Assembly (NCBI GenBank): GCA_963785725.1
Contig: CAWAWS010000007.1
Span: 800,001-864,000, forward strand
Length of the DNA: 64,000 bases
Origin: an uncultured delta proteobacterium
GTDB lineage: Bacteria > Myxococcota_A > Polyangia > Palsa-1104
Direction: 5' to 3'
Positions within the stretch are counted from its first letter, which is position 1; every line of letters starts with the position of its first letter. Under the pieces are notes generated by a model. It worked only from the letters and a program-made list of their open reading frames with translations, searched no databases and was not told the origin of the DNA. Of the stretch, positions 1 through 64,000 are shown piece after piece. A program made the translations under genes and the position numbers.

Positions 1-96
1 GCCCGAGATCGGAATGCGGGTAGCATAGGCCCGCGCGTGCAGCTCGGCGGAGCCTCGGCCGTGCAGAATCGGCGTCGCGGCGACGAGCTCGCTCAT
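1..96 (-). CDS. N-terminal fragment of a probable radical SAM protein (runs off the window)
   Basis: ATG at 96-94 overlaps the PqqD stop (ATGA). Open frame MSELVAATPILHGRGSAELHARAYATRIPISG to the window edge; RIPISG resembles the segment that precedes the CxxxCxxC motif in SPASM-type radical SAM enzymes. The motif itself is not visible. Confidence 0.45.
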   Translation of the reverse strand, partial: MSELVAATPILHGRGSAELHARAYATRIPISG

Positions 97-377
97 GACG
101 CGAGCAGCCCGCGGCGCGAGAGCTCGCCGAGGAAGTTGTTCACGTCGCTCGTGACGTCGCGCTCGGTCGGCACTTTGTACTTCTCACGAACCAGCGCGCA
201 CAGCGTGCCCGGATCGTGCTTGCCGTCGAGGTGCTGCCACAGGAAAGCGCCGACGCGCGACAGCAAGTAGACGTTGTCGAATTCGGCGATGCCCTGACGA
301 GTTGGGACCAGCACGGTCTCGCCTCCGACATGGCGCGCGATGACGCCCGGGGCCGGTGACGGTGCGGATTGACTCAT
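93..377 (-). CDS. PqqD family (RiPP recognition element) peptide chaperone
   Basis: About 94 aa with RHVGGETVLVP...VYLLSRVGAFLWQHLDG...DVNNFLGELSRRGLL, the typical PqqD pattern. Start could also be 395. Confidence 0.85.
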   Translation of the reverse strand: MSQSAPSPAPGVIARHVGGETVLVPTRQGIAEFDNVYLLSRVGAFLWQHLDGKHDPGTLCALVREKYKVPTERDVTSDVNNFLGELSRRGLLAS

Positions 378-459
378 GATGCTTGGTTGTAGCATGCGCC
401 GACAACATTCATCAAGGCGACGCGATGCGGCGTGCGGCGACGAAGGCTGGCGAGCCTGC

Positions 460-978
460 TCAGGGCTGGCCGGCGTCGAGCCACTTGCTGATGCGCAAGC
501 GGTCTTCGCACGTCGGGAACGGCATGTTGATCGGCATCTCGTCGTTGGCGCCGACCTCGGTGCGAATCATCGAGCCGTACATCTTCACGGCCGCTTGCTG
601 ATCCCAGTTGTAGCCGGCGGGCGCGCCGTTGCGCGCCGTGTCGCCCACCAGCGTCGACGAGTGGCAGCGCGTGCACCACTGCGCGAAGAACGGCTTCGCG
701 TAGGTCGCCCACGTGTCGCCGCCGATGTTGTCGCCCGGCGCCGCGACGGGCGAGGTGAGCGCCGCGCAGCCGTTGGCGAGCACCATCGTCATGTCGCCGC
801 TCGCGGCCGTGCCGCCACCGCCGGCCGTGCCGCCGCCGCCTGCGGTGCCGCCGCCGCCGCCACCGGCTACGCCGCCGCCGCCCGCTGCGCCGTCTTTTTC
901 CGACGAGCCGCCGCTGCCGCCACAACCCGCGAGTAACAGAAGAGCGATAGGGATAATCTTATGCATGGTGATTTTCAT
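460..978 (-). CDS. Lipoprotein with monoheme cytochrome c motif
   Basis: Lipobox LLLAGC, Gly-rich linker, CxxCH (WCTRCH) and a distal EMP methionine. Confidence 0.75.
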   Translation of the reverse strand: MKITMHKIIPIALLLLAGCGGSGGSSEKDGAAGGGGVAGGGGGGTAGGGGTAGGGGTAASGDMTMVLANGCAALTSPVAAPGDNIGGDTWATYAKPFFAQWCTRCHSSTLVGDTARNGAPAGYNWDQQAAVKMYGSMIRTEVGANDEMPINMPFPTCEDRLRISKWLDAGQP

Positions 979-1025
979 TCTACATGTGATGGGCGAATGC
1001 CGGTAAATGTTACGTAAGGATAAAG

Positions 1026-1655
1026 ATGACTGCGCTCAACGTTCGCGGATGCTTAATCTTATTTGTCATTGGCGCGGGTGGGTGCGGTGACGACACGACT
1101 GCCAAGCCCGATATGGCAGTCCCGAATATCGATATGTCCATTACGGCGTCGGCAGGCTGCGCGCTTTATTGCGACACGATTACCAAGGCCTGCTCCGGCG
1201 GGAATGACGCCGGATCCTTCGCGCAATTTACATATCCGGATGAAACGAGCTGTGTCGCGTATTGCAATGGAAATGGCGATTGGCCGGCGGGAACGACTGG
1301 TGCTTCGACTGGCAATACATTGGCCTGTCGCGGGACGCATGCCGAAGCAGCGTTGACGAATCCGGCAACTGAGTGTGCCAATGCCGGACCATCGGGAAAC
1401 AATACGTGCGGAACTTGGTGCGAGGATTTTTGCTATCTAATGGAGAAGAACTGCACCGGCAGTAATGCCATTTACGACGCGCCGACGTGCCTGCAAAAGT
1501 GCGCGACGATGCCGGCGACGGGAACGGCCGGCGACGTCAGCGGCGACACGGTGCAGTGCCGCATTTACCATATGGGCGTGGCCTTCGACGATCCCGTCAC
1601 GCATTGTCCGCACGGCCGCACGCTCGCCGACAATCCCGACGGGCCGTGCATGTAG
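1026..1655 (+). CDS. Cys-rich lipoprotein with two internal repeats
   Basis: RBS AAGGA upstream; lipobox-like GAGGC; two repeats ending GNTLACRGTH and GDTVQCRIYH; many Cys. Confidence 0.75.
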   Translation: MTALNVRGCLILFVIGAGGCGDDTTAKPDMAVPNIDMSITASAGCALYCDTITKACSGGNDAGSFAQFTYPDETSCVAYCNGNGDWPAGTTGASTGNTLACRGTHAEAALTNPATECANAGPSGNNTCGTWCEDFCYLMEKNCTGSNAIYDAPTCLQKCATMPATGTAGDVSGDTVQCRIYHMGVAFDDPVTHCPHGRTLADNPDGPCM

Positions 1656-1701
1656 CGGTGCCGGAGAGGGTGGCGTCGCGAACGCGCCGGCTACGATTGG
1701 C

Positions 1702-1980
1702 TCAACGAGACGGGAGCGTGTGGCTGACCTCGCCGGCGAGATCGGGCGTCGCCAGCGCGGCCATCGAGCGATCGGGATCCATCAGCGCCTGACCGCTCGA
1801 GCGCACGAGGCCGCGCAGGAGCGTCTTCCACGCCGCCGCCTCGGCGACGCGCGCGCCGCGATCGGCCGAGCGCGTCGTCAGCGGTGATGCCGCGCGGCTC
1901 GCGTCGAGGCCGGCGTTGTCGGCGGCGGCGAAGGCGGGAGCGGCGACGAGCATCGACAACAGCGTGAGCGCTTTGAGCAT
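1702..1980 (-). CDS. Small secreted hypothetical protein
   Basis: Signal peptide MLKALTLLSMLVAAPAFA; fills the gap between neighbours; GC-rich third positions. Confidence 0.55.
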   Translation of the reverse strand: MLKALTLLSMLVAAPAFAAADNAGLDASRAASPLTTRSADRGARVAEAAAWKTLLRGLVRSSGQALMDPDRSMAALATPDLAGEVSHTLPSR

Positions 1981-2050
1981 GGCGGCAAGGCTAGCAGCCG
2001 CACACGATCGAGCAAACGAAAGCGCCCGCCGAGAACCAAAAAGCGCGAAG

Positions 2051-2548
2051 TCAGCGACGAGGGGCAGGTCCGCTCGGGTTGCCGAGCCGCGTGGTGTCGT
2101 AGAGCAGCGTCACGAGCAGCGTGAAGAAGCGGCGCGCCGTGCCGTGATCGGGCTTGAGCGCGCCCAACAAAGAGACCACGGTCTCACCGGCTTCGTCGTG
2201 CGTGATGCGCTTGGCGATGTCGAGCGCCTCCAGCCGCGGCGAGTTGGCCGAGACGCCGAGCTTGGCCATCTCGCCGATCGTCTCCATATATTCGGCCATG
2301 AGCGGGCGCAAGGCCGACAGCGGCAGCTCTTGCTGGGCCGTCAGGTGGCCGTCCGCGCCGCGCACTTCGACGACTACTCGCGTTGGCGCCAAGGTGACGG
2401 TCGCGCGCGCTTCACCGTCGGGCAGCACGAAGCGACCCTCTTGCAGGATCTCGTTGATCGCCAGCCGCCACTCGTGTCTGCGCACGGTCGTGCCCGCAGA
2501 CCAAGTCGCATCGTCGATTAGAAGCTCCTTCAGGCGCCCCGCCGGCAT
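2051..2548 (-). CDS. UPF0262 family protein
   Basis: RRHEWRLAINEIL, RLEALDIAKRITHDEA and TARRFFTLL match the UPF0262 pattern. Confidence 0.75.
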   Translation of the reverse strand: MPAGRLKELLIDDATWSAGTTVRRHEWRLAINEILQEGRFVLPDGEARATVTLAPTRVVVEVRGADGHLTAQQELPLSALRPLMAEYMETIGEMAKLGVSANSPRLEALDIAKRITHDEAGETVVSLLGALKPDHGTARRFFTLLVTLLYDTTRLGNPSGPAPRR

Positions 2549-2608
2549 CCAAGCGACGATAGCATGTTAGGCTGGCCCGACTCTTCAGCGATGTGGTAGG
2601 AGCACGAT

Positions 2609-3904
2609 ATGGCCAAGGACACGTTGACTGTTACGGACAATCGCACCGGCAAGAGCTACGAGCTGCCGGTGACCGACGGAACGATTCGCGCGACCGACCT
2701 GCGCCAGATCCGCGTCGACGCCGATGACTTCGGACTCTTGTCCTACGACCCGGCTTATTTGAACACCGCGTCCTGTCGCTCGTCGATCACGTACATCGAC
2801 GGTGACAAGGGTATCCTGCGGTATCGCGGCTATGACGTGGCCGATCTGGCCGAGAAGTCGACCTACCTCGAGGTCGCCTATCTCGTGCTTTATGGAGAGC
2901 TGCCGACCAAGACGCAGCTCGCCGAGTTCACGAACGAGATCACGATCCACACGTTCTTGCACGAGAACATGCGGCGCTTCATCGACGGCTTCCGTTACGA
3001 CGCGCATCCGATGGGCATGCTCATCGCCAGCGTCGCCGGGCTCTCGACGTTCTATCCCGAGGCCAAGGACGTCAAGAACGACGCGAATCGCAAGCAGCAG
3101 ATCATCCGCATGATCGCCAAAATGCCGACGATCGCCGCCTGGTCGTATCGCCACTCGGTCGGCTTCCCGCTCGTCTATCCCGACAATCACCTGTCGTATC
3201 CGGCGAACCTCTTGTCGATGATGAAGCGCATGGCCGAGCCGCGCTACGAGGCCAACCCGGTCATCGAACGCGCGCTCGACGTGCTCTTCATCCTGCACGC
3301 CGATCACGAGCAGAACTGCTCGACGTCGGCGATTCGCACGACCGGCTCGTCGATGGTCGACCCGTATTCGGCGGTCGCTTCGGCGGCGGCGGCGCTCTAC
3401 GGCCCGCTGCACGGCGGCGCCAACGAAGCCGTCCTCGTGATGCTGAAGGAGATCGGCAGCATCAAGAACGTGCCGGCGTTCATCAAGGACGTCAAAGAGG
3501 GCGAAGGCGGCAAGCGCTTGATGGGCTTCGGCCACCGCGTCTACAAGAACTACGATCCGCGCGCTCGCGTCATCAAGAAGCTGGCCGACGAGGTCTTCGA
3601 GGTCACGGGCCGCTCGCCGCTGCTCGAGATCGCGCTCGAGCTCGAGCGTATCGCGCTGCAGGACGACTACTTCGTCAAGCGCAAGCTCTACCCGAACGTC
3701 GACTTCTATTCGGGCCTGATCTATCAGGCGATCGGCTTCCCGCTCGACATGTTCCCGGTGCTGTTCGCGATTCCGCGCACCGCGGGCTGGCTGGCGCAGT
3801 GGGAAGAGATGCTGCGCGATCCCGAGCAGAAGATCGCCCGTCCGCGCCAGATCTACACCGGCGCCGGCGAGCGCAAGTACGCCGCCATCGAGACGCGCCG
3901 ATAA
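2609..3904 (+). CDS. gltA: Citrate synthase (type II)
   Basis: ITYIDGDKGILRYRGY, LHADHEQN, GPLHGGANE, RLMGFGHRVYKNYDPRA and LYPNVDFYSG; RBS AGGAG. Confidence 0.97.
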   Translation: MAKDTLTVTDNRTGKSYELPVTDGTIRATDLRQIRVDADDFGLLSYDPAYLNTASCRSSITYIDGDKGILRYRGYDVADLAEKSTYLEVAYLVLYGELPTKTQLAEFTNEITIHTFLHENMRRFIDGFRYDAHPMGMLIASVAGLSTFYPEAKDVKNDANRKQQIIRMIAKMPTIAAWSYRHSVGFPLVYPDNHLSYPANLLSMMKRMAEPRYEANPVIERALDVLFILHADHEQNCSTSAIRTTGSSMVDPYSAVASAAAALYGPLHGGANEAVLVMLKEIGSIKNVPAFIKDVKEGEGGKRLMGFGHRVYKNYDPRARVIKKLADEVFEVTGRSPLLEIALELERIALQDDYFVKRKLYPNVDFYSGLIYQAIGFPLDMFPVLFAIPRTAGWLAQWEEMLRDPEQKIARPRQIYTGAGERKYAAIETRR

Positions 3905-3918
3905 AAGGAAGTGGCAGC

Positions 3919-4974
3919 ATGAGGCTGGGCGCGCGCTGGATGAGCGAAGTCGGCGGCCTCGTCGACGGCGTCATCCTGCGCGCGATGCATCGGCGCGCCG
4001 AGCGCGACGTTCCCGCGTCGCGCTACGATCAGCGGCAGCTGCTCTCGGAGCTGACCTCCTTCTACAAAAAATTGGGCGATGGGCTGTTTCCCGAGCCGGC
4101 GGCGATCGCGCCGTCTGCCGAACGGCGCGGCAGCCTGCCCGACGACGGCGAGATCGTCGACGTGGCCTGGCCGAGCGGTTATCAGCCGTTTTGGGAGCGC
4201 GCGCGGGCCTCGTACAACGCCTGGGAGCCGAATCGGCGGGCGTGCGCGCGGCTCTTTCGTCACGCGCGCGAGCCGGGCCAGCCGAAGCGGCCGCTCATCG
4301 TGCTCGTCCATGGCTACGGCGCGGGGCAGTTCTTCATCGAAGAGCGCGCCTTTCCCGTGCGCTGGCTGTATTCGCTGGGGCTCGACGTCGCGCTCTTCAC
4401 GCTGCCGTTTCACGCGCTGCGCGGCGGCAGCGGCGCGCCCATCTGGCCGTCGGTCAATCCGACGCGCACCAACGAAGGCTTCGGCCAGGCCATCTACGAC
4501 TTGCGCGCGCTCCTGCGTTGGCTCGATCCGCCGAAACGCGCCGTCGCCGGCATGAGCCTCGGCGGCTACACGACGTCGCTGTTGGCGACGATCGAGCCGC
4601 TCGATTTCGCCTGCGCCATCATCCCCGTCGCCAGCTTTCCCGACCTGTTTTGGGAGCACGGCGAAGGTCGGCCGGAGCGGCAGCGCGCCGAGCGCGAAGG
4701 CATCACGCTCGAGCTGTTGCGCGCGGCGATGGCGGTGCACACGCCGCTCCTGCGCGCGCCCAAGGTGCCGCCCGAGCGCATGTTGGTGCTGGCGGCGGCC
4801 GGCGATCGCATCGCGCCGCCCGAGCACGCCGAGCGGCTGGCGAAACACTTTCGCTGCCGGCAAGAGACGTTCGCCGGCGGGCACATCCTGCAAGTCGGGA
4901 GGCGACACGCGTTCGGGACGCTCGCCGAGCAGCTGGCCGCCTGTGGCCTCATCGCGCGGCGGCCGCAGTCGTGA
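3919..4974 (+). CDS. Alpha/beta hydrolase
   Basis: VLVHGYG, nucleophile elbow GMSLGG, GDRIAP (Asp) and GGH (His); RBS AAGGA before ATG 3919. Confidence 0.88.
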   Translation: MRLGARWMSEVGGLVDGVILRAMHRRAERDVPASRYDQRQLLSELTSFYKKLGDGLFPEPAAIAPSAERRGSLPDDGEIVDVAWPSGYQPFWERARASYNAWEPNRRACARLFRHAREPGQPKRPLIVLVHGYGAGQFFIEERAFPVRWLYSLGLDVALFTLPFHALRGGSGAPIWPSVNPTRTNEGFGQAIYDLRALLRWLDPPKRAVAGMSLGGYTTSLLATIEPLDFACAIIPVASFPDLFWEHGEGRPERQRAEREGITLELLRAAMAVHTPLLRAPKVPPERMLVLAAAGDRIAPPEHAERLAKHFRCRQETFAGGHILQVGRRHAFGTLAEQLAACGLIARRPQS

Positions 4975-5064
4975 GCGCCGCGCGTGCGGCGCGTCCTTCC
5001 GTTCACGCCGCCTCTTAGTGTACGCTCGCCGGATGGCGGTCTATCGCGCGCCGTCGCGCGACTG

Positions 5065-5625
5065 ATGGCGGAGCTCAAGGGCACCGGGTTCGCTTCGGCG
5101 ACGGCGGCGCTGCGCGAAGTGGCGGGCGAGACGGCGTTTACGCGCATGGTGGCGACGCTGCCGCCGGCGACGCAAGCGCTCGTGCACAAGCCGCCCTTGC
5201 CGATGACGTGGGTGGAGGCGGTGCGCTTCGCCGAGCTCTTGCAGGCGGCGGCGCGCGAGCTGCTCGCCAACGACGAGCGCCGCGCCCAAGCAGCGGCGCG
5301 CGTGGCGATGGGCAACGATCTGCGCGGCGTCTACAAGATCTTCATTCGCCTCTTGTCGCCGACGTACGTCATCTCGCGCGGCGCCAAAATGTGGGACACC
5401 TACGCGCGCAACAACGGGACGATGCGCTCCGAAGCCGTCGGTGAGCGTGCCGCCGAGGTGCATTACGACGGTATCGCGCCCGAGCTGTCGTTCCCGATGT
5501 ATTGGGCCTGGCAGCGCGGCGTCTTGCAGGCGGTCGGCGAAGCCACGGGCATCAAGAACGTGCGCATCGAGACGGTCAGCGGTGGCGGCCATCTCGGGCA
5601 ATGCGTCTTGCGCGCCAGCTGGTAG
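5065..5625 (+). CDS. Myxobacterial conserved hypothetical protein (DUF2378/V4R-like)
   Basis: MAELKGT...W...DLRGVYKIFIRLLSP...WDTY...G...C pattern typical of myxobacterial paralogous families. Confidence 0.6.
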   Translation: MAELKGTGFASATAALREVAGETAFTRMVATLPPATQALVHKPPLPMTWVEAVRFAELLQAAARELLANDERRAQAAARVAMGNDLRGVYKIFIRLLSPTYVISRGAKMWDTYARNNGTMRSEAVGERAAEVHYDGIAPELSFPMYWAWQRGVLQAVGEATGIKNVRIETVSGGGHLGQCVLRASW

Positions 5626-5630
5626 CGACT

Positions 5631-6359
5631 TCAGCCCAAGAAGCGGTGCGCGGCCTCGCGTCCGTCGTCGATGGCGCGCTCGATGCCGTCGCGGTCGAAG
5701 CTCCAGCTCGCCAGCGCCAGCGGTCGCGGCGGATGGATGACGTGCACGCGCGCGCCGGCGACGCGCGGCTGCCAGCGACGGCGCCACGGCGTCTTTACGC
5801 TCAGCCCGGTGGCGCGGCTGACGACGGCCACGATCTCGACGGCGCCGCGCGCGGCCAGCGGCTCGATGGGCAAGTTGTCGCTCAGCCCGCCGTCGACGAG
5901 CCAGCTGCCGCCGTGCCGCACGGGACGACCATAGAGCAGCGGAAAGTAGCAGGATGCCATGAGCGGCGCGGTCATGTCGGGCTCGTGGCGCGTCGAGAAC
6001 ACGATCGTCGCCAGGTCCGACACGCGCGTCGCCGTCACCAGCGCTTCGACCGGCCGCGCGCGTAAGTCGGCGACGGGACCGAGCGCGTCGGCGAGCGCCG
6101 TGCGCACCAAGTGGCTCATGTCGAAGACGGAGCGGTTCCACAACGCGCGGCGGAACGAGACGATCGAGCGGCCGGCGAGCGCGCGCCACACGGCCGGCAA
6201 GTCGGCGGCGCGGCCGGCGGCGAAGGCGGTGGCGATGAGCGAGCCCGACGACGCGCCGGCGGCGAGCGCGATGGGCAGGCCGCGCTCGGCCAGCGTCGCG
6301 GCCACTCCGGCGTGAAAGGCGGCGCGGCAGGCGCAGCCTTCGAAGGCGACGGCGAGCAT
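5631..6359 (-). CDS. Patatin-like phospholipase
   Basis: GASSG nucleophile motif, ASCYFP and LVDGGLSDNLP. Confidence 0.88.
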   Translation of the reverse strand: MLAVAFEGCACRAAFHAGVAATLAERGLPIALAAGASSGSLIATAFAAGRAADLPAVWRALAGRSIVSFRRALWNRSVFDMSHLVRTALADALGPVADLRARPVEALVTATRVSDLATIVFSTRHEPDMTAPLMASCYFPLLYGRPVRHGGSWLVDGGLSDNLPIEPLAARGAVEIVAVVSRATGLSVKTPWRRRWQPRVAGARVHVIHPPRPLALASWSFDRDGIERAIDDGREAAHRFLG

Positions 6360-6457
6360 GGCGCAGCATAGCCGGAAGTCGGCGCGTGCGGGGATTGCGC
6401 GCCCGCTGTCACCTCGGCGAAAGATGGGGCACTAACCGAGTCGGAGCCAGGGGAGCC

Positions 6458-7069
6458 ATGACGAAAATCTTGTGCGTAGCGGCAATCGTGATCGCCGGGT
6501 GTGGCGGCGGCAGCAGCAGTCACGGCAACGCGGGCGGCGGCGGCGCGGCGGGCGGCAGCGCCGGCGGCGGCAACGCAGGCGGCGGCGGCGGTGGCAACGC
6601 CGGTGGCGGCGGCGGCGGCGGCTCGACGTCGACCGACATGGCCACGCTCGGCACCGGCAGCTTCATGTGCGGCGCCATGTCCTGCGGCGCCGGCACGCAG
6701 TGCTGCATCGTCGGCACGACGCCGAGCTGCGAGACCGCCTGTCCCGACGGCGGCATTCCGGCCGCGTGCGCCGCCCCGTCCGACTGCAAAGCCGGCAGCG
6801 CCTGTTGCGTCTCGGCGACGACGAGCTTCACGGTCGAGGGCATCGCATGCGAGGCCTACGCCAGCTGCGTCCCGCACGCCGACCCCTCGGGCATCCAGAC
6901 GCGCGCCTGCTCGCAAAACAGCGACTGCACCACCACCGACGGCACGTCGACGAGCAACAACGGCACCGCCTTCCCGACCTGCTGCACCAACGTGCAAACG
7001 CAGCAGCACGTCTGCTTGAGCCAGGAGGCCTTGCTGTTGCTGCCGGCGAACTCCTTTACCTGCCCGTAA
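6458..7069 (+). CDS. Gly- and Cys-rich lipoprotein
   Basis: RBS GGGAG; lipobox VIAGC; poly-Gly linker; CG..SC...TQCC and further CC pairs. Confidence 0.75.
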   Translation: MTKILCVAAIVIAGCGGGSSSHGNAGGGGAAGGSAGGGNAGGGGGGNAGGGGGGGSTSTDMATLGTGSFMCGAMSCGAGTQCCIVGTTPSCETACPDGGIPAACAAPSDCKAGSACCVSATTSFTVEGIACEAYASCVPHADPSGIQTRACSQNSDCTTTDGTSTSNNGTAFPTCCTNVQTQQHVCLSQEALLLLPANSFTCP

Positions 7070-7087
7070 GTAAACGGTCGTTTACTT
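7068..7087. terminator. Hairpin between convergent genes, possible bidirectional terminator
   Basis: AAGTAAAC-GGTC-GTTTACTT inverted repeat beginning in the TAA stop, 8 nt from the treY stop. Confidence 0.4.
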
Positions 7088-7095
7088 GGCTTGGC

Positions 7096-9906
7096 TTATT
7101 TAGCTTCGCTTGCCAAGAGCGCGACCGGGAAGTCGCCGAACAGCGCGCGTAAATCCAGGGTGGCGCCGGCGTTGACGCGGCGGCCGGTGACGGCGTCGAC
7201 GTAGCGGCCGCGCAGCCGCTCGGGCAGCTGCACGCGGCCGCGCCAGTCGATCGCCTTGCCGCCGGCGCGATCGGAGAGCTGCAGCGTCAGCCGCGGCACG
7301 ACGCACAGCGCGTGCTCGTCGGCGTGCACGCGCGCGAAGGCGACGACGTGGCCGGCGTCCTCGCCTTCGGCGCTCAGCGCCACGTATTCGCCGTCGGAAA
7401 ACAGCGGACCGCGCGCGCGCCGCAGCCGCAGCGCCTCGCGCACCAAGAGGAGCTTGGCGCGACCGTCGACGAGCGCGCTCGGCTGCGCCAGCTCGCGCGC
7501 CAGCTGCAGCCGCGAGGCGTCGCCTTCGGCAAGCCGCCGCGTCAGGCCGTCGAGCAGCCTGCGCCGCAAGGCGTAGTCGACCGGGCGGCGATTGTCGGGA
7601 TCGACGAGCGACAGGTCCCACAGCTCGCAGCCTTGATAGACGTCGGGCACGCCCGGCGACGCCACCTTCAGCGCCACCTGCGCCAGCGACGACAAGCGCG
7701 CCGCCGCCGCGATGCGCCGCGCAAACGGCGTGAAGTCGGCGAGGAACGCGCGCGACGACAAGAGCTGCTGCGCGAACGCGCGCGTCGCCTGCTCGTAGGC
7801 TTCGTCGACGTTGGTCCAGCTCGAGTGCACCTTGGCCTCGCGCAGCGCCTTCTCGAGATAGAGCCCGATGCGCTCGCGATATTCGTCGCTCGGCCCATGG
7901 TCGGGTGGGTCGGGAAAGGTGCCGATCAGTGTCTGATAGACGAGCAGCTCGTCGTTGGCGTCGGGCTGAATGTCGCCTTCGTGCTCGCTCTTGAAGGGCG
8001 CTGCTAGCTTGGCCCAGGTGCGCAGCCGCTCGGCCCATTCGCCCGGCGCCTCCGACAAGGCGTCGATGCGCAGCCGCGTGTCTTCGCCGCGTTTCGTGTC
8101 GTGCGTCGCGGTCGTGTTCAGCGAGCCCGGCCAGTCGCGCAGTCGCGCGCTGTTCTGCGCGTGGAACTCGGCCACGCTGTACCCGAACTTCTGCGGGTCG
8201 CCGCCCACTTCGTTGAGCGACACCAGCCGCTGGTAGATGTAGAACGAGGTGTCCTCGATCGCCTTGGCCGTCACCGGGCCCGACACTTGCTGCAGCTTGC
8301 GCACGAACTCGAGCGACTCGGGCGTCGGATCTTCGAGCAGCAAGATCGAGCGCAGATAGTCGTAGATCGAGCGGTTGAGATCGCGCGAGCCGCGCTTGGC
8401 CGCGCGAATCGTCGCTTCGATGTATTGCCGATCGCGCTGCTCGATGGACGCGCCGTCGTTGCCTTCGACGTAGGTGCGATAGATCGGCAGCCGCGCCACG
8501 TATTCGCTCAGCGCCTTGGTGAGCGCGTTGAGCGTGAAGTCGCGCGTGCGGCGGTTGCCCTCGCTCAGCCGGTTGAGCCGATTGCCGAGCACGTTCACTT
8601 CCGACGCCATCGACGAGCGCATCAACACTTTCTTCTTCTCGTAGACGAGCTGCGCGAAGTTGTGGGCGCTGCCGGTGAAGCGCGCGTACAGCTCGTCGAA
8701 GGCGCCGGCGTTGCGGCTGTCGACGAAGAGGCCGTTGACGGCGTTCAAGAATTCGTAGCCGGTCGTGCCCGCGACCTGCCACGACGAGGGCATCTTCTCC
8801 GTGCCTTCCAAGATCTTCTCGACGATGACGTAGAGCCCGTCGAACTCCTGCTGCAGCCGCCGGAAATAGGCCGACGGCGCGTACAGACCGTCGGGATGGT
8901 CGATGCGCAGGCCGGTCACTTTGCCGTCGCGGATGAGCTGGAACACCAGGCGATGGGCGTCGTCGAAGACCTGCGGATCTTCGACGCGAATGGCCGCCAG
9001 CGTGTTGATGTCGAAGAAGCGGCGATAGTTGATCTCCTCGCCGGCGACGCGCCAATGGGCCAAGCGATAGGCCTGCGCGTCGAGCAGCTTTTCCAAAAGG
9101 TCGAAGCTGCGCGGGTCGCCCGGCCGGCCGTTGAAGATCGTGATCATCTCGTCGGCGTAGCGGGCGATCGGCGGGCACGCCTCGAACAGCGCCGCCAGCC
9201 GTCGCTTGGCCACCTCTTTTTCGCGCGCGCGCTCCTGAACCTTGTCGGGCTCGGGCTCTTCGCGCGGCGCCAGCTTGCCGAGCGACGTGAGGATGCTCTC
9301 GAGCTCCTGCATGTTGACGTCGTTGACGCCGAGCTCGGCGCGCAGGCGGTCCAGCTCGTGGCCGAGCAGAAACGGCACCCAGCGCGGCGTAATCGGAAAG
9401 TGGTTGTCGTAATAGTCGACGAAGAACGCGCCGCCCGAGCGCGACAGCTGCAGCTCGCCGCGCTCGAGCACGTCGCCGAACTGATCGCCCAAGATCGGCA
9501 CCAGCACCTTGGCCGTCAGCTCGCGCTTGATCGGACCCCAATCGACGTCGAAGTAGGGCGCCGAGACGCTCGACGGGCCGTTCTCGAGCACGTCGAGCCA
9601 GCGCGCGTTTTGCGGGCCGATGCCCATGTGGTTGGGCACGAAGTCGCACAATTGGCCGAGGCCGGCGGCTTTGACGGCGGCGCACAGGTCGTCGTAGCCG
9701 TCGGCGCCGCCGAGCTCGTCACGCAGCGCGTTGTGATCGGTGACGTCGTAGCCGTGCGTCGAGCCTTGCGCCGCGGAAAACGGAGGCGAAACATAGACAT
9801 CGGTGACGCCCAGCTCGGCGAGATAAGGCACGAGCTTCGCGGCTTCCCGAAAGCCGAACCGGGGTGTGATCTGCAATCGATAGGTCGACAGTGGCCGGCG
9901 GCGCAT
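7096..9906 (-). CDS. treY: Malto-oligosyltrehalose synthase (GH13)
   Basis: STYRLQ, GSTHGYDVTDH, DFVPNHMG, EEINYRRFFDIN, GLRIDHPDGL, TATHDTKRGED and LSLVDPDNRRPVDY. Confidence 0.96.
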   Translation of the reverse strand: MRRRPLSTYRLQITPRFGFREAAKLVPYLAELGVTDVYVSPPFSAAQGSTHGYDVTDHNALRDELGGADGYDDLCAAVKAAGLGQLCDFVPNHMGIGPQNARWLDVLENGPSSVSAPYFDVDWGPIKRELTAKVLVPILGDQFGDVLERGELQLSRSGGAFFVDYYDNHFPITPRWVPFLLGHELDRLRAELGVNDVNMQELESILTSLGKLAPREEPEPDKVQERAREKEVAKRRLAALFEACPPIARYADEMITIFNGRPGDPRSFDLLEKLLDAQAYRLAHWRVAGEEINYRRFFDINTLAAIRVEDPQVFDDAHRLVFQLIRDGKVTGLRIDHPDGLYAPSAYFRRLQQEFDGLYVIVEKILEGTEKMPSSWQVAGTTGYEFLNAVNGLFVDSRNAGAFDELYARFTGSAHNFAQLVYEKKKVLMRSSMASEVNVLGNRLNRLSEGNRRTRDFTLNALTKALSEYVARLPIYRTYVEGNDGASIEQRDRQYIEATIRAAKRGSRDLNRSIYDYLRSILLLEDPTPESLEFVRKLQQVSGPVTAKAIEDTSFYIYQRLVSLNEVGGDPQKFGYSVAEFHAQNSARLRDWPGSLNTTATHDTKRGEDTRLRIDALSEAPGEWAERLRTWAKLAAPFKSEHEGDIQPDANDELLVYQTLIGTFPDPPDHGPSDEYRERIGLYLEKALREAKVHSSWTNVDEAYEQATRAFAQQLLSSRAFLADFTPFARRIAAAARLSSLAQVALKVASPGVPDVYQGCELWDLSLVDPDNRRPVDYALRRRLLDGLTRRLAEGDASRLQLARELAQPSALVDGRAKLLLVREALRLRRARGPLFSDGEYVALSAEGEDAGHVVAFARVHADEHALCVVPRLTLQLSDRAGGKAIDWRGRVQLPERLRGRYVDAVTGRRVNAGATLDLRALFGDFPVALLASEAK

Positions 9907-10013
9907 CTTCTAGGTCGTAAGCGCGCGCACCCAGCCGACCATCCGGTTGCAGCCGGAACATTGGCGCTTATTTGCACAACAACGGCCTTCCAAAGGACAT
10001 TCAGCTTCCCCTT

Positions 10014-11957
10014 ATGACCCGGCGAGGTGCCGTCATCATGCTTGCGGCGACCCTGGCCTCGGGCTGCGTCCATCGCCAACCGAGCGGGCCGTGGGTGCGG
10101 CGGCTCGTGCTGCACGGCGTTCGCCACGTCGACGAGGCCGATCTGCGCCGCCACCTCGTCACCGAGCAGACGCCCAATTTTCCCGGGTCGCGCCATCGAC
10201 CGTTCGACGCGTTCTCGCTCACCGTCGACGAAGCGCGCATCGAGTCCTATTACCGCGCGCACGGCTTCTTCGACGCCAAGGTCGTCTCCACCGACGTCAA
10301 CCCGTCCGAGAAGAAGGGCGGGCTCAACGTCGAGGTCAACGTCGACGAAGGCGCGGCCACCAAGATCGGCAAGCTCGACACCAAAGGGCTCGATCCCATC
10401 GGCGACGACGCCATCCCCGTCTTCAGCAACCTCGATCTGCGCAAGGGGCAGATCTTCGATCATTCGCGTTATCTGTCGGAAAAGCTGGAGATGCGCGATC
10501 GGCTGAAGTCGCTCGGCTATGCTTGGGCCGACGTCGACGGCGCGGTCGTCGTCGATCGCGATCGTCACATCGCCGACGTGACGCTGACGGCGCGGCCCGG
10601 GCCCAAGGCGATCATTCGCTCGCTCGAGGTCACCGGCGCCTACAACGTCGAGCCGCGGCTCCTGTTGCGTCATTCGCTGCTCAAGCGCGGCGAGCTGTTG
10701 ACCAGCGACGTCATCGAGAACGCGCGCACCAAGCTCTACAACCTCGGCTTCTTGTCGACGGTGCGCATCGACTACAAGCCCGATCCCAACCATCCCGGCG
10801 AGGCCGACGTCGTCGTCGGCGTGACCGAGTCGTCGTTCAACGAATGGCGCTTCGGCGCCGGCATCAGCCTCGAGCTGCAGCGCAGCGAGATCCGCGGTCG
10901 CGCCGAATATCTGCGCCACTATTGGCTCGGTGGCTTGCGCCGTTTACGCGTGCGCGCCGAGCCGGCTTACGTCTTCGTGCCGGCGTTCTGGTCGCCCTTG
11001 CGGCAAGGTCCGGCGGGCACGCTGGAGATGGAGATCACGCAGTTCGACGTCGGCTGGCGCCCCGACGAGTTACGCCTCGCCATCGGTTACGACTTGGGCG
11101 TCGAGTATGCGTTTCAATATCACGGTCCGCGCGCGTCGCTGGGATACGTGCGCAACTTCTTACACGACCGTTTACAAATCGGAATATCGTATAATTTCCA
11201 ATTCTCGTTATTCTTCAATACCGATCCGGCGTTATTGGTCGACCCCGCTTTGTCGGCCAAGGACTATGGCTTCGTCGAGCCTTATCGCGTCGCCTGGCTC
11301 GACGAGTCGGTGACGCTCGATCTGCGCGACAAACCGCTCGACGCCCGCAAAGGCGGCTGGTTTTCGCTGCGCGCCGAGGAGGGCGGCATTTATACCGGCG
11401 GCGATTTCACGTACGAGAAAGTGGTCGCCGAGGTACGTGGTTATTATCCGTTTCTAAAGCGCTTCGTGATCGCGGCGCGTACCGAATACGGACATATTTT
11501 CACGCAAGGTAAGAATGGCTCGCCGATTACGCGGCGCTTTTATTTGGGTGGGCCGGAGTCGCATCGCGGCTTCAACTTCAATCGCCTGTCGGAGCAGATT
11601 CCGTCGGGCATCAAAGGCAATCCGGCGCTGCCGATCGGCGGTGACGAGGAGTTCCTGACGCAGGTGGAGCTGCGCGCGCGGGCCGTGCGGCTGTTCGGCA
11701 GCTGGCTGGAGTTCGCGGCCTTCGTCGACGCCGGCGACGTGGCGGCGCCCAACGGTCTGCCGCACGATCATGTCGACTTGGGCGAGCTTCACGTGGCGAC
11801 CGGCGGCGGCGCGCGCTACAAAACAGCCATTGGTACGATTCGCGTGGATATCGGCGTGCGCCTCAATCGTCTCGGTTACGCCGAGCCGGATGGGCGCATG
11901 AATCCCGACGCGCATCAGCCGGTCACGTTCCATCTGTCGATCGGCGAGCCGTTCTAA
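10014..11957 (+). CDS. tamA: Omp85/TamA family outer membrane protein with POTRA domains
   Basis: Lipobox LASGC, POTRA-like repeats (IESYYRAHGFFDAKV), RFYLGGPESHRGF and C-terminal FHLSIGEPF; adjacent to tamB. Confidence 0.88.
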   Translation: MTRRGAVIMLAATLASGCVHRQPSGPWVRRLVLHGVRHVDEADLRRHLVTEQTPNFPGSRHRPFDAFSLTVDEARIESYYRAHGFFDAKVVSTDVNPSEKKGGLNVEVNVDEGAATKIGKLDTKGLDPIGDDAIPVFSNLDLRKGQIFDHSRYLSEKLEMRDRLKSLGYAWADVDGAVVVDRDRHIADVTLTARPGPKAIIRSLEVTGAYNVEPRLLLRHSLLKRGELLTSDVIENARTKLYNLGFLSTVRIDYKPDPNHPGEADVVVGVTESSFNEWRFGAGISLELQRSEIRGRAEYLRHYWLGGLRRLRVRAEPAYVFVPAFWSPLRQGPAGTLEMEITQFDVGWRPDELRLAIGYDLGVEYAFQYHGPRASLGYVRNFLHDRLQIGISYNFQFSLFFNTDPALLVDPALSAKDYGFVEPYRVAWLDESVTLDLRDKPLDARKGGWFSLRAEEGGIYTGGDFTYEKVVAEVRGYYPFLKRFVIAARTEYGHIFTQGKNGSPITRRFYLGGPESHRGFNFNRLSEQIPSGIKGNPALPIGGDEEFLTQVELRARAVRLFGSWLEFAAFVDAGDVAAPNGLPHDHVDLGELHVATGGGARYKTAIGTIRVDIGVRLNRLGYAEPDGRMNPDAHQPVTFHLSIGEPF

Positions 11958-14900
11958 TGAAGAAGCTGGCGCACATCGGCCTCGGTCTCGCGCGCATCGC
12001 CGCCTGGATTGTCGCGGTGACGACGGCGCTGGCGGTGACGCTCGTGCTCGTCATGTTGACGGCGCCGGGCCGGCGCGCGCTCTTGCGCGTCGGATTGTGG
12101 GCGGCGAACGGCGCGCTGGCCGGCCACGTCAGCGTGCGCGAGCTGCAAGGCAACGTGCTCGATCGGCTCGTGCTCGTCGACGCGCGGCTCGAGGATGCCG
12201 AAGGCCTCGAGATCGTCGACGCGCGGCGCATCGAGGTCGATCTCGACTGGCGAGCGCTCTTTCACCATCGCATCCACGTGCGCGACGTGCGGCTCGACTC
12301 GACGCGCGTGACGCTGCGGCACCTGAATGACAATCGGCTCAACCTGGCGGCGCTGTTGAAGGGCGCGCCCAAGCCGGCGCGGCCGAACAAAGCGGACGAT
12401 CGCAAGCCGTCACGACCGCTGCGGGTGGAAGTCGATCACTTACAAGTTGCAGCTCGATGGCGCCTATCATCCGCCGCGCGGGCACGAGCAGAATCCGCTC
12501 GATTGGCCGCGCGGCACGTTCGACATCGAAGGCGCGCTGACGCTGATCGACGGCGAGACCAAGCTCGACGTGTGGCGGCTCGTGTCCGACGCGCGCGATC
12601 CGCTGCAGGCGCACGTCGAGCTGCGCGGGCAGCTGAAGATTACGCCGCACGCGCTGCCCAACGGCGGCGCGCTCATGACGTTCGGCGACGTCGCGGTGAC
12701 GGTCGAGAGCGACGGACGCGAGATCGCGCGGCTCATGCCGGGCCTGGCGACGCTCGGCCGTTGGCAGGTGCGCGTCGACGGCAGCGGGCCGCTGACGGAT
12801 CTGCACGCGCACGTCGTCATCAGCGCGCCCAAAGGCAATATTACGGCCGAAGGCGGGCTCGGCCTGCTCTATCCCGGCCTGCGTTGGAACGCGATCGTCA
12901 GCGCCGATGGGCTCGATCCGGCGGCGGCGTGGCGCGGCGCGCCGGCCGGGCAGCTGCAGCTGTCACTGCGCGGCAAAGGCGGCCCGAACGAAGCGGGCGG
13001 CGGCGAGCTCATCGTCGAGCGGCTGCGCGCGCGGGCGGCGGGCATCAAGCTCGAGGCGCACGGCCGGAGCGACTTTTTGGGGCACGGCGCGGGCGCATTG
13101 ACGGCGTCGGTCGAATCGCTGGCGCGGCTCCAGTCGCTCGGCGTGCCGGTGACGATCAAGCAGCTCGACGGCGCGCTGGCGCTGCAGGCGACGCTCGGCC
13201 GCGACGCGACGGGCCCGCGCGTCGACGCGACGGCGCGCCTGTCGCGCCTGCAGCTGACGCAGGCGACGGCGCACGTGAAGCTGCAGTCGCTGCTGGCCAA
13301 GGTGTCGTGGGCGGCGAAGAAGCCGGCGACGGTGACGCTCGACGGCCGCGGGCTCGCGGTCGGCAACGTCAAAGACGGCCAGCGCACGCACTTCGACGTG
13401 GCGACGATGGCGCTGGCGCTGCACGGCTTGCCGGCGCAGTTCAGCGGCGAGCTGGCGGCGGCGCTGGCCGACGGTCGGCAGCTGCACACGACGCTCGCCG
13501 GCGGCGTCGCCGGCCGCGCGGCCGATCTGCGCGTCGCCACCGCCACGTTCGATGACCCGCGGCACGGGCGCCATCTCGCGCTGCCGTCGCCGCTGGTCTT
13601 GCACGCGACGGGCGCCATCAACGACTCGAAGCTGACCGCGCGGGCGCTCGGCGCGGCACTGACGGCGCATTCGACGCTCGACAAGGCGGGGCACTTCGCC
13701 AGCCAGTTCACGCTCGAGGTGCCGGACGCCGCGCCCTTCGGCCGCTTGGCCGGCGTCGACGTGGGCGGCCAAGTGCGCGCCGACGGCGTCGTTCGCGTCG
13801 GCGACGCGCTGCAGCTCGACGTCGACGTCGCCGGCGACGCGCTGCACGCGCCCGGCGCCGCCGTCGCCAAGCTGCGGGCGCACTTGTCGTCGGTGGATCT
13901 GCGCGGCCAGGCGCGCGTCGAGCTGTCGGGCGTGGCGGCGGGCGCGCGCCAGCTGGCGACGCTGACGCTGCACGCCGACGGCACGGTCGACCACATGCAG
14001 GTCGACGTCGACGGCGTGGCGCCCGACGGCGCGATCCGGCTGCGCGCGCAAGTCGACGGCCGCTGGAAGACGCACGGCCTGCACGTCGATCACGCCGACT
14101 TGGCCGTGCGCACGCTCGACCTCGATCTGCCGCGGCAGGCGTGGAAGCTGGTGCGCCAGGCGCGCCTCGTCGTCGACGCCAATGGCAACGACGACGACGC
14201 GGTCTTGACCGGGCTGCAGCTGCGTTCGGGCGTGGGCGAGGTCGATCTCGACGGCAGCTGGCGCCACCACGCGCTCGACGCCACGATCTCGCTGCACGAC
14301 GGTGACCTCGTGGAGCTGGCGCGCGTCGCCGGCCAGCCGGGGCTGCTGCCGCCGGCGCGCTGGAGCGGCAAGCTGCACGTGGCCGGCACCGTCGCCGCGC
14401 CGCTCATCGACGCGCAGCTGGAGGCGCGCGCCGCCGACACCGTGGTCTGGTACGGCGTCGCCTTCAACGTCTTGTCGCTCACGGCTTATGCCGATTCGAC
14501 GCACGTGCAGCTGCACGCCGACGCGCACGGCCGCAACGGCAGCCGCATCACCATCGACGCCCGCGGCACGCCGCGCAAAGACGGCGATCGCTTCGTCGCG
14601 CTCGCCGCCAGCATCGAGAAGCTGCGCATCTCCGCGCACGGTCGCACCTGGGACGTCGTCGAGCCGTGCGCTCTCGACATCGGCTCCGCCAGCCGCATCG
14701 CCATCGATCACTGCCGCATCGGCTCCGGCCGCGCCGAGATCGGCATCAAAGGCTCGGCGCCGCTGTCGCCCGCGGCGGCGCCGGGCATCGACATGACGCT
14801 CTTTACGCGCCACTTGAACCTGCGCGACTTGGGCGACTTGGCGGCGCCCGGCCACAAGCAGCTGCCGCGCACCGACTTCGACATGCAGGCGCAAGTGACG

Positions 14901-17468
14901 GGCACGATGAAGGCGCCGATCATCGACTTCGCCGGCAGCGGCAAAGGCGCGCAGGTCGACGAAGGCATCCCCGAGAACGTCAACTACAACGTGCGCGCGC
15001 GCTACGAAGCCAAGCGCGTGCACGGCTCGGCGTCGGCGCGCCAGGTCGGCCTCACCCTCGGCGTCGGCGCGCGCTTCGACCTGCCCATCACGCTCGACGG
15101 CCCCGACCAGCCGATCTCGCTCGAGCTGGAGGCGCGACCGGTGCCGTTCTTCAAGATTCGCGACTCGCTGCCGCCGGCCATCGCCAACGTCAAAGGCTTC
15201 TTCACGCTGCGGCTGTCGGCCAAAGGGACGACGCATCATCCGCAGCTGCGCGGCGAAATTCACGTACCGTCGTGGCAGCTCGACAACTTGAAGGACAACG
15301 ACACCGTCGTCGATTTCGTCTACGACGGCGGCTGGCTCAAGGTCAACTCCGAGACGTCGTTCAACGCCACCAGCCTCGTCGGCGCCATCTTGCGCATTCA
15401 GCCGCAGCGCAACTCGGGCACGGTGAGCCTGGAGTTGCGCGCGCCGCTCGACCTGTACGCGCTCGTGACGTCGCCGCATCAGGCCATTCACGCGCTCGTG
15501 CACGACGCGCCGCTGACGGCTTCGGCCCAGCTGCGCCGGCTCGATCTGACGAAGGTGCCGCTGCAGACGATCGGCATCGCGGCGCCGCTCAACGGCACCT
15601 TCGACGGCTCGATCCGCCTCGAAGGCACGCTCCATCGCCCGCGCTTCAACGCCGAGATGAAGGCCAAAGGGTTGACGCGCGTCGGCTCTTTCGATCACGC
15701 CGACCTCGAGGCGTCGCTGCAGCTCGCGGAGGGTCGGCTGCACATGGGCGGCGGCGCGATCTTGCGCGGCGGCCAGCTGGCGACGTTCCAAGGCGAGGCC
15801 GAGCTCGACGGCCAGCGCTTCGTCGACGGCGAGGATTGGCAGCGCGGCAAGCTCGCCATCGACTTCGGCGTGCCCGGCTACGGGCTCAGCCGGCTGCAAG
15901 ATCTGCAGCCGCGGCTGCATGCGATCGAAGGCTGGCTGCACGGCGCCGGCACCGTGCGCGGCACGTGGGGCGCGCCCGACGTGAAGCTCGCCGGCCAAAT
16001 CGACAAGCTGATGTTAGCCGGCACGCGCTTCGTCAGCGTCGACGGCACTGCGCGCTATCAGGCGCGCCGCTGGCGCTTCTCCGTCGGCGCCGATGCCGCG
16101 TCCGGCCAAGGTCAGCTGCGCGCGAGCGGCACGGTCGCGGCCGACGACACCGCGCCGCTCGACGTGCACGTCGACGCCAACGATCTCGACGTGCGCTTCT
16201 TGGCCGCGACCTGGGAGCAGATCGGCGAGATCGGCGGCAAGCTGCAGGCGCACGTCGCCATCGCCGGCACGCGCGCCGATCCGATTCCGTCGGGCACGCT
16301 CAAGCTGACCGACGGTCGCTTCGCGTTCCGCCGCGATCCGCGGCATTACCAAGGCGCGCTGGCGCTGCGCATCGACGGCGACGCCGCGACGTTGACCGAG
16401 CTGACCCTCCGCGGCAGCGACGGCGGCTCGCTCGACGCGTTGGGCCGCGCGCAGCTCGCCGGCCTCAAGCCCACCGAGCTGACGTTGAACGCGCACGCGC
16501 ACAAGTTCACCGTCGGCATGGGCTCGGCTTCGACGCAGCTCGACGCCGACTTCACGCTCGCCGGCGACCGCTCCGACAACCGCTTCCACGGCCGCCTCGA
16601 CATCCATCGCGGCACCATCGTGTTGCCCGAGCTGCCCGGCGGCGACAGCGCGTTGCCGATGGGCGAGCTGGCCGACGTCAGCTACCACGACGCGCGCGCC
16701 CAAAAATCCGCCATGCAGCGGCAGACCGGACAAGGCGCGTTCATCGTCACCAAGATCGAAGGCCCGCTGCAGTTGCGCGGTCGCGAGACCGACTTCGATC
16801 TCGTCGGCGAGCTCGGCGTCACCGTCGCCGGCGGCGCGCTCGGCCTCGAGGGCGTCGTCGAGTCGACGCGCGGCTCGGTCGAGCTGCTCGGCCACCGCTA
16901 CGTCGTCGAGCGCGGCCAGCTGGCGTTCGCGGGCGCCGCCAACGATCCCGAGCTGCACCTGCGCGCCACGCGTCGCATCGGCGCGGTCACGATCGTCGTC
17001 ATCATCGAGGGCACGGCGCAGCATCCCGACGTGCGTCTCTCGTCGGATCCGCCGGTCTACGATCAGACGCAGCTCGTGAGCCTCGTGCTCGCCGGTCGTC
17101 CCGGTCAAGATCGCGTGGCCATCGGCGAGCTCAATCGGCAGATCACCGGGCTCTTGTCGGCGGTCGTCATCCAAAAGATCGAGCAGCAAGTGGCGCCGAC
17201 CTTGCCAATCGACGTCGTGCGGCCGCTCGATCAGCAGAGCTACGCCGAGCTGTCGCAGTCGCCGCTGGAAGTCGGCCGCTACGTGACCGATCGCATCTAC
17301 GTCAGCTACGAGCACCGCTTCGGCTCGCGCATGGGCCGCTCGGAGGCCAACGCCAACGAGGCGCGCGCCGAATACAAGCTCGGCTCCAAAGGCCACTGGC
17401 AGCTCGACACCACGTTCGGCGACGGCGGCGTCGGCGGCATCTACGTCTTCTGGAGCACCAAACGCTGA
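11957..17468 (+). CDS. tamB: TamB translocation/assembly module protein, one frameshift near 12442
   Basis: N-terminal anchor (ORF from 11957) joins the 12447-17468 frame by deleting one base (VDHFKLQLDG); C-terminal DUF490-like LSSDPP...LVSLVLAG...LEVGRYVTDRIYVSY. Confidence 0.85.
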
Positions 17469-17469
17469 C

Positions 17470-17916
17470 TCAGAGAGGCCGCTTGGAGTAGCCGAGCCGC
17501 GTCCACGTCGTGAAGCCGGCGCGTTCGTAGACGGCGCGTGCGACCTCGTTCTCGCGGCGCACCTGCAGATGCATCGCGTGCGCGCCCGCGGCTTTGGCGA
17601 TGGCGACCGCCGCGTCGAGCAGCCGGTGCCCATTGCCGCTCGCGCGCGCCGACGCCACGAGGTACAGCTCGGTCAGCCAGGCGTCGCGCCCGCCATATTC
17701 GAGGTCGTAGCCGAACGTCACGAGCGCATAGCCAATCGTCGCGCCCGCCGCTTCGCCGATGACGAGGCGCCCCAAGTGATTGTCGGCCGCCAGCACCGGC
17801 ATCATCGCCGCCTTCATCGTGTCGCGCGCGAACGGGATCGCCTCGATGCGATTGAAGTCTTCCATCAGGTCGAGCAGCTGCTCGGCGTCTTCCGCGACCG
17901 CGATGCGCGCGTTCAT
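17470..17916 (-). CDS. GNAT family N-acetyltransferase
   Basis: LTELYLVASARASGNGHRLL acetyl-CoA motif A; N...ARAVYERAGF. Confidence 0.88.
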   Translation of the reverse strand: MNARIAVAEDAEQLLDLMEDFNRIEAIPFARDTMKAAMMPVLAADNHLGRLVIGEAAGATIGYALVTFGYDLEYGGRDAWLTELYLVASARASGNGHRLLDAAVAIAKAAGAHAMHLQVRRENEVARAVYERAGFTTWTRLGYSKRPL

Positions 17917-17936
17917 GGCCACGATTATACGGCGGT

Positions 17937-18284
17937 CTAGCGGTTCGCCGGGTCGATTGGCGCGGCCGCTTTGCAGGCGAAGCCCATCACCACCGGCCCG
18001 TCGCGCGTGTCGGTCGGCGTCGGTCGCCAGCCGCGCGCCAGCCGCTCGGCGAGCAGCGAATCGGCCGTCGGCCGCGAGCCCTGCACGGCGACCGCCGTGA
18101 TCGCGCCCAGTCAGGTCGTGTCGTAGACGAGAAAATGCGCGCCCGCCGCGATGACGACGTCGTGCGTGTACTCGTCCTGCGTGATCACTTCGAGCAGCGC
18201 AAACCCCAGCGCGCCGCAAGCTTGGATGGCGTCGCCGAGCGTCTCGTGGTGGCGGGCGATCGCGAGCAGCGCGTCGGGCGTCAT
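17937..18284 (-). CDS. Candidate selenoprotein of unknown function (115 aa, TGA at 18113-18111 read as Sec58)
   Basis: MTPDALLAIARHHETLGDAIQACGALGFALLEVITQDEYTHDVVIAAGAHFLVYDTT-U-LGAITAVAVQGSRPTADSLLAERLARGWRPTPTDTRDGPVVMGFACKAAAPIDPANR-TAG. Frame is open with GC-rich third positions past the TGA, a SECIS-like hairpin follows, and the TAG lies 20 nt before the GNAT start. Confidence 0.72.
18084..18099 (-). promoter_or_regulatory. Bacterial SECIS-like hairpin
   Basis: UGA + 11 nt (CUGGGCGCGAU) + CACGGC-GGUC-GCCGUG: a perfect 6-bp stem with a G-led GGUC loop starting 18 nt after the UGA. Confidence 0.7.
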
Positions 18285-18331
18285 GCTCGATGAAACGCGC
18301 GCACGCGCACGAACCTTCCGCGTGTGCGCTA

Positions 18332-18493
18332 AGTACCTCGCCACAGTGATTTTGATGGGTGCCCGGCGAGGATTCGGCGTTCAGGGCGAGGCGCGACGAC
18401 GAAGGAATACTGTCTGTATTTCGAGAAGGAGCAACGAAGTCATGGACGTCGAAGACCGGCGCGGACCGGTCGAAATCACTGTGGCGAGGTACT
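18332..18493. mobile_element. MITE-like fold-back element (162 bp)
   Basis: Perfect 21-bp terminal inverted repeats AGTACCTCGCCACAGTGATTT (18332-18352) and AAATCACTGTGGCGAGGTACT (18473-18493); nested internal stems; no transposase. Confidence 0.7.
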
Positions 18494-18508
18494 AGGCCAC
18501 GCGTCCCG

Positions 18509-19369
18509 CTACCAGGCGCCGCTGAACGCGCGCGTGCTGCCGACCGGTGACAAGCTGACGCGCTGCTGCCGGCCGGCGCGCGCCGCCTTCCACGCGAAGA
18601 TGCCCGCCGCCACGCCGAAGACCGGCAAGCCGATGGCGCCGAGGATGATGCCGGTGGTGCCGCTGATCTTCCTGTTGCAGATGTCGCCGGCGGGCAGGTC
18701 GCTGCAGTCATGCTTGCCGTCGAAGCCCGCCGACACGCCGAGCGTGATCGCCGATGCCACCGCGATGCCCGCCGAGGCGCCCGCGAGGCCGATCCACAGC
18801 GCGCGATTGCGCGGCGATTCCGTGACGATCGGCGGCGCCGGCGTCGGCGTCGCGACCGGCGTGGGCGTCGCCGCCGCGGTCGGCTCGAGCTGCATGCGCA
18901 GGGCGGCGGCGGCGTTGGAGAGCCCGTCGTTCACCTCTTTCATCGTGCACACGTCGCAGTTGTCCTTGGCGCTGGCGGCGACTTTGCCGTCGGACAGATC
19001 GATCAGCGACAGATCGGAGACGACGTGCGTGTTGCCGAGCACTTCGACCGAGACTTTGAGGACGCGACGGGCCAAGACCAGCTCGCCGATGCGGCGCATG
19101 CACGACAGCGTGTCGCAGCCGGCCAGGCCGCCGGCGGCCACGGCCTTCTCGACCTCGGCGTCGGGCACGACCTCGAAGCCGGCGGCGCCGAGGCCGCCGC
19201 GCAGGCTGGCGCGCAGCTTCTGCTGCGCCTCCTCGCCGAGCGGCTGACCGGAGACGGTGAAGACGGCGACGGCGACGCGCTCGGCGGTTGCGGCAGCGGG
19301 CGCGGCTGCGACGGCGCGGCTGCTGATGAAAAGGAGCGCAGCGGCGACGAGGCAGGCGAGGGCTCTCAC
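18509..19369 (-). CDS. Exported hypothetical protein with Pro/Thr linker and C-terminal hydrophobic segments
   Basis: GTG start and signal peptide (RALACLVAAALLF...AVA); GCDTLSC and CDVC pairs; PTP linker; two Gly-rich hydrophobic stretches. Confidence 0.7.
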   Translation of the reverse strand: MRALACLVAAALLFISSRAVAAAPAAATAERVAVAVFTVSGQPLGEEAQQKLRASLRGGLGAAGFEVVPDAEVEKAVAAGGLAGCDTLSCMRRIGELVLARRVLKVSVEVLGNTHVVSDLSLIDLSDGKVAASAKDNCDVCTMKEVNDGLSNAAAALRMQLEPTAAATPTPVATPTPAPPIVTESPRNRALWIGLAGASAGIAVASAITLGVSAGFDGKHDCSDLPAGDICNRKISGTTGIILGAIGLPVFGVAAGIFAWKAARAGRQQRVSLSPVGSTRAFSGAW

Positions 19370-19406
19370 GGGAGCACGATATCGTCGGTGTCGGGCAGTG
19401 TCAAAA

Positions 19407-19501
19407 GTCGCTCCGATAAAACGGGCGCGCGCTCGGACAGTCCTCGCCTTACAGGCTGCGGGAGACAACTCGCGCGCGCCCATTTTATCTCCGCTCTGGC
19501 T
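19407..19501 (-). repeat. 95-bp palindromic dispersed repeat, copy 1
   Basis: Reverse complement aligns without gaps to 57925-58019 (13 mismatches by hand count); 18-bp stem. Confidence 0.85.
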
Positions 19502-19760
19502 GCGGCATCGGAAAGTCGCGACGGCTCAAGGCAGACAGCGCGCGCGCCGTTGGCCGGGCGGATCGACTTGGGCGCCGGCTGTTTTTAGCTGGGATCGTTG
19601 CCGAAGCATTGGGTATTGTTTGGAAAAATGCCGAGGATCGTCATGCCTTCGCGCGTGGGGATCTTCCCAGGTGAAGGCGATGTTGCGTGCTCGACCGGCA
19701 CGCCTGAGCGCCGCGGGATCTTGGGATTTGAAGAAGACGCGCGGACGATAGCAGATCAGG

Positions 19761-20153
19761 TCACTTGATGGCGAACGTGAGGCTGACGCCGAGGCCGTGA
19801 CACAGAAGTGGGGTTGCGCGCATCGAACGAATAGGAGAGGCCGCTTCCTGAAAGTCTTTGCCGGGCTGCATGAAGCGCAGCACCGACGAGGAGAGGCGTT
19901 CGTAGGTGACGTCGGCGGCGCGATCGGCCGCCGGCGAGCCGACGAGCGATGCGTGCGTCAACGACTGCGGCTCGACGGTGCCATGCGTCGCACTTTTGAC
20001 CGTAGAAACGGAACTCGCCTTCCACTCGATGGAGCGGGAAAAGCCAACCGTCGGGAAGAGGGAACGGGCGGCACCGTGCGCTTGTGCCTGCGCCGAGCCA
20101 GCCGCCAGCAGCAGGGTGGTCAGGAGAGCCAAGCTGCTAATGAGCGCGCACAT
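19761..20153 (-). CDS. Secreted hypothetical protein
   Basis: Signal-like MCALISSLALLTTLLLAAGSAQA and C-terminal alternating GLGVSLTF strand; codon usage is less typical. Confidence 0.4.
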   Translation of the reverse strand: MCALISSLALLTTLLLAAGSAQAQAHGAARSLFPTVGFSRSIEWKASSVSTVKSATHGTVEPQSLTHASLVGSPAADRAADVTYERLSSSVLRFMQPGKDFQEAASPIRSMRATPLLCHGLGVSLTFAIK

Positions 20154-20242
20154 GCTTGCCTCTTGATGATTGCACCGGGTGTGCCGCATGCATAGATGCG
20201 ATGTGAGGAGACTCCCTCACGACAGGCGGGTGTGACACCTAC

Positions 20243-20521
20243 ATGTTCGGATTGATTCGCAGAAGAGCCAAGGCGGCGCTCGAACGGACGGATGAGCCGA
20301 ACCCGGCGGTCGCGCTGGCGGTTGGGCTCGTCTGGGTATTTCGGACCGCAGCTGGGTCCAAGATGATGCAGGAGCTGGAGACTGCAGTCCGCAAATACTC
20401 GGCGGACCCCCAGGCGCTATGGAAGCTCGTGTCGGAGGGTGAAGCAGCCGAAACCGACCGCGGCGACGTCATCGACACGACGCTGGTCGAGAACAAAGAG
20501 CTGCCGCCGCAGCGGAAGTAG
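20243..20521 (+). CDS. Small hypothetical protein with one hydrophobic segment
   Basis: 92-aa ORF divergent from the previous gene; AVALAVGLVWVF segment. Confidence 0.45.
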   Translation: MFGLIRRRAKAALERTDEPNPAVALAVGLVWVFRTAAGSKMMQELETAVRKYSADPQALWKLVSEGEAAETDRGDVIDTTLVENKELPPQRK

Positions 20522-20523
20522 CC

Positions 20524-20556
20524 ACCGATTTTCGGAGCGTAGACCGATTTTCGGAG
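20524..20556. repeat. Two direct 14-bp repeats, each semi-palindromic
   Basis: ACCGATTTTCGGAG at 20524 and 20543; core CCGA-TTT-TCGG. Confidence 0.7.
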
Positions 20557-20569
20557 AGCGCGCGTAACA

Positions 20570-21313
20570 ATGGGAATGCGCGCGTTTGTCCTGCTGCTCG
20601 TCGCTTACGCCTTTCCGCACGCGCGCGACGCCGAGTCGTTGGCCGCGCGCTTCCCAGCGCCGGCGGGCGCGCATCGCGTCACCGTCGCCGCCGGCGGCTT
20701 CGGCGACTTCTTGCGCCGGCTGCCGCTGTTGCCGCGCGGCGCGCCGGTGAAGCTGTGGAACGGCGCGCTCAAGTCGCGTCAGGACGTGCACGCGGCGGTG
20801 ATCGATCTCGACGTGCCGCCGCGCGATCTGCAGCAATGCGCCGATACGATCATGCGGCTGTGGGCGGAATATCGCTTCGGCAAAGGGCAGTCGATCGCGT
20901 TCCATCCCGATCCCGGTAAGCCGCAGGCGCTGACGTTTCGCGGGCACGATCGCGTGGCGTTCATGCGCTGGATGATCCGCGTCTTCGCCGAGGCGGGCTC
21001 GATGTCGCTGATGTCCGAGCTGCAGGCGATCGCGGGCGGCGTGCAGCCGGGCGACGTGCTCATTCAGGGCGGCTATCCCGGCCACGCCGTCATCGTGCTC
21101 GACGTCGCCGTCAGCGACGACGGCAAGCGGCGCTGGCTCATGCTCGGCCAGAGCTACATGCCGGCGCAGCAGCTGCACGTGCTCGTCGACGAGCAGTCGC
21201 CGGCGACGAGCCCGTGGTACGACGCCGCGGCGCTGACGTCGGTGGCCGGGCTGAAGACGCCCGAGTGGCGCCCGTTCTTCGCCCGCGACGTCCGCCGCTT
21301 TGTGGATGATTGA
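20570..21313 (+). CDS. DUF4846 domain protein
   Basis: FLRRLPL, DLQQCADTIMRLWAEY, PGDVLIQGGYPGHAVIVLDVA and LGQSYMPAQQLHVL. Confidence 0.85.
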   Translation: MGMRAFVLLLVAYAFPHARDAESLAARFPAPAGAHRVTVAAGGFGDFLRRLPLLPRGAPVKLWNGALKSRQDVHAAVIDLDVPPRDLQQCADTIMRLWAEYRFGKGQSIAFHPDPGKPQALTFRGHDRVAFMRWMIRVFAEAGSMSLMSELQAIAGGVQPGDVLIQGGYPGHAVIVLDVAVSDDGKRRWLMLGQSYMPAQQLHVLVDEQSPATSPWYDAAALTSVAGLKTPEWRPFFARDVRRFVDD

Positions 21314-21345
21314 ATCGGCTGCAGCGGCGCGACGGCCGCGGTCGG

Positions 21346-22662
21346 TCAGTAGCTGTCGTAGGCGACGACTTCGACTTCGACGTCTTGGGTCAGCCCGGCC
21401 GCTTCCAGCTTCGGCACGAGCTCGTCCGCCGTCGACACGATCGTGACTTCGAGATCGTGCGTCGTCAGATGCTGCGCGAGCGCCTGCACCGATGCTTCGC
21501 GCGTCACTTTGCCGACGCGCGTCGTGTAGGTCTGCGCCGAATCGGCGCGCATGCCGGCCAAGTCGAGCGCCGTGCGCAGCTCCAGCCGATCTTCCGGCGT
21601 CGCGACGGTAAAGGCGAAGCTCTTCTGCAAGTAGCCCTTGGCGAAATCGACCTCGGCTTCGGTCACGCCCGCGCTCACCCAATCGCGCCACAGCGCCAGC
21701 ACCAGCTCGAGCGTCTCCGGCGTCTGCTCCAGCGACGGAAACACATGCGCGACTAAGGCTTTGGCGCCGCGACCTTGGCCGACGCGCGCCGACGCGCCGT
21801 AGGACAAGCCGCGCTTGGAGCGCACTTCGTCCATGAGGCGCGCGGTGAACGTGCCGCCGAACGCGACCGTCGCCACTTGCAGCGCCACGAAGTCGGCGTC
21901 GTGCCAGCGCGGCGCCGGCTGACCGATCAAGATCTGCGACTGCGTGCGCTCGGGTTTGTCGACGATCGTCAGCTTCATGCCCGCGCGACGCGGCTGCGGC
22001 GGCCGCGGACCGACGCCCGCTTCGCCCGCCGCCAGCGCGCCAAAATGCCGCGCCACGAGCGCTTCCATGCCGCTCGCCTGGATGTCGCCGGCGGCGCCGA
22101 AGATGAGGTTGCCGCCGACGAGCGCGCGCTGATGCCACGCCTTGGCCTCGGCGACGCCGATGCCCTTCAACGTCTCGGCGGTGCCCAAGACCGTGCGGCC
22201 GTAAGGATGATGGCCGTACAAAGCGCGCGTGAAGAAGCGGCGCGCCAGCTGGCCGTCGTCGTCGCGCATTTCGTCGAGCTGTGCGGCGATTTCCCGCTTG
22301 AGCTTCTGCGCCTCGGCCTTCGGAAAATCGGGCCGCAAGATGACGTCGGCCATCAGCTTCAGCGTCGCTTCCAGCTTCTCCGGCAGCACGTTGACGTCGA
22401 AGGTGACGCCGTCGTAGTCGGTGAGCACGTCGAGGCTGGTGCCGAGCGCGTCGAAGGCTTCGTCGAGCTGCGCGCGCGTCTGCCCGCCGGCGCCGCGACC
22501 CATGAGCTCGGTCGCGAAGTTCGCCAGACCATCCTTTTCGGGCGCGTCATCACCGGCGCCGACGCGCAACGCCAGCTGGAAACGCACCAGCGGCAGATCG
22601 TGGTTCTCTTCGACGAGCAGCTTGGAGCCGGACGGGCCGCTCAGGTCGTGTGCCGTCGCCAT
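21346..22662 (-). CDS. M16 (pitrilysin) family peptidase, non-catalytic subunit
   Basis: M16 fold motifs (GLANFATELM lacking HxxEH; RLMDEVRSKRGLSYG); paired with the catalytic subunit. Confidence 0.9.
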   Translation of the reverse strand: MATAHDLSGPSGSKLLVEENHDLPLVRFQLALRVGAGDDAPEKDGLANFATELMGRGAGGQTRAQLDEAFDALGTSLDVLTDYDGVTFDVNVLPEKLEATLKLMADVILRPDFPKAEAQKLKREIAAQLDEMRDDDGQLARRFFTRALYGHHPYGRTVLGTAETLKGIGVAEAKAWHQRALVGGNLIFGAAGDIQASGMEALVARHFGALAAGEAGVGPRPPQPRRAGMKLTIVDKPERTQSQILIGQPAPRWHDADFVALQVATVAFGGTFTARLMDEVRSKRGLSYGASARVGQGRGAKALVAHVFPSLEQTPETLELVLALWRDWVSAGVTEAEVDFAKGYLQKSFAFTVATPEDRLELRTALDLAGMRADSAQTYTTRVGKVTREASVQALAQHLTTHDLEVTIVSTADELVPKLEAAGLTQDVEVEVVAYDSY

Positions 22663-23956
22663 TACGATTTTCCCTTGTTGGGCGTGCCGATAATTACCGT
22701 GCGCCGCGTGGCTTGCAGATAGGTGCGCGCGACCCGCTCGACGTCGGCGGCGGTCACGTTGCGATAGCCGTCGGCGACGGCGAACAGCTTGCGATAGTCG
22801 CCGGCGGTCGTCTGATAGTGACCGAGCGCCTCGGCTTTGCCCGCTTGCGGCCGCAATTCGCGCATGAAATGGGTCAACAGACGGGTCTTCGCCGTCTCCA
22901 ATTCGGCGGCCGGCAGCGGCTCTTTGCCTAGTCGCTCCAGCTCTTCGTAGACGATCGCTTCCGCCTCCGCCGCCGTGTGACCGCGCTGCAGCGACACCGA
23001 AATCTCGTAGAGCCCGACGTCACGGAACGGCGACGACGACGCATGCACCGACGCCGCGATCTCGCCGTCGACGACGAGCCGGCGATGCAGCCGCGACGAG
23101 TTGCCGCCGAACAAGATCTCGTTGAGCACCTCCAAGGTCGCGTAGTCGGGATGCACGAGCGGCGGCGACTTGTAGCCGATGCGCAGCTTGTCCGCCGTCA
23201 CGGCTTTCGGGTAGATCGCGCGTCGCTCCTCGGTCTGCTCGGGCTCGGCCGGCGCGGCGTCGGCCGGAATCGCCGACGAGGGAATCTTGCCGTATTGCTG
23301 CTCGATGAGCTCGAGCGCCTCCTGCTCGTCGAAGTCGCCGACCAACACCACCGTCGCGTTGTTGGGCGCGTAATAGGTGCGATAGAAGGTGCGGCAGTCG
23401 TCGATGGTGATGGCCTCGGATGTCGTCGCATCCAGCCGATCGTCGGCCAGTGATAGGGATGCACGGTGAAGGCGATGCTTGTAGAGCTCCTCGCTCGAGA
23501 AGCCGTCGACGTCGTCCTCGACGCGGAAGCGGCGCTCGTTGGCGACGACCTCGCGCTCGGACTCGACCTGCGTGTCGCCGAGCACGAGATGCGGCCATGC
23601 GATCGGCCTCGAGCTCGACCGCCAGGCGCAGCTCGACCTTCGGCAAGTTGTCGCGATAGTAGGTCCAGTCGACCCAGGTCGCGGCGTTGGTGTCGCCGCC
23701 GGCGGTCTCGAGCAGCTGGTCGAACTCGCCCGGCGGATGCGACTCGGTCTGGTTGAACATGAGGTGCTCGAACAGGTGCGCGATGCCGGTGATGCCCTCG
23801 CGCTCGTGCCGCGAGCCGACGCGCGAACCAGGTCTGATAGGCGAAGACGGGCGCCGATGGGTCGCGCACCAAGATGACCTTGAGCCCATTGGCGAGGCGG
23901 AACTGCTTGGCGTCCAAGCCGCCGGCGCCGAACGGATGCTGCGACACGAGCTCCAT
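22662..23956 (-). CDS. M16 family zinc peptidase, catalytic subunit, about five frameshifts
   Basis: LANGLKVIL, GSRHE..GITGIAHLFEHLMF (HxxEH), NAATWVDWTYY, SEREVVANERR, HPYHWPTIGW and FYRTYYAPNNA, spread over three frames. Breaks near 23824, 23594, 23478, 23428 and 23418. Confidence 0.88.
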
Positions 23957-23986
23957 CGAGGACTCCTTCTCTTTCTGCACAGATAC

Positions 23987-25378
23987 TTAATAGCTGAAAC
24001 CGACGGAAGCGCCGAGATTTACCACTACTAATGTGTAGTTGCCGGCGGCCGAGGGCAACGCCGACCCGGTGTCGAGCTGCCCGCACGCGTAGAGGCTGTA
24101 TTGGGCGTCGACGCAGCTGGTCTCGGCCTGCGAGTTGAACCGCGAGCTGACGTGGCCCACGAAATAGCCGGTGACGCCGGCGTGGCCGCCGACCTCGACC
24201 GAGTGCAATCCCGAGCGCCAGACGTGCCATTCGAAGGTCAAGGCGGCGTCGAGCTTGGGCGCGTCGAGCGCGGCGGCGCTGACGGCGTCGGGCGCGATGG
24301 CCGACGTCTGCACCGCCAGCGACGGCGAAAGTCGGAGGTTCTTGCCGAGCTGATGCCGCGTCGAGACTTCGACCATGTAGCTGTTCTGCAGGCCGCGATC
24401 GAGCGAGAACTCGGGCGCGATGCCGGTCGCCGCGATGCCGCCGCCTTGCAGCGACACGTCGAGCTCGTGGCGCGCGCCGTAGTGGACGAAGCGCCATTGC
24501 GCCTCGATCTCCAGCGCCGGCGTCGCTTGGATGCGCACGCCGGCTTGGATAATTTCGGGCAGCAGCATGACGACGCGGTCGTCGCCGCCGGCCGTGAAGC
24601 CGCCTTGGCCGGGCGCCGCTTTGACGCGCGCCCCGGTGGCCGAGGTCATGAAGAGGTCGCCGCCGGTCTGATGGCTCGTGTACGACAGGCCGATCCACAA
24701 GCGATCGACGGGCCGACCGACGGCGCCGACGGTGAAGCCGATGCCGGTGGCGTAGCCGCGCAGCTTGACGTTCTGCTGCGCCAGCGGGTTCTCGTAGCCG
24801 CAGGCGACCCCGCCGCACAAGCTGTTGGGCTGCGACACCAAAGCCGAGCCGCCCGCCGGCGCCAGATCGTGGGCGTAGCCGTAGTCGATCCAGTTTTCGT
24901 CGATGATGAGGCCGGCGCCGACGGCGATGTGGTTCTCGATCTTCCAGGCCGCGGCGAAGGTCTCTTCGAGCGAGGCGAAGCGCTGATATTGCTCCTGATA
25001 ACGCACCGGCGAGCTCGTCGGATAGGACGACAGCTCGGCGAACGGCGTGTAGACCGCGAGGCCCAAGTCGAAGGTGTCGGTGCCGAGATCCCACGTCAGG
25101 GCGGCGAACGTCTGCGGGTTGGCCGACGCGATGCTCGTCGACGCGGAGCTGCCGTCGCGGCGAATGCTGCCGAAGTTGGCGTCGGCGGCGCCGTCCAAGA
25201 AGAGGTGCACGCCGTGCAAGTAGCCGAGCGCCGCCGGGTTGTAGAACGCCGCCGCCGGATGCGGGTCGGTCGGCCCGGCGATGGCGTCGGGCACCGGACG
25301 CGGCTGCAGGAACGGATAGGCCCACGCGTGCCCACTGATGAACAGAACAGCAGCAGCGACGAAGGCGGGCGCGCGCAC
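23987..25378 (-). CDS. OmpP1/FadL family outer membrane transporter
   Basis: Signal peptide, AAAFYNPAALG hatch motif, GLAVYTPF and C-terminal aromatic strand LGASVGFSY. Confidence 0.8.
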   Translation of the reverse strand: MRAPAFVAAAVLFISGHAWAYPFLQPRPVPDAIAGPTDPHPAAAFYNPAALGYLHGVHLFLDGAADANFGSIRRDGSSASTSIASANPQTFAALTWDLGTDTFDLGLAVYTPFAELSSYPTSSPVRYQEQYQRFASLEETFAAAWKIENHIAVGAGLIIDENWIDYGYAHDLAPAGGSALVSQPNSLCGGVACGYENPLAQQNVKLRGYATGIGFTVGAVGRPVDRLWIGLSYTSHQTGGDLFMTSATGARVKAAPGQGGFTAGGDDRVVMLLPEIIQAGVRIQATPALEIEAQWRFVHYGARHELDVSLQGGGIAATGIAPEFSLDRGLQNSYMVEVSTRHQLGKNLRLSPSLAVQTSAIAPDAVSAAALDAPKLDAALTFEWHVWRSGLHSVEVGGHAGVTGYFVGHVSSRFNSQAETSCVDAQYSLYACGQLDTGSALPSAAGNYTLVVVNLGASVGFSY

Positions 25379-25442
25379 GGGCGTCGAGCCTACATCGGAT
25401 GGTGTTGACGTGGCAAAGGTCGCCCGGCTACGTTGCGACATC

Positions 25443-26613
25443 TTGACTCGGCTGATGACGTTCGCGCTCCTTGCAGGGCTGGCTCTCGGCTGCGACCCGA
25501 CGCCCGAGAAGATCGCGCGCTGGAAAGAGACCGAGCGCGGGCCGGGCAAGCTCCGCGAGACCGTGGTCAAAGCGGGCTTGGCGCCGTCGCTGCGCGGGCA
25601 GGCGCTGGCGGCGCTGGTCGAGCTCGGCATGACCTCGGACGCGCTGACCGACTTGGGCACGCTGCCGCCGGCCGATCGGCAAGCGATCATTCATGACGCC
25701 GTGCCGCGCCTGGCCGAAGTCGCCAAAGGCTCGGGCATCGCCGGCGGAGCCACGACGCGGGCGCAGCGCGAGGCCAAGGACGCGCTCTTTGGTCTGCGCG
25801 CCGACGCAGCCGCAGCCGATCGCGACGCGGCCGACGCGGCGTTGATCGAGTGGACGACGGCGGATTCTGGCCGGGCGTATGTCGGCAGGCGGCAAGTCGA
25901 GCGAGCAGATCTTGATTGCGATCGGGCCCAAAGCGGCGCCGCGGCTCGTCGAGCTGATGCAGCCGGGCTCGTCGCAGCTGGTGCCGGCGGCCTCGATCTT
26001 CGGCAAAGTGGCCGACACCGACGCGCGGGCGCGGGCGGCGGACGCGCTCATCGGCCGCCTGCGTCAACAAGGACCGCGGCTCGATGACCAGAGCCTGCAG
26101 GCGCTCGGGCTCGTCGGCGGACCGCGGGCGACGGCGTTCCTCGTCGAGACGGCCGAGCACGCCAACGAGGCCACGCGCGAAAAGGCGCTCTTGGCGCTGG
26201 CGCAGGGCAACGTCAACGGCGGCGACGCGACGACCCAAGCGGCGGCGCTGCGCATTGCGGCCGATAAGTCGGCGCCGGGAAAAGTTCGCGAAGCGGCCTT
26301 CCAGATGTTGGAGAAGATGCCGGGGTCGGTGCCGGGCTTGGTGGCGCTGATGAAGTCGCCCGAGGAGCTGGTGCGCTGGCGCTCGGTCGAGGCGGCGCTG
26401 GCGGCGGGCAAGGAAAAAGCGGTCACGCCCGTGCTCGAAGGGCTGAATCCGACGGGCAAATACAAAGCGGAAGATCTAGATTCGTACGTGGTTCACGACG
26501 TGGTGCTCGTCGGTCCGCCGGCCATCGCGCCCTTGCAGACGGAGCTGGCGTCGAAGAACGGGGTAGCCGCCGGCGTCGCCAAGAAGGCGCTGGCGCAGTT
26601 GCAAAAGCACTGA
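25443..26613 (+). CDS. HEAT-repeat lipoprotein, one frameshift near 25866
   Basis: Lipobox LALGC; helical repeats (LRGQALAALVELG, TREKALLALA, VRWRSVEAAL); frames join as TADLAGRMS after deleting one T. Confidence 0.72.
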
Positions 26614-26705
26614 ACGCCACGACGAATTAGTGGTCAAACACATCGTTTTCCGTCAGGATAGGCGGCTGGGAACGTAGAGGGTCTCGACTGGAGACAGAGC
26701 GGGAG

Positions 26706-27407
<702 letters not shown>

Positions 27408-27416
27408 AAGAACCCC

Positions 27417-29941
<2,525 letters not shown>

Positions 29942-29942
<1 letters not shown>

Positions 29943-30364
29943 TGGAAGGCGTGTTGATCTACGCTCCGCACGATTACGACGCGACGTTCGAGCAGCGGCT
30001 GGCGGCGCGCTTCGGGCCGGTGCGGCAGTCGATGCAGTGGGTGATTCAGCGCGAGAACAGCCGCGTTTACATCTATTCCGATCCCGATATTCGCGACTAT
30101 CTCGAGACCGAGGCCGAGCGGCGTGTGCTGGCCGAGATGCCGCAGCTGGTGGCGTACGCGGTCAATTTCAACGACCTCGGCCTGTTGCGCGAGGTGCTGC
30201 TCGCGATCGCCGACGATGACGCGCTCGTCGTCGACAACGATCAGGACGTCATCTTGCGCGGGCCGGCGTTCTTGCAGCTCCTGCGCGCGCGGCCCGATTG
30301 GGATTGGCTCGCCGAGGCCTACGAGCGCTGGAAAGCGCAGCAGCCGAAGGAATCGGACGATTGA
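29942..30364 (+). CDS. Hypothetical protein
   Basis: TGATG overlap with recG; 140 aa, acidic, normal codon bias. Confidence 0.7.
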
Positions 30365-30402
30365 GCCTCGCCGCCGCGGCGCTGACAAGGTAATGAACAG
30401 CG

Positions 30403-31272
30403 ATGTCGAAGCTGGAATTGGCGATGAAGGTGGTGGCGTGGCTCGAACAAGCGCCGCAGCCGGAGGATCCGAGCGGCTGGTTCACGCGCGAATTCACGTT
30501 CGACGCCCGCGGTGAGGTCGTCGGCTTCGACGTGCTGGCGGCGCGCGTGCGCAAGGGCGCGCTGGTGGCGAAGATGCCGCTCGTGAGCCGCGTCGAAGGG
30601 GCCGATTCGGTGGCGCTCTTGTTCGAGTCGATCGATGAAGCGGCCCGGCTGTCGTCGCGGCGCGCGCTGTTCTTCGCGTTCGAAGGTGACGTCGTGCGCA
30701 GCGTGGTCGAGGTCGCGCAGAAGTCGGCGCTGCCGGCGCAGCGGCCGGATCCGGTGCGCGCCGACGAGCTGACGGCGGCGCAGATTCGCGCGCAAGAAGC
30801 GACGCGCGGGCGGCGCGCGGGCGAGCTGACGTTCGACGAGGCGCTGGCGCGCGCGCGGGCCGTGCAGGCCGACGTGCTCGACGAGCGCATCAGCGTCGCC
30901 GCGACCTATTGGGTGTTTCGCGTGCGCGGGCTCGACAGCTACGGCATCGTCGTCGACAAGCAGAGCGGCGTGGCCACCAAGCTGGGCGCGACCTGGGATC
31001 TGGAGACGTGGCTGTGGGGCTATGAACAGGGCCTCGTCACCGGCGGCAGCGTCGACTTGATGGTGCTCAAGGTCGTCGATTACGAGCGGGCCGTGGCGCT
31101 GTTGAAGAAGCTGCGCGTCAGCCCGCCCGAGGGGCGCCGCGCGGCGCTGCAGCGGCTGCCGCGCACGTTCGCGGGCGCGGTGGACGCGAGCGCGATTCAG
31201 CGGCTGAAGAACGAGACGCGCGGCGTGTTCGAGTGGAAGATCGCGCGCGCCGAGGCGCCGGCCACGAAGTAG
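30403..31272 (+). CDS. Hypothetical protein, possibly with a YrhB/Imm35-like domain
   Basis: 289-aa ORF with strong GC3 bias; LTFDEALARA...YWVF...IVVDKQSG segment. Confidence 0.65.
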   Translation: MSKLELAMKVVAWLEQAPQPEDPSGWFTREFTFDARGEVVGFDVLAARVRKGALVAKMPLVSRVEGADSVALLFESIDEAARLSSRRALFFAFEGDVVRSVVEVAQKSALPAQRPDPVRADELTAAQIRAQEATRGRRAGELTFDEALARARAVQADVLDERISVAATYWVFRVRGLDSYGIVVDKQSGVATKLGATWDLETWLWGYEQGLVTGGSVDLMVLKVVDYERAVALLKKLRVSPPEGRRAALQRLPRTFAGAVDASAIQRLKNETRGVFEWKIARAEAPATK

Positions 31273-31278
31273 CCGGGC

Positions 31279-31389
31279 TCAGCCGGTGGTGCCGAGCGGC
31301 CCCGATGCCGCCAGCTCGCCCTCGTTCGCCTCGACGATCGGCGGGACCTTGAAGTGCACGGAGCCGGACGAATACGGGTGGTCGTCCAT
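31279..31389 (-). CDS. Possible 36-aa small ORF or gene remnant
   Basis: ATG 1 nt after the upstream TGA; MDDHPYSSGSVHFKVPPIVEANEGELAASGPLGTTG with almost all G/C third positions. Confidence 0.35.
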   Translation of the reverse strand: MDDHPYSSGSVHFKVPPIVEANEGELAASGPLGTTG

Positions 31390-31390
31390 C

Positions 31391-32854
31391 TCAGTCGCCC
31401 GGCGATTCCTCTTCGCCGATGTCTTCGTCGATGCCGCTCTCGGCCTGCTCGCACGCCAGCGTCGGCACGCCGAACAGGCCGGCGCCGTGCTTCGTCGGCA
31501 AGGCCGCGTCGGCGTGCGTCGTGAACGTGTACAGGTGGATCTGTCCGTCCTTGCCGACGCCGCCTTCGTAGACCAAGCGGTCGTCGTCGAGCCACAGCGT
31601 CTCGAACGGCGACACGGCCGCGGCCACGCGCTGGGCCGACTTGCGCGTCTTGTCGTAGACGTAGAGCTCGTTCTTGTCCTTGCCGTCGCCTTTCAAGATC
31701 TTGCAGGCGTCGAGCTTGCCCGCGTACGTCAGGCGCGACTTCGACGGCGACCACGCCAGCGACGACTGCGCGATCGGCCGCGCCGCCATCACCGGCTGAT
31801 CGACGCCGTCGATGGTGAACTGCGTCGCGCCGTCCTCGATCTTCACGCCCGGCACCGCTTTGTCCTCGAAGTGCGCGACTTGGTTCGGCCACGCGCGCGT
31901 CTCGCCGCCGTCGGGGATGACCGCCGCGCCCTCGAGCTTGGCCAGCCCCGTGCGCGCCGTGTCGATCGTGTACGCCGCCGAGGCGCCCGACGTGACGATG
32001 AACGTGAACATCGGCTGCCCCGCCTTGTTCGCGCCCAGCCCGACCTGATCGAAGCGGCCTTTCTCGACGAAGGGCCCGATCGTCTCCAGCGTCGTCAGAT
32101 CGATGACGCCGACGCGCGGATCGACGAACGAATCGACGCCGCCTTCGCGATGCAGCTTGGGCGCGACCAAGAACAAGAGCGACTTGCCATCGGACGAGCG
32201 ATCGACGGCGAAGACGTGCCCGTCCGAGTCGGTGAGCCGGCGATAGCGCTTGCCGTCGGGATCGAAGTGGAAGACCTCCTGCTTCAACGACAGCGGCGCC
32301 TCGACCGCGTCGCCGTCGAACTTCGGCTCGGTGGCGGCGCGTGTGCGCGCGACGAAGAAGAAGCCACGCTCCCAGCCCTTGGCGTACTCGCCGCGATAAC
32401 GCGTCTTCAGGTCGCCGATCTTGGCCCAGGCCGGCGACGCGCGCAGCGCCGCCATCTCCTTGCTCGTGTCCAGCTTGTTCGCGTAGGCGACATAATCGCG
32501 CGCGATGAGCTGCTCGTACTGCGCCGGGATCTCGTCGTTGCGCCCGAGCGCGGCCAGCGCGCGAATCAGCCCCCAGCGGCCAGCCGTGTAGTCGGGCGTG
32601 TCGTTGACGACGTTTTGCAGCGCCGCCACCGCCACTTGCGGCTTCTTGTTGCGCAGCGCCGCGAAGCCGGTCTCGAGCAGCTTGCCGGCGTCGTTGCGCG
32701 GCGATTGAAAGGGATCGGTCATGCCGATGGCGAGCTGCTTCGGCTGCTCGGCGGTCGAGGCCGTGCCGCCCGACGTGCTCGGCTGGCTGCTGTCGCGCTT
32801 GCAACCGAGGCTCACGCAGGAAAGGAGCACGGCGCTCCAGGTCAGAATTCGCAT
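31391..32854 (-). CDS. Lipoprotein with TPR-like region and TolB-like beta-propeller
   Basis: Lipobox SLGC; helical TPR-like segment; SSDGKSLLF and LAWSPSKSRLTY propeller repeats. Confidence 0.72.
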   Translation of the reverse strand: MRILTWSAVLLSCVSLGCKRDSSQPSTSGGTASTAEQPKQLAIGMTDPFQSPRNDAGKLLETGFAALRNKKPQVAVAALQNVVNDTPDYTAGRWGLIRALAALGRNDEIPAQYEQLIARDYVAYANKLDTSKEMAALRASPAWAKIGDLKTRYRGEYAKGWERGFFFVARTRAATEPKFDGDAVEAPLSLKQEVFHFDPDGKRYRRLTDSDGHVFAVDRSSDGKSLLFLVAPKLHREGGVDSFVDPRVGVIDLTTLETIGPFVEKGRFDQVGLGANKAGQPMFTFIVTSGASAAYTIDTARTGLAKLEGAAVIPDGGETRAWPNQVAHFEDKAVPGVKIEDGATQFTIDGVDQPVMAARPIAQSSLAWSPSKSRLTYAGKLDACKILKGDGKDKNELYVYDKTRKSAQRVAAAVSPFETLWLDDDRLVYEGGVGKDGQIHLYTFTTHADAALPTKHGAGLFGVPTLACEQAESGIDEDIGEEESPGD

Positions 32855-32922
32855 GGCGCACATTGTACACGCGGGTCGACACCGGTTGTCACGGCCGCTG
32901 CGGGCGCTACTTACAATGACGA

Positions 32923-34221
<1,299 letters not shown>

Positions 34222-35996
34222 CGCGGCGTTGGCGGCCGCGCGCGCGCGATCGGCGCGGATGGCCAGCGCCAGCGCGCGCGGCACGGACAGCGCGCGGGCG
34301 GCAGCGGCGTCGGCGCGATAGTGCGCCGCATAATCGGGGGCGACGCGCAGGCGCCAATTGTCGTCGGACACCGTGCCCGGCGCGTTGTAGAGCGCGCGAT
34401 AGCCAAGCAGATCGGCGAAGAAGATCGACACATGGCGCGCGGGGCTGGCGAAGAGCTCGGCGAACATCGCCGTCGCCAGCGCGCCCGGCGACGCCAAGAG
34501 GCGCTGCGCAAAGGCCGGTCGCGCTAGCGGCTCGGGCTCGAGGCGCGCGGCCAAAAAGTGCGCGCGCGCGGCGGCGCGACCGTCGCTGCGCCAGTCGTCG
34601 GCGAGCTGCCACAACGGCGGCGTGTCGTGGTTGCCGACCATGATCCAGTCGCGCGGCTGCGCGTTGTCGCTGCGGTAGACGTCGTCGGGCACGTCGAGCC
34701 GCGCCTTTTGCGTGACCACCATGCGGCCGAGGCCCGCGCGCTCCATCACGCGGCGTAGCGGATAGGGCCAGGTGCTCAGCACCTCGCACACGAGCTCGGC
34801 GCCGCGGGCGCGTGCGGTCGCGAACAGCCGCGCACAGAGCGCGCCGTAGCGGTCGACTTGCGCGGCGTCGAGATCGCGCACCCACTCGTCGGCGTGACGC
34901 GCGCGGCTGCGATCGAGCTGCGCCGGCGTCGCGATGGCCCAGCGCGCCAGCTCGGGATGGTCGGGCAGATCGGGCGACGAAAAGAGGCGCGCGCCCGCTT
35001 GCACTGCGGCCAGCGCGTCCGGGGCTTCGGCGCGATAGACCCACGGATCGACGAGGCCGTGCGGATGATCGACGCGCAATCCGTCATATTCGGCGAGCGC
35101 CTTGTCGACGCGCGCGGCGAAGAGCGCACCGGCGGCGCCGTCGTATTGCGCCGGATCGAGCAGCGGATAACCCCACGGTTGGCCGTCGGGGTTGGTGCGG
35201 CTCGGCGGCGCGCCCATGCGATAGCCGTCGAGAAAGAGCGACGCCAGCGCCAAGCGATCGCGGTGGGAGACGCCGACCTGCAAGTCGCCGAAGAGGCCGA
35301 GGCCGAGCGCGCGCGTAAACTGGCGCAGCTCGCCGTGTTGGCGATGGGCGAGCCATTGCTCGGCGCGGTGTCGCGCGGGCGTGACGTCGCCGGTGCGCTC
35401 GTCGCGGGCGAGCCAGTCGCCGGCGTCGCGCGCGAATTCGGCGATGGCGCCGGCCCATTCGTGGCCGCGCGCGGCCAAGAGCGCGGTGAGCGCGGCGGCG
35501 TGGCGATCCCAGGCGCCGGTGTGGTCGCAGAGCCGCGCCGACTCGGCCGGCACGTCGCCGACGACGGCGCGCCAATCGCCGGCGGCCTCCGTCCACAGCG
35601 GGCCGAGCGCGATGGCGAGCGGGTTGCGCGAGAAGATCATGGCGTCGTACGGCGACGGATTGGCGCGCGAGATCCAGCCTTGCGGGCCGAGCTGCACGTC
35701 GGTGAAGCCGAGCTGCCGCGCGAAACGCAAGAAGTCGCAACCGGCGGCCGAGTAGGGCGTGCCGCGGCCGACGTCGTCGTCGCCGGCCGGGAAGCTGGCG
35801 TCGTGGATGGCGAGCACCAAGCGCGTTACGCCGCAGAGCTGCAGCGCATCGGCGACGGCGGCGCGATAGTCGCTCCGCTCCCACGCTGGAACTGCAGTAG
35901 TCACGGCAGGTTACCGACGGTGTCGGCGGTCGCGGCGGCTCTCGTGGCGAGAGTCTCGGGGCTTGTCATCGCAGGCTCGGTCGTTAACTCTACACC

Positions 35997-38042
35997 ATGA
36001 TTTCGCGCGCCGACGAAGGGGAGCGCCCGGCGCGTGCCGCGGCATTCGACGGGCAGCGTCGCGTCGTCATCGGCGCGGTGCGACCGTCGCTCGACGGCGG
36101 CCGCTTCGCCGTCAAGCGCGTCATCGGCGACGTGCTCGACGTCGAGGCCGAGCTGTTGCTCGATGGTCACGATCTCATCGCCGCCGTCGTTCGTCACCGC
36201 GCGCCCGACGGCGCGACGAGCGAGCAGCCGCTGGTGGCGCTGGGCAACGATCGTTGGCACGGCGCGATCCCGCTGTCGCAGCTCGGTCGCTGGTCGTACA
36301 GCGTCGAGGCCTGGGTCGACGCGTGGGCCAGCTTCGTCTGGGGCTTTCGGCGCAAAGTGGACGCGGCGCAAGACGTTCGCGTGGAATTGCTCGACGGCGC
36401 CAAGCTCATCGTCGCCGCGGTCGAGCGGGCGCGCGCCCAAGGCGACGGCGCGCGCGACGACGGCAACGCGCTGGCCGCGCTGGCCGCGCGCGTCGCCGAC
36501 GAGCGGCGCGCGCCGGCCGAGCGCATCGCGGCGGTCACCGACGCGGCGACGACGGCGCTGATGGCGCGCCATCCCGACCGCAGCCACGCCGCGCGGCTCG
36601 AGCGCGCGCTCGAAGTCGTCGTCGAGCCGATGCGCGCGCGCTTCAGCGCCTGGTACGAGTTCTTCCCGCGCAGCTGCGGCGAAAACGGCCGGCACGGCAC
36701 GTTCGCCGACGCCGCCAAGCGGCTCGATTACGTCGCCGATCTGGGCTTCGACACCGTCTACTTGCCACCGATTCATCCGATTGGTCGCACGCATCGCAAG
36801 GGACCGAATAATTCGCTCGGCTCGAACGCCAACGACGTCGGCAGCCCGTGGGCGATCGGCGCGAGCGAAGGCGGACACAAGTCGATTCATCCGCAATTGG
36901 GCACGCTCGACGACTTTCGCGCATTCGTGGCCCGCGCCAAAACGCTGGGACTGGAAGTGGCGCTGGATATCGCGCTGCAGGTCTCGCCCGATCATCCGTA
37001 TGTGAAACAGCATCCCGATTGGTTCGTGCAGCGCGCCGATGGGAGCATTCAATACGCCGAGAATCCGCCCAAGAAGTATCAAGATATCTACCCGTTTCAT
37101 TTCGATTGCGCCGATTGGAAGGCGTTATGGAATGAATTGAAGTCGATCTTCCTGTTTTGGATCGAGCAGGGAATCACCGTATTTCGCGTCGATAATCCGC
37201 ATACGAAGCCGCTGCCGTTCTGGCAATGGTGTATCGGCGAGATCCAGCGCCAGCATCCGGAGACGATCTTCCTCGCGGAGGCGTTCACGCGGCCGAAGCT
37301 GCTGCAGGCGCTGGCGAAGGCCGGCTTCTCGCAGTCGTACACCTATTTTACGTGGCGGACGACGAAGGCGGAGTTGACCGAATATGCCGAAGAGCTGACG
37401 CAAACTGCGCAATACGACTATTTGCGGCCCAATTTTTGGCCGAATACGCCCGATATCCTGCCCGAGCATCTGCAGTGGGGGGGTCGCGCCGCCTATTTAC
37501 AGCGGCTGATATTGGCGAGCACGCTGTCGTCGAATTGGGGCGTTTATGGACCGACGTTCGAGCTGATGGAGCACGTGGCGCGGCCGGGCGCCGAGGAATA
37601 TCTCGATAACGAGAAGTATCAGCTGCGGCAATGGGATTTGACGCGCGCCGATTCGCTGGCGCCGATGATGAAGCTGCTCAATCGCATTCGCAGAGAGCAG
37701 CCGGCGCTGCACGACAACGCGACGCTGCGGTTTCACAGGACCGATAACGAATTCGTCATTTGCTACAGTAAACGCAGCGCTGATGATATGGGTGGCGCGA
37801 TATTGGTCGTCGTCAACCTCGATCCCGAGCATACGCAGTCGGCCTGGATCGACGTCGACGCCGCGGCGCTGGGCGTCGCGCCTGACGAGACGTTTCAAGT
37901 GCACGATCTGTTGGGCGAGGCGCGCTATCGCTGGCGCGCCGGTCGCAATTTCGTGCAGCTCATCCCGCAGGTGATGCCGGCGCACCTGTTCCGAATCCGC
38001 CGCCACGCCGCCAGCGAACGAGGATTCGAATACTTCATATGA
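35997..38042 (+). CDS. glgE: Alpha-1,4-glucan:maltose-1-phosphate maltosyltransferase
   Basis: WYEFFPRS, YLPPIHPIG, GSPWAIG, YAENPPKKYQDIYP, FRVDNPHTKP, FLAEAFTRP and NFWPNTPDIL. Confidence 0.96.
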   Translation: MISRADEGERPARAAAFDGQRRVVIGAVRPSLDGGRFAVKRVIGDVLDVEAELLLDGHDLIAAVVRHRAPDGATSEQPLVALGNDRWHGAIPLSQLGRWSYSVEAWVDAWASFVWGFRRKVDAAQDVRVELLDGAKLIVAAVERARAQGDGARDDGNALAALAARVADERRAPAERIAAVTDAATTALMARHPDRSHAARLERALEVVVEPMRARFSAWYEFFPRSCGENGRHGTFADAAKRLDYVADLGFDTVYLPPIHPIGRTHRKGPNNSLGSNANDVGSPWAIGASEGGHKSIHPQLGTLDDFRAFVARAKTLGLEVALDIALQVSPDHPYVKQHPDWFVQRADGSIQYAENPPKKYQDIYPFHFDCADWKALWNELKSIFLFWIEQGITVFRVDNPHTKPLPFWQWCIGEIQRQHPETIFLAEAFTRPKLLQALAKAGFSQSYTYFTWRTTKAELTEYAEELTQTAQYDYLRPNFWPNTPDILPEHLQWGGRAAYLQRLILASTLSSNWGVYGPTFELMEHVARPGAEEYLDNEKYQLRQWDLTRADSLAPMMKLLNRIRREQPALHDNATLRFHRTDNEFVICYSKRSADDMGGAILVVVNLDPEHTQSAWIDVDAAALGVAPDETFQVHDLLGEARYRWRAGRNFVQLIPQVMPAHLFRIRRHAASERGFEYFI

Positions 38043-41000
38043 GACGGCGTAAAGAAGAAGGCGCAGACGCGTTGGCACCCAATCCGCACTGGTATAAAGA
38101 AGCGGTCATATACGAGATCCATATTCGCGCCTTCGCCGATTCGAATGACGACGGCATCGGCGACTTCAATGGGCTCGTCGAGCGGCTCGATTACCTGCAG
38201 GATCTAGGCGTCACCGCGATCTGGCTGCTGCCGTTCTATCCTTCGCCGCTGCGCGACGGCGGCTACGACATCTCCGATTACACGAAGATCAATCCGGCCT
38301 ACGGGACTCTCAAAGACTTCTCGCGGCTGCTCAAAGAGGCGCATAGCCGCGGGATTCGCGTCATTACCGAGCTGGTTCTGAATCATACGTCGAACGAGCA
38401 CGAATGGTTTCAGCGCGCGCGTCGCGCCGAGCCGGGCTCGAAATGGCGTAACTATTATGTGTGGAGCGATACGCCCAGTCGCTACGCGGACGCGCGCATC
38501 ATCTTCAAAGACTTCGAGACCTCCAATTGGTGTTGGGATCCGGTCGCCAAATCCTATTATTGGCACCGTTTCTATTCGCATCAGCCCGATTTGAACTTCG
38601 AGAATCCCGAGGTTCATAAGGCGCTCTTGAAGGTCATCGACTTCTGGCTCGACCTCGGCGTCGACGGAATGCGGCTCGACGCCGTGCCCTATTTGTTCGA
38701 GGAAGAGGGCACGAGCTGCGAGAACCTGCCGCGCACGCACGAGTTCTTGAAGACGCTGCGCGCGCACGTCGATTCACACTATCGCGATCGCATGCTGTTG
38801 GCGGAGGCGAATCAGTGGCCGGAAGACGCCGCCGCCTATTTCGGCAGCGGCGACGAATGCCATATGAATTTTCATTTCCCACTGATGCCGCGCATGTTCA
38901 TGTCGGTGCATCTGGAAGATCGCTTTCCCATCGTCGATATCTTGCGGCAGACGCCGAATATCCCGCCCAATTGTCAGTGGGCGACGTTCTTGCGCAATCA
39001 CGACGAGCTGACGCTGGAGATGGTCACCGACGAAGATCGCGACTATATGTATCGCGTCTACGCCGAGGATCCGAACGCGCGCATCAACCTCGGCATTCGC
39101 CGGCGTCTGGCGCCGCTCGTCAAAGGGCGACGCAAGATCGAGCTCATGAACGCCATGCTCTTCTCGTTGCCGGGAACGCCGGTGCTTTATTACGGCGACG
39201 AAATCGGGATGGGCGACAATATCTATCTCGGCGATCGCGACGGCGTGCGGACGCCGATGCAATGGAGCGCCGACCGCAACGCCGGATTCTCGCGCGCCAA
39301 TCCGCAGAAGCTTTATTTGCCGGTGATTACCGATCCCGAATATCACTACGAATCGAACAACGTGCAGGCGCAGCAGGCCAATTCTTCGTCGCTGTTGTGG
39401 TGGATGAAGCGGCTCATCGCGCTGCGCAAAGAGAACGAAGTGCTCGGGACCGGCGGAATCGAGTTTCTGCTGCCAGATAACCCCAAGGTATTGGCGTTCA
39501 TTCGCAGCGACGGCCGGCATAGCGTCTTGGTGGTCATCAACCTGTCGCGCTTCGTGCAGTGCGCCGAGCTCGAGCTGGCGCAGTATCAGCATTTGACGCC
39601 GATCGAAATGTTCGGTCGCACGCCCTTTCCGACGATCACCGATAAGCCTTATTTCTTATCGTTGGGACCGCATTCGTTCTATTGGTTCACGCTGGAAGCA
39701 GCCGATGCCGCGAGCGGGCGCACGGAAAAGCCGCGCATCGACGTGTCCGGTGGCTGGCTCAAAGTATTCAGCGGACGGGCGCGCGCGCAATTGTCGGCGG
39801 CGCTGCTCGAATATGCCGTCGGCCGGCGCTGGTTCCGCGGCAAAGCGCGTCCGCGCAAAGGCGCGACCATCGCCGACGTCTTGCAGCTCGACGGCGAAAA
39901 TGGCTGCGCGCGGCTGGCGCTGTTGCAGGTCGATTACGTCGAAGGCGATCCCGAAGTGTATGTCGTTCCCTTGGCATTCCGCAGCGGCGAAGAGGCCATT
40001 CGCGTCATGCGCGAGCGGCCGCAAGCGAAGATCGCCAGCCTCGTCACGCACGACAACAAAGGCGAAGTCGAAGGCGTGCTCGTCGACGGATTGGCCGATG
40101 ACGCGCCGGTGCGCTTGATGGACATGATTCGCAAGAAGCAGGAGGTCGGCGGCGAACGCGGCGAAATGACGGCGACGACGTTGCGCGCCTTCAAGGAGGT
40201 CGCCGGCGATGACCCGTTGATTCCGCGCACGAGCGAGTTCGAGCAGACCAACTCGTCGATTCTCGTCGGCGACAAGATGCTGCTCAAAGTTTATCGAATG
40301 CTGGAAATGGGGCCCAATCCCGAGCTGGAATTGGGCGCTTATTTGACCGAGCACGCGCCGGCGGTGAGAGACGCTTCGGGGAATCACATTACGCGGCGCG
40401 CGCCGCGCATGTTGGGCGCGCTCGAATATCGCGCGCCGACGTTGAAAGAGCCGGCGACGGTGGCGACGGTGCAGGAGCTCATCGCCAACGAAGGCGTCGC
40501 CTGGGATACGGCGGCCTCGGCGCTCGATCGCTATTTCGACCGTGTGCTGCAGCTGCACGCGGCGACGCCGTCGTCGCCGGCGAACGCGCCGGCGGCGGGC
40601 GCGCCGGTGACGCTGGAGGCGCCGCCGCTGCCGCCGGGAGACATGATCGCGCAAGGCGCGGCCGAGCTGTCGCCGGAGATGTTGGAGCTGCTCGGCGGCT
40701 TTGTCGGCCGCGCGCGTCAGCTCGGCCGACGCGCCGCCGAGCTGCACCTCGTGCTCGGCGCCGAGCCGGTCGACCCGGCGTTTGCCCCGCAGCCGTTCAC
40801 CGGCTTTTATCAACAGTCGTTATTCCAAGGCGCGCACAAGCTGTGGGTGCGCACGGCCGAGCTGCTGCGCAAGAACCTCGGCAAGCTGCCCGAGCCGCTG
40901 CAGAGCGACGTCAGCGCGATCGCCGCCGATGAGACGCGCATCGACAGGCGATTGCGGACGATCACCGCGCGCAAGCTGGACGTGGCGCGCGTGCGTATTC

Positions 41001-41449
41001 ACGGCGATCTGCACCTCGGCCAGATCCTCGATACCGGTGATGATTTCGTGTTCATCGACTTCGAAGGCGAGCCCGGCCGGCCGCTCAATGAGCGGCGTTA
41101 CAAGCGCTGCCCGCTCTTCGACGTCGCCGGCATGCTGCGCTCGTTCCATTACGCGAGCGAATCGGCGCTGCGCTCCGGTCGGTTGCGCGTGGAGGACGCG
41201 GCGTTCCTGCGGCCGTGGGCGCGCGCCTGGACGGCGTGGGTGCGCGCGGCCTTCCTCGACGAATATTTGAAGACCGTCGGCTCGGCGCCGTTCGTGCCTG
41301 CCAGCGACGACGACAAGCGTCTCATGTTGGAGTTTTATCAGCTCGAAAAATGCATTTACGAAATTCGCTATGAGCTGAATAATCGTCCCGACTGGCTGGA
41401 GATTCCGCTGGCGGGACTGCAAGAGCTCATGGGTCGGGAGGCGCAATGA
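38039..41449 (+). CDS. treS: Trehalose synthase fused to maltokinase (TreS-Mak)
   Basis: WYKEAVIYE, FLRNHDELTLEMVT and DRDGVRTPMQW; C-terminal kinase EQTNSS, RIHGDLHLGQ and IDFEGEP. Confidence 0.96.
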   Translation: MRRRKEEGADALAPNPHWYKEAVIYEIHIRAFADSNDDGIGDFNGLVERLDYLQDLGVTAIWLLPFYPSPLRDGGYDISDYTKINPAYGTLKDFSRLLKEAHSRGIRVITELVLNHTSNEHEWFQRARRAEPGSKWRNYYVWSDTPSRYADARIIFKDFETSNWCWDPVAKSYYWHRFYSHQPDLNFENPEVHKALLKVIDFWLDLGVDGMRLDAVPYLFEEEGTSCENLPRTHEFLKTLRAHVDSHYRDRMLLAEANQWPEDAAAYFGSGDECHMNFHFPLMPRMFMSVHLEDRFPIVDILRQTPNIPPNCQWATFLRNHDELTLEMVTDEDRDYMYRVYAEDPNARINLGIRRRLAPLVKGRRKIELMNAMLFSLPGTPVLYYGDEIGMGDNIYLGDRDGVRTPMQWSADRNAGFSRANPQKLYLPVITDPEYHYESNNVQAQQANSSSLLWWMKRLIALRKENEVLGTGGIEFLLPDNPKVLAFIRSDGRHSVLVVINLSRFVQCAELELAQYQHLTPIEMFGRTPFPTITDKPYFLSLGPHSFYWFTLEAADAASGRTEKPRIDVSGGWLKVFSGRARAQLSAALLEYAVGRRWFRGKARPRKGATIADVLQLDGENGCARLALLQVDYVEGDPEVYVVPLAFRSGEEAIRVMRERPQAKIASLVTHDNKGEVEGVLVDGLADDAPVRLMDMIRKKQEVGGERGEMTATTLRAFKEVAGDDPLIPRTSEFEQTNSSILVGDKMLLKVYRMLEMGPNPELELGAYLTEHAPAVRDASGNHITRRAPRMLGALEYRAPTLKEPATVATVQELIANEGVAWDTAASALDRYFDRVLQLHAATPSSPANAPAAGAPVTLEAPPLPPGDMIAQGAAELSPEMLELLGGFVGRARQLGRRAAELHLVLGAEPVDPAFAPQPFTGFYQQSLFQGAHKLWVRTAELLRKNLGKLPEPLQSDVSAIAADETRIDRRLRTITARKLDVARVRIHGDLHLGQILDTGDDFVFIDFEGEPGRPLNERRYKRCPLFDVAGMLRSFHYASESALRSGRLRVEDAAFLRPWARAWTAWVRAAFLDEYLKTVGSAPFVPASDDDKRLMLEFYQLEKCIYEIRYELNNRPDWLEIPLAGLQELMGREAQ

Positions 41450-43374
41450 ATCGTCCGTTGATGCGCGACAGTGGTCCGTCGTTGTTGGGCGACACCGATA
41501 TCCACCTGTTCAACGAAGGCACGCATGCCCGGCTTTACGACAAGCTCGGCTCGCGAATCATCACCTTCAACGGCCAATCGGGCGTTTATTTCGCCGTGTG
41601 GGCGCCGAACGCCGAGCGCGTCTCGGTCATCGGCGATTTCAACGGCTGGGACGACACGCGCGCGCCGCTGAAGACCAAGGGCCAATCGGGCATCTGGGAA
41701 GGCTTCATTCCCGAGGCGGCGCTGGGAAACGTCTACAAATACCGCATTTGGTCGCGCTTCGCCGGTTATCGTGTCGATAAGGCCGATCCCTTCGCGGTGC
41801 GGCAAGAAGTCCCACCAAAGACCGGCTCGGTCATTTGGCACCTCGACGGCTACGATTGGCAAGACGCCGATTGGATGCGCGCGCGTAAAGAGCGCAATTC
41901 GCTGGCCGCGCCGATTTCGTTCTACGAGATGCACCTCGGCTCCTGGATGCGCGTGCCGGAAGAGGGCAATCGCTCGCTCAGCTATCGCGAGGTCGCGCCG
42001 CGGCTGGCGCAGCACGTCAAGTCGCTCGGCTTTACCCATATCGAGCTGATGCCGATCATGGAGCATCCGTTTTACGGCTCGTGGGGATATCAGGTCACCG
42101 GTTATTTCGCGCCCACGTCGCGTTACGGCACGCCGCAAGACTTCATGTATTTCGTCGATTACATGCACCGCGAAGGCATCGGCGTCGTGCTCGACTGGCC
42201 GCCGGCGCATTTTCCGTCGGACGAGCACGGCCTCAACTTCTTCGACGGCACACATTTGTACGAGCACGCCGACCGACGCCAAGGATTTCATCCCGATTGG
42301 AAGTCGGAGATCTTCAATTACGGGCGCCACGAAGTGCGCAGCTTTCTGGTCTCGAGCGCCTCTTATTGGCTCGATAAGTTTCATATCGACGGCATTCGCG
42401 TCGACGGCGTGGCGTCGATGTTGTACCTCGATTACGGCCGTAAAGCCGGCGAATGGATCCCCAACGAGCACGGTGGCCACGAGAATTTGGCGGCGGTTTC
42501 GTTGTTGCGGCAATTGAACGAGACGTTGTATCGCGAGCATCCGGACACCCAGACGATCGCCGAGGAGTCGACGGCCTGGCCGCTGGTTTCGCGGCCGGTT
42601 TATATGGGCGGTCTCGGCTTCGGCATGAAGTGGGATCTGGGCTGGATGCACGATTCGCTCGACTATTTCTCGCGCGATCCGGTGCACCGCCGCTTTCATC
42701 ATAATCAGCTGACGTTCCGCGGTTTATATGCGTTTCACGAGAACTACGTATTGCCGCTGTCGCACGATGAAGTGGTGCACGGTAAAGGCTCGCTCTTATC
42801 GAAGATGAACGGCGACCATTGGCAGCGCTTTGCCAATCTGCGACTGCTGTATTCGTATATGTATGCGCAACCGGGTAAGAAGCTCCTGTTCATGGGCGCC
42901 GAATTCGGGCAGTGGCGCGAGTGGAACCACGATATGAGCCTCGATTGGCATCTGCTGAACGAAGATCCGGCGCACGGCCAGCTGCAGCTGCTCGTCGGCA
43001 CGTTGAATCATTTGTATCGCACGCATCCGGCGCTGCATCAGCTCGACGGCGACGCGCGCGGCATGGAGTGGGTGCAAGCGAATGACGCCGAATATTCGGT
43101 GTTGGCGTTCTTGCGTAAAGGCAGAGAGCCGCGCGAGCAGGTGTTGGCGCTGCTCAATTTCACGCCCGTGCCGCGCTACAACTACCGCATCGGCGTCAAC
43201 GGCGGCGCCGCGGCGTGGCAGGAGATCTTCAACAGCGACGCCGCGGTCTTCGGCGGCAGCGGGCACGGCAACGGCGGGCGCGTGCCGGTGACGCCGCTGC
43301 CGTGGCACGGCCGCAACAGCTCGCTCAACTTGACCATCCCGCCGCTCGGCGCGCTCTTCCTCAAAGCCGAGTGA
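41446..43374 (+). CDS. glgB: 1,4-alpha-glucan branching enzyme
   Basis: FAVWAPNA, YEMHLGSW, SWGYQVTGY, DGIRVDGVASMLY, AEESTAWP and LPLSHDEVVHGK. Confidence 0.97.
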   Translation: MNRPLMRDSGPSLLGDTDIHLFNEGTHARLYDKLGSRIITFNGQSGVYFAVWAPNAERVSVIGDFNGWDDTRAPLKTKGQSGIWEGFIPEAALGNVYKYRIWSRFAGYRVDKADPFAVRQEVPPKTGSVIWHLDGYDWQDADWMRARKERNSLAAPISFYEMHLGSWMRVPEEGNRSLSYREVAPRLAQHVKSLGFTHIELMPIMEHPFYGSWGYQVTGYFAPTSRYGTPQDFMYFVDYMHREGIGVVLDWPPAHFPSDEHGLNFFDGTHLYEHADRRQGFHPDWKSEIFNYGRHEVRSFLVSSASYWLDKFHIDGIRVDGVASMLYLDYGRKAGEWIPNEHGGHENLAAVSLLRQLNETLYREHPDTQTIAEESTAWPLVSRPVYMGGLGFGMKWDLGWMHDSLDYFSRDPVHRRFHHNQLTFRGLYAFHENYVLPLSHDEVVHGKGSLLSKMNGDHWQRFANLRLLYSYMYAQPGKKLLFMGAEFGQWREWNHDMSLDWHLLNEDPAHGQLQLLVGTLNHLYRTHPALHQLDGDARGMEWVQANDAEYSVLAFLRKGREPREQVLALLNFTPVPRYNYRIGVNGGAAAWQEIFNSDAAVFGGSGHGNGGRVPVTPLPWHGRNSSLNLTIPPLGALFLKAE

Positions 43375-43670
43375 GCCGATCTCGCCCAGCCCACGCCGAA
43401 GCGACAGTCGAAACACGATATTTCTCGTCCGATTAGCGCGCTTCTAAAACGTCGCCGATATCACTAAAATCGATTTCGTAGAGTGATTTTCGTAATCGTT
43501 TTGCGGCAGCGTCGAACGCGCCGCGCAGCAAATGCATGTCCCTTTCGTGAGACACGCGCGTGGCTACGCCAGCGTCGGCGCGCGTTGGCAGTGGGAGGCC
43601 GGCGTGCGACGTTGACTCGCGCGCGCGGCGCTTCGCGCACGCCTATTCAATTCTTACGAAGGAGAATGAA

Positions 43671-44282
43671 ATGAAAGCGAATCGGATTCATTTCCAGCGG
43701 AACTGTTCCTTGGTCGGCGCGGCCCTCGCGTTCGCGCTCGTCGGCTGCAGCGCGACTCCCGAAGGCGCCAAGAGTGAAACCACGAGCGCGCAGACGGCGA
43801 GCGATGATCCCGCGCCGAGCGCGACCGAGCTGCTCACCGGCACCTGGACGTACGTGCCCGACGCCAGCTGCGGCGCGGCGCCGTTCGGCACGGTGAGCGG
43901 CAACGAGCTGTCGTTCTCCGCCGGCGGCTATTGCAGCGGCGGCAACGGCGTCCCGTTCGCCGGCTTCACGTATCAGCAGCCGGTGGCGGTCGAAGCCGGC
44001 GGCACTTACGACCTCACGCTGACGCTCTCGGACTTCAACGGCTGGCTCGGCTTCATTCCGACGAGCTTCACGGCGACGATCGCGGGCGTGACGCAGAAGG
44101 TGTCGGCCTCGAGCGCCTCGGTCATCGAGCTGACGTTCGCCATCGACACGCTGCCGCCCGGGCCGACGACCATCACGTTCAACGTTCATCCGCCGGCGGG
44201 CGGCGTCGGACCGGTCAACGGCGGCATCTACCTGACCGAAGAAGGCGTCGACGTCGGATTGTCGCTCACGCGCACCAACTAA
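43671..44282 (+). CDS. Lipoprotein, beta-rich hypothetical
   Basis: RBS AAGGAG; lipobox LVGC; Thr/Gly-rich beta-sandwich-like sequence. Confidence 0.7.
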   Translation: MKANRIHFQRNCSLVGAALAFALVGCSATPEGAKSETTSAQTASDDPAPSATELLTGTWTYVPDASCGAAPFGTVSGNELSFSAGGYCSGGNGVPFAGFTYQQPVAVEAGGTYDLTLTLSDFNGWLGFIPTSFTATIAGVTQKVSASSASVIELTFAIDTLPPGPTTITFNVHPPAGGVGPVNGGIYLTEEGVDVGLSLTRTN

Positions 44283-44290
44283 GCAGCGCG

Positions 44291-44329
44291 CGATCCTGCA
44301 CTGCCTTGGGCGGTGCAGGATCGTCGTTT
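44291..44329. terminator. Intrinsic terminator-like hairpin
   Basis: CGATCCTGCACTGCC-TTG-GGCGGTGCAGGATCG between convergent genes, with a short T tail. Confidence 0.65.
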
Positions 44330-44345
44330 CAATCTCCTCGATACT

Positions 44346-45416
44346 TCAGCGCGGGCGGCCGCGGTCATGTTGAATCGGCCACGCGACTTCCGCACCGAGC
44401 GATTTGGCGGCGTGCAACGCCCAGTTGGGATCGTTGAGCAGCCCGCGCGCGAGCAACACGGCGTCGGCGCTGCCGGACGTCACGATCTCGTTGGCCTGCG
44501 TCGCCTCCGTGATCATGCCGACGGCGCCGGTCGCGATGTGCGCGTCCTGTTTGATGGCGCGCGCGAACGGCACTTGATAGCCGGGCCCGACGACGATCTT
44601 GGCGTCGGGCACGATGCCGCCCGACGAGCAGTCGACCAAGTCGACGCCGCGCGCGCGAAACAACCCCGCCAAACGCACGCTCTGCGACAGGTCCCAGCCG
44701 CCCTCGACCCAGTCGGTGGCCGAGATGCGCACGAACAGCGGCCGCTCGTCAGGCCACGCCGCGCGCACGGCCTCGACCACCGCCAGCGGCAGCCGCGTGC
44801 GCCCCTCGAAGTCGCCGCCCCAGGCGTCGCTGCGCCGGTTGGCCAGCGGCGACAGGAACTGGTGCATCAGGTAGCCGTGCGCGAAGTGCAGCTCGATGAC
44901 CTCGAACCCGGCCGCGTCCGCGCGCTTCGTCGCCGCCGTGAACTCGGCGATGACGCGCGCGATGCCGGCCTCGTCGAGCGCCGCCGGCTCGGGATAGGTC
45001 GGCGAAAACGCCAGCGCGCTCGGCGCCCACGGCGTCCAGCCACCGTCGGCGACCGCGACTTTCTGGCCGCCTTGCCAGGGCCGCGCCGTGCTCGCCTTGC
45101 GGCCGGCGTGCGCCAGCTGAATGCCGGGCACGGCGCCGTTGTCGCGGATGAACTGCGCGATGGGCGCCAGCGCCGCCGCGTGCGCGTCGGACCAAATGCC
45201 GAGATCGTGCGCCGTGATGCGCGCGTCGGCGGCGACGGCGGCCGCCTCGGTGAACACCAGCGCCGCGCCACCGACGGCAAAGCGGCCCAGCTGCACGAGG
45301 TGCCACGGCAGCGCCAACCCGTCGCCGGCGCAGGAGTATTGGCACATCGGCGACACCAGCACGCGATGCTTGAGTTGAACCGAGCGAAGGGTGAGCGGAT
45401 CGAACAGCTGGCTCAT
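44346..45416 (-). CDS. NADH:flavin oxidoreductase / old yellow enzyme (YqjM/NamA-like)
   Basis: VSPMCQYS, GIQLAHAGRKAS, IELHFAHGYLMHQFLSP, VRISATDW and GPGYQVPFA. Confidence 0.93.
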   Translation of the reverse strand: MSQLFDPLTLRSVQLKHRVLVSPMCQYSCAGDGLALPWHLVQLGRFAVGGAALVFTEAAAVAADARITAHDLGIWSDAHAAALAPIAQFIRDNGAVPGIQLAHAGRKASTARPWQGGQKVAVADGGWTPWAPSALAFSPTYPEPAALDEAGIARVIAEFTAATKRADAAGFEVIELHFAHGYLMHQFLSPLANRRSDAWGGDFEGRTRLPLAVVEAVRAAWPDERPLFVRISATDWVEGGWDLSQSVRLAGLFRARGVDLVDCSSGGIVPDAKIVVGPGYQVPFARAIKQDAHIATGAVGMITEATQANEIVTSGSADAVLLARGLLNDPNWALHAAKSLGAEVAWPIQHDRGRPR

Positions 45417-45496
45417 GTCGGCGAAGCCTCCGAGATGCGAGAGGCTGACATCTTAATGCGCCGAGCGGCGCGCGGCTGCTCAGGTGCGGGCGAAAG

Positions 45497-47088
45497 CTAC
45501 AGGAAGTGAACGCCGAGGCCGACCTGCGCGTCGATGTTGAGGCCGCCTTCGCTCGAGCCGCTGGAGATCGCGCCCAAGATGTTGATGTCGAGGATGAAGG
45601 CCAAGTGCGAGCCGATGTCGTACCAAAGCCCGCCGCCGCCGCCCATGAACACGAGCCCGAGCGGCACCGTGTCGAGGCAGTTCTTGGGATTGCCGCACAC
45701 CGTCTGCAGCGCGACTTTGTGGTTGCCGCCGTTGAACTGATCGGCCGTGTACTTGTCGACGAGCGGCTGCGCTTCCGTGTCGCCGCTCGAGATGTCGACG
45801 TACTGGCGAATCTGCCCGCCGCCGATGTCGAGGTGCACGTACGGATGGAAGCGCCCGTCGAGGAAGCGGTAACGCGCGCGCAAGAAGCCGGCGACCGCGC
45901 CGCCCGCCTTCGACGTCGCGCCCTGCTCGTTGCCGGTGACCTTCTGCGTCTCGGCGTTGCCGCCGGTCACGACCTGGAAGCGCCCGAGCAGCGACAGCGA
46001 GAAATGCGGCGTAATCGAATAGCCGAGCTCGACACCGATGTGGAACGGCGCCACCGCCGCGCCCGTGCTGTTGATCGGCGTCGGCAAATAGACGCCATAT
46101 TGCGACTGATATTGATAGGCGACCTCGGTGTGATTGCCCTTCGGCTGCACGCCGAACCCGAAGCCGGGCATGACGAACAGGAACAGGTGGTCATGCGACG
46201 AATGCTTCTCGTCCTCGCGCTTGCGCTTGACCATCCGTTCGCGCGCCAGCGGATCTTCGAGATCGACCTCGGGCACGTTCTGCGGCAGCGGCGCCGTGTC
46301 GGTGATGAGGATGATGAACGGGTTCATCGCCGAGCCGGCGCCGACGACGGCGCGGCCACGCGCGTCGCGCGCCTCCAAGTAATACTGCAGCGACTTGCCG
46401 ACGACGGCGTCGGGCGGGAATGACCGAGACCCAGTCGACGCCGCTCGTGTTCTTCAGCGGCACCGAGCACGAAGTCTTCCTGCCCCGAGCCGCGGTAAAA
46501 CAGGAAGACGCGCGTCGCGCCCACGTCGCTGCCGAGCTTGGCGCGAATGGGAACCGGCGCGTTGGGCCGCGACTCGTCGACGCCGTTGTGCACGAGGCCG
46601 TGCACTTCGTCGCCCGGCGCCGGCGTCGGCGTCGTTGGCGTCGGCGTGCTCGGCACCGTCGGCTCTTCCGGCGTCTTCGGCTCGACCGGCGCCGACGCGG
46701 CCAGCTGCCGCTTGGCCGCCGCGTAGGCCTCGTCCGTCTCGGGCGTCGCCACCGCCGGATCGACCTTGATCTGCGCGTTGATCTTGAGCGCATTCAAGAA
46801 CTGCTGCTGCCCGCGATTCCGATCTTTGAACCCGTTGATGTAGACGATACCGAGGTTCAAATAGGTCTTCGCCGCCGTGGGCCCGTCGTCGAGCCCGTTC
46901 GAGCGCAGCTTCTCCAGCGCGTCCACCAGCGTGCGCCGCGACGACTCGAACTCGAGCGAGTCGTAGTCGTCCATGGCGCGCTTGTTCATCTTGATGACCT
47001 GTTTTTCGACATCGTCGGCGCGCGCAGGCGTGGCCACCGCGGCGCAAACGAGGACGAGAACGGACACGAATAACGACTGACGGCGCAT
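45497..47088 (-). CDS. Secreted TPR protein with C-terminal outer-membrane beta-barrel, two frameshifts near 46466 and 46413
   Basis: Signal peptide, TPR-like AKTYLNLGIVY, Pro/Thr linker, Ig-like LQYYLEARD segment and terminal strand AQVGLGVHFL. Confidence 0.7.
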
Positions 47089-47103
47089 CTTCCTACTACC
47101 CCC

Positions 47104-48149
<1,046 letters not shown>

Positions 48150-48150
<1 letters not shown>

Positions 48151-48488
48151 CAGAACGTGCCCGCCGGCATCGGCGCTTTGACCGGCGCGTCTTCGGCGGA
48201 CGAGCGCGTGCGCGCCAAGCGCGTCGCCGCTTGCCCGAAGTCGCGCGCCTTGCCGCCGAAGCGCGCCGCTTCCTCGTAGCGCGCGTAACCGCCCACTTCG
48301 CGCGCCTTGTGCAGGTACTCGACGGCGGCGGTGTATTCGTACGGCGCCAGCTCGGGGGCGCGCGACGCCTTGGCTTCTTGCACCGCCTTGGACGCCTCGA
48401 AGGTCACGACCGTGAGGTATTCGATCGGCCCGCAGCCCGTCGTGAGCACCGTCGTCGTCAGCAGCACTAGAAGCGCTACGGCGCGCAT
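48150..48488 (-). CDS. DUF4398 domain lipoprotein
   Basis: Lipobox TTGC; APYEYTAAVEYLHKARE; overlaps the start of the OmpA gene. Confidence 0.82.
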
Positions 48489-48568
48489 ATTCTGGGCGAC
48501 CCTATCACGACGCCCACGCGAGTGCGCGCCCATTAATGACCGGTGTCACCGAGAAATCGCCGAGCCGG

Positions 48569-49135
48569 TCAGGCGCGCGCGCGTTTGCCCTGCTCCCACA
48601 ACGTGAAGCCGACGAGCACGATGGCGATGATGACGCCGGTCGACGTGGCGGCGAGCGCCCAGCCGATCTTGCCTTCACCGACGGAGAGCGCGCGACCGGC
48701 GTGATATTCCTCGTACGTGCCGGCGTGCGCCAAGCGGCTGCGGCAGGCGATGAGCACGACGAGCAACACGACGCCGACGGCCGCGATGGCGCCGTACAAC
48801 AGCTTCTCTTTGCGCGCCCGCGCCAGCGCCCAGCCGCCGAGATAGCCGCCCAGCAGCGTCGCCGCATAGCCGAGAAGCACTAGCACGGTCACGCCCCAGG
48901 GCAGCTTCGCCGGGTCGACGAAATACATCCAGCTCCACGCCGGATGGACGAGCGAGAAATAGAGCGCCACCGGCCAGACGATGATCGCCTCGAACGAGAG
49001 GACAGCCATGAGCTCGCGACCCCACGGCGAGCTGCCGGCGCTGAACTGCAAGCGCGCGCACGCCGCGAACACGAGCCCGACGAAGACGCTGAAGATCAGA
49101 ATCGAACGGGATGGTCGTACCCCTCTCGGGCTCAT
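48569..49135 (-). CDS. Multi-pass membrane hypothetical protein
   Basis: About five hydrophobic helices; HPAWSWMYFVDP motif. Confidence 0.75.
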   Translation of the reverse strand: MSPRGVRPSRSILIFSVFVGLVFAACARLQFSAGSSPWGRELMAVLSFEAIIVWPVALYFSLVHPAWSWMYFVDPAKLPWGVTVLVLLGYAATLLGGYLGGWALARARKEKLLYGAIAAVGVVLLVVLIACRSRLAHAGTYEEYHAGRALSVGEGKIGWALAATSTGVIIAIVLVGFTLWEQGKRARA

Positions 49136-49136
49136 C

Positions 49137-50696
49137 TTAACCCGAAGAATTTTTGGGACGCAAAGGTCTCGGGATGGTTTTCTCGTCGGCGCCTTCGTCG
49201 GCGAAGCCGAACGTCTGATCGAGCGCGGCTTCCAACGCCTCCAATTCGAGGTAGGTGTTCTCGGCCAGCGGGTCATCGTCGGCGACGACGGGCGGGTCGC
49301 GCACGAGGCCGGCCGGCTCGACGTCGAGCTCGCCGAAGTCGGCGTCCATTTCGATGACGACCTCGCCCGAGATCTCCGGCACCGGCGGCGTCGGCGGCGG
49401 CAAGTCGCCGATGTGGATCTCGCCCGAGCGCTCGCTGGACACGCGCGAGTCGAACATGACCTCGGGCGGCATCGGTCGCCGCGCCGTCGTCGTGTCGGGA
49501 TGCGAGGGCAGGGCGTCGATCGGCGACACCGCCGGCGTCGGCGGCGTCCACGACGACGGCGGCAGGAGCTGCGCGTAGGCCTCGAGCAGCCGCCGTCGCG
49601 TCGCCGACGCCGGATGCGACGCGCGGATGCGATCGTAGCCGGCCTCGGCGATGCGCTCGCGCTCGGCCGGATCGTCGAGCAGCCGGGCGATGGCGCGCGC
49701 CAAATCCGCGTCGTCGCCGGGCGCGAACAGGAGGCCGGTGACGCCGTCCTCGACGAGCTCTTGCACGGCCGGCCGCCGCGGCGCCACGACCGCGCGCCGG
49801 CAGGCCGAATACTCGAGCAGCTTCGTGGGAAAGCTGGCCAGCGGCCGCTCGTCGCTAGGCGCCGACGGCGCCACGCACACCGTCGCCTGCGCGATGACGC
49901 GCGGCATGTCGTCGTGCTCGATGGCGCCGAGGCGCTCGACGTCGCTCTCGTCGAGGCCGGTCTCGAGCCGCGCGTCGTCGAGGATCGCCTGAAAGCCGTC
50001 GTCGATGGCGCCGGCGAGCACGAGCTTGACCGGCCGCTGCTGCTTGACGCGCGCCAACGCCCGCATGAGCAGCCGCACGCCCCGTCCGCCGGCGATCTTG
50101 CCCGAATACAGCACCCGCGGTATCTCGTTGGCCTGCGCGCCCGTGAGCAGCGTCGGCTCCCAGTCGAAGTGGTCGACGTCGACGCCGGGCGGCACGACTT
50201 GCACGCGCTGTCCCAAACCGCGCGCCACCAACGATTCCCGCGCGCTATGGGTCGGCACCAGCACCAAATCGGCCCGCTCCAGGCACAGCTGCTCCTCGGC
50301 GGCCAGCTCCAGCGACAGGCCGGCGTCGGCGGCGCGCGGCTCACCCTCCGTCGAGCGAGCCACTTCGTAGACCAGCTTGCCCGACGCGCCGGCGAGCACC
50401 GCCAGACCACCCCAGGCCGAGCGCAGATGTACGACGTCGTACTCTTCGCCCTCGAGCTGGCGGCGAATGGCGCGGCGAAACATCTCCACCTGCTCGCCCA
50501 AGCTGCCGACGACGGGGACGCGCAGCATCCGCGTCTTCATGAAGCGCTCTTGGAAGGCCATGGTTCCGGCGCGCAAAGTCAGCACATCGACGGAATAACG
50601 CGGCGCCAGCGCCTTCAAGACGTTGACCAATTGGACGCCATGGCGGTCGGGCGCCGGGCAAACGCTGAAAGAAACGATGAGAAGTCGCGAGGACAA
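49137..50696 (-). CDS. Glycosyltransferase family 4 protein with acidic, Pro-rich C-terminal tail
   Basis: VVPPGVD, VLYSG, FPTKLLEY and ELVEDGVTGLLFAPGD; TTG start. Confidence 0.87.
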   Translation of the reverse strand: MSSRLLIVSFSVCPAPDRHGVQLVNVLKALAPRYSVDVLTLRAGTMAFQERFMKTRMLRVPVVGSLGEQVEMFRRAIRRQLEGEEYDVVHLRSAWGGLAVLAGASGKLVYEVARSTEGEPRAADAGLSLELAAEEQLCLERADLVLVPTHSARESLVARGLGQRVQVVPPGVDVDHFDWEPTLLTGAQANEIPRVLYSGKIAGGRGVRLLMRALARVKQQRPVKLVLAGAIDDGFQAILDDARLETGLDESDVERLGAIEHDDMPRVIAQATVCVAPSAPSDERPLASFPTKLLEYSACRRAVVAPRRPAVQELVEDGVTGLLFAPGDDADLARAIARLLDDPAERERIAEAGYDRIRASHPASATRRRLLEAYAQLLPPSSWTPPTPAVSPIDALPSHPDTTTARRPMPPEVMFDSRVSSERSGEIHIGDLPPPTPPVPEISGEVVIEMDADFGELDVEPAGLVRDPPVVADDDPLAENTYLELEALEAALDQTFGFADEGADEKTIPRPLRPKNSSG

Positions 50697-50771
50697 GTTG
50701 CCGTCCGGCCGAAAATATTATATTAGCAGCAGTTCAAAACCCAACGCGCATCACGAGGGAGGCACCGTCCC

Positions 50772-51026
50772 GTGAAACAGCTCATCCAGTACCTCCTCGA
50801 AAATCTGATTCTCGACTTCCAGGGCGATTTGACGCTCGACATGGTGCGCGATTTCTTGCGCGATGACGAGAGCCGCGAAGGTCGCGCGCTGCTCGGCAAG
50901 CTGGTCGAAGACCGTGGCGTCTCGGACATGATGATCACCCTCGCCGATTGTCTACAGGATTACCTGAAGACCGGTATCAACGACGAGACGCTCCGGGAGC
51001 AGATCCGCACCTACGCCGAGTCGTAG
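50772..51026 (+). CDS. Small acidic hypothetical protein
   Basis: RBS GGAGG; 84 aa, helical; strong codon bias. Confidence 0.75.
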   Translation: MKQLIQYLLENLILDFQGDLTLDMVRDFLRDDESREGRALLGKLVEDRGVSDMMITLADCLQDYLKTGINDETLREQIRTYAES

Positions 51027-51028
51027 GC

Positions 51029-51904
51029 ATGTCCGTACGGCCCGCCGCGTTCGCCGGAGGGTCACTTTTAGTCCTCCTCAGCTCGGCGTGCAGCTATCCG
51101 ACGACGAAAGGGCCGCAATATGGCGGTCCTTCGTCGTCGCCGCTGCAGGTCGTGTTCTCGAGCGATCCCGCGCCCGCCGACGACGGCACCATCGCGCGTG
51201 ACGCGCGGCTCATCCTCACGTTCGACGATTATGTAGATCCCGACTCCGTGTCCTACGGGCCGCTCCTGTTGCGCTCGGGATCGGCGAGCTTCGATTACTC
51301 GGCGACGATCGACTTCGTCGATCGCCAGATCATCGTCACGCCGCGCACGCTCTTGTCGCCGGCGACGCAATACGAGCTGACGGCGACCGATCTGTTGGCG
51401 CTCGACGGCCGGACGCAGCAGGGCCAGGTCGCGTCGTTCTCGTATCAGGTGGGCTTGACGGTCAGCAATACGACGATGCCGCTGCCGAGCTTGACGTGGA
51501 ACGACGATATTCAGCCGATCTTGGGCGAGTGTGCGCCGTTTTGCCATTCGCCGATCGGCGCCTCGGGCGACACGCGCCCGCCGACGCGGCAGCTCGACCT
51601 GACCGGCAACCCGTACGATCCCATCTTCGGCCTCGTCGGCGTCCTCGCGGTCGGCGAGAACGGCACGGCCAATCCGCTGTTACGCGTCGCGCCCGGCGAT
51701 CCGGCGCGCAGCGTCTTGTTGCGCAAGCTCATCGGCGGCGATCCGCACGCCGACTCGCTCGATCCGAGCTACCCCGATCTGGCCGTCGACGGGCGGCGCA
51801 TGCCGATTCCGCTCGACGAGAGCCAGCCGGCGACCGAGGTGCTCGACGACGACGAGCTGCACGCCATCCAAGACTGGATCGCCGGCGGCGCCGCGCTCGA
51901 CTGA
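51029..51904 (+). CDS. Lipoprotein with Ig-like (Big_5-type) domain and cytochrome c-like C-terminus
   Basis: Lipobox SSAC; LILTFDDYVDP...LSPATQYEL; TWNDDIQPILGECAPFCH...RMP...IQDWIAGGA. Confidence 0.72.
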   Translation: MSVRPAAFAGGSLLVLLSSACSYPTTKGPQYGGPSSSPLQVVFSSDPAPADDGTIARDARLILTFDDYVDPDSVSYGPLLLRSGSASFDYSATIDFVDRQIIVTPRTLLSPATQYELTATDLLALDGRTQQGQVASFSYQVGLTVSNTTMPLPSLTWNDDIQPILGECAPFCHSPIGASGDTRPPTRQLDLTGNPYDPIFGLVGVLAVGENGTANPLLRVAPGDPARSVLLRKLIGGDPHADSLDPSYPDLAVDGRRMPIPLDESQPATEVLDDDELHAIQDWIAGGAALD

Positions 51905-51935
51905 CTTCGCGTCAGGCCGAGCTGCGGCCGGCCGG

Positions 51936-52605
51936 TCAGCGCGCGTAGGCGGTGCCGCGCGCCGCGGCGTTGGCGGCCGCGAAGCCGCGGTCGAGCAGCG
52001 CCAGAAACGCCGCGCGCGTGACGGCGGCGCGGGATGACCGCTGGCGGCGCAAGGTCTCGCGATAGGCGACGCGCCAGGCGCCGACCAGCAGCGCGGCGAC
52101 CAGCTGCGCGATCGGCTCGCCGGCCGGCGCGCCGACGGTCTCGGCGAGCATGCGGCCGAGGTCGCGCTCCAGCTCGGCGGCGAGCTTGCGCGTATGCGCC
52201 CGCAGCGCCGGGCTGGCGGCCACGACGTTCCAGAAACCGGCGACGACCGGCGTCATCTTGACCAGCTGGTGACGCTGCTCCACCAGCTCGTGGACGAGCG
52301 CGCGCAGGGCCGCCAGCGGCGCTTGGGCGCCGCGCGTGGCCAGCCGGTCGTAGAGGAGCTGCCGCGGCTCGTCGCTGCGGTCGAAGAGCAGAATCCTCCT
52401 TGCGCGCGAAGTAGTTGAACACCGTCATCTTCGCGACGTCGGCGGCGGCCGCGACGTCGTCCACCGTGACATTGTCGAAGCCGCGCTCGCTGAACAGCGC
52501 CGTCGCCACGTTCGAGATCCGCTGCCGCGTCGCTCGCTTCTTGCGCGCGCGCAGGCCGTCGTCGCTGGCGGTCGTCGGGGCAGCTTCGCGGTCGGCTTCG
52601 GCCAT
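51936..52605 (-). CDS. TetR family transcriptional regulator, one frameshift near 52393
   Basis: GLRARKKRATRQRI...GFDNVTVDDVAAAADVAKMTVFNYFARKED, continuing as LLFDR after deleting one T. Confidence 0.88.
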
Positions 52606-52630
52606 GGCTAATATTAGACCACAAACAAAC

Positions 52631-52645
52631 TTGTACTTGGTACAA
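52631..52645. promoter_or_regulatory. Probable TetR operator palindrome
   Basis: TTGTAC-TTG-GTACAA in the AT-rich gap between the divergent tetR and monooxygenase genes. Confidence 0.65.
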
Positions 52646-52654
52646 AATTGAGCC

Positions 52655-54227
52655 ATGCTCGGGCGCATGATGCAGCGCTCGGTCGATGACGATGGCTTGG
52701 TCTACGACGTGATCATCGCCGGGGCCGGCCCGGTCGGGCTGTTCCTGGCCTGCGAGCTGCGGCTCGCCAAGCGTTCGGTGCTGGTGCTCGAACAGCTGGA
52801 GGATCCGCGCTCGCCGCTGAAGCGGCTGCCGTTCGGCATGCGCGGGCTGTGGGGGCCGAGCGTCGAGGCCTTCTACCGGCGCGGCCTCGTCGAGCAGATC
52901 GCGTCGCAACGTCGTGACGACGCGAGCGCGCCGCGACCGGGCGCGGTGGCGTCCGATGCGCCGCGCCGCGGGCCGGCCGGCCACTTCGCGGGCATCCAGT
53001 TCGACTACGCCAACATCGATGCGTCGCGGTGGCGTTACCGGCTGGCGGGGCCGGGCGATACGCAGCTGGGCGTCGAAATGGAGCACCTCGAGCGCGTCCT
53101 TGCCGAGCAGGCGCTGTCCGCCGGCGTCGAGATCCGGCGCGGCCATGGCGTCGCCGGCTTCGAGGCTTCAGAGCGACGCGGTCATCGTGCGCGCCGGCGA
53201 GCAGCGCCTTTTTGCGCGCTGGCTCGTGGGCTGCGACGGCGGCCGCAGCACGGTGCGCAAGCAAGCCGGCTTCGAATTCGTCGGGACCGCGCCGGAATTC
53301 ACGGGCTATTCGGTGCAAGTCGACCTCGCCGACCCGGCGCGGCTGCCGCTCGGCCGGCACTACACGCCGACCGGGATGTACACGCAGTGGCAGCCCGGGG
53401 TGCTCGCGATCGCCGACTTCGACGGCGGCGCCTTCCATCGCACGCAGCCGATCACGCGCGAGCACGTGCAAGCGGTCTTGCGCCGCGTCTCCGGCACCGA
53501 CGTGACCTTGAACGCGCTGCACCTCGCGTCGACGTGGACCGACCGTTCGCAGCAAGCCACGACCTATCGCAAAGGACGCGTGCTGCTGGCGGGCGACGCG
53601 GCGCACGTGCACTCACCGCTCGGCGGACAAGGCTTGAACCTCGGGCTCGGCGACGCGATGAACCTCGGGTGGAAGCTGGCCGCCACCCTCCGCGGCGACG
53701 CCCCCGATGGCTTGCTCGACAGCTACACCGCGGAGCGGCATCCGGTCGGCGCGCGCATCCTCGAGTGGACGCGGGCCCAAGTCGCGTCGATGCGACCGGA
53801 CCCACAGGCGCGCGCGCTCCAAGCCGTCCTGCGCGACCTCATCGAGACGCGCGACGGCGCGACCTACTTCGCCGAACGCGTCTGGGGCGTGTCGCTGCGC
53901 TACGATCTCGGCGACGCGCACCCGTTGGTGGGCCGCAGCTGCCCCGACTTCGAGCTGGCCGACGGAACGAGGCTCGGCACGCTGCTCCGCGACGGACAGG
54001 GCGTGCTCTTGGACTTCGGCGCGTCGCTGCAATCGCTCGCCGGCCGCTGGGGCGACCGCGTCAGGTACGTCGCCGGCGACGCCAAGGATCGCCTGGGGCT
54101 GCGCGCGCTGCTGGTGCGTCCTGACGGGTTCGTGGCCTGGGCGAGCGACACGACGGCCGATCCCGAGGCCGTCGCAGGCGCTGCGGCGAAGTGGTTCGCG
54201 AGCCGCGAGCCGCAAGGCCGTCCGTAG
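52655..54227 (+). CDS. FAD-dependent monooxygenase (aromatic hydroxylase family), one frameshift near 53170
   Basis: GAGPVG, LVGCDGGRSTVRK, GRVLLAGDAAHVHSPLGGQGLNLG and LLVRPDGFVAW. Start may be 52667. Confidence 0.9.
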
Positions 54228-54344
54228 CCGACCCGCGCCGTTCGGCCGCACCTGCTCGTCGCGCCTCCGAATTCACGAAAGCCGGCAACAGATTCGGCAA
54301 TAATGCCGCTGTCTATTTCCACGGTCACGGTGAAGGAGGGAGCG

Positions 54345-55121
54345 ATGAGCAACCACGGTCGCATCGTCTGGCACGACCTGAACACGACGGATTTGCCGCG
54401 TTCGCGCGCGTTCTACAGCGAGCTGTTCGGCTGGAGCGTGAGCGAGCACGGGCAGTGGACCTTCATCGCGCCCGCGGGCGAGACGCAGCACTTCGGCACG
54501 ATGGTCGCGCACGATCCGAAGGGCAACGTCCCGTCGCATTGGGTGCCGTATCTGACGGTGCCCAACCTCGACGCCGCCATCGGCGAAGTGGCGGGCGCGG
54601 GCGGTAAGATCACGGTTCCGAAGACGCCGGCCGGCTCGACCGGGCATTTTTCGTACGCGCTCGATCCGCAGCAGGCCGCGTTCGCGCTCTGGCAATATGC
54701 GCCCGATTCGCCGGGAAAACCCGAGATCGACGGCCCGTCGCCGCCGCTCGGCTACTTCTGTTGGGACGAGCTGTTGACGTCCGATCCCGAAGCCGCGATG
54801 AAGTTTTACGCGCGCGTCGTCGGCTACGAGACCGAGGCGTCGAACGTGCCGGGGATGCAGTACACGCTGTTCTTGCGGCCCGACAAGCGCGCCGACGGCA
54901 CGCGGCGGCAAGGCGCGGGCATGATGAAGCTGCCGCCGGGCGTGCCGCACCCGTTCTGGCTCAGCTACGTCTTGGTCAGCGACTGCGATCGCACGGCCGA
55001 CAAAGCCAAAGCGCTGGGCGCGCAGATCGTCGCCGCGCCGATGAACATCCCCAACGTCGGCCGCATCGCCACGCTGCTCGATCCGACGCACGCCGCCATC
55101 GGCATCATCGCCGCCCAATAA
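54345..55121 (+). CDS. Two-domain VOC/glyoxalase family protein
   Basis: RBS AAGGAGG; WHDLNT...AFYSELFGW and WDELLT...FYARVVGY repeats. Confidence 0.9.
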   Translation: MSNHGRIVWHDLNTTDLPRSRAFYSELFGWSVSEHGQWTFIAPAGETQHFGTMVAHDPKGNVPSHWVPYLTVPNLDAAIGEVAGAGGKITVPKTPAGSTGHFSYALDPQQAAFALWQYAPDSPGKPEIDGPSPPLGYFCWDELLTSDPEAAMKFYARVVGYETEASNVPGMQYTLFLRPDKRADGTRRQGAGMMKLPPGVPHPFWLSYVLVSDCDRTADKAKALGAQIVAAPMNIPNVGRIATLLDPTHAAIGIIAAQ

Positions 55122-55164
55122 TCCCGACTGAATTCGCTGGCGAACCGGAGAAGCGCGCTGCCCG

Positions 55165-56433
55165 CTACGGGCATCCTGCGACTTTGTTGCCTTCGGTGGC
55201 GTAGGTGACGACGAACGTGTAGGGCAGGCAGCTGTTGGCGTTGTCGTAGCCGAAGACCTGGAAGTAGAGGTCGCGATTGTCGGTCGCGCCGCAGGTGCCG
55301 GTCCACGAGTAGCAAATCGACGTCGTCGCCAAGTCGGTCCAGGTGTTGTCGCAGGTGCCGCTCGTGTTGTACTTGATGCGCAGATCGACGCCGCTCGGCG
55401 GGATGACGTCGACGCGCGCGTCGTAGGGCTGGCTCGTGCCCGGGAAGCAGGTGTGCGAGCCTTCGACGAGGTGCGCCTGGAAGACGTCGACGTCCGTCGC
55501 CGGCAGGATGCGATTGGTGGTCAGCGTCGTCACCGCGCCTTCGTTGGTGCTGGTGTATTGGCCGTTGCAGGCGTTGTCGTTCTCGCCCGGATCGACGGTG
55601 CCGTTGGTCTCGCAGCCGTCGTCGGCCGCGGGCGACGCCGGGCGGCTGCAGTCGGAGAACGGGTAGCTGCACGTCGGCGTGCACAAGCCGCTGGTGCAGC
55701 CGAGCGACGCCGTGCCCACCGACGAGCAGGCGCGCGTGCAGCTGCCGCAGGTCGCGGGCGAGCCTTCGATGTCGGTGGTGCAGCCGGCGCCGGGCAGGCC
55801 GTTGCAGTCGGCGAAGCCGCTGGCGCACGACGGGTCGCAGACGCGGATGCTGCCGGTCGACGCGCAGGCGGTCGTGCCGTGTGGGTTGACGCAGACGATG
55901 CCGCAGCCGCTGCAGTTGGTCGACGTCGTCGTGTCGGTCTCGCAGCCGTCGTTGGGCATGCCGTTGCAGTCGCCGTGGGTGCTGTCGCAGGTCGGCTTGC
56001 ACACCCAGTTGGTGCCGTTCGAGACGCAGGCGTTGGTGCCGCCGACCTGCTGGCAGACGCGACCGCAGGCGCCGCAGTTCATCGGCGTGTCGATGGCGGT
56101 CTCGCAGCCGTCGGTGGGATCGTTGTTGCAGTCGGCGGTGTTGGGCGCGCACGCGGGACAGGCGCCGCAATCTTCGGGGCAGGTGCCGCAGTTTTCGCCG
56201 ATCGTCGCCGAGCAGACGTTGTCGCCGCAGACGAGCGTCAGATCGCGCGCCGGCTCCGCCAAGTCGTAGATCGGCGCGACGATCGCCAAGTCCTCGCCGC
56301 CGTTACCGCCGGTGCCGACGAGGCCGTGGCCGAGATCGTCGCCCGAGCCCGGCGACAACGGTTTCGCGCAGCCACCTCCGGCCAGCGCGGCGACGAACAG
56401 GACGCGACACCAGCACTGCACGAGGTGCAACAT
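55165..56433 (-). CDS. Cys-rich repeat lipoprotein
   Basis: Lipobox-like AGGGC; repeated DCN...DGCE...NCG.CG..C units; C-terminal DVDVF beta domain. Confidence 0.78.
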   Translation of the reverse strand: MLHLVQCWCRVLFVAALAGGGCAKPLSPGSGDDLGHGLVGTGGNGGEDLAIVAPIYDLAEPARDLTLVCGDNVCSATIGENCGTCPEDCGACPACAPNTADCNNDPTDGCETAIDTPMNCGACGRVCQQVGGTNACVSNGTNWVCKPTCDSTHGDCNGMPNDGCETDTTTSTNCSGCGIVCVNPHGTTACASTGSIRVCDPSCASGFADCNGLPGAGCTTDIEGSPATCGSCTRACSSVGTASLGCTSGLCTPTCSYPFSDCSRPASPAADDGCETNGTVDPGENDNACNGQYTSTNEGAVTTLTTNRILPATDVDVFQAHLVEGSHTCFPGTSQPYDARVDVIPPSGVDLRIKYNTSGTCDNTWTDLATTSICYSWTGTCGATDNRDLYFQVFGYDNANSCLPYTFVVTYATEGNKVAGCP

Positions 56434-56521
56434 ATCACTTTCGGGATCGGTGCGATATTGGGTGTACACACGAGTTTGTAACGGCGGCGCGTCCACAATA
56501 TGGGCGTGCTACGGTGAACGC

Positions 56522-57799
56522 GTGAGCCGCGAGTCCCGTCCGCTGACGCTCATCGACTGCTTCGGGCTCGGCATCAACGGCATCATCGGCTCCGGCATCT
56601 TCCTCTTGCCGGCGGCGCTGCAGCGACGGGCGGGCGGCCATGCGCCGCTGGCGTGGCTGGCGGTCGGCGGGCTGTGCACGCTGGTCGCGCTCTGCTTCGC
56701 CGAGGCCGCCAGCCGCACCGATCGCTCGGGCGGCCCCTACCGTTACGCCACCGACGCGTTCGGGCCCATCGTCGGCTACGGCGTCGGCTGGATCACCATG
56801 ATCTCGTCGCTGCTCGGCTACGCGGCGGTGGCGCGCGGGTTCGCCGAGCACGCGGCGTGGCTGTTCGGCGGCGGCGACACGATCGGCCCGCGCGCCGCCG
56901 GCGTCGTCGTGCTCGTCGGCGGGCTGGCGGCGGTCAACATCGTCGGCATCAAGCCCTCGGCGCGCACCGGCGACGTCTTGAGCGTCGTCAAAGTGGCCGG
57001 CCTGTTGCTGTTCGTCGGCGTCGGCCTCATGCACGTCCACGGCGGCAGCTGGTCGGCGGCGCCGTCACCGGCGGCGGGCGAGCACGTCGGGCTCTTCGGC
57101 GCGGCGTTCGCCGGCCTCTTCGCCTGCACCGGCTTCGAGTACGTGCCCGTTCCCGCCGGCGAGATGCAGAATCCGCAGCGCGCCGTCGGCTTGGCCATGG
57201 CGTCGTCGGTCATCGGCGCGACGTTGCTGTACGCGCTGGTCCAGTTCGTCGCCGCCGGCACGCTGCCGTCGATCGGCGACTCGCCGCGCCCGCTCGTCGA
57301 CGCCGCGCGCGCCTTCGCCGGGCCGTTCGCCGCCGATGCCGTCGCCATCGTGGCCACGCTGTCGGCGCTCGGCTTCTGCTCGTCGTCCGCGATGGTCGTG
57401 CCGCGCTACGTCGAGAGCTTCGCGCAGGACGGCTTCCTGCCGGCGGCGCTGTCGCGGCGCGCGGCGCGCTCCGCGACGCCGGTCACCGCCATCGTCGCGG
57501 TCTCGCTCGTCGTCGCCGCGCTGGCCATGACGCTCGACTTCACGTCGCTGTCGGACGTCAGCAACGTCGCCGTCGTCGTGCAGTATCAATCGACGTGCAT
57601 CGCCATCTTGGTCTGGCGCCGCCGCGACCCAAAGCCGGCGCCGTTCCGCCTCCCACTCGGTCCGACCATTCCGCTGCTCGCCCTCGCCGGCACGCTCCTG
57701 TTCTTGGCGCAAGTGTCACGCGTCGAGCTAGCCTTCGGCGCCGCGCTCCTAGCCTGCGGCCTCACCTTCGGCTACCTCACCCGCCGTCTCCGTCGCTAG
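56522..57799 (+). CDS. APC family amino acid permease
   Basis: GINGIIGSGIFLLP, SGGPYRY..DAFG and GFE...PAGEMQNPQR; about 12 TM helices. Confidence 0.92.
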   Translation: MSRESRPLTLIDCFGLGINGIIGSGIFLLPAALQRRAGGHAPLAWLAVGGLCTLVALCFAEAASRTDRSGGPYRYATDAFGPIVGYGVGWITMISSLLGYAAVARGFAEHAAWLFGGGDTIGPRAAGVVVLVGGLAAVNIVGIKPSARTGDVLSVVKVAGLLLFVGVGLMHVHGGSWSAAPSPAAGEHVGLFGAAFAGLFACTGFEYVPVPAGEMQNPQRAVGLAMASSVIGATLLYALVQFVAAGTLPSIGDSPRPLVDAARAFAGPFAADAVAIVATLSALGFCSSSAMVVPRYVESFAQDGFLPAALSRRAARSATPVTAIVAVSLVVAALAMTLDFTSLSDVSNVAVVVQYQSTCIAILVWRRRDPKPAPFRLPLGPTIPLLALAGTLLFLAQVSRVELAFGAALLACGLTFGYLTRRLRR

Positions 57800-57831
57800 C
57801 GGCGCGAGCCAGCGCAAACTCCCCAGCCGAG

Positions 57832-57922
57832 CTCCGCGCCCGCGGCGACTCATCGGCAACTCCGCGGCCCGCGGCGACTCATCGGCAACTCCGCGGGCCA
57901 GCGCCGACTCCTCGGCAACTCC
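57832..57922. repeat. Three tandem 28-30-bp units
   Basis: CTCCGCG(G)CCCGCGGCGACTCATCGGCAA twice plus a degenerate third copy; no spacers. Confidence 0.8.
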
Positions 57923-57924
57923 CA

Positions 57925-58087
57925 AGCCAGAGCGGAGACAAACTGGGCGCGGGCGAGTTGTCTTGCGCAGCCCGTAGGGCGAGCACTGTCTGAGCCCGCG
58001 CCCAGTTTGTCGGAGCGACCGGCGAGCACTGTCTGAGCCCGCGCCCAGTTTGTCGGAGCGACCCGCGCCCAGTTTGTCGGAGCGACC
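57925..58087 (+). repeat. 95-bp palindromic dispersed repeat, copy 2, with nested duplications of its 3' arm
   Basis: 57925-58019 has a perfect 18-bp stem GACAAACTGGGCGCGGGC/GCCCGCGCCCAGTTTGTC; the 3' portion is repeated at 58021-58063 and 58064-58087. Confidence 0.85.
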
Positions 58088-58138
58088 GTGATCTCGCATA
58101 CGTGCTTCGATCGACCTCTTGAGGTAACATCAGGGTTG

Positions 58139-58630
58139 GTGGAAACCGAACGTCTGGCAGCGTTGGCGCAGGCCACTACGCGCGGTGAGTTCGTGGCGAA
58201 GGTCCCGGCGAGCTTTTTGGTGCTCGAACAGGAGATCTTCGATCAGGAGCAGGTTGGCTTTTCGACGCGCATTCTCGACCCGGCCGCGGCGCGACGGGCG
58301 GCGCAGCGCGGCGCGTCGGCGAACCTCGAGGTGCTGCCGATCGCCAAGAATCCGGCGAATCCCTATCCCGATCGCGTGTCGGTCGGGCGGGCGCGCAACT
58401 GTGACGTCGTCATGCGCGATCCGTCGGTGTCGAAGCTGCACGCGCACTTTCGCATCGGCGGGCCCAAGCTGGAGCTGGTCGACATCGACTCGCAGAACGG
58501 CACGCGCGTCAACGGCAAGCAGATCCCGGCGCATCAGCCGATGGTCGTGTCCTTCGGCGACTCGATCTGGTTCGGCACCGTCACCTGCCGGCTCGTCGAC
58601 GCCTCCGCTTTGTACGATCTGCTGCGTTGA
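58139..58630 (+). CDS. FHA domain protein
   Basis: VSVGRARNCD, SVSKLHA and DSQNGTRVNG; start uncertain. Confidence 0.88.
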   Translation: METERLAALAQATTRGEFVAKVPASFLVLEQEIFDQEQVGFSTRILDPAAARRAAQRGASANLEVLPIAKNPANPYPDRVSVGRARNCDVVMRDPSVSKLHAHFRIGGPKLELVDIDSQNGTRVNGKQIPAHQPMVVSFGDSIWFGTVTCRLVDASALYDLLR

Positions 58631-58643
58631 GGACGCGGCGGCG

Positions 58644-60338
58644 TCATTCGGCGGTCGCCAGCCGCAGGCGGATGGTCACCGTGGTGCCGCCGTCGGGCGG
58701 GCAGTCGATCTCGATGGCGCCGCGATGCTCCTCGATGATGCGATGAACGGTCGCCAAGCCGAGGCCGGTGCCGCCCTCTTTCGTCGAGAAGAACGGCTCG
58801 AACACGCGCGCGCGATGCTCGACCGAGATGCCGGGCCCGCGATCGCGCACCCGCACCACCGCCTCGTCGCCGTCGGCGCGCGCCTCGACGGTGATGGGCT
58901 GACCCGGCGCCGCCTCGGCCGCGTTGCGCAAGAGGTTCCACACGACCTGCCGCAGCTGCGCCGCGTCGGCGTCGACCGAGACCGCGGCCGGCGCCACCAG
59001 CTCGACGTGCGCGCCGACCATGCGCTTGTCGTTCTCGAACACGAGCAGCATCTCCTGCAGCGTCGCCGCCACGTCGAGCCGCTGCGGCTCCAGCGTTCGC
59101 GGCCGGGCGAAGCCGAGCAGGTCGGTGATGAGCCGATTGAGCCGCTCCGTCTCGCGCAGGACGATCGACATGAGCTCGCGGTTCTCCTTCGCCGCGTCAT
59201 TGGGAAGCGACTGCGACAACAGCTCGATCGAGCCCGAGATCGCCGCCAGCGGATTGCGGATCTCGTGCGCCACGCCGGCCGCCAGCCGCCCGACCGCCGC
59301 CAGCCGCTCGGCGCGCAAGACGGCCGCCTCCAGCCGTCGCACCTCGGTCAGATCCTGGAAGTTCAAGATGCGCCCGATGAGCTTGCCGTTGGCGTCGACG
59401 AGCGGCGACACCGAGACGCCGAGCGTGCGCTCCTCGACCACGCCGTCGCGCGTGACCGGCTGCAGCGCGTGGCCGCGGCGTAAGGCGCCGTCGCCCGCCG
59501 AGGCGATGAGCGCGTCGAGGCCGGGCATGACCTCGTGGATCTTCTTGCCGACGGCGCCGATGGCGCTGCGGCCGGTGATCTCGGCGGCGGCGGCGTTGAA
59601 CGTGAGCACGCGCTCGTCGCGCCCGATCGTCACCAGGCCCGACGTGAGGCCGCGAATGACGTCGGCGTGCAGCGCGGCCAGGTCGCGCAGGAGGTTGCCT
59701 TGCGACTCCAAGCTCTCGCCGGCGCGGCGCAGCTCCGCCGACAGCCGCGTCGCCAGCGCGCCCGTCGCCGCGAAGGCGATGCCGTTGACGGCGAGCGTGC
59801 GGATGAGCGTGCGCAGTGGCAGCCCGCCGCCGCCCCAAGAAGCGACCAACGCGTCGGCCACATAGAGCGCGATGGCCGCCGCCGTCACCGCCAGCGCGCC
59901 GCGGCCGAGCAAGAACGCGGCGCCGACGATGACGAGGATGTACATGAACGCGAAGGCGCTCTCGGGCCCGCCCGTCAAATGCACGAGAAACGTCGTCAGC
60001 AGCAAGTCGCTGGCCAGCTGCGCGACGGCGAGCGGGCCGAAGCTGCGCGCCCGCTGCAGGAGGAGCGCGAACACGATCGTCAGCGCGTAGGTGCCGGCGA
60101 TGAGCGCGAACAGCGCGCCGACGACGGGCGCGCGCTCCGAGCCGAGCGGCGCGCCCAACTCCGCGACGAGCGCCGCCGCCAGCAGCAGCGTCACGAGGCC
60201 GACGCGCACGGCCATGACGTAGGTCAGCCGCGTGCGCCCGGCCGGCGCGAACGGTCGCGACGGATCCGGCTGCTCGATGCGATGGTCCGTGGAAGCGGGC
60301 GATTCGGGCGACGGTCGCGCCGGCGCGGCCGGGATCAT
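58644..60338 (-). CDS. pilS: PilS-type sensor histidine kinase
   Basis: TM region with VHLTGGPESAF, PAS domain, AHEIRNPL, NLLRNA, DRGPGI and FFSTKEGGTGLGL; directly after pilC. Confidence 0.85.
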   Translation of the reverse strand: MIPAAPARPSPESPASTDHRIEQPDPSRPFAPAGRTRLTYVMAVRVGLVTLLLAAALVAELGAPLGSERAPVVGALFALIAGTYALTIVFALLLQRARSFGPLAVAQLASDLLLTTFLVHLTGGPESAFAFMYILVIVGAAFLLGRGALAVTAAAIALYVADALVASWGGGGLPLRTLIRTLAVNGIAFAATGALATRLSAELRRAGESLESQGNLLRDLAALHADVIRGLTSGLVTIGRDERVLTFNAAAAEITGRSAIGAVGKKIHEVMPGLDALIASAGDGALRRGHALQPVTRDGVVEERTLGVSVSPLVDANGKLIGRILNFQDLTEVRRLEAAVLRAERLAAVGRLAAGVAHEIRNPLAAISGSIELLSQSLPNDAAKENRELMSIVLRETERLNRLITDLLGFARPRTLEPQRLDVAATLQEMLLVFENDKRMVGAHVELVAPAAVSVDADAAQLRQVVWNLLRNAAEAAPGQPITVEARADGDEAVVRVRDRGPGISVEHRARVFEPFFSTKEGGTGLGLATVHRIIEEHRGAIEIDCPPDGGTTVTIRLRLATAE

Positions 60339-61555
60339 CCCGACTTGATGTTGCCGGCCATTTCGAAGATCGGCAGATACATGGCGATGATGAGACCGCC
60401 GCAGATTCCGCCGAGGAACACCATCATCAGCGGCTCCATCAGCTTCGTCAGCGCGCCGACGGCGACGTCGACCTCGTCCTCGTAAAAGTCGGCGACCTTT
60501 TGCAGCATCGTGTCCATGGCGCCGGTCTGCTCGCCGACGCCGATCATCTGCACGACCATCGACGGGAACACTTTGGTCTCCGCCAGCGGCTCGGCCATGT
60601 TCTTACCTTCCGAGATCTTTTGTCGCGCATACATGATCGCGTCGTGAATGACGACGTTGCCGGCGGTTTTGGCGACGATCTCCATCGCGTCGAGAATGGC
60701 GACGCCCGAAGCCAAGAGCGTGCCCATCGTGCGCGTAAAGCGGGCCACGGCCACTTTGCGCATGACCGGCCCGATAATCGGTGCCTTTAGGAGAACCCTA
60801 TCGAAGATGGCGCGGCCGCGTGTCGTTCTAATGGCAGACGAAAAGGCGACGATGGTTCCGATTATCGATCCGACGATCAAGAATGCGTGATCGACGAATG
60901 CATTCGAAATATTGATGACGATCTGCGTCGGCTTCGGTAACGCGCCGCCACCGAAGTCTTTGAACATGTTTTCGAAGACGGGGATGACCTTCCACAACAG
61001 CACGATGACGACGATGATGGCGACGGCCAAGATCGAGATGGGATAGACCATCGCGCCTTTGACCTGGCTCTTGAGCTTCATGGCCTTTTCGATATAGAGC
61101 GCCAATCGACTCAAGATCGTGTCGAGAATACCGCCGACCTCGCCCGCTTGAACGAGGTTGGTATAGAGGTCATTGAAGACGTTTGGATGTTTCTTGAGCG
61201 CGTCGGAGAACGTCGATCCCGATTCGACCTGCGCTTTGACGTCGTACAGGCACTTCTGAAAGTTCTTGTTCGGCGTCTGCGAAGCGAGGATCTCCAAGCA
61301 CTGAACGATGGGCAAGCCGGCGTCGATCATGGTCGCGAACTGGCGCGTAAAGACGACGAGGTCTTTCTCCGGGACGCCTTGACCAATGCCGAATGGCAAT
61401 TTGATCTCGAGGTCCTTGGCCTTCTTCTTGGCTTTGGACAGCGTAATGCCCTGCGCGCGTAAGCGATTGGCGACTTCGGGCTCGGCTTCGGCCTCCATCG
61501 TCCCCTTACGGACTTCGCCGGCGCGCGTGCGTCCTTCCCATGCGAACTGCGACAT
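60335..61555 (-). CDS. pilC: Type IV pilus platform protein PilC
   Basis: FTRQFATMIDAGLP, GEVGGILD, KGAMVYP, GEQTG and AMYLPIF. Confidence 0.95.
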   Translation of the reverse strand: MSQFAWEGRTRAGEVRKGTMEAEAEPEVANRLRAQGITLSKAKKKAKDLEIKLPFGIGQGVPEKDLVVFTRQFATMIDAGLPIVQCLEILASQTPNKNFQKCLYDVKAQVESGSTFSDALKKHPNVFNDLYTNLVQAGEVGGILDTILSRLALYIEKAMKLKSQVKGAMVYPISILAVAIIVVIVLLWKVIPVFENMFKDFGGGALPKPTQIVINISNAFVDHAFLIVGSIIGTIVAFSSAIRTTRGRAIFDRVLLKAPIIGPVMRKVAVARFTRTMGTLLASGVAILDAMEIVAKTAGNVVIHDAIMYARQKISEGKNMAEPLAETKVFPSMVVQMIGVGEQTGAMDTMLQKVADFYEDEVDVAVGALTKLMEPLMMVFLGGICGGLIIAMYLPIFEMAGNIKSG

Positions 61556-61601
61556 TGTTAGGTCCTATCTCCTTGCACGCGCCGCTTGTTCGATATCGAC
61601 T

Positions 61602-62708
61602 TCATCCGCGCGACATCGAGCGCTGGCCCGGCGGAATCGTCGTGCCGCCGTTGCTGATCATATTGCGCAGCTCGTCGGGATCGGAGCTGTATTCGATCGC
61701 CAGCTCCATCGAGATCTGCTTCTTGGCGATGAGCGAATAGAGGCACTGATTCGCCGTCTGCATTCCGTGCTTCGACTGTCCGAGCTGCATCTGCGAATAG
61801 ATCTGGTGAATCTTGTCTTCGCGGATGAGGTTACGAATGGCCGGCGTCGGAATCATGACCTCGAGCACGAGCGCGCGTCCGCCCGACGGCTTGGGCACGA
61901 GCGACTGCGACAAAACGCCCTCCAAGACCATCGACAGCTGCGCGCGAATCTGCGGCTGTTGATAAGCGGGGAACGCGTCGATCATACGATTGATGGTCGA
62001 GACACAGCCGTTCGTGTGCAGCGTGCCGAAGCAGACGTGGCCGGTCTCGGCGATCGTCAGCGCCGCTTCGATGGTCTCCAGATCGCGAAGCTCACCGACG
62101 AGAACGACGTCGGGATCCTGACGCAAAATCGACTTCAGCGCCTTCTTGAACGAGTGCGTATCCGAGCCGACTTCACGCTGATTGATGATGCAGTTCTTGT
62201 GTTCATGTAAGAACTCGACTGGATCTTCGATCGTCACGATATGGCCGTGATCGTCGACGTTGATCTTGTCGATCATCGCCGCCAGCGTCGTCGACTTACC
62301 GGAGCCGGTCGGCCCGGTCACGAGAATGAGCCCGCGCGGCTTCTTGCACAGCTCGCCGACGATGGGCGGCAAGCCGAGCTCGTCGACACTGCGAATCTTG
62401 AATGGAATCAGACGAAACGAGCCGGCGACCGCGCTCTGCTGCACGAAGATGTTGGCGCGAAAACGAGCCAGCCCTTTGATGCCGAACGACAGATCGAGCT
62501 CGTTGTGCTCTTCGAAATGCGCCTTTTGCGCGTCGGTCAAGACCGAATAGCAAATCGCCTTCGTCTCGTCCGCCGTCAGCGGCTCGGTCTTGAGCTTGAC
62601 GAGGTTGCCGTCGAGGCGAATCTGCGGCGGCGAATTCTTGGTGATATGCAGATCGGACGCGCCATTGTCGACCATCGTCTTCAAGAGCTGCTGCAAAGAC
62701 GGAGGCAT
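61602..62708 (-). CDS. pilT: Type IV pilus retraction ATPase PilT
   Basis: GPTGSGKSTT, TIEDPVE, LRQDPDVVLVGELRD and AIRNLIRE. Confidence 0.97.
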   Translation of the reverse strand: MPPSLQQLLKTMVDNGASDLHITKNSPPQIRLDGNLVKLKTEPLTADETKAICYSVLTDAQKAHFEEHNELDLSFGIKGLARFRANIFVQQSAVAGSFRLIPFKIRSVDELGLPPIVGELCKKPRGLILVTGPTGSGKSTTLAAMIDKINVDDHGHIVTIEDPVEFLHEHKNCIINQREVGSDTHSFKKALKSILRQDPDVVLVGELRDLETIEAALTIAETGHVCFGTLHTNGCVSTINRMIDAFPAYQQPQIRAQLSMVLEGVLSQSLVPKPSGGRALVLEVMIPTPAIRNLIREDKIHQIYSQMQLGQSKHGMQTANQCLYSLIAKKQISMELAIEYSSDPDELRNMISNGGTTIPPGQRSMSRG

Positions 62709-62730
62709 TGTTCAACGAGCTCCTTGCAAG

Positions 62731-64000
62731 TTAATCGGCAACCGAGACGCGCAAGACTTCTTCGACGGTGGTGATGCCCTGCGTGAGCTTCTCGATGCCG
62801 CTCATGCGCAACGACTTCATGCCGCCGCGAATCGCCTCCGCTTTGACTTCCGTCGTCGAAGCGCCTTGCAACACGAGCTCTTTGAGCGGCTCGTTAAAGG
62901 GCATGACTTCATAAAGCGCGATTCGTCCCTTATAGCCGGTATTGCTGCAAGTACGGCAGCCCGAGCCTTTGAAGAGCTGAATCTTCTGCGCGATCTCCTG
63001 CTTTACGCCCAAATCCATGATGGCTTTGACGTTGGCTTCGACCGGCTGTTTACAGTCGACGCAGATCTTACGCGCCAGTCGTTGCGCCAAGATCAAATTG
63101 ACCGACGCCGTAACCAAGAAGGGCTCGACGCCCATGTTCAACAGTCGCGAAATCGTCGACGGCGCGTCGTTGGTATGCAAAGTCGACAACACCAAGTGGC
63201 CGGTCAATGCGGCTTTGACGGCGATCTCCGCCGTCTCGAAGTCGCGAATCTCGCCGACCATGATGATGTTCGGATCTTGGCGCAGGAACGAACGCAGCGC
63301 GGTGGCGAAGTTGAGCCCGACGTCCTCGTGCATCTGCACTTGGTTGATACCGAGCAAGTTGTATTCGACCGGATCTTCCGCGGTCGAGATATTGCGCGTC
63401 GTCTTATTGAGCTCCTGCAAAGCCGAATAGAGCGACGTCGTCTTGCCCGACCCCGTAGGACCGGTAACCAACACCATGCCGTAAGGCTGATGAATCGCCT
63501 TCATGAAGTCGGCGAGCTGCTTCTCTTCGAATCCCAGCTTCGTCATATCGAGCTGCAAATTCGACTTATCGAGCAGTCGCAAGACGATCTTCTCGCCGAA
63601 CAAGGTCGGCAAGACCGAGACGCGGAAATCCATCTCTTTGTCTTTGCCGAGCTTGAGCTTGATGCGTCCGTCCTGCGGCAAGCGGCGCTCGGAGATATCG
63701 AGCGACGCCATGATCTTCACGCGCGAAGTCACCGCGTTCTTCAGCTTCAACGGCAGCGGCGGCTGCTCTTCGTAGAGCACGCCGTCGATACGATAACGAA
63801 CACGGAAATACTTCTCGTAAGGCTCGATATGAATATCGCTGGCGCGCTTCTTGATTGCGTTCAGCAAAATGACGTTACAGAGCTTGATGACCGGCGCCTC
63901 GCCCGACGCCTTTTCCAGGTCGACGACATTGAGCGAATCATCGCCGTCGCCGCCGACCTCGACCGCGTCGGCGTCGATGTCGCCGAGCACGTCGTCGTAC
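62731..64000 (-). CDS. pilB: Type IV pilus assembly ATPase PilB (5' end outside window)
   Basis: ASDIHIEP, ERRLPQDGR, GPTGSGKTT, LRQDPNIIMVGEIRD and the CxxC...CxxC zinc motif. Confidence 0.96.
   Translation of the reverse strand, partial: YDDVLGDIDADAVEVGGDGDDSLNVVDLEKASGEAPVIKLCNVILLNAIKKRASDIHIEPYEKYFRVRYRIDGVLYEEQPPLPLKLKNAVTSRVKIMASLDISERRLPQDGRIKLKLGKDKEMDFRVSVLPTLFGEKIVLRLLDKSNLQLDMTKLGFEEKQLADFMKAIHQPYGMVLVTGPTGSGKTTSLYSALQELNKTTRNISTAEDPVEYNLLGINQVQMHEDVGLNFATALRSFLRQDPNIIMVGEIRDFETAEIAVKAALTGHLVLSTLHTNDAPSTISRLLNMGVEPFLVTASVNLILAQRLARKICVDCKQPVEANVKAIMDLGVKQEIAQKIQLFKGSGCRTCSNTGYKGRIALYEVMPFNEPLKELVLQGASTTEVKAEAIRGGMKSLRMSGIEKLTQGITTVEEVLRVSVAD

Follow-up and report, generated by a model that had tools for sequence, protein, structure and literature searches.

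Recoding of UGA as selenocysteine (Sec) is a standard system, and further selenoprotein families are reported regularly. Of the small bacterial selenoproteins known, most have a thioredoxin fold. At the level of decoding, the closest described parallel to the locus considered here is Escherichia coli fdhF. This gene has an in-frame TGA at codon 140, followed after an 11-nt spacer by a hairpin with GGUC at its apex. Decoding of the FdhF type needs selA, selB, selC and selD. At the level of the protein, the closest relatives in kind are the small redox selenoproteins of a 119-family catalogue. The available text of that source lists Prx (TxxU), GPx-like (UxxT), AhpD-like (CxxU), SELENOW-like, UXX-star and Tso families (PMC13188914). 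Its Fig. 2 legend describes a bacterial SECIS as a hairpin 16-37 nt from UGA, with a loop of 3-9 nt, G in the first two places, a stem of 4-16 bp and an energy of at most -7.5 kcal/mol (PMC13188914).

We analysed a 64,000-nt stretch of DNA from an uncultured delta proteobacterium, hereafter called the window. It contains a small gene interrupted by TGA, and the interrupting codon very probably specifies Sec. The features discussed below are as follows.

17937..18284, minus strand: predicted 115-residue selenoprotein coding sequence, ATG to TAG, with one in-frame TGA (25 of 61 related genomes have homology to both halves).
18111..18113, minus strand: TGA, codon 58, predicted Sec in the context YDTT-U-LG (TGA in 171 of 172 distinct loci and in all 11 further loci; 18 of 30 full-length homologs have Cys).
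18084..18099, minus strand: SECIS-type hairpin, 6-bp stem, GGUC apex, loop from 18 nt past the TGA (covariation across 117 distinct sequences; third positions frozen at codons +5 to +8; agreement with published criteria).
18159..18179, minus strand: QDEYTHD loop, residues 36-42 (E38 and D42 kept in a deep subfamily and a sister family; predicted turn between strands 1 and 2).
17973..17975, minus strand: Cys104, a candidate for an optional resolving cysteine (165 of 172 loci have a Cys after G[HYF][AS]; 7 of 11 further loci lack it).

The reading frame and its hairpin

The original prediction was of a frame over 17937..18284 that meets TGA at codon 58 (18113-18111) and continues for 57 sense codons, with normal GC3 bias, to a TAG. 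Every coordinate holds. The frame opens with ATG at 18284, and its TAG is at 17939-17937. GC3 is 0.89 before the TGA and 0.93 after it, and GC2 downstream of the TGA is high (0.65). The TAG lies 20 nt ahead of the ATG of a GNAT gene at 17916. The GTG start chosen by the ORF caller (18344) falls within a repeated element, and the starts of homologs agree with the ATG at 18284. A contig from a related strain spans 17969-18182 with 12 differences, none of those listed being at 18111-18113. The read sets listed for this DNA (best share 0.20) include no RNA run. The window copy may be weakened, because it has Gln at position 68 where 89 of 94 members have Trp.

A CACGGC-GGUC-GCCGUG hairpin was said to begin 11 nt past the TGA, at 18099-18084, and to resemble that of fdhF. 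It is present as described. The likeness to fdhF also stands: both have an in-frame UGA, an 11-nt spacer and a GGUC-apex hairpin. They differ in detail. In fdhF a bulged U places the apex one base further out (loop at +19), whereas the window stem is an unbulged 6 bp with its loop at +18. The FdhF protein itself is unrelated to the window family. With a 4-nt loop (GGUC), 6 bp, 17 nt between UGA and loop, and an energy of -9.3 kcal/mol in isolation, the window hairpin falls within all four ranges of the published legend (PMC13188914). A 42-nt fold forms the hairpin. A 64-nt fold starting at the TGA favours a different structure (z -1.66; 9 of 200 shuffles as good). Since the longer fold is weak against shuffles, energy alone is no proof of the hairpin.

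A loose hairpin rule was unspecific, being satisfied at 80 of 6162 stops in this genome. We also used a strict rule, derived from the window hairpin, with a loop-closing base at +18, GU and at least six further Watson-Crick pairs. Applied to stops with coding-like upstream frames in this genome, it selected 2 of 3212 TGA, 0 of 3294 TAG and 0 of 1535 TAA codons. The two TGA codons belong to the window gene and to an AhpD-like CxxU gene. Because the rule was written from the window hairpin, the second match is the informative part of the scan.

Comparative data also bear on the hairpin. Across 117 distinct main-type sequences, 96.3% of cells are paired. Two-sided compensatory changes occupy 90 of 819 cells, a count that is inflated by kin as cells are sequences and not events, compared with 34.6 in shuffles; none of 500 shuffles was as high, and slid controls gave 0-6. 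The bases flanking the invariant GU alternate between G-C (70) and A-U (45). At four-fold sites, third-position entropy falls to 0.28-1.0 over codons +5 to +8, compared with 1.18-1.82 at other codons. These alignments indicate that the hairpin is under selection.

About a quarter of the family (42 of 160 distinct sequences) uses a second SECIS register, with a bulged hairpin 7 nt further downstream. This group has Ser at codon +8, derives mostly from Kofleriaceae and their relatives, and shows 7 two-sided changes among its 42 sequences. One of its branches also has a CxU motif. Two registers in one family amount to a natural experiment on the requirements of SelB.

The genome encodes the full Sec machinery. 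Matches to selA (557.5 bits), selB (303), selC (tRNA-Sec; 73.4) and selD (332.7) are all over cut-off; hence, all four genes that FdhF-type decoding needs are present. The selD match contains no stop. In this genome, which is 88% complete, no formate dehydrogenase alpha subunit reached cut-off (best E 1.3e-12). The AhpD-like CxxU gene has a TGA and a hairpin of the same geometry as the window gene (L216:660-662; G000:C5:206959) and is of a catalogued selenoprotein type, according to the available text of PMC13188914. A SelL-related UxxC gene also has a TGA and a hairpin, with a match under its cut-off (L217; G000:C14:116649).

The codon at position 58 across genomes

Homology extends across the TGA. 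We found matches spanning both of its sides in 25 of 61 related genomes, and every one of the 25 loci with an aligned codon 58 has TGA there; one more locus consists of a C-terminal fragment. In GTDB genomes, a scan confirmed 389 of 404 stretches, the best 80 of which all have TGA. Its search pattern was QDE[YF][TN]HDV, which partly accounts for the invariance of this motif among those stretches. A metagenome scan seeded with Cys homologs confirmed 464 of 597 stretches; among the best 80, 79 have TGA and one has TGC. Over 172 distinct loci the site codon is TGA in 171 and TGC in one, and a further 11 loci, from other families of the phylum, have TGA without exception. Record titles and tree labels assign the sequences to Myxococcota, Acidobacteriota and Gemmatimonadota, with single genomes of Planctomycetota and Pseudomonadota.

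The gene is found together with selA. Among the 61 relatives, 50 have selA. It is present in 24 of the 25 carriers, and the exception has selB and tRNA-Sec. The other 10 selA-negative relatives all lack the gene. In a sample of 401 genomes of the phylum, 23 hold the full TGA form and 3 hold fragments; selA occurs in 22 of 22 full carriers besides this genome. These counts should be read with the knowledge that kin are not independent and that selA is common among the relatives. In one genome (G433) the gene lies about 3.3 kb from selA, beyond ribosomal protein genes, which is a single case and no pattern (L218, C71).

Protein databases hold the family mostly in pieces. A profile search of 1.84 billion representatives returned 858 proteins at E <=0.001. 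Of 126 partial matches listed, 59 stop exactly at YDTT or FDTT. All ten N-terminal halves that we checked are on record as truncated hypothetical proteins, seven of them with RefSeq WP accessions from Nannocystis and Polyangium. We chose 30 full-length homologs, leaving out two near-duplicates, three partial and three truncated sequences. The residue at the site is Cys in 18, Arg in 3, Ser in 3, Trp in 2, and Leu, Gly, Pro or a gap in one each. The original prediction had named Trp, Arg or Gly here as the mark of a nonsense change or base-call error. On this point the outcome is marginal: 12 of the 30 have neither Sec nor Cys at the site. Five of six non-Cys forms checked are one-member clusters. 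The sixth, an Arg form, occurs on 20 contigs and clusters with halves ending at the site. Most non-Cys forms are one base from TGA, and we read them as probable decayed copies or errors. Decay is visible in two genomes: about 6 kb separates the halves in G033 (L215:2012-2263 and 7835-8524), and in G366 the frame breaks shortly past the hairpin (L213:2069-2167). The Cys forms include two small clades with several distinct members each. On a quick-search tree, with 78 of 166 branches open, they correspond to at least 2 and up to 7 changes.

Two other accounts of the TGA have to be weighed against Sec. One is that it arose by sequencing error or by a nonsense change confined to this genome. Its probability is next to nil, since homologs refute it: the same codon is TGA in genomes of several labelled phyla, isolates included. 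The other is that TGA is a true stop, or is recoded otherwise, be it as Trp, by plain read-through or as the junction of two coupled genes. Storage of the halves as separate database proteins fits this account, as do the few full-length homologs with Trp, Arg, Leu, Gly or Ser, including the Arg form on 20 contigs. We nevertheless consider it highly improbable. A true stop should vary, and the gene's own terminal stops do so over the 172 loci (TGA 72, TAG 54, TAA 41, off contig 5). The original prediction had pointed to homologs ending at DTT with TAA or TAG as contrary evidence, and none of the 172 loci has either codon at the site. Both halves form one domain in the predicted model. Furthermore, a true stop leaves the covarying hairpin and the link with selA without reason. 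Recoding as Trp was rejected because conserved Trp residues are encoded by TGG (codons +10 and +28, in 92 of 92 and 97 of 97 cases) and many genes of the same family end in TGA. The proposal of Sec at codon 58 is instead supported by two-sided homology, TGA or Cys at the site, a covarying hairpin and Sec machinery both here and in carriers.

This is a widespread predicted selenoprotein family that the public records checked cut in half, those of cultured Nannocystis and Polyangium included. Cys counterparts are rare among DNA loci (1 of 172). For this reason, searches seeded with Cys homologs would tend to miss the family, which suggests that more such families exist.

Related families and the question of novelty

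Weak stop-free matches in the 401-genome search led to an all-cysteine sister family. Its members are about 141 residues long, with motifs QGEFHHD ... TNCNGG ... RCP ... FDPC, three invariant Cys and two His (loci L198-L212). Compared with the window family, the sister profile gave a probability of 97.5 and an E of 7e-12 over 96 columns, with Cys63 on Sec58. Cys is kept at the aligned site in 15 of 15 sister loci. The hairpin rule picks out 1 of these 15, compared with 147 of 165 window-family loci. At least 2437 database proteins belong to the sister family. They are 'hypothetical' wherever named, the 120 listed carry no Pfam domains, and searches of Pfam and NCBIfam gave no family match. The sister family's predicted model is confident and arranges its elements in the same order as the window-family model; its fold search gave a best Z of 4.5, under background, and no Foldseek match with E <0.001. 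For the more than 2400 unannotated sister proteins, the Sec site points to the likely catalytic residue. The sister family occurs in 26 of 401 genomes, and 14 of 19 tested carriers have no selA match. Mutual exclusion of the two families was considered and rejected: they share no genome (26 and 26 of 401), with about 1.7 shared genomes expected, which is not significant.

A deep subfamily is intermediate towards the sister family (L226-L231, L234-L236). It has the motifs MDE[YF]T[IL]D and TT-U-NA[GVA]. Neither His41 nor, in most members, Cys104 is present. All 11 further loci have Ile or Leu in place of His41, and 7 of them lack Cys104. Conservation of Glu38, of Asp42, of a Thr or Asn preceding the site, of Pro72 and of Arg81 extends through the main family, deep subfamily and sister family alike, which is not the case for His41 and Cys104.

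The family had been proposed as possibly undescribed, and no match was found in the catalogues and libraries checked. In Pfam and NCBIfam 20.0, matches to any one family were limited to at most 2 of 124 members (best E 0.0028). PHROGs and an Atlas search with a Cys homolog gave no usable match, Rfam gave two chance matches alone, and a plasmid search gave no copy. No longer fused form was present among 8000 scored, a weak negative. Neither motif nor domain ID matched the 119-family catalogue as far as its available text goes (PMC13188914). The family resembles the small redox selenoproteins of that catalogue in its size, single Sec, Sec/Cys pairing in homologs and truncation by annotation. It differs in that 124 members lack the Pfam or NCBIfam matches of those families, in the absence of CxxU, UxxC and TxxU motifs, and in a predicted helix-helix-four-strand meander.

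The available texts of deep-Sep (PMC12013277) and bioRxiv 10.1101/2022.07.06.499078 yielded no description of the family. BSepDB, by its available text, searches for known families alone (PMC13326102). Full-text literature searches by family motif, and for selenoproteins of Myxococcota, myxobacteria or Anaeromyxobacter, gave no description either; what they returned for Acidobacteria was unrelated. According to the available text of PMC13188914, Deng et al. 2026 report unvalidated candidates from >44,000 genomes, and these might include the window family. We conclude that the family is absent from the catalogues checked. The main risk to novelty lies in the selenoprotein surveys of Deng et al. 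2026 and of Haft and Tolstoy 2025.

Predicted fold, proposed function and genomic surroundings

We modelled the protein from 124 sequences (pLDDT 94.7). In the prediction, two helices precede a four-stranded antiparallel meander, which is followed by a third helix, a short hairpin and a short helix with Cys104. The best VIA-align matches were OsmE (Z 5.8, rmsd 2.8, 76 aligned) and a BLIP-like protein (Z 5.1, rmsd 4.2, 73 aligned), against a stated background Z of 7-8. Foldseek found no match with E <0.001 in the PDB or among viral models, and the best E in a PDB sequence search was 1.3. The predicted order of elements is unlike that of thioredoxin, and the top VIA-align rows include no thioredoxin-fold entry. 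The modelled fold is likely non-thioredoxin. BLIP-like, OsmE and SmpA folds (PDB 4dm5, 3d4e) share with the model its helices on a four-stranded antiparallel meander. However, identity is 4-5%, Z is within background and residues 89-105 are uncovered. By their titles, 4dm5 and 3d4e are lipoprotein or inhibitor-like, whereas the window protein has no signal or lipoprotein leader.

The original prediction saw no CxxU motif, and this extends to the family. The context is DTT-U-LG[AG], with no CxxU, UxxC, TxxU or UxxT; CxU occurs in 15 of 94 members. Judged by strand order, the model would bring the Sec turn to the end of the sheet where the QDEYTHD turn lies. We propose a selenolate nucleophile flanked by carboxylates, with a role in thiol or peroxide redox chemistry, because of this family's conservation and because most uncharacterised selenoproteins likely have redox functions, a general statement in the available text of PMC13188914. 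If recoding is granted, a redox role is modestly probable. Overall, the evidence tilts slightly towards a cytoplasmic selenol redox enzyme of 115 residues that would act alone, likely on a non-thioredoxin fold. In outline, SelB would bind the GU-tipped hairpin and bring Sec-tRNA to codon 58. Sec58 would lie in the turn between strands 3 and 4 of the four-stranded meander. Glu38 and Asp42 may orient or protonate the substrate, and the Sec58 selenolate would attack a peroxide, disulfide or sulfoxide. Oxidised selenium could be resolved by Cys104, or by a cellular thiol in members lacking Cys104.

Two other roles for Sec58 compete with redox catalysis. In one, which we think rather unlikely, Sec58 and the residues Asp37, Glu38, His41 and Asp42 would bind a metal or metalloid, and the protein would be a chaperone, sensor or detoxifier. 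The conserved residues are typical ligands, and strand order brings their two turns to the same sheet end. The three invariant Cys and two His of the sister family would also suit a metal site, and the available text of PMC13188914 includes metal-binding and organometallic-lyase selenoproteins. Against this, His41 gives way to Ile or Leu in 11 of 11 further loci, no metal-resistance gene recurs beside the gene across lineages, and no plasmid copy was found. It is a little less probable again that Sec serves as a non-redox nucleophile, in a hydrolase or transferase with a Sec-His-acid arrangement, or as part of a protein-binding surface of the BLIP-like or immunity type. The best structure matches, albeit weak, do point this way (OsmE, Z 5.8; BLIP-like, Z 5.1), as do Atlas SUKH-type clusters scoring 0.90-0.91 for the sister family with 126-139 of 256 features in common. 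Yet a Z below 8 is background for the tool, the best sister Z is 4.5, and the counts of common features lie below the tool's mark of 170. No toxin or substrate gene is a conserved neighbour. A SUKH (SMI1/KNR4) immunity protein in particular finds no Pfam match, no conserved neighbour and weak Atlas look-alikes.

Returning to the selenol redox enzyme, its predicted non-thioredoxin fold may make new selenium chemistry possible. A broader picture can be put forward tentatively, and we doubt that every part of it will stand together. The protein would be the first selenoenzyme on an uncharacterised fold, with a Sec-Glu-Asp site unlike those of thioredoxin, AhpD, Msr or molybdoenzymes. Sec would be ancestral and dominant, and the three-Cys sister family would do the same job without the Sec system. 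The gene would be one of few that keep the Sec system in myxobacteria without formate dehydrogenase.

Shared gene neighbours occur within lineages only, with none beyond close kin; neither GNAT nor TamB accompanies the gene throughout the family. A MITE-like element (18332-18493), about 165 bp long and ending in 37-nt terminal inverted repeats, lies immediately upstream of the gene. The genome has about ten near-full further copies, and related-strain contigs skip 18330-18508. A GGAA-N19-GTT sequence at 18319-18294 on the minus strand, 9 nt before the ATG, is kept in two relatives of the genus. It resembles the ECF promoter consensus. An ECF-sigma-like promoter was rejected because such sequences occur at 5 of 165 loci compared with 104 of 9026 background windows, the genome has no second copy, and upstream regions of the family are richer in TANNNT-like words. 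Finally, a TATAAT hexamer lies at 17930-17925 on the minus strand, 8 nt before the GNAT start. This suggests that the GNAT gene has its own leaderless promoter.
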